Source: the human T2T-CHM13v2.0 reference genome, Homo sapiens
Assembly: GCF_009914755.1 (NCBI RefSeq)
Contig: NC_060933.1
Length of the DNA: 64,000 nucleotides
Strand: one strand, 5' to 3'
Below are positions 1 through 64,000 of this stretch, in pieces; within the stretch, counting starts at the first letter, position 1, and each line of letters starts with the position of its first letter. The notes beneath the pieces are model-generated. The model was given only the letters and a program-made list of their open reading frames with translations, was not told where the DNA came from and made no database searches. Made by a program: the position numbers and the translations under genes.

Positions 1-388
1 GGTCAAAATGAATCAAGAGATAAGATATGTGTATCTGTGAGACTTTTAGACCTAAAACCAGGCTACCCATGACAACTATTTATTGGCTCTCTTAACTGTA
101 TTAAAGCACAAATACAAAAAGATAAACATGTTGTCTAAAAATAAATCAATAAATTGGTCTACTCTACCCACTTCAGCATTGCGAAGGAACTACTGTGCAA
201 CTCAGTCTACACTGTGCTGTTTCTTCTGGCACGTTTCTTGAATTTGATTTGCACAGCAGAAAAGAATCCTCTCATAGGGCATTATTTATGTATCAGCACA
301 GCAAATACTTTGGTCAGCTACCCAATACTAATAAAACTAACGCCTGTTTATGGTTCATCTTAGTCTCACTTGTTTTCTCTTTTCAAAT

Positions 389-711
389 TGTGTTGTTGCT
401 GTTATTGTTGCCATTGTTGTTGTTGAGACAGGGTCTTGCTTTGTCACCCAGGGTGGAATGCAGTGGTACAATCAACGGCTCACTGCAGCCTCAACCTCCC
501 GGGCTCAAATGATCCTCCCACCTCAGCCTCCTGAGTAGCTGAGAGTACAGGTATGTGCCACCATGCCCAAAGAGTTTTATTTATTTTTGTAGAGATGAGG
601 TCTCACTATGTTGCCCAAGCTGTCCAGCTGTCCTTAACTGGACTCAAGCAATCTTCCCTCCTTGGCCTCCCAGAGTGCCGGGACTATAGGCATGAGCCAC
701 TGTGCCCAGCC
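389..711 (-). mobile_element. AluJ with (GTT)n-degenerate tail
   Basis: Dimeric Alu in antisense with J-type positions. Confidence 0.9.
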
Positions 712-713
712 TT

Positions 714-838
714 TTAAATGTTTTAATTGGCAAATAATAAATTTATTTATGGGGTATAATGTGTGATATTTTGATATATGTATACAATGAAATAAATAAA
801 TCAAGTCGATTAACATATTGATCACCTCACTTATTATT
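714..838 (-). mobile_element. L1MA-type 3' end fragment
   Basis: tttatggggtataatgtg...atcacctcac resembles the antisense L1MA 3' terminus. Confidence 0.7.
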
Positions 839-1037
839 TCAGTCTCTCTTGTTTATTTTCAAACCTTAGAAGCTTTGTATAAATAAAAGCATATTTAGCC
901 TTAAGGAATGAAGTCAGTGGTTATTTCAACCACCTCTTGGCCCATATGCCCTTCCGTTTTTCTCCCCAAACCGTGCTTTTATGATCAATATGCCTCTCTA
1001 AGCTTAGGTGAAAATTTCAGCCCCATAATTTATAAGT

Positions 1038-1200
1038 GAAGTGAGCTTGGACCAGCTACTTAAACTTTCTGGCTTCAGTTTCTTCATCTGTAAAATGAGA
1101 ATGATAATAATATTCATCTCTTGAAGTAGCTGAAAGAATTAATTATACAATGCATGCAAAGCCCTTAGCATACTGCCTGATACTTAATAAATGCTTAACA
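1038..1200 (+). mobile_element. MIR
   Basis: Core cttcagtttcttcatctgtaaaatgagaatgataata. Confidence 0.8.
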
Positions 1201-1301
1201 TTTTTTTATTTATTTTTCTTTATTATCATAAAGGCCACTCGGTGATCATTGATAATCCATTTTGAAAAGTCTGTACAATCTATTAGAACAGAAATTCCTT
1301 T

Positions 1302-1432
1302 GGCCAGGCATGGCATCGCACACCTGTAATCCCAACACTTTGGAAGGCCAAGGTGGTGAATTGCTTGAGCCTTAGGAGTTTGAGGCCAACCTGGGCAACA
1401 TAGCAAGACCCCATCTCAACAACAACAAAAAA
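1302..1432 (+). mobile_element. FLAM_C (free left Alu monomer)
   Basis: Single left monomer with A-rich tail. Confidence 0.85.
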
Positions 1433-2017
1433 GAAATTATTTTATTTTCTTCTTTTTTGACCTGAAGCATTTATGTAATGTTGGTATTGTTCTTATCTAT
1501 GAAGACTGGGTATTGGGAAAGTCATGCAAAAACCCAGGAGAACCCTTTGGTGCCAAATGTTGAGAGTATAGGGGTCCATCAGGGACTAAATGTGAGCTAA
1601 AAGTCACAAGGTTCCAGGCAACAGGAAGATAGAGCACCAGCTGAAACCCTGAGATAACTTTGGAACTAGGAATGGAGGCCACCTTTACTGACACTTTCTT
1701 GTAATCTTTCCCAATCAATTTTGCTTATTTGGTATGTGGGTTGCTATGGTGATGGGATAATGGGAAGAAACTGTACAACAGATGGTCCTAATCTATTTAA
1801 ACTTTACTAAAGTTTATTCCTTTGAGGTAAAACTGTGACAGCACATACCTAGTTGCTAAGATGCCAGTAAGCATCATGACTTTAGTCTGGCCTCTGTCTT
1901 CCCTATACATCCTTGTAACCCAGGGATGCCACCATTTATGCCAAGTAATACGATTTGGTGAGGGTTAAAGACTGCTATTTGGTAGCAGTTAAGCATATGC
2001 TTATGTAAGGATCTAAA

Positions 2018-2313
2018 GGCTGAGCACGGTGACTCACACCTGTGCTTCCAGCACTTTGGGAGGCCAAGCCGGGAGAATCACTGGAGGCCAGGAATTCAGG
2101 TCCAACCTGGGTGACATAGTGAAGCCCCATCTCTATAAAAACTAGAAAAAAATTGCCAGTGTGGTGGTGCACACCTGTACTCCCAGTACTTGGGAGGTTG
2201 AGGTGGGAGGAGCACTTGAGCCCAGGAGGTTGAAGCTACAGTGAACTTTGATCATGCCATTGCACTCCAGCCTGGCAAACAGAGATACAGAGTTAGACCT
2301 CATCTAAACACAC

Positions 2314-2350
<37 letters not shown>
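2018..2350 (+). mobile_element. AluJ with (CA)n tail at 2307-2350
   Basis: Dimer; TSD aaggatctaaa/aagaatctaaa. Confidence 0.9.
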
Positions 2351-2352
<2 letters not shown>

Positions 2353-2389
2353 GAATCTAAAAGATTTTACTATAAAGTTGTAAAAAGAA

Positions 2390-2580
2390 CTTGAGATTTG
2401 GAATCACAAAAATTTAGCTTTCAAAGCTTCCCTCCACCACTTAATAGCTCTGTGTTCTTGGATGTTTGTTTACCTCTAGAACCTTATACAACAGGACAAT
2501 AGTGTCTGTTCTCACTGCTTAGTAGTTGTTATGATAATCAAATGAATTAACAAACTTGGAAACTGTTTATGAACTGTCAC
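2390..2580 (+). mobile_element. MIR (diverged)
   Basis: ctccaccacttaatagctctgtgttcttgg...ataatcaaatgaattaa. Confidence 0.6.
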
Positions 2581-2833
2581 ACATCATAAAGGTATTTTGG
2601 TACTATCCAAATGACTGCCTTAGAGTGAGGCTCCATGCAACCTTTTCAGAGAAGTTGCTGCCTGTCTCCCAGAATAAGGTTAATGAGCTGAATTAGAAGG
2701 TGACACTTCCCAACAAACCACCAACCTAATGAGCACCCCGAATAAGAGCTTTGGAAAAGCACTGCATTGAACAAAATGTCTTTTAAACCTGTTTACCTTC
2801 TCCCAAAAATTTCTTAGTAGAAAACAAAATTAA

Positions 2834-3034
<201 letters not shown>

Positions 3035-3299
3035 TAAAAAAAAGAAAAAACAAAATTAAAACTGTAAAATTAAAAGTTTACCAAATGCTTACAATAACTC
3101 ATGCCTGGCCATTTTTTAAAAATAAAATACAGGTTGAAATTAGTACAAATCCATTCAGACCTTACCTAAACAGAAAGAACCAAGCTGTAACATTTGATGA
3201 CAGTTTGAAAATATCTATTGGAATAATGGTACAATCTATAAGATACTGAGGCTTAACTCTATAAAAGATATCATCAGCAAGTATGGGTAAGGTTGCTAA

Positions 3300-3608
<309 letters not shown>

Positions 3609-4552
3609 TAAAACGTTTGACAGGTTATACCTCCATTTCCTTGCAGTTAGTATTCTGGGTTATTTCTAGCCAAAGGTTGAGATTTCTGTACTTAGGATTA
3701 TGATTTTTATCTTTATATGTATCTCTTACAGTGTGACTGTCAATTTCATAAATGAACTATTTCCCCATCTTCTAGCTTTGATGAGGTTTTTTTTTTAAAA
3801 AATAAGGAAATTAAAGCCAAAGAGCCTCTTATTTCTATTAAGATTAATTTTTTATCTTTGAATATTTATTCTAAAATGTGGGGTACATAATTTGCCTAAG
3901 CCCTTTAGCAATAGCAGAGCAAGCCAAATTTCAGCATATGTGATAGTCATAATTATGTAAGATCATTTTTTAACATGTTTCCATTTTCTATCTGTTCTGT
4001 CTTCCAAGATGTCATATCCTTTGCAAAGAAAATGAATAAAATATAAAATGTGATATATTTCCATCTCTGCAGAATATTTTTCACTTCATTGAAACTTGAT
4101 ACATAGATTCAACATAGACTATTAGTTCTAAAATTATTTGAGTATCTGTATTAAGCTTTAATCATTTTTTAATTGTCGTCTTCGTGGAAAAGAAACCTAA
4201 ATTTTTTTCACAATGTGCCGTATTTTACAAAGTTTGCAACATTTTTAAAAGAATTTTCCTCTCAACAAGAATAATTTTTTTCTCCTAATTAAGCAATAAA
4301 TAGAAGTATGCAAAACAAGCCATTGGTTTAAAACTACATGGCAATAGAAAAGGCTTTTGTTTTCGCCTGCTTTGAGGAAACTCAATATAGTGTTTTAGAA
4401 AGGTTGGCAGAGGTGCTGACGGGGAGAAAAGGAGGCCCCCTTGCCCCAGTTTCAAGCCTTTTAAACCGAACTTGCATTCTAGGTCATCCACTATGTGTGG
4501 TGGTTAGGCTCCTAGTTTAGAATATTTTACATAGATAAAGAGAGGCTTTTTT

Positions 4553-5367
4553 CATATGAAAAAAAGCTCAATATCACTGATCACTAGAGAAATGCAAATC
4601 AAATCCACAATGAGGTACCATTTCCTACCAGTCAGAATGGCTATTATTAAAGAGTCAAAAAATAACAGATGCTGGTGAGGTTGTGGTTGTGGGGAAAAGG
4701 GAACACTTATACACTGTTGGTGGGAGTGTAAATTAGTTCAACCATTGTGGAAAGCAGTATGGTGATTCCTCAGTGAGTTAAAAGCAGAACTACCACTTGA
4801 CCCAGCAATCCCATTACTGGGTATATACCTAAGGAATATAAATCATTCTACCATAAAGACACAAGCATGCAAATGTTCACTGCAGCACTATTCAAAATAG
4901 CAAAGACCTGGAATCAACCTAAATGCCCATCAATGACAGACTGGGTAAAGAAAATGTCCATGGTACATATATGCCCCGTATATGTACCACGTATGCGTAC
5001 CAAAGTATATGTCCATGGTTCATATACACCATAGAATATTATGCAGCCATAAAAAGAGCAAGATCATGTCTTTTGCAGGAACATGGATGGAGCTGGAGGC
5101 TATCATCCTTAGCAACCTAACACAGGAACAGAAAACCAAATACTGCACATTCTCACTTACAAGTAGGAGTTAAATGATAAGAACTTATGAACACAAAGAA
5201 GGAAACAAAAGACACTAGGTTCTACTTGATGGGGGAGGGTAGGGGGAAGGAGAGGAGCAGAAAAGATAACTATTGGATAGTGGGGATAATACCTGGGTGA
5301 TGAAATAATATGTACAAAAAACGATCTGCATAACAAACCCTCACATGTACCCCTGAACCTAAAATAA
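4553..5367 (+). mobile_element. L1 3' end (old L1PA, L1PA13-16-like): ORF2 C-terminus and 3'UTR
   Basis: gaaatgcaaatcaaa, cccagcaatcccattactgggtatatacc, and 3'UTR ending ccctgaacctaaaataa. Confidence 0.9.
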
Positions 5368-5410
5368 TTTTTCTTTTTAAAAAGAAACTTTTTTTTAAAA
5401 GAAATGTTTC

Positions 5411-5707
5411 GCCAGGTGCAGTGGGTCATGCCTGTAATCCCAGCACTTTGGGAGGCTGAGGCGGGCGGATCACCTGAGGTCAGGAGTTTGAGATGAGCCT
5501 GACCAACATGGAGAAACCCTGTCTCTACTAAAAATACAAAATCAGCTGGGCGTGGTGGCGCTTGCCTGTAATACCAGCTATTCGGGAGGCTGAGGCAGAA
5601 GAATCGCTTGCACCTGGGAGGCGGAGGTTGTGGTCAACAAAGATCGTGCCATTGCACTACATCCTGAGCAACAAGAGCAAAACTCTGTCTCAAAAAAAAA
5701 AAAAAAA
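5411..5707 (+). mobile_element. AluSp
   Basis: gaccaacatggagaaaccc diagnostic; TSD aaaagaaatgtttc. Confidence 0.9.
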
Positions 5708-6339
5708 GAAATGTTTCATAATATGTATTGGTAATAAAAATAGTAAGATGGACACCCCAAAGAGGATAAGCAGTTTATCCTACCCCATGACATGAAACTG
5801 CTTGTGTCAAACTCTTCATGTTTCCAAACACGATAGTCCTCAACAGTTGACTGTGGGATAATTTCAAGCCTTTATTGGCAATGACACCACAAAAGAAGAA
5901 TATAAAGCGAAGACCGATGTCGTGCAACATTCTCTATCATTATGATAGTCTGGTTCAGATTGCCTCTCCAAAACTGGTTCATTGTCAAATGGCTCATCAG
6001 CTTTGGCTGTTATGCTACTATATGTCTACGCCAGCACAAAAGAGCTAGGAAATCATAATGATCAAGAAGAACAGAATAGTTTAACTTTTGAAAATAAAAA
6101 GTGACATCTGTATCTTTATATAAAATGAAGTTTGGGTCATTGCATCTAAAATTGTAGTGTCACCCAAGTTACTGTGTAAATAGCTGCATGTTCAGAAGCT
6201 AATGTTGTGTAAGTGGTCACAGCTCTCTTTTCAAGGGAAAAGAATGGAAACATGAAAGTTAAGTACTTAATACCACAGCATAAATCAGTGACTTTTCTCT
6301 CGGAAAAAGCTATCAGGGGCTCCCACTGCTTTAGCATCA

Positions 6340-6723
<384 letters not shown>

Positions 6724-6834
6724 CTATTGCAAGAATGGAAGCCTTTCTTTTAAATATGTGAAGACATTTAACATGGATGAGCATGTAGAGTACTGCCCAG
6801 AAATCATCCTGAAAGCTACCATTACTGTATGAGT

Positions 6835-6918
6835 AACTTTTTAAAGTATATTGTTATAGATTCTAATCATGCTCATAACCTTTTAAAGTATATTGTTATA
6901 GATCCTAATCATGCTCAT
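6835..6918 (+). repeat. 42-bp tandem duplication, 2 copies with 2 mismatches
   Basis: 6835-6876 vs 6877-6918; NFLKYIVIDSNHAH / NLLKYIVIDPNHAH. Confidence 0.95.
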
Positions 6919-7354
6919 AATCTTGATGAGGGTGCTGCAAGTTTACAAGCAGAATGTGATGGATTTGAAAATAAATTTCTAAAAGCTGGAGGAATAAATA
7001 TTTCTGTTGCTAGGAATGATCCTCATAAGAGACAGACACAAGGCATTTTCCCTGTACAAAGCAAAAGTGGAAAAGATTATTTTAGCTTTCCAGCAGCATC
7101 CCCAAACTATTTGTTTATATGCTGAAGATGCTACTTTAGAACTAACAGTGAAAATTGTGAAACACTTTACGGTTTAATGAACATGCACAGTAAACTTGTG
7201 GGTCCACTCCAGAGTATGATAGAACGAAATTGAAGGCGATTGGAGTAAAATTCTCTTTGAAAGAATAAAATACTTAAATAATTTTTTAACTACTCAATAT
7301 GATACAACATGGGGAATTCTGGAGGTTGTAATTGTTTTAAAAATCCAATGACTA

Positions 7355-7673
<319 letters not shown>

Positions 7674-7846
7674 TTATATTTAGAGTGTGTCTATTTAATA
7701 CAAGGGCTTAGGAGACATAGTTGGCTCTCACAACTGACCAGCTGTTTATTATAAATAAATATTTTAAAATAAACTTTGTTACACATAGCCAGCCTATAAA
7801 ACAGCACAGAAATGAAATATCTGCCTGTTTTAAAGTTGTAAAAGTT

Positions 7847-7970
7847 AGCCAGGTGCAGTGGTGTGTGCCTATAGTCCCAGCTACTCAGGAGACTGAAGTG
7901 AGAGGATTCCCTTGAACCCAGGGTTTTGAGTCCAGACTGGGCAACATAGCAAGACTCTCTTTAAAAAAAA
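7847..7970 (+). mobile_element. FLAM_A in pseudogene 3'UTR
   Basis: Monomer; host UTR resumes after it. Confidence 0.8.
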
Positions 7971-8209
7971 TTCAAAAATTATTTTAAAGGTGAAGATTTT
8001 GCACATCAAGTACCATTTAAGAGTTTGACTCCAGTGGCATAATATACATAGATTTGTATTGTTTAATTACATGAAGAGACAGCAAACCTTTTCAGTATCA
8101 AACAACTTATCTTTGCAAACCTTTATTTATAACATGCTATCTACTTATTTTCTGCGCATTAGACACAAGCTTTTTTGCATAAAGGTGACTTAATCATCTT
8201 TCTGTGTTA

Positions 8210-8712
<503 letters not shown>

Positions 8713-8756
8713 TTAATATAAGGTTGTTGGCAATCATACTAAGAAAATTATTTTGA

Positions 8757-9119
<363 letters not shown>

Positions 9120-9425
9120 TGATTACTGTTAAACTTAATAAATAATTAAACTTATTGTTTACATATAAAAAAATGTCTAAAACGATAATGCGATAAAGTG
9201 CATGCAAATTACTGTAAAGTATTTTACATTACCATAGCAACGTGCATGATTAAATTGCAAATAAAAGCATACTGCTTTCTACTTTTAGCTCAAATAATGC
9301 TTATAATCAGCAAACAAAAAGCTATCAGGAAGGCCTTAGCAGGTACTGTGGTCTGATTTCGCTGAATGCCCAAAGCCATTAATAATCCAATTCTCCATCC
9401 CCTTCCTGGATGTGGCTCCACTTTG

Positions 9426-9439
9426 CCAGTAGAGGGCAC
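9426..9439 (+). promoter_or_regulatory. CTCF core motif (forward)
   Basis: CCAGTAGAGGGCAC fits CCASYAGRKGGCRS at every position; binding not demonstrated. Confidence 0.55.
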
Positions 9440-10575
9440 CATGTGCATACAGGGCAGAGAGAGCCAAAGGCTTATTATTAAGTAGGACAGCCTCTGGCAC
9501 TGTTTTCTTTGTCTTCAAAGGAGTAGCCCAGCCAGTGTGAGTGTGGTTGGAGATCAGAGCTGAAGGGCAGGTTGTTACAGCAATTATGCAGAACTTCAAA
9601 CTTTCTTATGATGTCCCTCAGCAGTTCACCATCCAGAAGAGCCTGAGTTCAGCCTTGACCCAAATGGGAAAACAAGGTGTAATTATAATCAAATGGCTGT
9701 TGGTAGAGGTTGATTGCTGGCAAAATGGACAAACAGGAGGAAGTGGAGGTTGAGGTCTTTTGTGTTTGAGGTAGTCCATGTAGCAAAAATCAGACCAAGC
9801 TGGGGGGTCAGGAGACCTGGTTATATCAATTTGGGGGTCACTCTGTACAAACTAAGAGGAGGAACCGAAGTTCCAAATACATTTACAAGCTTTGCTTTTG
9901 CTTTTACTACACATGCTCAACATGATAATTACTTTTTTTTTACTTTGCTGTTATAATTATGGAAATTAATATGTCCACTCATTTAAATATTTATAAAATA
10001 TTTGGTTTGGAAGAATACAACCATATTTTTTATGCATGGTATGTTTAAAGATTCAACTTTGGCTAATATTTATTTTAACTCTGTAATGTTTATGTAATTT
10101 AGAGCAATCTAACTAATTTTTAATATAGCAAAGAACAGCTAGCAATGGCTGAGATTATTGCAGAAATGTGCAAAATTGTGCTTATCTCATTAAAGATTTC
10201 TTTGAGACTCTCCTAAGAGCAAATAAAGTGCCTAACTTCCCAGAGGCAGATTTTATATGGAAAAGAAAAGATATACAATGTAGAATTGTTCAAAATGTTA
10301 GAGACAATATATGTAAAGTGGCTGTTGCATGCTCAATAAATGATCTCCTTGTCTGCTTTTTAATAGCATTATTTTAGGAGTGAGGCTGCATTAAAGTAGA
10401 TCTCTCTAGGTCATAAATCTAACCTGAAAATAACATGGACATCTCATGTTCAGGTTAATCACATTGTCATAACTATAAAGAACCACATCTTGCCACAAAG
10501 AACAATGAAGGGGTTATATAGATTATTTAGGTCTTAACTCTGGGTCTCTTGATGAGGCAACAAAAAAGGAATTTC

Positions 10576-10675
10576 CACTTTGGGAAGCCGAGGTGGGAGG
10601 ATTGCTTGAGCCCAGGAGTTTGAGACCAGTGTGGGCAATATAGTGAGACCCCGTCTCTTTAAAAAACAACAACAA
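10576..10675 (+). mobile_element. 5'-truncated FLAM_C
   Basis: TSD aaaaggaatttc. Confidence 0.85.
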
Positions 10676-10886
10676 CAAAAGGAATTTCATTGCACAACAC
10701 AGAGCAAATCTTCATAAACATCCTCCTTAGAGAACACCCACCTGTCCTTTTCTCCATGTCAGCTACTCACTCCTTCATTCACCTTAAAACACTCACCATT
10801 CCAGTCTTCTTCTCAATTCTCTTGCCCCTCACTCTTTTCTTTCATTGTGTAACTCCTTGCCCTTGCTTCTAGAGAACAGTAATTCA

Positions 10887-11198
<312 letters not shown>

Positions 11199-11209
11199 TT
11201 AAAGGAATC

Positions 11210-11387
11210 AGAAACCCTTTGACCTGGAAAGGATCAACAAGTCCAAATCTCATATTTTACAGATTAGAAGGCTGAGACCCAGAGAGGGTAATTGGATTGT
11301 CCAAGTTTCCCTGATTAATTACAAAGCTGGGATCAGAATGCAGATTCATTGACCCTGACCTGCTTTGTCCATTATAGCACACTGCCT
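11210..11387 (-). mobile_element. MIR/MIR3
   Basis: attttacagattagaaggctgagacccagagaggg. Confidence 0.75.
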
Positions 11388-11906
11388 TGAGCTAAGTTTT
11401 AAGCTACATTTTCATTATAATGAGGTGTTTCTTACTATAAGAAATCTTAAAATAGAAATAAAATCATCTTTCATAGGGTTTTCTTTTCCCATTGCTATTT
11501 TGGAACAACTTTTCTGCCTATTTCATCTAAATGATACACTATAAATAATTCGGAAATACAGTGTATGTATTTTTATAAAGGGTGATTTTGCAAATATGTT
11601 GAGAAAATCATATGTAGGTAACATTACACTAGTTTACTTAAAATAAAACAACTACAAATCTTTCTTAAAATTGGAAATTTATCTCATCCACTCCATTTAT
11701 TTGATAAGAAACAAAATGAACTTTTTTTTCTCCTTTATCACCTCTGGTTTTGTGCTAAGATCAAGTACAAATCTTTGGGAGAAATACTAAATTCTGAGTA
11801 GAACATATTGTAAATGGCATTGTCATAAGAACTAGCAATACAAAGATGGGTAAGTCATTCTCTTGAGCACCTCAGTCTAGTAGAACGACCTAGCTGTACT
11901 CACTCC

Positions 11907-12240
11907 TTTTGTTTTTTATTTGTCTTTTTGTTTTGTTTTGGTTTTTTGTTTTTATTTTTGAGACAGGGTCTTGCTCTGTTGCCCAGGCTGGAGTGCAGTG
12001 GCATGATCACAGTGCATTGCAGCCTCACCCTCCAAGGCTCACGTGATCCTCCCACCTCAGCCTCCTGAGTAGCTGGGACCACAGACGCATGCCAACGTGC
12101 CTGACTAGTTTTTAAATTTTTCGTAGAGACAAGGTCTCCCTATATTGGCCAGGCTGGTCTCTAAATCCTAGGCTCAAGTGATTCTCCCACCTTGGCTTCC
12201 CAAAGTGCTGGGATTACAGGTGTGAGACACCACGTCCAGC
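11907..12240 (-). mobile_element. AluJ
   Basis: Antisense dimer with T-rich tail. Confidence 0.9.
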
Positions 12241-12260
12241 AGAAATATTCTTTATCATCA

Positions 12261-12590
<330 letters not shown>

Positions 12591-12591
12591 A

Positions 12592-12730
12592 AATAAAGTA
12601 TAAAGGAGGATATATATAGGTGATATGAAAGTACTACTCTACTTTATATTAGGGACTTGAGCATCCTTGAATTTTGTTATCCGTGGGGAGTCCTGGAACC
12701 AATCCCCTGCAGATATCAAGGGATGATTAT
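12592..12730 (+). mobile_element. MER2, one half only
   Basis: agggacttgagcatcc...tcctggaaccaatcccctgcagatatcaagggatga. Confidence 0.85.
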
Positions 12731-12959
12731 TTATGAATCTGTTGCCAATAAAACTAATCCCATACATATATGGTTATCTGCTCTACAATATTTTCATCTG
12801 CAAACTGAGTGCAGGATGGTGTCATGGTTTTTGGTATAATTAACAGGAAAAAAAAATAAAATGTGCAAAACTAGCTCAAGTGTGATTGTCTTTATCTGGG
12901 AACAAAAGAGACTGTCTGTGATTCTTTGCAACCTACTTTGGTTTAAATTAAGAACATTT

Positions 12960-13275
12960 GGCCAGGCGCAGTGGCTCACACCTGTAATCCCAGCACTTTG
13001 GGAGGCCAAGGCTGGTAGATCACCTGAGATCAGGAGTTCGAGACCAGCCTGGCCAACATGGTGAAACCCCATCTCTACTAAAAATACAAAAATTACCTGG
13101 GTATGGTGGCAGGTGCCTGTAATCCCAGCTACTAGCAGGGGCCGATGCAGGAGAATTGCTTGAACCCAGGAGGCGGAGGTTGCAGTGAGCCAAGATCATA
13201 GCACTGCACTCCAGCCAGGGCAACAGAATGAGACTCCGTCTCAAAATAAAATAAAACAAAATAAAATAAAATAAA
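12960..13275 (+). mobile_element. AluSx with (AAAAT)n tail
   Basis: TSD aaattaagaacattt. Confidence 0.9.
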
Positions 13276-13530
13276 TTAAGAACATTTGTGGTAAATCACC
13301 TACATTTAAGTGTAGAGGTTGAATGCTAATATTTTTCACTTCTCTCCTTGGCAATGATTTTAAAAGCTAACTCCCCACATTAGTGAGGACACTAGGAAAT
13401 TTGCCCTCTAATATGCCATTGGTAGGAATGTAAGTTGGCATAACGCTGGTAAGCAATTTGGCAGTGAATACCAAGTAGAAAATAGTCATGACCTTTGACT
13501 CAACAATTTTGCTTTTAAGAACTTGCATAC

Positions 13531-13828
13531 AGCTGGGAACGGTGGCTCATTCTCATAATCCCAGTACTTTGGGAGGCTGAGGTGGGAAGACTGCTTGGGG
13601 CCAGGAGTTCGACACCAGCTGGAGCAACATGTTGAAATCCTGTCTCTACAAAAATAAAAACTGAAAAAAGTATCTGGGCATAGTGGCTTATGCCTGTAGT
13701 CTCAGCTACTTGAGAGGCTGAGGCAGAGGATTGCTTGAGTCCACGAAGTCGAGGATGCAGTGAGCTATGATCATGCCACTGCACTCCAGCCTGGGCAATA
13801 TAGCAAGACCCTCTTTGGGAAAAAAAAA
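13531..13828 (+). mobile_element. AluJ
   Basis: Dimer inside the L1ME. Confidence 0.88.
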
Positions 13829-14087
13829 GGATTTGCTTATGAAAACAATCAGAGTTAGGGAAAAGAATTTTGATCACGGCATTATTTATAATTACAAAAA
13901 AACCTGAAGAACATTTAAGTACCCAACAAGAGGGAACTGGTTAACTACATTATGGTAAAAGCATAGGATGGAATAGTATAGGCTGCTGAAAATATTGTAA
14001 AATAAGATTTAATGGTATGAGAAGATGTTTATTATGTATTTTAAGAAAAAAGAATATCTACACATACACACACAAAAAAACACATAG

Positions 14088-14562
<475 letters not shown>

Positions 14563-15754
14563 TAAAGAGTATATAACAAAAATGCCACAACGATTCTCCC
14601 TGAATGGTAATATGATGAAGAGTATTTATTTCCTTCTCTGTATTTTTCTGTACTTTCTAAATATTCTACAATAAATATGTACTATTTTTGTAATTAAGAA
14701 AAAGTTATTTCTTTTTTTTTTAAGCCAGACTCTTCTCAGTTGATTGTCCAAATGGGATAAGGGCGTATATTTAAGAGAAAATACGCATCAGTGCTGCAAT
14801 GTGTTCAGAGCACGCTTACTATTGCAGTTGTGCGCAAACCATTTGTCAAGCCTCAAGCACACCCTTGGCTCTGGAGCTCAGCACAGTTTCCTTTCTGTGA
14901 GTAACATTCTATCCAAAAAGGAGCGCCTCAGCAGGCTGTTCCTGAGCCACTAAACCTTCCAACACCCTGTGAGCATAGCAGAAAGGCCAATTCCCCACTG
15001 AACCGGCAGATGGTGAAACATCCCCTTGGCTCTTGTACATCCAGACATATTGGTGCAGACACAGCTGCAAAAAGGCAAGCAAGTTCTCCAAGGCCAGGCA
15101 AAATTAGTCCTTTCTCAAGGGAGTGCTCTGCTATGCCAGCTGGCATTTCCTGCCATGCTCCCAGCCTGTTTTGAGGGTGGATAATGGACAAAAATGGAGA
15201 GGGCTTAAACTGAAGGACTGAGTATCTCAACCAGTGCAGAGCTGGGCTTTGAACACCGTGAATACACTGTCAGGAAGTAACAGTCTTTCAGGAAGCAAAG
15301 AATTCCATATGACAGCAAAGTAGAAAGAGGCCTGGACTGTGAATTAGGAGCCCTGGGTGCTTGTTACATCTCACAGTCTCCCCTCTTTTCAGTTCCTTCT
15401 TCTATAAAATATTGGGGGTGGGCTAGGGAGTCAATAGATGAAATGAGCTATAAAAGTTGCTTCCAGCCTTCAAGACCTTATACTGATTAATAATGAAGTC
15501 ATGCAATATAGATTTCAGTCAATAAAAATTTACTCAATACCTAGTATGTCTGGCAAGAAGGAGCCAGATAAATAAAACACTGTGGCCACCCACAGGACTC
15601 ACTGTCCAAAGCATTGGAAAATTTCTTGGTTTCAATATGTATAATTATCCACTATACTATTTATTTAAGATAATGTTTTCCTCAAGATTGAATTTTCTCT
15701 GTTGCCAATAAAGTTAATTCCATTTTCGATGAACAATGTGTGTGCTGTATACTG

Positions 15755-15947
15755 GGAGACAGTATAGGTTTAGGTTAAAAGCATGAATTATAGACTCAGA
15801 AAGTCCCAGTTAAATCTGAGCTCCACCATTTCTTAACTGAGTGATCTTCAAAAAATTACTTAAATTCTCTCAGCTTCAGTTTCCTCATCTGTAAAATGGG
15901 AATAATAATGGTACTTACTTCTTGGGACTATTGTAGGAAATGAATGA
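15755..15947 (+). mobile_element. MIR
   Basis: cttcagtttcctcatctgtaaaatgggaataataat. Confidence 0.85.
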
Positions 15948-16044
15948 CCTGAGTCATTTACATTAAATGAAGTCTCAGTAAATCCCTATTATCTGTTGTT
16001 AATATAGGAAGTTTAAAATAATTTTAATATCAGTTTTTAAAAAG

Positions 16045-16170
16045 CACAAAATCTTGGAATGTTAGATTAAACAAGGGACCTTAGAAATAATCAGTTCCAT
16101 TTCAATCCTTTGATCCTCCCATTTTACATAGGGAAGCCATGGACTGAAAGAGGCTGAGTAAGGCCCCAGG
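16045..16170 (-). mobile_element. MIR3-like fragment
   Basis: aagggaccttagaaataatc...cccattttacatagggaa. Confidence 0.6.
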
Positions 16171-16689
16171 GACCCTTTCGAGCTTTTTTTTTTTTTTGGT
16201 ATATTCTGTTAATTAGGAAATATATTGTGCTTTTCTGAGAAACTGAAAGTATACATGCTTGTACATACTTGCAAGTCATATAGAAATTATTTCAATCATT
16301 ACTATTATTTTGAATTTTCTATCTGCTGCTTACTGAGATTTAACCGCCATTTCAAAGTTTTTCCAAGAATCTGGCATTTTGGCTAAATAGCCCAGTTGAC
16401 CCTTGCCCCAGCTTCCCAAAATCCATTGTGATTGATCCAAATGGGCTCAGAATTTCCCTCCTTGTGCATAGATGCCACTTATCTGTTTTTCCATCTTGGT
16501 TTTTTTTTCTAGCTACTTTTGGCTATCAGAAAAAAATAATTTAAAGTTTGTACAAGCCAAGTTTGTTTCACTGCCTCCAATCAGACAAAGATACCTTTCC
16601 AGAAATCAAGACTGTGGATATACACCCGTGTCTGGAGGACAAGAAGAAGATAGAAGAAAATGGAACTCACAGGGATTAGAGAGAAAGGG

Positions 16690-16900
16690 AACTGACACTT
16701 ATCCTGTGCTTTCTGTGTTCCCAAGGATTCACTTGGTCCTCACAACAACCCAGTGAATTAGTCATGACTCTCCCCGCTTCAGGTGAAAAAGCTGAGAGTC
16801 AGAGAGCAACTTGCATGATGCAGCATAGCCAGGAAATGGAGTGGGAACTTGAACCCAGGCCAGCCTATTTCCAAACTCTTTCCGGTAAGTGGGCCACACT
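16690..16900 (-). mobile_element. MIR
   Basis: cctcacaacaaccc...ggaacttgaacccaggc. Confidence 0.7.
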
Positions 16901-17741
16901 CCTCCCATGGTCTTAATGTGATTCAATTGACAGAACGGCTTGGTGGAAAAAATGTAAAAATGAAAACAAATGGTTCCTATAAGATGGTGTAGTCACATAT
17001 TTGGAGAAGAGAGATCCATTATGCAATTCACTAAAATGTGTTGAATGTCTACTAAGTGTTACCAAAGCACTGAATTTCACTCATTAAAGACTCATCCCAA
17101 GTATCGTAAGTCACGTTTCAGTCCTCCCTAATACGGTTTTCTTGTATTATGTATTATGACTCTTGAATGGTCAGAAATGAGAGTAAACTTAACAGATGAA
17201 GATGGAGACAGGATTATTATATACATGTTGTTTCTATAAGAACTTTTCTCTAAATCTAATGTCTTTGTAATTGATCGATTCACTGTCCATGGCCTTTTTG
17301 AGAGTAAAGGTTTTGTGTTCTCTTTCACCTCCCTACCCTGGCTTTTTTTCAAAGCATTTTTCCAGCCCCACTTACAGTTTAGAACAGATGTAGATGCTGG
17401 CCTGCTCCCAGAATCTTGCTGCAAAATCATAACTTCACCATTCCCCATGGACTGAGTAGTGCCGAGGTAGAAAATGACTTCAATCCACAGCAGAATCTGT
17501 GTTGCTGCCAATCCAATTTAAGCCCAAAGGAGTCACTCCTATTTGTAGCAAGTTTTTTTCATTTCCAGTTTATGCCGAGAATATATAGCACATCATATTT
17601 TGATGATTTATAGAGTATATCTGAAGGCCTCTTTCTCCCCAACTGCCCCGACACTTTCATTTGTCAATTTTGCAGACTTGAAGTGCAGCAAAGGAGTAAA
17701 GTTTTCAGAAAATCTGAAGAAAACAATAGATCAAGAATATC

Positions 17742-18011
17742 AGCCAGGCATGGTGGCTCACACCTGAAATCTCAGCACTTTGGGAGGCCAAGGTGGGTGG
17801 ATCATGAGGTCAGGAATTCAAGACCAGCCTGGCCAACATGGTGAAACCCCGTCTCTAGTAAAAATACAAAAATTTGCTGGGTGTGGTGGCGGGTGCCTGT
17901 AATCCCAGCTACTCAGGAGGCTGAGGCAGAGAATTGCTTGAACCTGGGAGGTAGAGGTTGCAGATCGTGACACTGCACTCTAGCCTGGGAGACACAGCAA
18001 GACTCCATCTC

Positions 18012-18058
<47 letters not shown>
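17742..18058 (+). mobile_element. AluSg-like with A/(TA)n tail
   Basis: Tandem with the next Alu; outer TSD aagaatatc encloses both. Confidence 0.88.
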
Positions 18059-18060
<2 letters not shown>

Positions 18061-18359
18061 AGGCACAGTGGCTCATGCCTGTAATCCCAGCACTTTGGGA
18101 GGCCAAGGTGTGCGGATCACTTGAGGCCAGGAGTTTGAGACTAGCCTGCCCAACATGGTGAAACCCCATCCCTACTAAAAATACAAAAATTAGCTCAGCT
18201 TGGTGGCAGGTGCCTATAATCCCAGCTACTCGGGAGGCTGAGGCAGAGAGAATTACTTGAACCCGGGAAGTGGAGGTTGCAATGAGCCAAGATTGCACCA
18301 CTGCACTCCATCCTGGGCGACAGAGTGAGACCCTGCCTCAAAAAAAAAAAAAAAAAAAA
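18059..18359 (+). mobile_element. AluS
   Basis: Dimer with poly-A. Confidence 0.88.
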
Positions 18360-18934
18360 GAATATCTAGACATGGCTGCCAAGAAAAAGAACATGAACTC
18401 AAAGAGAAAATAAAATGGGTCTTTAAGAAAATAACAGCAAATCATTTAAAACATGAGTAAAGTTAGAGCATATGACCTGGAAGATTAACACAAAACAACT
18501 TTGGGTTACTCATGTGTACTAATGTCAGCTGTATCATTTCCCTATCACTGATAGGTATAGGAAACTGTACTGTGTTGGTAAAAAGCAGGTAAGAAAGGGG
18601 ATGGCTGTCAGTAACTCAGCCCCGTATTACAGTAAAACTACTCCAGAAAACCTCTGGCTCAAAATACTGCAACGTACAACAGTGGGAACACAAAGTGACC
18701 AAAAAATATTGTTACAACTTTCCATTCCAGAAACATTTAGAGACGACCCACCATGAGATGACCTTGACCAGGCGTGGCTGAACATCTTCATTATAGCTAC
18801 AGCAGAAACATCATGTGGTATTCTTAAGACAAATTTCAGGGCCCAAAGAAGCTATTCAGGATCCTGTTTTCCACTTGCTTCAATATATTTAAGCTCCTTG
18901 AACTATGACATCCTCCCAAATAGGTTCGCTGACT

Positions 18935-19070
18935 TCCTTCACTAAGGCACCCACCAAATATTTGTTGAGCGCTTACCATGGGTCAGGAACTGTTCAAGGC
19001 ACTGGACATAGGGTGTTGAACAAGAAAGAAAGACATGATCCTTGCTGTCATGAAGCATTCATTTCAGAGT
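18935..19070 (-). mobile_element. L2 3' end
   Basis: caaatatttgttgagcgcttaccatgggtcaggaactgttc. Confidence 0.75.
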
Positions 19071-19899
19071 CATACTTCTTATGTTCACACACAAGTGAAG
19101 TGGTATTGGTATTTCAGAGTGAATGTGTTTTATAACCAATATTGATATTTTTCTTCTCTAGAGGCTCCCTTTATTTCTTAGTCACAAAACAAATATTTTT
19201 GAAAGATAGCAATGAAAACTTGGAACTTTTAGAAAAGCCATTTATTGCTAGAAATGGGCTAAGCTTACGTTTTCCTAAAATATCTGTAGAATGAAAACAT
19301 AATCCAAAAAGGCACACATTCGCCAAGAGTGCAGCACGCTGGTCTTTGACTTACATAACTCTAAGGAAATAACTAGTTAGTTTCTGTTAATGTTTGATGA
19401 ACTTTGACAAATTAGCACGAAGAATTAGATCAAATGAACTGTATGCACTGTCTGAACAAGAGGGATAAGCAAAAAAAAAAATCCTCTCTAACAAGGAATG
19501 TTGGACTCAAGCATACTCTCCTAGAGGAGAAAACTGAGACTTCCTAGATGTAAAGCAACTGGCTCTAAAACACAGAATTAGGATAAAGGGAAGGAGGTCA
19601 CTGGAGCGGCAAGGGCGGGGGTGAGCTTTACAACAAAGAATGATGATCACTAGATTTCAGCTCTGCGTCTATACGGGCTCACTTCCTTCACATGGGGAAA
19701 CAAATAAAAATAAAAAAAATAGGGAGAGTAGCTAGGAGCCAAGGCTCAGCTGGGAACAACAGGAAGCAGCCGCGAGCTGAGTGCCATTGTGGCCACTTCA
19801 AATGGCAGAAGGTGAGAAACCAGCACAGCTGGCAACTAAAAATGAACTTGCAAACACGAGCGGGCAGAAATCAGGATTTCAGCCTTTGGGGATGCAACA

Positions 19900-20790
19900 G
19901 TGAATAAGACATGGGGCCTCTGTTCTGGAGAACTCTGAGATTAGAAGAAGAAATAGATGAATTACACAATGTGATAAAAGGGGAGAAGAGTCAAAATGAG
20001 GAACACAGTGAACCCGGGTAGGGAGGCAGATGATTAATTCAGTCCAATAACACAGGTATCATAGAGAAGGGATTATGCTGTGGGTATTGAAGTATAAACA
20101 GGAGTTTTCCAGGTAGACAACTTGGAAAGACCACAGCATTTCAATTTGGAAAAGAGCAAGCTCACAGGTAATGAAGTAAAATCATGTATTATGGCTGAAG
20201 CTTAAACATCAAGGGGGAAAGAGAGTAGATAAATCTAGAGAAGTAGGTAAGGGCTTTGGATATTATTCTGAGGAAAGCCAGTGAAGCATTTTGTTTGTTT
20301 GTTTAACTTTGTTTTGAAAATAAATATAAGCGTACAGAAAAGTTGCCACAATAAAAAAGATTATACAACATACCTGTGTACCATTTATCTACTGTTAACA
20401 TTTTGCCCCATTTTTCATTCCCCCTCTCTTTCTTTCCATATATATATATGTAATTTTTGAACCCTTTGAGAGTAAATCGCATACAGCCATTGAAGTGATT
20501 TCATTAGCGGGAGAACATGATCAGATTTGTGTTTTAGAACAGTCACTCTTATGGGAGTAGGGAGATCTTCAGGAATATATATCAGAGGCCTGGAACTAAA
20601 CTAATGAGAAATCAAATGAAGGGTATGTCTGTGGGAATGGAGAGGAGAGAGTACATTCAAGAGAGAAATAAGTTTTGCCCATTGCATGTGGTCTCTGAGG
20701 GATGGGGTAAAAAGAGTGGAATCTGAGTTTTGGGACTGGGTAACTGAGTGGTGGAGACCCTGTCAAGACAGAGAATAATAAATACAACGT
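19900..20790 (-). mobile_element. L2, diverged, with an old L1MC/ME 3' fragment inserted at about 20290-20490
   Basis: L2 motif atgatcagatttgtgttttagaacagtcactct; L1 motif acagaaaagttg...gttaacattttgccccatt. Confidence 0.6.
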
Positions 20791-20799
20791 AAGAAAAAT

Positions 20800-20935
20800 A
20801 TGAATAGTTTATATCTATTGAATGCTAATTATATGCTAGGCACAGTTCCTAACACTTTAGGTCTATTAATCCATTTAATCCTCAAAACAATCCTAACAGG
20901 TTTGTTCTTTTATTAACTTCATTTTACAGATGATT
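20800..20935 (-). mobile_element. MIR
   Basis: catttaatcctcaaaacaatcct...cattttacagatga. Confidence 0.8.
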
Positions 20936-20988
20936 TAAACAAAACATGTTTACAGAAAAAAAATTTTTTTAATTAAAAAACATGTTTT

Positions 20989-21275
20989 GGCCAGGCGCAG
21001 TGGCTTACGCCTGTAATCACAGCACTTTGAGAGGCTGAGGCAGGCGGATAGCTTGAGGTCAGGAGTTTGAGACCAGCCTGGCCAACATGGTGAAACCCAG
21101 TCCCTACTAAAAGAACAAAAATTAGTTGGGCGTGGTGGCATGCACCTGTAATCCCAGCTACTCTGGAGACTGAGGCATGAGAATCACTTGAACCCAGAAG
21201 ATGGAGGATGCAGTGAGCGGAGATCATGCCCCTCTACTTCAGCCTCTGTCTCCCAAAATAAACAAATAAATAAAT
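20989..21275 (+). mobile_element. AluSx with small 3' deletion
   Basis: Dimer; partial TSD catgtttt. Confidence 0.88.
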
Positions 21276-21734
21276 ATGCATGTTTTGAGGAAAAAAATGA
21301 TAGAGTCATTTTTGGGGACGAAAAGTATAACCTACTCTTTCTAGAAGCTCCTCCAAAAAGATCAAGGGACATGTGGGGCCATGGGTCAAGGAATTGTCTT
21401 GGAAAATTTGGAACATTTAAGTTTCATTCACATCAGGATATAGCTTGCCATGCTCCAAACCTCCAACTTTAGCTTAAATACTGAAGATTACATTCATTTA
21501 ATACGTCATTTTATGTCTATAATGCTGGCGATTATGTACACATTATATTAATATAACTTTAGCTCACCCAGCAAATAATTAAACCTAAAATACCAAAGAG
21601 ATGCTTTCAATCAGACATTTCTTTCAAATGAGATAAAACAAAATTAGATGTGGAAATAGGAAATCAATTTTATTTCTATTTTAATTTTCAAAAGGATTTT
21701 AAAAATCACTGAGAAGAAAAGCAGCATCTTCTGA

Positions 21735-21748
21735 GCGCCCCCTTGTGG
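21735..21748 (-). promoter_or_regulatory. CTCF core motif (reverse)
   Basis: Minus strand CCACAAGGGGGCGC, one mismatch to consensus, CpG retained. Confidence 0.6.
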
Positions 21749-21756
21749 CTTGGATT

Positions 21757-21922
21757 AATGATTCCCAAATTTGTCTAATGGACAGAAATTACCTGGAGAA
21801 CTTCATGAAAATAGTTTCCAAGGCTGCATCCACAAATAATCAGAACAGAGTAGAAAGAGATCCATATTTTTGAAAGCTCTCCAAAGAGATTTTGATGACC
21901 AGCCACTGTGAAAACCTGCAGC
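21757..21922. mobile_element. MER5B-like hAT MITE
   Basis: gattcccaaattt...acctggagaactt...aagctctccaaagagattttgatg. Confidence 0.55.
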
Positions 21923-21966
21923 TTAAAAATTCTTTTTTTTTTTTTTTTTTTTGAAACAACTTCAGA

Positions 21967-22222
21967 GCCGGGCGCAGTGGCTCACACCTGTAATCCCAGC
22001 ACTTGGGGAGGCCAAGGCAGGCAGATCACAAGGTCAGGAGATACAGACCATCCTGGCTAACACAGTGAAGCCTCATCTCTACTAAAAATACAAAAAAATT
22101 AGCCGGACGTGGTGACACGCGCCTGTAATCCCAGCTACTTGGGAGGCTGAGGCAGGAGAATTGCTTGAACCCGGAGGTGGTTGCAGTAAGCAGGGATCGA
22201 GCCGCTGCACTCAAGCCTGCAC
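21967..22222 (+). mobile_element. AluSc/Y-like, 3'-truncated, no poly-A
   Basis: TSD tgaaacaacttcaga/tgaaataacttcaga. Confidence 0.88.
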
Positions 22223-22249
22223 TGAAATAACTTCAGAAACAAAGATTGT

Positions 22250-22410
22250 AGAATCAGGAGGAAACTTAGGACTCATTTTGTCCTGTTGTAGCCCTTTACA
22301 TATGAAAAAACTGCAACCAAACACGTGAAATGGCCTGCTCAAGGTCACAGAGAATGTAAATGTCAAAATCAAGAGCAGAATCTAATGTCTCCTGGCCCTA
22401 AATTCAGCAT
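22250..22410 (-). mobile_element. MIR
   Basis: gtgaaatggcctgctcaaggtcacagag. Confidence 0.65.
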
Positions 22411-23109
22411 GATTAATTGGAACAATGCTGTTTAATCCAATCTATCTCAACATGTTTATCCCTTAACTCACTGACAGTTCTACGATGCTCCCTACACCCC
22501 ACATCGCCTCTGACTGAGGAGGGCACAGGCAAAATTGTCAGTGTCTTCTTCGGAGATAATTTTTTCCTTGTTAATATTTGGCATATCATAGATTGATTTT
22601 AAGGAGGCACAGAGAAATAAGCCGGAGAAAGTATTTCCTATAGGATGAGCCACTTGAACAAGCTGAGTTTCTTCTCTTCTCCAAGATCTGTCTAGAACTG
22701 ATACTGGAGGAGTGCTGAGCGAGGACCCTTCCCCACAAATATCAAAGTATTGTCTGTCATTCCACATTAAACATTTATTTCTTTGGGTCTTGAAATTTGA
22801 AAGTACATCTGAAATTGAAGCTTCCCAGGGAGGGATGGGGAAGATGTAACAGGAAAAACCACCTTTCTGTCTACCCGTAGGCAAGGATTAGTTAACTAGC
22901 TGCAGAAAGATGGGCTAAGGCCCGAGCAAGGTGCTGAGCCAGGAAAGGAATTTGGAAAGTAGAAAAATAGGCCTGACAACATTTGTCTGCCTCATCATTT
23001 TGCAAGATCTAGTTTTGTTTATCCCCAATATAATTACATTTCTGAAATTCCTTTGGGTCCTGTCTCAGTGCCCATGTGTACTTGGAGAAGTAGTGAGTAC
23101 GTCGAAAAC

Positions 23110-23622
<513 letters not shown>

Positions 23623-24189
23623 AAAGATAAGTTTCAGAATCCTGTGGCAGGGTAAGAAACAAAATGTTACTTGCGCAAGTTCAGAGATTTTTCAATTGTA
23701 TTGAAATCAAAGATTTCATGGGATGTTTCCGTGATTCCAAGAAGCATAATGATATTTTGCTGAAACTGCTGAATGTATACATACTTTGAGAATTAGATCA
23801 GAACCCAGTTTCTTCCTCTCTTTCTTTAAATCACACAGTTAACTTCACCTGTGGGAGTGCATTTGTTTCCAAATGCAATCAAAGGGAACTAACACCAAAC
23901 AGCTCAAGCATTGTCATTTGAAGTAGAAAACAAGGCAGCGGCTCTCAGAAATAATATGTGTGGACTTCAGCAAATTACCTGGTTTTCTTGAATATTAGTC
24001 ACTATATCAATAAGATGGAGACAATATTGTCTGCCCTGTGTCTCTTCCAAGATCAACAAAGTTCCCAGTCTCCAGAAATGGTGCTGCTGACTAAATAAGT
24101 GGCTCAAATCAGTAATGTGGGGGCTGCCCTTGACTTCCCACAAGTCCATCCCCAACTATGATCAAGCTTATCGCTTCTCTCAAAATCTC

Positions 24190-24348
24190 TGTCAACCTAA
24201 AGGACGAAGCTGAGGCACACAATATAATTTTGAAGAATTTACTTAAGCCAAAGTGAGGACAGCTGCCCAGGACACACTTCCAACTTTGGGGAATGCTCTG
24301 TTCAGCCTTTGCCACAAGCAGGTTTTTTAAAGGCAAAAGGAAACAAAG
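24190..24348 (-). mobile_element. ERV1 (MER4-group) LTR fragment
   Basis: tgtcaacctaaaggacgaagctgaggcac...aagtgaggacagctgcccagg. Confidence 0.55.
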
Positions 24349-24349
24349 A

Positions 24350-24860
24350 ATTCTTTCTTTTATCTTCACTGTCACTACTCTGGACCAAACCACCATCATA
24401 TTTTGCCTAAACCATGTCCTCCTTTTGGTGAGTCCTGCCTCTACTGCCCTTCAAATAATCATTTAGCCTGAAACTAGAAGGATTTTTAAAAAAACACAAC
24501 TTCGGCCACAAAATTCCCCTATCTCAAACTCTTCAATGGCTTTTTTGTTGTTTTTTGAGATGGGGTCTCACTGTGTTGCCCAGGCTGGAGTGCGTTGGTT
24601 AATCACAGCTCACTCCAGCTCAAACTCCTGAGATCAAGTTTTTTTGAGGAGACAGGGTCTCCTTACGTTGCCCAGGCTGACCTCAAACTCCTAGCCTCAA
24701 GTGACCTTCCTGCTTTGGCCCTCCAAAATGATAGGATTATAGGCGTGAGCCATTGTGCCTGGTTTCAAAGGCTTTTTTTTTAAAAGCCTTTAGGGAAAAG
24801 TCCCAAACTCTCATATGACTTATTCTGCCTTCAAATCTGGCCCTTGCCACCTTCTCTACA
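24350..24860 (+). mobile_element. L2 fragment split by an Alu
   Basis: ccaccatcat...aaactcttcaatggct...gggaaaagtcccaaactc. Confidence 0.6.
24541..24763 (-). mobile_element. AluJ with internal deletion
   Basis: Right arm jumps to the linker; TSD ttcaatggctttt/ttcaaaggctttt. Confidence 0.8.
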
Positions 24861-24932
24861 ATATCTTCTCTTGCCACCCTCTAGGTTATATCGCTGTTGA
24901 AAATCAGGACTCACAGAACATAACCAGGAAAC

Positions 24933-25292
24933 AGAAGGAAACCAAAATATGCCACCCCAAAATATATTTATTTGTTGTATCTTGATATGGCTATTCAGAG
25001 GGGCTGCAGACCACAGGAATAGCTCTGCAAAGCTGTCCTTGTGTAGTGGAGATTTGTATCTGTAGAGGAAATCTGCATTAGTGAGAAACAGCAGACGCAA
25101 ACAGTCTGTCTCTGAGGCCTCCCTTATCTGTCTTATCCAGATCTAGGAAAGATTAACTCACAGGAGACGCAGACTAAAAGTCAGACACTTTTAAAGGTCT
25201 GACAAAGAAACTTTTACCACAAGCGCTCCCATCTAATCTCTCTTTCTCTCTTTCTCTCTCTTTCTCTTTCTCTCCCTTCCCTTCCTTCTTTC

Positions 25293-25329
<37 letters not shown>

Positions 25330-25924
25330 GTCAGTCTGTTGCCCAGGCTGGAGTACAGTAGTACCATCCTGCTGCACTGCAGGCTTGACCTTTTGAGTTC
25401 AAATGATCTTCCCACCTCAGCATCCCAAGTAGCTGGGACCACAGGCATGCACCACCATGCCCAGCTAGTTTTTAAATTGTTTTCTGTACAGACAGAGTCC
25501 CACTATATTGCCCAGCTGGTCTCCAACTTCTGGGTTCCTGTGATCTTCCTGCCTCAGCCTCCCAAAGTGCTGGGATTATAGGCAAGAGTCACCACCTGGC
25601 CCCATCTAATTATTCTGAGTTCTGCTACCTGAGGGACTTCATCTGCATAACAAGACAGTCTTTGCTCACCCTGTATTTCCTCCCCACTCCTACCCATAAC
25701 CTGTCACTGGGCTCCAAGACTCTATTCTTTTCTGTATAGTATAAAAGCTTCAGTCATCTGGCTTTGCTTTGAGTCTCATATTTGCAGGACACCATGTCCA
25801 TGTGCACATTATTACATTTGTATCCTTTTTTTCTTGTTAATCTGTCTATTGTCAGTCTATTTTATAGACTCAAATGATCAAACCTTGAGAAGGGGAAAGG
25901 AAGAAAATTCCCTTCATCTCTACA
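24933..25924 (+). mobile_element. MER34-family solo LTR (ERV1) split by AluJ
   Basis: Start accaaaatatgccaccccaaaatat; TATA-like gtataaaag; ends ...taca. Confidence 0.8.
25237..25600 (-). mobile_element. AluJ with (TC)n/(TCTG)n tail
   Basis: TSD cccatctaat. Confidence 0.88.
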
Positions 25925-26006
25925 CAACTTAAATCTATCTCCCACTGTTCCTTTAACACTTTATCTGACTAATTATTCTCTGACACTTGGATGAAAATGT
26001 CAGCAA

Positions 26007-26719
<713 letters not shown>

Positions 26720-27182
26720 TCAGTCTAATATTTTAAAATATCTAGTCCTATATAACCATCAAAATACCAAATTTGATCTCAAACTGTGCCCATCTCCATG
26801 CTAGGACCGAAAGTGGACTGGCAGTTTACGGAGGCAAGGGGTGAGTCATGATCTCTTCTTCTCTTTTGCTCCCACTTGGTATTCTCAACTTCCTCAACCT
26901 CCTCTGTCATGCACAATCTGGTTTCTGACTCCACTAGGGTGTTGAAGCAGAGGAAGAGATTGGAGGTGGGGAAAGAACTAAAGCTCTTTTCTGGCTATGT
27001 TTTGGTAAGATGCCACACCAAACGTAAAAGTCAATCCTCCCCTACTGTTGGCCTCTGTCCTGTCTACAACTGCAGATAACGCTGGCCATTTTGCCTGTAC
27101 ATTTTTCATGTGTAGTATTTTTCTGAAAACAAGGACATTCTCTTACATAACCAGAGTACAATGACCAATACTATTGTCTTAC

Positions 27183-27927
<745 letters not shown>

Positions 27928-28049
27928 TGAATGGAAATGTTTGACAGAGAAACAACTTTGGATGCAAATGCTAAATATCAACCATCCGAGCCCCAATTCA
28001 GAGGAGCTGTTTTGCCCACATACTGGACAATGGGGGAAAAGTGGGAGGA

Positions 28050-28573
<524 letters not shown>

Positions 28574-29323
28574 GAAATAGGTAAGTTTGTGTTCAAAATG
28601 CTGTAGAACTGTCACAGTTACTTAGAAACCAAATTTAAGCCTGTGCACTAGTTTAGTGAACTCATTATTTCATTTGACAGATGTTTATTGAATACTTACT
28701 ATGTACCAGATATTTTCATGATAGATCTGTAGCTTCAACCTCATAAATGAAAAATGGTATCTCTTCTAACCTAATGACAAGATTTCTGACTCAAGCCATG
28801 CCCTACATAAGAATGTAGTTACAACAACTTAGGCTCTGGGTAAATAAAATGTTTAATAAATAATGACAATATGACCCTTGGCGCCAGTATGGCATTTAAG
28901 GCCATTAATACTCCCTGCTGTCTACTGAGTCATTGCTAAGCTGGGGAAACATGAGTTTCTAAAGGTACCTGGAAGGCTGGTTATGTGACCTCTGGTTGAA
29001 ATAGATCCCAGTATATATGTCATGTCCAGGATGGGGAGGGAAAGGTTTTAACTCCTGAAAAATGAGATATTACTTTGTTCCAGTTTATGAAAAAGATCTA
29101 TTGGACTTCATTCCCAGAAACTGTCTCCTGAATGACTTAAGGCAGTGCTAAGGAAACAGCATATTTTAAATTGACTCTTTCTTTGAGCTGAGCTCCAAGT
29201 CACCTAATAAATTTTTAAATTTCCAAAGAGATGCATTCAGAGTGACTCCAAAAAAGATGTTCTAATTTGGGATGTCACTGGCATCAGTGACATAAATCAT
29301 CACAAACAAAATTGCCGCTTTGA

Positions 29324-29746
<423 letters not shown>

Positions 29747-29860
29747 TATTCTCCTATTAATAATTCAGATGTTGGGTCATAGAAGTACCATAGGATTTTG
29801 GAGCTGGCAACTGGAGCTGGGAGTTGTTGCATGCATTGCCCAAGGCCACATAACTTAGCT

Positions 29861-30049
29861 CAGTGCTTCTCAAACTGTATCACGTATCAGAATCACTTGG
29901 AGGACTTGTTAAAACATAGCTTGCTGGGCCCCATCTCCAGGGTTTCTGATCCAGTATGCAATGGGTAGAGTCTGAGAATCTGCATTCCTAGCAAGTTTCC
30001 AAGTATTACTGATGCTTCTGGTCCAGGAACTACACTTTGAGAGCCACTG
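29861..30049. mobile_element. Full-length MER5A
   Basis: Terminal inverted repeats cagtgcttctcaaa...tttgagagccactg; degenerate 8-bp TSD acttagct/tcttagtt. Confidence 0.88.
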
Positions 30050-30224
30050 TCTTAGTTAATTGTAGGACAAGGTATAGAAGGCAACTTTCAGACAGTTCTG
30101 TACTTTCTCCAAGGGGGCTCTTCTTTAGGGTACAGATTTTATGCTAAGATTATAAAAGCCATACTTGTGCCATTACAATAGGAAGGGTTTCTTCTCTTGA
30201 CATCCTGAAAGGGGAGAATTTCAC

Positions 30225-30580
30225 TGAAGGTAGAGCTAAAAGGATGAGCTTTGGAATCAGACAGATCTGGATAAGGAATCAGGCAGTCCACAGATTAGCT
30301 TTGTGACCTTGAACAAATTACTTAGTTTATTTGAGTCCCAGTTTCTTAATCTGTGTATTAGGAGTTATTAGTTCTGAATATTTGAGATTTCTGAAGGATA
30401 GTCTAAGAACTATTTGACATAGAGTTATAAGATTGGAAACATTTAACTAATAGAGCATCTAAATTAGCATTTACTAATCTTCATTTTTCAGATGTGGAAA
30501 CAAAGGTCTAGGGAAAATAAATGTCTCAGTCAGGATCTCATGGCATATGGCAGAATGAGGACCAGAACCTGGTCTTTTAA
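30225..30580. mobile_element. Two MIRs, one + (about 30225-30400) and one - (about 30420-30580)
   Basis: tgtgaccttgaacaaattactta; tcatttttcagatgtggaaac. Confidence 0.65.
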
Positions 30581-31158
30581 TGGGATTTGTTTTGCTTTAC
30601 TCCTTCACATTGGATAAATATTTCCAAACTAGACACTTCGAAACTAAACATTTTGATAGTGGATGTTTGTTCACGTGGCAAGGTGGACATTTAGGGCTTA
30701 TGACAAGCATTTTAGAGAGCTGTATTAGCTAAATTTTATGATTTAATCTACTTTTCATAACACCATTCCTTATACAATGTTGTTATACATTATTAGTAGT
30801 AAGATAATAAAACATGTATTCTGCTCACCCCTAACTACTAAAAGAAAATTTATAGGAAGTAAATTGATTTTTTTTCTTTACAATAGATTTTCAAAGTGGT
30901 CTCCTTTTTTGGCATAATAGCATATGGAAAAAGGGGTATGGCTATTTATAGAATTATTGTCTACACTGTTAGAAATGATTACATTTGAGAAAGAAGAGAT
31001 TAGTAGATGGGGAAACAATTTCTACATGAAGGGGAAAAAGTTTTAAATGTGTTGGTCAAATGAAAGTAAATGTTTGAAAGGAAAAAAACACAACTTAAAG
31101 GATTCACTCAAGCTGTACTTCTACTTGTTTGGGAAGAATAAAAATTAGAGTGTTTTAA

Positions 31159-31262
31159 GTCCCAGCTATGCGGGAGGCTGAGATGGGAGGATCCTTTGAG
31201 CCCAGGAGTTTGAATCCAGCCTGCGCAACATACCAAGACCTCATCTCTAAAAAAGTAAAATA
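31159..31262 (+). mobile_element. Truncated FLAM
   Basis: TSD agagtgtttta. Confidence 0.8.
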
Positions 31263-31572
31263 AAATGAGAGTGTTTTAGACTCAGGTAAATCTCCTTATC
31301 TAACAGACATAGACCCTGGGGTGCAGAGATATTGAGAGTTATGCTGAATTGGGCAAATGATAATGGCAGAGAGGGGGATGAAGCCCGGGACTTCTCAACT
31401 CTAGTTTGGTGCTTTTGGCACTGTGACCAGCTTGTTATCAGCATTTTCATTTTTGAGTTTAATATTTTGGAGAAGCCATGAAAGAAAGGGTCGTTGTTAT
31501 ATACTAAGCGACTGTAGTATGCCTTGATGCTCTATTATTATTTATTTTGAAATGAGTCAACTGTTCTATACC

Positions 31573-32031
31573 CATTAAAGGAAAAAATTATCCAAGTACT
31601 TGTTAAAGATGGGAAGGCAGACTAAATTCAAGAGGGGGCCATGGTGATAGACAAAGGGACCATTGAAATGAGGCGTTGCAGCAGGGGAGAGAGATTAGAC
31701 TCAACTCCAACAAGGACCAGTAGAGATTTACAACCAAGGAGTAGGGTGGCAGTCAGCAGATGGAAAATTACTAAGAGAAAACATCGAACATAAGGGTACA
31801 TGGCTAAACTGACTGGATAGGATTATTGCTGAAGGCAGGTCAGAATGGTGAGATATTGAGGGTGGTCAGACACACCAAGGTTGGGACATTTTTGATAAAC
31901 CAATTTAGAATAATTCTTGTTCAAACTGGATTCTAAAAGGACAGAGAGGGAAGCCCAAGACTGGGGCTAGTCAAACAGAGAACTCAGAAGAGACTGACTA
32001 AAGTTTTGGCCAAAGGAGAGAGTCTTTGTCA
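31573..32031 (-). mobile_element. MER31 solo LTR (ERV1)
   Basis: Minus strand starts tgacaaagactctctcctttggccaaaactttagtc. Confidence 0.8.
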
Positions 32032-32925
32032 TACGTAAGTCAACACTTGGTTTATACTAAGAGTAGGACCAATGATATATTTTATAAGTTACTTTGATCC
32101 AAGGAACACAGCGCTCTCATTCTGAGAAAAAACATTCCCATTAAGTGACCACCAGCTGGCTAAGTAGACAAGAAAGAGACCTCTTCTCACAACTATTTAG
32201 TTACCTGTTTGAAGCTTCAATATCAAGATTTATTCAGTGATACAGATAATCCCATATGGCAAGAATTTTCAACTGCCTTGGAAGGACATACTGATGTGTA
32301 ACAGATCAGTGGGTGAAAAAGGGGGCATGTTCACAGCTATGGGGCAGCGAATTGTGCATATCAGGAAACCTCTGTTATCTACCCAGTACCTGATATTTAA
32401 CAATACCCACTGGTAGAATGGTGTCCTCCCAGGGAGAGAATGGAAAATCTTTTTAAAAAGCCAGTTTGATCCTAGTCAAAATTTACAATGTGTTTTTCCT
32501 CAGATGATTTGTAGCTCTTCTTCATAGGCCTGAAAATCTGAAAATTAATTATTTTGAAGTGATGATATAAATTATGCATGAGTATCAATTGAATATTCAA
32601 GTATAATGAGTTTATAGAATACAAGAGAGTGTTTCTTTTGAGATGTTGCAATACTGCTATTGTTAGATTCAGGGCCCAGCTGATTGCTTATAGAAAGCCT
32701 TTGTGCAAATTTGAAAAAGTCACCCCCTCTGGGTGATGCAGCCCTGTGGGTACATGATTTGGCTAGTAGAGCTTGAACTGGGTCTTTGCTCCCTTTTGTT
32801 CCATTGGCTGGGTGCCTTTCTGCAATGCACAAACTGTGCTTCCCTCAACAGCAGCCCCAGTTGCTATTGGAAATGTGTGCCAGCAGAAAAGATGTAAAGG
32901 CTTGAAGTGCTCGCATTGGTTGTTA

Positions 32926-33374
<449 letters not shown>

Positions 33375-33994
33375 TCATGATAGAGAATTGAGATCTGTCA
33401 CAGTGGATATATTTCCCGAAAAAAGGACAGCTGGTGAGGGCACACTTCCTTAGCCAGAGGCAAACAACTCAACATCTGGGAAACTTAGATTTTTGGCACC
33501 AGAATTGCCTCATTTGCCACCTGTTGCAGTGACACAGGAAGAGAAAAGCTGTGTTGTGTTGGGTGTGGCTTTAAAACTCTTTATACATGCCTAGATGGAC
33601 TGGAATTTAGGAGTGGTGAGTGTTAGCAATAAAAAGTATATGGGTTTCAATGTCAATTTTCCTTCCTAGAACCATTATAATGCCACAGCAGTGAAAGCAG
33701 AACCACAGGAATGAATCTAATTCTGAGTTTCTGGTTTCAGGACACAATGGAGTACACACACATCTTCTTATTTCTCCTGCTAAGTACAGCTAGAGGCCCT
33801 GGATATTGTATATAAAACAGGTATAAGAAGTTTCTAAAAGGGAGAGAGAAGATGGGCTCGGCTAGATATCATGGATTTTCTTCTTGCTTCATATAGCCCA
33901 AACTGGGTGCTAGAGAAATGGGCAATTAGAAAATGCTAACAGGTGCAGACAAAAAAGGCCTAATAAAAGTCTGCTCTCTCTAACTACAGGACAA

Positions 33995-34826
<832 letters not shown>

Positions 34827-35075
34827 TTTTTTAAAACAACTACCCCAGCCAAATACCACTGAAAAAAAATGTGACCCATTCATAACCTGCACCAAAAGCC
34901 AAGAGGGAGCCTAGATTTATGTTCTTGCCCAGTTACAACAAAGCAACCCCCTTCTCCTCCCCCTGTTCATGGTGTTAGAGAAGACCAAGTGGGGAGTTGG
35001 GACTTTTATCCCCACCTTAAGTAATGGGAACACTCCCCAACTTCTGCTCAAGGTGTCAGTAAAGATCATGTGGGG

Positions 35076-37888
35076 TAATAAAAAGCTCCCAGTAAGGAAG
35101 AGTGCAGGTCCTGATGGCTTCACTGCTGAATTATACCAAACATTTAAAGAACTATTACCAATACTACTCAAACTATTCTGAAAAATAGAGGAAGAGAGAA
35201 TACTTCTAAACTCATTTTCTGAGGCCAGCGTTACCTTGATACCAAAACCAGACTAAGACACACCAAAAAAAAAAAAAAAAGAAAACTATAGGCCAATATC
35301 TCTGATGAATATTGATGCAGAAATCCTTAACAAAATGCTAGCAAACCAAATTCAACAACACATTAAAAACATCATTCACCATGACCAAGTGGGATTTATA
35401 CTTGGGATGCAAAGAAGTTTCAATGTATGCAAATGAATAGATGTGATACATCACATCAACAGAATGAAGGACAAAACCATATGACATTTCAGTTGATGCA
35501 AAAAAAGCATTTAATTAAATTCAACAACTCTTCAAGATAAAACCCTAAAAAACAAGGTATAGAAAGAAAATACCTCAACATAATAAAAGCCATATATAAC
35601 TGATGACAGATCCACAGCTAATATCATATTGAGTGGGGAAAACCGGAAGGCCTTTCCTCTAAGATCTGGAACATGACAAGTATGCCCATTTTCACCACCA
35701 TTATTCAACATAGTACTGGAAGCCCTAGCTAGAGCAATCAGACAAGAGAAAGAAATAAAGAGCATTCAAATTGGAAAGGAAGAAGTCAAATTATCCTTGT
35801 TGGTAGATGACATGATTTTATATTTCAAAAAACTTGAAGACTGCACCAAAAACTATTATAACTGATAAATTTAGTAATGTTGAAAGATACAAGATCAACT
35901 TACAAAAATCAGTAGCATTTCTATATGCCAACACGAACAATCTGGAAAAGAAATTTAAAAAGTAATCCCATTTACAGTAGCCACAAATGAAATTAAATAC
36001 TTAAGAATTGTGAACTGGAAGTATCTGAGACAGGTCTCAATTAATTTAGAAAGTTTATTTTGCCAAGGTTAAGGACATGCCTGTGACACAACCTCAGGAG
36101 GTCCTGATGACATGTACCTAAGGTGGCCAGGGTATAGCCTGCTTTTATACATTTTAGGAAGACATGAGACATCAATCAATATGTGCAAGATGTATATTGG
36201 TTCAGTCTAGAAAGGTGGGACAACTGGAAGTGGGGGCTTCCAGGTTATAGGTGGGTAAGACACAAATAGTTGCATTCTTTTTAGTCTTTGATCAGCCTTT
36301 CACTGAACACACAAGTTACATGTGAGAGGTGGGTAGAGGAATAGTCAATTATGCCTTAGTCTGGCTCAGTGAATCTACATTTTTTACATAAATAATAGAG
36401 CAGAGGAGGTAATCAGATATGTATTTGTCTCAGCTGAGCATCAGGATAACTTTTAGTTCTGTCCTTTGTCTCTCATCCGTGAAGATAAGCTATCAATTTA
36501 TATTACCAGGGTGAAATTCAACAGAACTGTTTTAGGGTCAAGATCTTGTGGGCAAATTTTGAGGGAGGTATGTAGCTTAAAAAAAAAATCTTGTAGCTAT
36601 CTTAATTAGGAATAAAATAGGAGATAGGTTTGTCTGACACAGTTCCCAGCTTGACTTTCCTGTTTGTCTTAGTGATTTTGGGGTCCCAAGACTGATTTTC
36701 CTTTCACAGAATTAACCAAAAAAGTGAAAAATCTTCACAATGAAAACTATAAAACACTGATAAAATAAATTGAAAGGAACACACACAAAAAAGAAAAGAT
36801 ATTCCATGTTCATGGATTGGAAAAATCAATATTGTTAAAATGTCCATACTATCTAAAGCAAACTACAGGTTCAATGCAATCCTTATCAAAATGCCAATGA
36901 TATTCTTCATAGAAGTAGAAAAAACAATTCTAAAATTTATATGGAACCATAAAAGACTCAGAATAGCTAACATTATCCTTAGCAAAAAGAATAAATTGGA
37001 GGAATCACATTACCTTACTTCAAAATATACTATAGAGCTATAGTAACCAAAACAGCATGGTACTGGTATAAAAACAGAGACAAGGACCAATGGAACAGAA
37101 TAGAGCACCCAGATATAAATCCATACATATACAGTGAACTCATTTTCAAGAAAAGTGCCAAGAACATACATTGGAGAAAGGACAGTTTTTTCAAAAAACG
37201 TTGCTGGGAAAATTGGATATCCATATACAGAAGAATGAAACTTGACCTCTATTTCTCATCATATACAAAAATCAAATCAAAATGGATTAAAGACTTAAAT
37301 CTCAGACGTCAAACTATGGAACTACTACAAGAAAACTTTGGAGAAACTCTCCAGGACATTGGTCTGGGCAAAATTTCTCAAGTAATATCCCACAAGCATA
37401 AACAGCCAAAGCAGAAATGGACAAATGGTATCACATCAAGTTAAAAAGTTTATTCACTGCAAAGGAAACAATTAACAAAGTGAAGGAACAACCCACAGAA
37501 TGGGAGAAAATACTTACAAACTCACAAAGGGTTAATAACCAGACTATATAAGGAGCTTAAACAACTCTATAGGAGAAAAATCTAATAATCTGATTTTAAA
37601 AAGGGCAAAGGATCTGCACAGACATTTCTCAAAGGAAGATGTACAAATGACAAAGAGACATATGAAAAAGTGCTCAACATCATTGATCATCAGAGAAATG
37701 CAAATCAAAACTACAATGAGATATCATCTCACCCCAGTTAAAATAGCTTTTATTCAAAAGACAGACAATAACAAATGCTGGCGAGGATGTAGAGAAAAGG
37801 GAACCCTCATACACTCTTTGTAGGAATGTAAATTAGTACAACCACCTTGGAGAACAGTTTGGAGGTTCCTCAAAAATCTAAAAATAGA
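35076..37888 (+). mobile_element. L1MA ORF2 (reverse transcriptase region), decayed
   Basis: [39 protein letters not shown] (FADD motif), YRFNAILIK; many stop codons. Confidence 0.92.
36009..36708 (-). mobile_element. MER4A-type solo LTR (ERV1) in L1
   Basis: TG...CA ends; 4-bp TSD gaat at 36005-36008 and 36709-36712. Confidence 0.88.
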
Positions 37889-38118
37889 CCCATCTAGATC
37901 CATGACTCATGACTCAACCAGTCCTGTGTCCCCCACCCAAAGGTGGACTCAGCACACAAGGATCATTTTCCATAACTCTATGATTTCACCCCCAACCAAT
38001 CAGCAGCACCCATCCCCTATCCCCCTGCCCACCAAATCACCCATAAAAACCCTAATCTTTGAGTTCTCAAGGAGGTTGATTTGAGAACTATCTTCCTGCT
38101 TTCCTTGCTTTACATTAA

Positions 38119-38338
38119 TCTTCCTTCCTTCCTTTCTTTCTTTCTTTCCTTTCTTTCTTTCCTTCCTTCTTCCTTTCTCTTTTTCTTTTCCTCTTTCTTT
38201 CTTTTTCTTTTTCTTTCTTTCTTCTTTCTTTCTTTTTCTTTCATTCCTTCCTTCCTTCTTCTTTTCTTCCTTTCTCTTTTTCTTTTTCTCTTTCTTTCTC
38301 TCTCTCTTTCTTTCTTTCTCTTTCTTTCTTTCTTTCTT
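38119..38338 (+). repeat. 220-bp polypyrimidine tract (AluJ tail)
   Basis: Only one purine (38243). Confidence 0.95.
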
Positions 38339-38617
<279 letters not shown>

Positions 38618-38691
38618 TACCTCTTTCTTTACAGCAATACTACTATTAGAGTGAATTGGTTCTATCTTTGCAGCAGACAAGGGTAATTACA

Positions 38692-39300
38692 GGAGCAATA
38701 GCAGAAGATAAAGGTCAAAGGAAAGAATCAAGGACCTTAAAGACAGAGCAATAGAAATTACCCAATCTAAACAACAGAATGAAAATACATTGGAAGAAAA
38801 TAAACAGAACCTCAGAGACCTGTGGGACTAAATAAAAGATACAATATTTATGTCATCAGAGTCCCAAAAAGAGAAGAAAAAGAAGATGGGGCTCAAAAAG
38901 TATTCAAAGAAATAAGGAGCTGGGAGCAGTGGTTCAAGCCTGTAATCCCAGTACTTTGGGAGGCTGAGGCAGGTGGGTCACTTGAGCCCAGGAGTTTGAC
39001 AGCAGCCTGGGCAACATGGCAAAGCCCTGTCTCTACAAGAAATACAAAAATTAGCCAGGCATGGTGGTACACACCTGTAGTCTCAGCTACTTGGGAGGCT
39101 GAGGCGGGAAGATTGCTTGAGCCCAGGGGGTGGAGGTAGCAGTGAGCCAAGATTGCATCACCTGGGTAAAAAGTGAGACCCTGCCTCAAAAAAAGAAAGA
39201 AAGAAAGAAAGAAAAACAACAGAAATAATTGCTAAAAATGTCATGCATTCGGCAACAGATGTAAACATAAATTTAAGAAACTGAGCCAACTCCAAATAGG
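38692..39300 (+). mobile_element. Old L1M ORF1 fragment split by AluJ
   Basis: aatagaaattacccaatctaaacaacaga, cctcagagacctgtggga. Confidence 0.75.
38917..39215 (+). mobile_element. AluJ
   Basis: Dimer; TSD agaaataa. Confidence 0.88.
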
Positions 39301-39340
39301 AGAATCTAGCACTGAGCCTTCCCTTTGTAGGGAGCTGTAA

Positions 39341-40140
<800 letters not shown>

Positions 40141-40536
40141 TTAGTGAAGCACCAAAGTGATTTGGGAGGTGATTTTTAAGGAGAGACTTTGATTTTCATA
40201 ACCTACCAGTATGACTCTTCATGGTTTTCAAATTTATTTATTTTCTATCCTCTGATCAGTTTGGCAGCAAAATTAGAGTGCAGGTATTTGAAAATGAATT
40301 CATTGTTATTTGTTTAATGTATTTAGCATTTAAAATGGTTTAAATTTAACGTCCTAGTGAAAATAAAATTCAGAATTATTAGTTTCATGTAAATACAATA
40401 ACCACATATACCATTAATTTCATCTGGAAATAAAACTGGCTTTTTTGTCAGCTTCTAGAATCAAATGGCCCAAACAGATGAGACTCCTCTGACAAACTTG
40501 AATATTTGTCAATGTGTATAGCAAAGAATGTTGCTA

Positions 40537-40960
<424 letters not shown>

Positions 40961-41267
40961 TTATCTCCTTTAGTTCTTATAGGAACCCAACAAGAAGACA
41001 TTAACTTCTTTATAGAGAACAAAGAGATTCAGAAAAATTAAGGTTTATGCTGGGTCCTTCCCAGCTGAAGCAGTCACACAACTGACACAAAAATCTGATA
41101 TTCTTTCCACTTAGGTATCTCATAAAGCATAGAAACTTCATCTCATTTTGAGGTCTTAGCTACCAATGTATGGGGGAAAATATCACCTGACTTTATGTCA
41201 ATCAAACTAAAATCTTTTCTTAAGTGATGCAGAGTATAAATGAGAACATGTAGTGTTCAATAATAAG

Positions 41268-41591
41268 TTTTTTTTTTGTTTTTTTTGTTTTTGTTTTTTT
41301 TTTAGAGACGGAGTCTCGCTCTGTCACCCAGGCTGCTGGAGTGCGGTGGCGCGATCTCGGCTCACGGCAAGCTCCGCCTCCCGGGGTCACGCCATTCTCC
41401 TGCCTCAGCCTCCTGAGTAGCTGGGACTACAGGCGCCCGCCACCACGCCCGGCTAATTTTTGTATTTTTAGTAGAGACGGGGTTTCACCATATTGGCCAG
41501 GCTGGTCTTGAACTCTTGACCTCGTGATCCGCCTGCCTTGGCCTCCCAAAGTGCTGGGATTACTTGCAGGTGTGAGCCACCGCGACAGGCC
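41268..41591 (-). mobile_element. Alu with Y-type right arm and S-type left arm
   Basis: gcaagctcc/cacgccattc versus ttggccaggctggtcttgaactc. Confidence 0.85.
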
Positions 41592-41598
41592 AGAATAA

Positions 41599-41917
<319 letters not shown>

Positions 41918-43404
41918 TCAAAGTTATGTCTTATTCAATATTTAATTGGTTCAAAGATCGCTCTTCTTGATTATTTTCCCTCATTTTAACATATGCACCA
42001 GGCACAAGAATGGTCCCTGTTCAGTTTTACTCTAATCTCATCAATGAGAAAATTGATGAGGTGTTTCCGAGACTTTAACTGTTACGTTTTTCCTCCAAGC
42101 CCCAAAAATCAACCTCTCACTGTGATCCTTACTTTACACCCAGAATACTCCCTTACACTTTCAATTAAATACCTGGTGAACAGTTACTCCAAATAAGTCT
42201 TTGTATACAGCGTGTAAGACCTTCTGGGAAGGTACATATTTATCTTGTCCTTCTTTCCCTAGCCAGTCAAAAAGGCCGATCTAAGCAAAAATCGATTGAG
42301 CAAAAATATATCAATCCATTAACTTCCCTTCCCCCAAGAATAAAAAAAATCAGAACAGCATCCTTTCTATGTCTATTTTTTTTTCTTCTTTTTTCCTTTT
42401 CTCTCGACACTCTTCCCTTATCCAAATAAGTTTTGCCATTTAGTATTTTCCTGGTGTTTATCTCCTGCCCCACTCCCACACCCCATTTGATTGCAAGAAT
42501 ATGAGAATAGTCTATAATCCTCAGGGTATGTGCAAAACACTTTCAGCATGGGTTCAGTTAGTTTTGTACCTTGTTCACAAGAGAAAATCTGGGAAAGCCT
42601 TTAGTCCCTTCCAAGACAGTGTGACTTGAATCTGAGAAGGCTGTGGCAAACAGTTTGATTTGAATTTGATTTTATTTTTTGGCATCTTCTTCAGAATCTC
42701 TTTGTTCTCTGAAGTTGTGTTTAACAATGCTATGCCTTAGGCATGGTCAGTTGTGTTTGAATTAAAAATATAATGTAATTCAATGTCACATTGACATGAT
42801 AGTGAAAAGGGAATATCCTTGCATGCTCTCTTACTTTATTCATCCACCAAATTGAAGTCTGGCAGTAGAAAAAAAATGTATTATCCTGGCAATGTGCCTA
42901 ATACATGCTTCTTACAATATGTTTTTTGGGGTACCCCAGATTCAGTCAGTTAATTTAAATAAATAAAATCTGACTAGCCCCACCCTATCCAACACTGCTG
43001 TGTTAGAGCAAGTTGGACACTCTTTAACTTCTTGATGAATCCCAGTTACTTCTTGATAGATTTCACTTTTCAACATGCGATAGTAAGCATGAGTTATTTA
43101 GTGGTTGCTGTTTATTTTTATTTTCCAAGTTAGAATGATATAACAGCTTGGTAAAATTATCTATTGTTGACTTAGTAGGGGAAAGTTTGAAGGGGATTCA
43201 CAAGGAGAGGGAAGAAGAGGAAGAATGGGAGAGATGAAGGGTAAAAGTGAGAGGCTAATGATGAAACACATGTTTTTTCATATGTGGAAAGAAGAGAAAA
43301 CAGCTATAGAGACTAGTATAGAACATAAGCAAAAACTTCCTAATACAAATTAAGTTCCTTCAGCAGCAAACGTGTTTCCTTTTTTATTCTTATCAAAAAG
43401 CATC

Positions 43405-43550
43405 AGCCAGGCATGGTGGCTCACACCTGTAATCCCAGCTACTTGGGAGGCTGAGACGGGAGGATCACATGAAGCCAGGAGTCCAAAACCAACCTGGACA
43501 ACATAGCAAGACCTTGTCTCTAAAAAAAAAAAAAAAAAAGACAAAAAACA
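43405..43550 (+). mobile_element. FLAM_A
   Basis: Monomer with A tail. Confidence 0.82.
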
Positions 43551-43673
43551 ATTTGAAAAGCCCCAATGCTTTCTTAACAGGCAAGTAGAATAGCTGACTA
43601 ATCCAAATACAAAATAGATCATTATGGTTGCACATGACGTCAAGGTGAAAATATTTAAGAGCCTACCTGCAGA

Positions 43674-43812
43674 GGCTGGGTGCAGTGGCTCACATCTGTA
43701 ATCTCAGCATTTTAGGAGGCTAAGGTGGGAGGATCACTTTAGCTCAGGAGTTCAAGACCAGCCTGAGCAACATAGCAAGACCCTGTCTCTAAAAAAAAAA
43801 CAGAAAAAAAAT
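43674..43812 (+). mobile_element. FLAM_C
   Basis: Monomer; ctgcag on both flanks. Confidence 0.85.
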
Positions 43813-43933
43813 GTCTGCAGCATTTTTGTATAAATCCCATTCCTCCCCACATCCTGTGATATCATAATGTAAGTTGGTTCTACAATCTCTAAAATGGAGT
43901 GGCTTAGGGCCAAAAATTTTTTTTCAGATCTGT

Positions 43934-44238
43934 GTTTTCTTTTTTTTTTTTTTTGAGACAGAGTCTCACTCTGTTGCCCAGGCTGGAGTGCAGTAGCGCA
44001 ATCACAGCTCACTGCAAGCTCCGCCTCCCGGGTTCAAGTGATTCTTCCTTCCTCAGCCTCCTGAGTAGCTGGGATTACAGGCATGTGCCACCATGCCCGG
44101 CTAATTTTGTATTTTTAGTAGAGACAGGGTTTCACCATGTTGGCTAGGCTGGTCTTGAACTCCTGACCTCAGGTGATCCACCCCTCTTGGCCTCCCAAAG
44201 TGCTGGAATTACAGGCATGAGCTACCGCGCCCGTCCCA
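43934..44238 (-). mobile_element. AluS
   Basis: TSD cagatctg. Confidence 0.88.
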
Positions 44239-44519
44239 GATCTGCATTTTCTTGAATGATTTATACTAGAGAGTTGACTGTTATCTTGAGAATGCTTAGA
44301 TTGAACTGTTTTAGAGAAATTCAGTATTTTCTGGGTTACCTCACTTTTTCTGTAGATATTCCACAGCAAATGATGTATCAGACCACTTTTTCCTGTCTTC
44401 ATGTGCTATTAGATTGTATGTGATCATGGTACACAATATCATACTTAAATGAAGTGGTAAGGTATATTGAAGTGGAAGGTAAATTGCTTGCCCAATTTAT
44501 GTCTTTATAGTTTAGATTG

Positions 44520-45560
44520 TCTTCTCATGTTGTTTTCCCTTAAATTCTTGAACATGTTTATAACTGTTTTCTTGCTAGCTAATTTCATAATTTCTGTCAT
44601 TTTTAGTTCTGTTCCTATGATTTTTCTACTGGATAGGGTTGCAATTTCTCACTTTTTTGTATGTCCACTAATTTTTGATTGGGTGCTGGACATTATGTAT
44701 GTGACACTGTATAGTGTTGAGATTTTGTTGTCCTCTTTTAAAAATGTTGAAATTAGTTTTGGCAGGCAGTTGCTACTTTCAGATCATCTTGCTTCTTTTG
44801 AAGCCTCATTTAAAATTTTGTTATATTGAGTTTAGTGTTGCCTTTATCCTAGGACCAATACAGCAGTACTACTAAGGTATAAACCTCCTCAGATCCCCTC
44901 TGATGGCCATAAATATTCAGAAAAGTCTTTCTGCCCTGGGTGGACAGAATTCAAATGTCCCCAAGCCCTGTGTGAACTCTTCCTTTACATGCTGGCCTTG
45001 TGGAGTTTCACCCTATGCACACAGAGTGACAGTATGCAGCCAAGAAATCAAGGAGGTCCTTGTGAGATTTTCTGAGTTCTTTCCCTGTAGTTTGCTCCCC
45101 TACAGTTTTCTGCCCTGGAAATTTTACCTGCCTCAGACTCACCAAACTAGAATTTCTATCTCCTCATCCTAATGAAATGATAGTCCATTTGAGTTTTCTC
45201 TCCCTGTGTCACAGTCCAAAAATTGCCTCCAGGTAGCATTGCTGGATTTAACAAATAAGAATACAACATTGTATTGTATACATACTTATATTAAAAATTA
45301 TTCATTATAATCTGAAATGTGTTGTATATGTGAAATTTAACTAGATGTTCCTGTATTACGTCTCACAACCCCACCTCAAGACCAAAAGCCAGGACAATTG
45401 TAGGGCTCATTTTAATCATATCACTTCTCTCAGGAATCAAAATGTTGAATATACTGTGATTCCAGTGTGTCTGAAAACAGTTGTTTCATATATGTTTTAC
45501 AGTTTTCTAGTTGTTTATAGTGGGAGGGTAATTCTGCACCAGTCATTCCTTCTTGCCTAG
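44520..45560 (-). mobile_element. Ancient L1M (5'/ORF1 region)
   Basis: aatttttgattgggtgctggacatt, aaaacagttgtttcatatatgtttt. Confidence 0.65.
45234..45372. mobile_element. MER53 palindromic MITE remnant
   Basis: gatttaacaaataagaatac...catacttatattaaaaattattc...cctgtatt. Confidence 0.7.
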
Positions 45561-45895
45561 AAATTGAAGTCCATAGTACATCTTTAAATTTAAAGAAAGC
45601 AAGCAAACAAATAGGATAGCTGGAATTGTTCAGGGAATTATTGAAGAAAATAATAAATAAATGTGTCACTTCTATTCATCCTGGGGTATGCTACATAGAA
45701 TTGTCTGTTTGAGAAAGAGCTAAATTATAATTCAGAGCATCTGCCTTTAATTCAATATTCTTATTTGAAATCACCATTTCTCTTCTGCTTTATGGTCTCA
45801 TCAGGCTTTAAATGTACCTTAGTTTCAGCTGCTCTGAAGAATGTCAACCTCTCTGGGAAGCCACAATTTATGCCTGGTGAATTCTGTGCAGGTCA

Positions 45896-46343
<448 letters not shown>

Positions 46344-46462
46344 TCAAATAGTGTTCATCAAACAATAGTTATATAGCATGGCAGAAAGAACTCAGGCCTG
46401 GTGAGGATGAGAAGGCAACTATTATTTATTGAGTATTTGCTATATGTCAAGTGTTACACATT

Positions 46463-47093
<631 letters not shown>

Positions 47094-47769
47094 TCACCTT
47101 TTTCTTCATAGTTTATTTTCCAAACAAGTCTACAAGGTGCATATTAGAATGCAAAGTCTAAAGATAGAAAAAAAAAACTCAGATTACATAAATAACAAGT
47201 CCACATTTACCCAGAGAACAAGTAATGAAACTAATTCTATGTATCTCCTTGCTTTTCTACTTACATTCTTATACCTTTGGCTTAAGCCAAGTTTTTGCCT
47301 TAATATTATATGGTCTTGGACCAAAACCTGACCATTCCCACCCTGGACTGTCCTTCCAGCTGTCAAGTTGGGAACATGAATTACTTAATCCCAGGGTCTC
47401 TTTTGGATATAGCAGTCTCTGCTGTCCACTGCCTGGTGCTTAAAATTATGATACCACCAAATTTGCTTTGTTCAAATCTCCACCATCAAGGAAATACAAT
47501 AAAGAGAATGTGTGTAGTGGATTGACTTATTGGTTTTTTGACAGAGAACAGTAACTTACTGTAAAATTACCTGTTTTGTTTTTCTCAGCTTTAGACTTGA
47601 GAGTTACTCACCACCACTCTTGTCCCAGAAGGATAACCAAGTCTTTGTCTCATTGATGGTTTTATCCCTGAGGACGATGTAGATCTTTATTTTCAAATGA
47701 TTCATTATGGAGATTAAAAGTGGAAATAATGAAGGACTACTTCAAAGGTAGAAGAGGGAAATATTCCCA

Positions 47770-48348
<579 letters not shown>

Positions 48349-48649
48349 TGAAAATATTTCTGAAATCTGGGAGAAAAGTTGTAGGCTTATAAGTTTCAGA
48401 GGACTGAATTTATGGGTTGTTTATGGGGAAAACTGCAGGGATGTTATTGAGACCAGGTACTAAGCACCTTGGCCTTCAGGGCTCAGCAAAGTTCCTCATA
48501 ATGGGGCACCAGCAGAATAGAGCCACTAGTACAACCACCAGCCTTTGAGTGGACTGAGAAGTGATTTCTGAGTAACCACAGACTGAGGACTAAGACTTCC
48601 CTATTTTCTTTAACTAAGGAGGAAAGAGGATTGAGTTCTAAAGACTGTT

Positions 48650-49022
48650 ACATTTGGTCCTACATATTCATGAGTTAGGCATCTATGGATGCATAGACAA
48701 TTCATAGATAGACAATCTGTATGGATTCATATGGATAGACAATACTCAGAAAAATTTCCAGAGTTAGAAAAAGTAAAATTTGAATATGTTGCAGACCAAG
48801 TACCACGTTAAATCGCATGAATGAAAGACACATGAATGAATATATAGGCATTGTAATAGGTATTGTAAGTAATTTAGACACGATTTAAAGTATACGGGAG
48901 GATATGCATAGGTGACATGCAATATCACCCTATTTTATATAAGGGACTTGAGCATCTATGAATTTTGGTATCTGAGGGAGCTCCTGAAACCAATTCCCCA
49001 AGGATACCAATGGATGAATGTA
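48650..49022. mobile_element. MER2/MER2B
   Basis: aagggacttgagcatctatgaattttggtatc...ccaattccccaaggatacc. Confidence 0.82.
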
Positions 49023-49239
49023 TTTGACTTTAGCAACTGGGCTTCAGACCAAAATCTGGTTGTCATGGAGAAATGTATACCCATTATATACAAATAGTTA
49101 ATACTTTCCAATACGATAAGCAAAGAGATTCTATGATATACCTCTGTGGCAGGGTAGGAAAAAATGATTTTAGAAACTGGCATAGTTCTTAGGGAATGTT
49201 CTATATCTTGCCCTCTCCCCAGTAAATCTCTCTCCATGA

Positions 49240-49680
49240 AGCTAGATGAAATTGTATGTACAAGAGATTTATTGGGAGAGGGTAAGCTGTAAAAAGTAAA
49301 TGGAGAGGGCAGAGTAGGGAAGAAAAGCCTTCAGATTGTGACGAAGTTATGATATCTCTGAAAGGAGAGCAGAGCTAAATTTGTAGGATGGGCCTCGGAC
49401 TGCAACACAGTTCTGAGAAAGTCTGGCCAGGTCAATGGGGAGTCCCTGGGCAAATTTCCCATGGGACTTCTATAGAGAAGTCCCCATCCAGCAAGAATGG
49501 CTCCCTCTAGTAGCCTTACTATGTGTAGTTACTGGCTGGGAGCATCCCAGGGGAAGCACAATCTCAATGTGATAGCCATAGAAGAAATAAGTTTGGCAGC
49601 TGGAAGCTGTCAGTCAGCTCTGCTCCTGAAGCAAGTGCCTTCAAGGGACATCCGAGAGGTGCACCTCCATGTCTGCCATT
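49240..49680 (-). mobile_element. ERVL LTR (LTR33-like)
   Basis: caagagatttattgggaga, gttctgagaaagtctggccagg, tggcagctggaagctgtcag. Confidence 0.65.
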
Positions 49681-50077
49681 TTTCAGGAAAATATGTTTTT
49701 AGAAAAATACCAAGAGGCACTGCTTTGGGGTACAAAGTGGGACTGTGAGGCATGATCCCACAGGGGAAAAGGAAGCAAAAAAACATGTTCACATTTTCAC
49801 CTTCATAGAATCAGAAATTTGAGAGCACAATTCAAGAATAAAGGAGACAAGCAAAAAACATGGCAGGAAATGACCAACTGACTTTTTACAAACAGGGGTA
49901 TCTAATATTCAGAGTTATATTTTTTTTGTGTGCTCCAATAGAATCCTTTGTGTCATTGCAAGCCATCAGTAAAATCTTATATGTGTACAAACACCTCATG
50001 GGAACATGTGTGTGCGTGTGTGTGTTTAAGTCAAGAAAAAAGGCTCTGTTCTATTTGTAGGTCAATAAGATACAAAA

Positions 50078-50446
<369 letters not shown>

Positions 50447-51039
50447 TCACTAGAGAGCATAGTTACCCAGGAATTCACAGAAACCTTGGGGAGGGCATTG
50501 GAAATTCCAGATTGTGCAATGAGAGCATTGGATCCATTTTGTCTAGCTTTCCTGGGGTCAATGCAGATTGACTTCAACTACGAGGTCTTCAGGCTTAACC
50601 ACTGCCAACCCATAGAGTCATGTATAGAGATGTAAAACAGTGGTAAGAATAAAGAAGAGACACCAAGAAATTACATTGCTTTCCAGGGTTTTCCTCTGTC
50701 TTCTATGCAATTTTTAGTGCAATTCTGCTAATATATCTTTTCTCCTCCTCTGTACCTCCTTTATAGGATATAATGGTTTCAGTGGTCAGTCACATAGAAT
50801 GCCACTCTTCAGACTGGGCTGAGAAAGTGTTATACATTATTTTTTTCCCATTCTGCAAACAAATCCTTGTTTTTAAATCTAACTGATTGGCATGGCTCTC
50901 ATAAACAACCACCTGTCTCAGACCCAGAATGCCTTATCTCTTCACTTATTCCAATTTCAACTGGTGTACTGAAGCTTTCTTCAATTAATAATAACAATAG
51001 TAATCTTTGTATGAATATCTACCTAAATTATTTCCCATG

Positions 51040-51215
51040 TATTATCTTCGAAAAGACCCAGTAACGCAGGCAGGGCAAGTATTAATATTGCAACCACTTA
51101 TAGATGAGAACATTTAAGTTTTGAGCGGACGGTATAAAGTCATGCTGTAAATGGTAGAGCCAGAATTTGAATCCAGATATTTAATGTTAAAAAGCCTCCC
51201 TTTTCCATTATACCG
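51040..51215 (-). mobile_element. MIR
   Basis: taaatggtagagccagaatttgaatccaga. Confidence 0.7.
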
Positions 51216-51467
51216 CTTTTCTAAGCCTCCTTCCACGTGGATCTAAATAGTCCATGATTCGGTGACTTTGGGAGCCACAAATATGTTTTAAGCAATGGCA
51301 GTATCTTTCTAGGGACCCTCCCTCAAGAAGTAGACCCTGAGACAAGGGTTTGAATGCAAATACAGACATACCTCAGAGATATTGCAGGTTCAGTCTCAGA
51401 CCATTGCAATAAAGCAAGTCACACATTTTTTTTCATTTCCCAGTACATATAAAAGTTATGTTTATAT

Positions 51468-52823
<1,356 letters not shown>

Positions 52824-52984
52824 TCTATTTTTGTCCTCACAGCATGCAGTCTACCCTGAAGTACCTCTAGAATTTTTCTATCAGGAGGGATTACGACAGC
52901 AATCTGGATGAAAATAGAGCCCAGGAAACTTGTCTTAAGAGATATGTGTGTATAGAAAGCACATTAAAACAAATCAACAAACAA
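52824..52984 (+). other. L1 3'-transduced sequence with ATTAAA and A-rich tail
   Basis: Lies between the L1 end and the second copy of the 17-bp TSD aaaagttatgtttatat (51451-51467 and 52985-53001). Confidence 0.8.
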
Positions 52985-53534
52985 AAAAGTTATGTTTATA
53001 TCATACTGTATTATATTAAGTATGCAATACCACTGTGCCTAAAAAAGCAATGTACATACCTTCATTTTAAAATATCTTGCTGCAAAAAAAAAAAAAAATC
53101 TTGTCGCTAAAAAAGGCTACCAATCATCCAAACCTTCAGCAAGTTGTAATCTTTTTGTTGGTGGAGGCTCTTATATCAGTGTTGATGGCTGCTAACCAGG
53201 ATGGTGGTTGCTGAAGGTTGGAATAGCTGTGGCAATTTCTTAAAGTAATAGTGGGGTTTGCTGCATCAGTTGATTCTTCCATTCAGGAAAGATTTCTCTG
53301 AAGCATAAGATGCTGTCTGATAGCATTTTCTCTATATAACTTCTTTCAAAATTGGTGTAAATGCTCTCAAACTCTGCTGCTGCTTTATTAACTAAGGTTA
53401 TGTCATATTTTAAATCCTTTGTTGTGTCATCTCAATAATGTTCACAGCATCCTTACCAGGAGGAGATTCCATCTCAAGAAACCACTTTCTTTGCTCATCC
53501 ATAAGAAGCAACACCTCAACTGTTCAAGATTGTG

Positions 53535-53851
53535 TTTTCTTTTTTGAGACAAGATCTTGCTCTGTTGCCTAGGCTGGAGTGCAGTAGTATGATCATGACT
53601 CACTGCAGCCTCCATCTCCTGGGCTGAAGCAATCCTCCTGCCTCAGCCTTCCAAGTAGCTGGGACTACAAGCACATGCTATCATACCCAGCTAATTTTTT
53701 AAAAAAAACTATTTTAATAGAGATAAGGTCTCACTATGTTGCCCAGGCATGTCTCAAACTCCTGAGCACAAGTGATCCTCCTGCCTCAGCCTCCTAAAGT
53801 GCTGAGATTACAGTCATGATTACTAGGATTACAGGGCCACTTCACCGGGCC
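53535..53851 (-). mobile_element. AluJ in Tigger1
   Basis: TSD ctgttcaag. Confidence 0.88.
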
Positions 53852-53871
53852 CTGTTCAAGTTTTATCATGA

Positions 53872-54346
<475 letters not shown>

Positions 54347-54771
54347 CCACAAATGTTCTTAGTGACATCCAGATTGGTGACTCCTTTCCAGAAGGTTTTC
54401 AATTTACTTTGCCCAGATTCACCAGATTTACTATCTATGGCAGCTATAGCCCTATAAAATGTATCTCTTAATAAGACCTGAAAGTCAAAATTATTCCTTG
54501 ATCCATGGGCTGCAGCTTGGATGTTGCATTAGCCACTATAAAAACACTAATCTCCTTGTACATCTCTATCGAGCTCTTAGGGTGCATTGACAATGCACAG
54601 TAACATTTTGAAAGAATTCTTTTTTTCTGAGCAGTAGGTCTCAAAAAATGGGCTTAAAATATCCAGTTATCAAGCTGTAAACAGATGTGCTATTATCCAG
54701 GCTTTGTTGTTCCATTGATAGAACATAGGCAGAGTAGATTTACATAATTCTTAAGTGCCCTAAGATTTCCA

Positions 54772-54827
54772 GAATGGTAAATGAACACTGGCTTCAACTG
54801 AATGGTAAATGAACACTGGCTTCAACT
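54772..54827 (+). repeat. Perfect 28-bp tandem duplication
   Basis: gaatggtaaatgaacactggcttcaact x2. Confidence 0.95.
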
Positions 54828-54849
54828 GAAAGTGACAAGCTACATTAGC

Positions 54850-55008
54850 TTTATATATATATTATATATTTATATATATAATATAATATTTATATATTAT
54901 ATATATTAGCTTTATATATAGCTATAAATATATATAATAAATATATATAAATAAATATATACATATATAAATAAATATATATAAATAAATATGTGTGTGT
55001 GTATGTAT

Positions 55009-55040
<32 letters not shown>

Positions 55041-55446
55041 CCCCCGAGACAGGATCATGTTCTGTCACCCAGGCTGGAGTACAGTGGTATAACCATAGCT
55101 CACTGTAGCCTTGAAATCCTGGACTCACGTCATCCTCTGGCTTCAGCCTCCTAAGTAGCTGGGACTACAGGCATACGCCATCACCTTCAACTAATTTTTT
55201 CTTTTTCTTTTTTGAGACAGAGTTTCACTCTGCTGCCCAGGCTGGAGGTAGTGGCGCGATCTCGGCTCACTGCAACCTCCGCCTTTGGGTTCAAGTGATT
55301 CTCCTGCCTCAGCCTCCCAAATAGCTGGGATTACAGGTGTGTACCACCATGCCCAGCTAATTTTTGTATTTTTGGTAGACAGGGATTACAGGCGTGAGCC
55401 ACTGCGCCTGGCTAATTTTTTCTGTCTTTTGCAGAAATAGGGTCTC
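54850..55446 (-). mobile_element. TA-rich tract plus AluJ with nested, internally deleted AluS; left arm lost
   Basis: AluJ right arm 55045-55200, AluS 55205-55412, AluJ stub to about 55446. Confidence 0.8.
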
Positions 55447-55779
55447 TAACCTGGATTAGGCTTTGGCCTAAGGGAATGTTGTGGCTGGTCTGATCTTTCT
55501 AGAACACTTAAAAAACTTTCTTCCTATGACCAATATGGTTGTTTCACTTTCTTATCCATGTATTCATTGGAGTATCACTTTTAATTATCTTCAAGAACTT
55601 TTGCCTTCCATTCATAACTTCTTAACTGTTGGGTACAAGAGACCTAGCTTTTAACCTGTCTTAGCCTTACACATACCTTCCTCACTAAGCTTAACAATTT
55701 CCAGCCTTTGATTTAACATGAAAGACTAATGACTCATCCTTTCACTTGAACAGTTAGAGGCCATTGCAGGGGTTTTTAC

Positions 55780-56304
55780 ATTATATATACATATATAAAA
55801 TATATAATATATATATAAAATACATATAATATATATGCTGCTTATATCAAAGGACTTTTAAATAATCCTATAATATACGTGAAAGGGCTCTTAAAATTGT
55901 AAAGCTATATTCTATTCCAATTATTATTAGAGAAAATGAGCATGATGTCTGTGTATAATATATATATATTATATATATGTATATATTATATATAGTATAT
56001 ATAGTAGTATATATAATCATATATTATATATACTATATATAATATATATTAAATATAGTATATATATTATATATAGTATATATATTATATATTATATAGT
56101 ATATATAGTATATATTATATATAGTATATATAGTCTATATATTATATATTGTATATAGTCTATATATTATATATATTACATATAGTCTATATATTATTAT
56201 ATATTACATATAGTATATATATTATTATATATAATATATAGTATATATTATATATACTATATATAATTTATATATTATTATATATATATATTATAATATA
56301 TATA
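55780..56304. repeat. TA-rich low-complexity tract (AluJ tail) containing a templated insert
   Basis: Near-pure TA/TATAG units either side of 55835-55957. Confidence 0.9.
55835..55957 (-). repeat. Inverted copy of 57466-57593
   Basis: Reverse complement aligns with 3 substitutions and 4-nt plus 1-nt indels. Confidence 0.95.
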
Positions 56305-56570
56305 TTGGAGACAAGGTCTTGCTCTGTCACCCAGGCTGGTTGTTGCCAACCTCTCTGCCTCCCAGGCTTAAGTGATCCTCTCACCTCAGCCTCCCAAGGA
56401 GCTGGGACTACAGGTGTGTGCCACCACACCTGGCTGATTTTGGGGTTTTTGGTAGAGACAGGGCTTTTCCACATTACCCAGGCTGGTCTTAAACTCCCAA
56501 GCTCATGTGATTTGCCCACCTCAACCTCCCAAAGTGATGGGATTACAGGCGTGAGCCACAGCACCTGGCC
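56305..56570 (-). mobile_element. AluJ in Tigger1
   Basis: Antisense dimer. Confidence 0.87.
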
Positions 56571-57826
56571 ATCGCAGTTATTAATTGGCCTAATTTCAAT
56601 ATTGTTATGTCTCAGGAAATAGGGAGGCCTGAGGAGAGGGAGAGAGATGAGGGAATGGCTGGTTGGTGGAGCAGTCAGGACACACACATTTATCCATGAA
56701 GTTTGCCATCTTAGTCATCTTATATGAGCGTGTTTCATGGCACCCCCAAACAATTACCATAATAACCTCAAAGATCACTGATTACAGATCACCATAACAG
56801 ATACAGTAATAATATGAAGTTTGACATATTGTAAGAATTACCAAAATGTGACACAGAGACACAAAATGAGCACATGCTGTTGGAAAAAATGACACCGATA
56901 GACTTGCTTGACGCAGGGTTGCCATGAACCTTCAATTTGTAAAAAACAAAAGCAGTATCTGCAAAGCACAATAAAGCAAAGCAAAATAAAATAAGTTGTC
57001 TCATTACACTTTATTTTAGGAGGTCTACAGTTTATTTTAGGCGATGAAGAAGATCCAGGAGAATGGGGAAATGTCAAGGAGGGAAAAGGCAACCAATAAA
57101 GTCTGAAATTAAGATAGCTAAGATTCTAAGTGACTGAAGCATAATCTTTGTAATCTCTCTGGGGAAACTCTGGGAACCTGTGAAGGACACGAAGCTCAGT
57201 TATCCCACCTGAAAGGCGAGGGAGCTGGGGTGTGCCTAAACTCCAGCCAGTCTTTGGTTAACGGCTGCTCCCAGTGAGTGTAATTCTGGCAATATTTCCG
57301 GCAGACTGGACAGCAAAACTGGCTCAGGTAGTGAGAGAAAGCCCTCAGGGAAGAAATACAAGTGCTGGCAGCTGGCAAGTGGGCCCGTGTGCACTGAAGT
57401 GGTACAGATTAAGGAATATGAGTGAGGCACCAAAGCATCTTCGTGGAAATTTCAATGGAACAGCCTATACACAGACATCATGCTCATTTTTCTCTAATAA
57501 TAAATAATTGGAATAGAATATAGCTTTACAATTTTAAGAGCCCTTTCACATATATTATAGGATTATTAAAAAGTCCTTTGCTATAAGCAGCATTATGAAT
57601 ATGGAAAAATCAGGGATAAAAATAAATTGGTCACTTGCATTGAATGCTCTCTAGAAAGTACAAATTTTATCTCCTGAGGATTATCATAAATTTAAAAGTT
57701 CTTGTTTTCTTACACCAAATTAATTATTCTAAATTACAGTCTTCCTTATTTTGAGAATTTTCAGACCTTTCTTTGGTGGGGCAGGCAAGGGAGTAGGGAA
57801 ACAGGAGCTGTGGGTGATGAAGACCA

Positions 57827-58117
57827 TTTTTTTCTTTTCTATGGAGTCTGGTTCTGTTGCCCAGACTGGAGTGCAGTGGCACAGTCTTGGCTCATTGCAA
57901 CCTCCGCCTCTCAGATTCAAGTGATTCTCATGCCTCAGCCTCCTGAGTAGCTGGGACTACTGGTGTGCACCACCACACCCGGCTAATTTTTGTATTTTTA
58001 GTAGAGACGGGGTTTCACCATGTTGGCCAGACTGGTCTCAAACTGCTGACCTTGTGATCCACCTGCCTCGGCCTCCCAAAGTGCTGGGATTACAGGTATC
58101 AGCCACTGCACTCGGCC
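57827..58117 (-). mobile_element. AluSg/Sc-like
   Basis: TSD tgatgaaga(c/g)catttt. Confidence 0.9.
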
Positions 58118-58811
58118 TGATGAAGAGCATTTTAAAACCCCAATCTAAAACCTCTTTTTCAGAACTATACAAGCTAGTATAGCACTTTATAACCTCATTT
58201 TAAAAAAAGATTAATTAGCTTCTGGAATCAGAAAACATAAACAACGTATGGATTAAGTCAAATCAATTCAAATCAATAAGTCAATTGCTATTCAGTTGTT
58301 CACTTATGTACATTTTACATCACATTATACAGTAGAATAAATATTTTCTTCGTAAAGTAGTGTAAATCAAAGTGTTTTTCCTTCCCCTTCTCCAAGGTCT
58401 GGTGAGATGAACTTACTTCAATGCAGCCACCACTGAAAAGTATGGAAAAGCTCCAGGAAAGTCATAAGTAGGAGATTTTCTGTTTATTAGCTTGTTTTTC
58501 AGGGCAGCTAAATGAATGGCAACTCTGGACAACCACTTTCAAGGGATTATCCCTAATGGATTAGACTGTTTTAAAAAACCCTCCTATCTAAATTCATTGA
58601 TTCCTGGTTAATGCAAAGGAGTGACTCTGCTGCCACTACACTTGAATGAGAAACTAATGACACAGATTATAAGAATTTAGTCAAGATACAGAGTTTCCTG
58701 TATGTCATATTTTTGTGTTATCATAAAGATAAATAAAATATTAAGACATTAAAAGTTTTACATTTAAAAATCTGCTTTAAAAGATATTAAATCTTATTAA
58801 TGTGCTAGTAA

Positions 58812-59381
<570 letters not shown>

Positions 59382-59852
59382 TAATTCTGACATAAGTGGA
59401 GAAGCACTGTGATTAAAAAATGCAATCAGGATTTTTTTTTTAAGGAAAACTGAGCACCAAGGATTTGCACTACAGATTAAATGTTTTCTGAAACCATGGG
59501 ATTTTCCTTTCAGCTGTTCCTTTGTTGTTTGTCTTGCCTTCATCCTTTCTAGTTTAAACATCAAAATGAAAACACAAAGGCAGCATGTTTGGGGACAATA
59601 GAATACATTTGGACTGAAAGTGTCATGAGAATGAGGCTGTACTGGACAGGACAAAAGGTGCACTTGCTCTCATTTGCTGTGGTTCACCAGGTGTGCCAGC
59701 TTCCTGGAGAACCATCACTTTAAGGTACTACAGGCCAAAGAAAAGAAATGGGCCAACTTTAATCAGAGTTCCACAGACTCAAGTGTTCACTGCTAATTCA
59801 CTTATAAATTGGCACATTATCAAAAATAAAAACTCCTCAAAAATTATCTACA

Positions 59853-59960
59853 AGTCCCAGCTACTTGGGAGGCTAAGGCAGCAGGAGGATCACTTGAGTT
59901 CAAGTCCAGGCTGGGCAACATACCAAGACCCTGTCTCTAAAAAAGAGAGGAAATAAAAAA
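59853..59960 (+). mobile_element. Truncated FLAM
   Basis: Monomer fragment. Confidence 0.78.
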
Positions 59961-60049
59961 AAGTAATTCATGGCCTGATACTTAATTGCTAGGTGTAGAT
60001 CCACCTATAGAACATAAACAATTCCTTATTTTTTTTTTACATTTCTTTA

Positions 60050-60190
60050 GGGCACTAAGTATTCCCAATTAAGATTATTATTTAATCTTCATAGTAAACC
60101 TCTAAGGTCAACAGAAAGGATAATTATCTACCTTTAACTGGTGATGAAACGGTGGCTCAGGGATTAATGTCTAACATTTCAAAAGCTACC
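60050..60190 (-). mobile_element. MIR
   Basis: tttaatcttcatagtaaacctctaaggt...gatgaaacggtggctcag. Confidence 0.6.
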
Positions 60191-61440
60191 CTTCATATCC
60201 CCCTTGTACTGTTAATTTTACTAGTTTCTTCTCTAATATAATAAAGATACATGAGGAAAACATAAAGTCACAGCTTTGAATTATAAGGCTATCGTATTGA
60301 TAGGATTGATTGCTTTCAAATAAGGCAACAAAATGGAAAAGTCTTATTTTTTTGGAACACGTTCTTTCTTTATGTTAATTCAATTTTCAGGAAGCTTTCA
60401 GTTACCAAGGAAGGGAAGGGTGCAGAGATAAAAATGAAAGACATATTCTCTGCCTTTCAGAGATGTCCAATCTAACAGATAAGAGAGCAGATAGCTTCTT
60501 AGAAGGTAGATCTATAATGCAGAAGGCCTTTGTTTCTGGGGGATCTTCTTCCTTTACAATACTCTGCATGGCACTCTTTGTTGAGAGAACTACCTAGAAC
60601 TGGGAGGATTAAAAGGGACAGTACACAGCAATATCTCTCATGTCTCACTCCAAGTACCGGAGTGAGGCTTTGAGGGAAAACACTGGGAAAGATCCAAACG
60701 ACTGGTGCAAACAGCTCTTATTAGGCTTTTCTTACATTCTTTTATATTCTTTTAATCATTATTATTATTATTTGCCTTTTTTCTCCTGGGAAGACCATGG
60801 CTTCTCTAAAGCACAAGAATGCCAAGTCCAAATGTGACCAAAATAAGGGCTTAAATAGTGCTAAAGACACCCTAGTCATACTCCCACCAATACAGCCTGT
60901 TTCCAGCATTTCAAACAACAGTTCCACACTATTTCTTCATACTCAAATTAACTATTAACCCAGAATCTTTTTTGTTTTTTTAATGTTATGCTCAGAGTAT
61001 CTCATGACTTGAAGTGTTCCTTAACTGGGTGTTTGGGCTACATTTATATCTACACTGCCTTCTAATTATGTATGTATTTGTCTGGAAGGATTTATTAGAC
61101 CTAAACTATTGCATGTTTCCTCCTATTCTGTTTCTGGTGTTGATTAACCTGTTCCTTCATTTTCAGAGTCACTCTAAGTTCTATTCTGTATCTCCCCAAT
61201 GTTTGCAACTGCTCAACTTTTTGTCTTTGTTCTCAAAGGGAACACTTCCATATTCATCATCTCAGTCAATGATGGTTATCAAACTACACTAAGCTCAAGG
61301 CTGATTGATGCATACTACCACTTCATATATTCCCCCTCAATTTCTCACATTGCTGATGAGTCATTTAGAAACCACTGACTCAACACTAGCAAAACTTGGG
61401 GATATATTGCTCTGGTTCTTGAAAATTCATGAATTCTTAA

Positions 61441-61986
<546 letters not shown>

Positions 61987-62149
61987 TAATAAGTTTAATT
62001 ATCAAGTTTCCTAGATCATCTGAGTAGAAATACACAAAAAGCAAGTTGGAGCAAAAGAAACAAACTCACAGTAGTTAAGTAGCAACAGCTGACAATATGA
62101 AAGGACAACAGAGGAAAGCAGAGAATAAACGTAAGAATCTAAAAAAGCA

Positions 62150-62960
62150 AAGCAGCCCGAGGTCCATTAACATAAGAGCAGCTGTAATCCTGTAGCCCTT
62201 GTGCTGAGTACCAGGAGAGAAAAGAAAATATTTGGAGAAATAATGGCAGAAAACTTTCCAATTTTATTAGAAAGCAATAACCTATACATCCAAGAAGCTT
62301 AATGAATGCTCCGGAAAAAAAGCAAAGATGCCCACAAGCAGATACTTTATAGTATAAATACTGAAAGTCAAAGACAAGGAGAAGTTTTAAAATCAGCAAG
62401 AGAAAAACAATGCATCATTTACAAAGGTACTTCAATAAGATTTAAGATTAACACCTTACTTCTCATCAGAAACCATGGAAGCCAGAAGGCAATGGGAAAA
62501 CATTTCATATGCTCAAAGAAAAAAGTAGGCAACCAAGAATCTTATATACAGTAAAGCTATCTTTCAAAAGCGAAGATGAAATAAATACTTTCCCAGATAA
62601 GCAAAACTGAGAATTTGTTAGCAGACTCATTTTACAATACTAAACGAAGTTCTTCAGGCTGAAATCAAGTGACCCTACAGAAATATGAATCTACGGGAAC
62701 AAACAACATTGATAATTATGTAATGATGAATGCATATTTTTCCTCCTTTAATTGATTTAAAAAAGCAATTTCAAATAATATGTATATAATGGATTGTTGG
62801 GCCTATATAACATATAGAAATGTAATGTATGTGTAGTATAATAGCACATAGGAAGTGAGTAAAAACAAAGCTGTAATGGGCTAAGGAAATGACTACAGAT
62901 GGTAAAGTAGTAACTATAACAATGCATTGTTGAGTTTTTAACATTAATATATTATGTAGG
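62150..62960 (+). mobile_element. Old L1M ORF1 and downstream fragment
   Basis: aaataatggcagaaaactttccaa, cttctcatcagaaaccatggaagccagaaggcaatgg. Confidence 0.82.
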
Positions 62961-63269
62961 CATTGCCTAAAAAGTACTTTAGACCTGTTACTCAGTGAGG
63001 GTAAGTTTCAGATATTATTATCCTATTCATTACACTCCCTATCAAAACAAAACACAAAATTCAATATTGCTCACCCAAATAAAGGAATCCTCCCCTCCTC
63101 CAGCTACTTTTATTTGCTGCTCTGATAGCCAGGCTAAAAACACATTTGAGAATTACTTCTCCTTTATCTATTCTTGAGTCTTATGATTTCAGAAGTCCAG
63201 AAGCCAGTTTCTGACAGTGAAAACCAGGAGACAGCAAAGAAATAGGTTTCCCCCCTTCTTTTCTACCAT

Positions 63270-63500
63270 AAAAAATAACACACCAACATAAAAGATACCT
63301 TTCTAAGTAGGTCAAGGAAAAAAACTCACCCATAATCCTATTGCCTCAACACAATCATTTGTTTCATTGTATTTATTTCCTTCTGCTTTTATTCCATAGA
63401 CACTTACATTTTATTTTACAGAGGTGTAATCATTTATACTCTCTTTTTCATTTAGGATTACACTGAATACTTTAGCAAGTTTAATTATCATTTTTGACAG
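63270..63500 (-). mobile_element. L1ME 3' end fragment
   Basis: aaaaaaactcacccataatcc motif. Confidence 0.5.
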
Positions 63501-64000
63501 CACCAGATATATTTAGGGATATATAAACTATTTTCTTTTGTCTCCCTCCCTTCTGCCCATTCTATTTCCCGGGGATGGGCCTTGAAGGCTTGGAGCCCAG
63601 ACTTCTAGACTTAAAAGAGCTCAAAAAGTAGCAAATTCTCACTTTGGTGAAGTAATATAGATGGCCTCTGACTTTACCAAAGTTATTAGGTGTTCAAATA
63701 GAAACACAAGTTTCATTTAAGATTCATAACATGAGAATGCTAATTATAAGTTTTGATTTATAGTCTATGAATTCACCATACATAGTGCCCCTATATTCGT
63801 AAACCTACCTGCTACCCTCTCTACTTCTTTTCTTCTTCAAAAACCAGAAGACTGAATCTACTTCAATATACTGCCTTAAGTAGTTGTTTTAGAGGAAAAA
63901 GAAATCCAAATTTTGAATTAATCAAGTACTACAGTGGCTGAAACTTGCATTTTATTAGGAGATAAAAATGATCTAAAAACAGCATTTCCCCATTTTTCTA

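What the first reader, a model, noticed from the sequence alone, without database searches (positions are those of the whole stretch)
55835..57593. 123-bp inverted templated insertion inside a (TA)n tract, copied from 1.5 kb downstream
Seen: 55835-55957 is the reverse complement of 57466-57593 (3 substitutions, 2 small indels). It is embedded in the TA-rich tail of an AluJ, with AT and TATA microhomology at the junctions and no TSD or poly-A. Established: long (TA)n tracts extrude cruciforms and stall or break forks, and templated insertions arise by template switching or Pol theta end joining. Inference: scar of a break in the TA tract patched from nearby DNA; the resulting inverted repeat brackets a 1508-bp spacer that could invert.
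Basis: partly seen in the sequence, partly recalled or inferred. Interest (0 to 1): 0.7.

Follow-up and report, generated by a model that had tools for sequence, protein, structure and literature searches.

The report
Inverted DNA patch inside TA repeat
A 123-base piece of human DNA sits flipped inside a long TA repeat, 1.5 kb from the only other copy found, likely a scar from a stalled or broken copying fork, and the same layout occurs at several other long TA repeats.

Summary
Confirmed. 55835-55957 is the reverse complement of 57466-57593 (3 substitutions, 4-bp and 1-bp gaps); genome-wide searches find only these two copies. The left copy lies between an old Alu and that Alu's target-site duplication, inside a transposon whose 19 of 19 other copies read straight through. 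So it is the derived copy, and much younger than the Alu. It fits a described class: short germline inverted duplications placed within 5 kb of their source. Its size and distance lie outside typical Pol theta patches, so replicative template switching or long-resection fold-back is likelier. The spacer is not inverted in this haplotype, and the arms look too short for recurrent inversion. New here: 4 of 36 other long TA tracts carry 5 inverted local copies (35-154 bp) in or at the tract, against a 1.2% cross-locus null (P about 0.001). But the contrast with purine-tract controls (0 of 12) is not significant. The locus is an ordinary member of a known class; a TA-tract bias for such scars is a testable lead not found in 10 literature searches. 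Ape orthologues and human haplotypes were not available.

The parts
55835..55957 (+). Inserted copy, 123 nt, reverse complement of 57466-57593
   Evidence: two copies found genome-wide
57466..57593 (-). Donor (template), 128 nt; no other match in the genome search
   Evidence: the old dispersed repeat to its left stops at 57443 and does not extend into it
55778..55836 (.). Left part of the TA-rich tract (Alu tail)
   Evidence: 55782-55836; starts directly after the left target-site copy
55954..56305 (.). Right part of the TA-rich tract, 352 nt, imperfect units in both orientations; predicted to fold into extensive hairpins (-63 kcal/mol, DNA parameters)
56305..56570 (-). Old Alu (J-type by recalled diagnostics) whose tail is the TA tract
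   Evidence: at most 81%, median 75% identical to 86 other Alu matches in the fetched pool
55763..55777 (+). Left copy of the Alu target-site duplication (decayed)
   Evidence: uninterrupted host copies carry this 14-nt target once; both window copies share a T-to-C variant
56571..56582 (+). Right copy of the Alu target-site duplication (decayed), followed by AA as expected for an L1-endonuclease site on the minus strand
53852..56996 (.). Host dispersed repeat (Tigger2-like DNA transposon by recall), in pieces 53852-54062, 54348-54849, 55451-55771, 56577-56996
   Evidence: 4179 first-look candidates, 40 scored, about 80% identity; pieces collinear in other copies
55958..57465 (.). 1508-nt spacer between the arms, in ancestral orientation

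Best explanation
This is a derived, inverted copy of a neighbouring 128-base stretch lying inside the TA-converted tail of an old Alu, likely made in one germline event when a DNA 3' end stalled or broke in the TA tract, primed on a short AT/TATA match 1.5 kb away, copied about 125 bases backwards and rejoined the tract (a two-switch, microhomology-mediated template switch). Shown: two copies found, inverted; polarity; younger than the Alu; AT and TATA overlaps; no spacer inversion. Inferred: the stall or break, the single event, the polymerase. Two geometries give the same product: (a) a leading strand stalled at about 55836 jumps to single-stranded lagging template 1.75 kb ahead; (b) a right-hand end in the tract, resected by at least 1.6 kb, folds back onto its own strand at the self-complementary TATA (57466-57469). 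TA arrays would favour both, because any 3' end in them is self-complementary and finds AT/TATA anywhere. At 2.4% divergence (95% CI 0.5-7.1%) it likely predates the human-chimpanzee split and is probably fixed and neutral.
For: Polarity: 19 of 19 other host-transposon copies read straight through the site; the insert lies between the Alu 3' end and its target-site copy. Age order: arms differ by 2.4% while the Alu is at most 81% identical to other Alus and its target-site copies have decayed. Both donor ends fall on alternating A/T; chance 0.3% by 2-kb regional composition, 1.6% by donor-local composition (post hoc). Class match: inverted duplications under 1 kb inserted within 5 kb (PMC4617611, passage); inverted nearby template with microhomologies as the MMBIR signature, seen as germline variants (PMC8421209, passages). 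TA repeats stall, are cut and are repaired by microhomology routes (PMC13645644, passages, on extrachromosomal DNA; 10.64898/2026.01.20.700634, abstract, yeast). Recurrence: 4 of 36 other long TA tracts hold 5 inverted local copies: L047 75 bp, 99%, 406 bp away; L063 62 bp, 100%; L071 44 bp, 95%, and 146-154 bp, 97%, 1.36 kb away; L079 35 bp, 100%.
Against: No empty allele, ape orthologue or human haplotype was available, so junctions and any accompanying deletion are undefined. Microhomology to a TA array is cheap. The present tract has no long pure (TA)n run (13 nt at most), so its fragility at the time of the event is assumed. TA versus purine-tract loci 4 of 36 against 0 of 12, Fisher P=0.56; against all control loci 1 of 39, P=0.19. 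PMC13645644 saw no increased TA breakage on chromosomally integrated amplifications. One control locus (L008) has a 36-bp inverted local copy with no TA tract, so such copies do not need one.
Confidence: 0.68

Rival explanations
1. Two-step history: a long fold-back inverted duplication centred on the TA tract (arm about 1.6 kb) formed first, and the unstable palindrome then lost all of the new arm except its distal 123 bp.
For: Three surveyed events (L063, L071 44 bp, L079) are fold-backs that start in the tract and run straight into the adjacent flank. Long palindromes lose their centres asymmetrically (established knowledge, recalled).
Against: No remnant of the spacer's Alu or flank is found inverted in the tract (k-mer scan: no hits). 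It needs two events. L047 and the 154-bp L071 copy also start hundreds of bases from the tract.
Confidence: 0.12
2. Pol theta end joining of a two-ended break in the tract, with an unusually long, distant templated patch.
For: 2-4 nt microhomologies match the 2-3 bp peak reported for such patches; Pol theta repairs TA breaks on extrachromosomal DNA; 2 indels among 5 differences could be synthesis errors (not significant).
Against: Reported templates are typically under 10 bp net and peak within 20 bp of the break, although that study searched only 500 bp and inserts up to 20 bp.
Confidence: 0.12
3. RNA-templated patch (class 2 templated sequence insertion): a read-through transcript past ABHD17B supplied a cDNA that filled a break.
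For: No target-site duplication or poly-A, and microhomology, as described for class 2 (PMC5110952, passages). The donor lies about 7 kb past the 3' end of ABHD17B by the supplied annotation.
Against: That class is defined by distant donors; here and in all 5 surveyed events the donor is within 1.5 kb and inverted, which an RNA patch does not require.
Confidence: 0.04
4. Assembly or sequencing artefact (fold-back read).
For: AT-rich palindromic DNA is hard to sequence; two surveyed copies (L063, L079) are 100% identical to their source and could be artefacts or very recent alleles.
Against: The focal arms differ at 5 places and are 1.5 kb apart; an artefact would be identical and adjacent.
Confidence: 0.02
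5. The copy came in with the Alu at insertion and was later refreshed by gene conversion with the donor.
For: It lies inside the Alu's target-site duplication; conversion can homogenise inverted arms.
Against: Sharp ends with no older diverged homology beyond them; short arms; TA sequence on both sides.
Confidence: 0.02

Closest known systems
Germline inverted duplications ('Inverted Dup') of the 1000 Genomes SV map (Sudmant 2015, PMC4617611; passages read)
   Same: Under 1 kb, inverted, inserted within 5 kb of the other copy, not typically retrotransposition-linked.
   Different: Those are polymorphic calls; this one is in the reference and probably old. No TA-tract context is stated in the passages seen. 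The site table was not among the supplements held (searched one file, no hit).
MMBIR-type templated insertions (MMB-TI; Osia 2021, PMC8421209; passages) and short-range template switches (Walker 2021, PMC7954356; passages)
   Same: Inverted nearby template, microhomology at both junctions, germline; Walker reports AT-rich and poly(dA:dT) context and lengths up to 128.
   Different: Both methods need the template within 100 bp; here it is 1.5 kb away. Osia removed microsatellite calls, so TA-embedded events would be filtered out. Walker's enriched motifs are T-runs, not alternating TA.
Pol theta (TMEJ) templated insertions (Wilson 2024, PMC11541566; passages)
   Same: Priming and resolving microhomologies of 2-4 nt; fold-back class.
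   Different: Typically under 10 bp net and within 20 bp of the break.
TA-repeat fragility (PMC13645644, passages; Flex1(AT)34, 10.64898/2026.01.20.700634, abstract)
   Same: TA arrays as break sites repaired through their own microhomology.
   Different: Somatic, extrachromosomal or yeast data on deletions and small duplications; 'germline' does not occur in PMC13645644's main text; pure (TA)n rather than complex arrays.
Class 2 templated sequence insertion polymorphisms (PMC5110952; passages)
   Same: Patch without target-site duplication or poly-A, with microhomology.
   Different: Distant donors, proposed RNA intermediate.

Membership tests
Short germline inverted duplication (Sudmant 2015) | Duplicated stretch under 1 kb in inverted orientation | tested here: met
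   123 nt, inverted
Short germline inverted duplication (Sudmant 2015) | Inserted within 5 kb of the other copy, donor intact | tested here: met
   1508 nt apart; two copies found
Short germline inverted duplication (Sudmant 2015) | Not a retrotransposition product (no own target-site duplication or poly-A) | tested here: met
   junctions; the duplication at 55763-55777/56571-56582 belongs to the Alu
Short germline inverted duplication (Sudmant 2015) | Polymorphic among humans | not testable with these tools
   one human assembly only; 2.4% divergence suggests old and fixed
MMB-TI / short-range template switch | Inverted template with microhomology at both junctions | tested here: met
   AT and TATA overlaps; exact lengths need the empty allele
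MMB-TI / short-range template switch | Template within 100 bp (operational definition in both papers) | tested here: not met
   1.5 kb; works like one but falls outside the definition
Pol theta templated insertion | Short insert templated within about 20 bp of the break | tested here: not met
   123 bp from 1.5 kb (for the norm)
Pol theta templated insertion | POLQ dependence | not testable with these tools
   needs genetics
Class 2 TSIP | Donor at a distant genomic site | tested here: not met
   donor is local
Inverted-repeat-mediated (NAHR) inversion | Spacer inverted between the arms | tested here: not met
   host pieces outside and inside the spacer are collinear and on the same strand; other haplotypes not testable
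Cruciform-forming (TA)n fragile site | Long uninterrupted (TA)n or long perfect palindrome | tested here: inconclusive
   pure run 13 nt, perfect arm 15 nt, but the whole 352 nt is predicted to fold at -63 kcal/mol (no shuffle control run)

The most novel reading that the evidence does not exclude
Long complex TA arrays in the human genome are germline collectors of inverted, locally templated insertions: about one in ten (4 of 36 here) carries a 35-150 bp flipped copy of DNA from up to 1.5 kb away. They would be a fossil record of TA-tract stalling and microhomology repair in the germ line, systematically missed because microsatellite calls are filtered and existing searches look only 100 bp away; they would also be one source of short inverted duplications and of the interruptions that stabilise these arrays.
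Probability: 0.45. Interest if true: 0.72.

Novelty: new member of a known kind. Interest (0 to 1): 0.48.

Why it matters
The locus itself is intergenic, has no annotated function and is probably neutral. Its value is as a type specimen: the nesting (transposon, Alu, target-site duplication, tail) fixes the direction and relative age of the copy without an outgroup. If the TA-tract bias holds genome-wide, it links two separate literatures, TA-repeat fragility (somatic, yeast) and short germline inverted duplications of unstated cause, and makes germline TA fragility countable and datable from existing T2T human and ape assemblies.

Tried and rejected
Multi-copy repeat as the source of the match: rejected (2 of 2 candidates; the neighbouring old repeat ends at 57443). 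RNA gene: Rfam 0 matches in 53000-59000. Spacer inversion in this haplotype: rejected. Further templated pieces in the focal tract: none in a 14-mer scan against 50000-64000. Survey candidates rejected: L067's interruption is a multi-copy repeat, not a local copy; direct hits at L052 and L061 are 15-16 nt matches at the tract edge that look like retroelement target-site duplications; L043 and L048 hits are ordinary Alu pairs. Purine-tract control: underpowered; 2 of 12 loci had almost no unique flank and tracts were shorter (median 197 vs 469 bp). Polymorphism look-up: hg19 coordinate prefixes, derived from recalled offsets, gave no hit in the one supplement file held for PMC4617611; the site table was not held, so this says nothing. 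bioRxiv supplements of the inversion call set (10.1101/2021.12.20.472354; main-text passages only) could bear on the question and were not seen. A 2015 deletion-breakpoint paper recalled as reporting template sites at 2-6 kb could not be read; it is not used as evidence. PMC7025897 (passages) describes somatic local copy-and-paste events, a looser analogue. Locus search (listing only) showed nothing evidently on this site.

Full report
Observation. 55835-55957 is the reverse complement of 57466-57593: 128 columns, 3 substitutions, gaps of 4 and 1 nt. In the 64-kb self-comparison it is the only long pair above 91% identity; the other listed pairs are Alu-type or simple sequence. Genome-wide searches return just these two places (2 of 2 candidates). 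TA-rich arrays flank the left copy (55782-55836 and 55954-56305). The arrays are imperfect: longest pure alternating run 13 nt, longest perfect palindrome arm 15 nt, though the 352-nt part is predicted to fold at -63 kcal/mol.

Which copy is new. The region 53852-56996 is a dispersed repeat with 4179 first-look candidates at about 80% identity; by recall it is a Tigger2-type DNA transposon. Its pieces on either side of the Alu are collinear in other copies, and 19 of 19 fetched copies read straight through a single 14-nt target that the window carries twice, at 55763-55777 and 56571-56582. Between the two lie the TA array, the insert and a minus-strand Alu (56305-56570). The array therefore occupies the Alu's tail, and the insert is the derived copy. 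The Alu is at most 81% identical to 86 other Alu matches in the pool and its target-site copies have decayed, whereas the arms differ by 2.4% (95% CI 0.5-7.1%). The insert is thus far younger than the Alu. Against recalled human-ape divergences (about 1.2% chimpanzee, 3% orangutan) it likely predates the human-chimpanzee split, unless the differences are synthesis errors made at the event. The same collinearity shows that the 1508-nt spacer is not inverted in this haplotype. The longest perfect block between arms is 42 bp, short of the few hundred bases usually needed for homologous recombination (recalled), so recurrent inversion is unlikely.

Mechanism. Both donor ends fall on alternating A/T (AT and TATA). 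The chance of that is 0.3% by regional and 1.6% by donor-local composition, a post hoc figure. The simplest account is two microhomology switches: a 3' end in the array primes 1.5 kb away, copies about 125 nt backwards, and returns to the array. Either a stalled leading strand uses unwound lagging template ahead of it, or a resected right-hand end folds back on itself at TATA; the sequence cannot tell these apart. The stall or break is inferred.

Is it a one-off? I picked TA arrays by a 35-nt pattern: 233 matches, 100 listed, 45 distinct loci. I examined the first 36 of the 45 as 3-kb stretches (16, 20); 9, plus 6 loci and the unlisted matches, were not examined. After masking simple sequence, 4 of 36 hold 5 inverted local copies with an arm 0-17 nt from the array. 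L047 (chr1, 214.45 Mb): 75 bp, 98.7%, 406 bp away, 2 copies found genome-wide. L063 (chr2, 80.77 Mb): 62 bp of the adjacent flank, 100%, with a 6-nt exit microhomology. L071 (chr3, 179.77 Mb): 44 bp of flank, 95%, and a 154-bp Alu piece whose best match among 40 scored of 4123 candidates is the inverted Alu 1.36 kb away, 97% against at most 91%; that one closely parallels the focal event, though conversion between neighbouring Alus is not excluded. L079 (chr4, 152.71 Mb): 35 bp, 100%. One direct copy also lies near an array (L054, 115 bp, 92%, 19 nt away, part of a two-piece duplication). An independent 14-mer test found the same 4 of 36 against a cross-locus null of 1.2% of 1260 pairs (binomial P=0.0009). 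Only 1291 of 81,643 unmasked bases lie within 20 nt of an array, so four loci with abutting arms has a chance of about 1.5e-5.

Against the generalisation. Purine-tract controls gave 0 of 12 and transposon or old-repeat loci 1 of 27 (a 36-bp inverted copy at L008 with no TA array); Fisher P=0.56 and 0.19. The purine control is weak (shorter tracts, two loci without unique flank). The pattern may favour arrays already shaped by fold-back. Flanks of 1.5 kb miss more distant donors. Two of the five copies are perfect and unverified in reads. Causality could run partly the other way, with fold-back events building the array. PMC13645644 found TA breaks on extrachromosomal but not on integrated amplifications.

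Known versus new. The locus meets the tested features of the short inverted duplications of Sudmant 2015 (under 1 kb, within 5 kb; passage) and works like MMBIR-type templated insertions (PMC8421209) and short-range template switches (PMC7954356), while exceeding their 100-bp template limit. Osia et al. removed microsatellite calls, and Walker et al. report T-run and AT-rich context rather than alternating TA. Ten literature searches (listings and abstract starts, open-access library only) showed no paper describing inverted local copies embedded in germline TA arrays, nor this locus. Most subscription papers and the inversion site tables were not seen.

Verdict. A real, well-polarised, probably neutral member of a known class. 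The interest lies in the lead that long TA arrays collect such scars, which has within-sample support but no significant repeat-type control. Interest 0.48.

Noticed in passing
window 54772-54827: Perfect 28-bp tandem duplication (100%) inside the host transposon, about 15 nt from a second TA array; likely recent.
   Followed up: partly
window 54843-55451: A second TA array (54852-54992) plus poly-T and two Alu fragments replaces about 345 bp of the host transposon (copy positions 831 to 1177 in L014). The array contains a short direct repeat of its own left junction (near 54843 and 54903).
   Followed up: partly
window 46947-47076: Third TA array, again the tail of an Alu (plus strand); no templated copy found in it.
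   Followed up: partly
window 56335-56365: The focal Alu appears to have a short internal deletion or rearrangement near its 3' end (by recalled consensus).
   Followed up: no
window 57151-57443: Old dispersed repeat (65-78% identity to other places) inside the spacer; family not identified.
   Followed up: no
L071:1170-1841 (G000:C3, 179.766 Mb): One TA array with two inverted local copies (44 bp and 154 bp) and short repeated flank motifs; looks repeatedly patched.
   Followed up: yes
L054:1625-2761 (G000:C2, 35.459 Mb): Two direct local duplications (115 bp and 188 bp, both 92%) in swapped order beside a TA array; possibly one older multi-switch event.
   Followed up: partly
L072:1330-1390 (G000:C3, 196.913 Mb): Three short direct copies of the right-flank start embedded in the TA array.
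   Followed up: partly
L008:1463-1498 and 3179-3214 (G000:C7, 36.85 Mb): 36-bp inverted local copy (94%) 1.7 kb from its source with no TA array nearby.
   Followed up: no
L052, L061, L072: Several surveyed TA arrays also appear to be retroelement tails, two with 15-16 nt direct repeats at the array edge that look like target-site duplications.
   Followed up: partly
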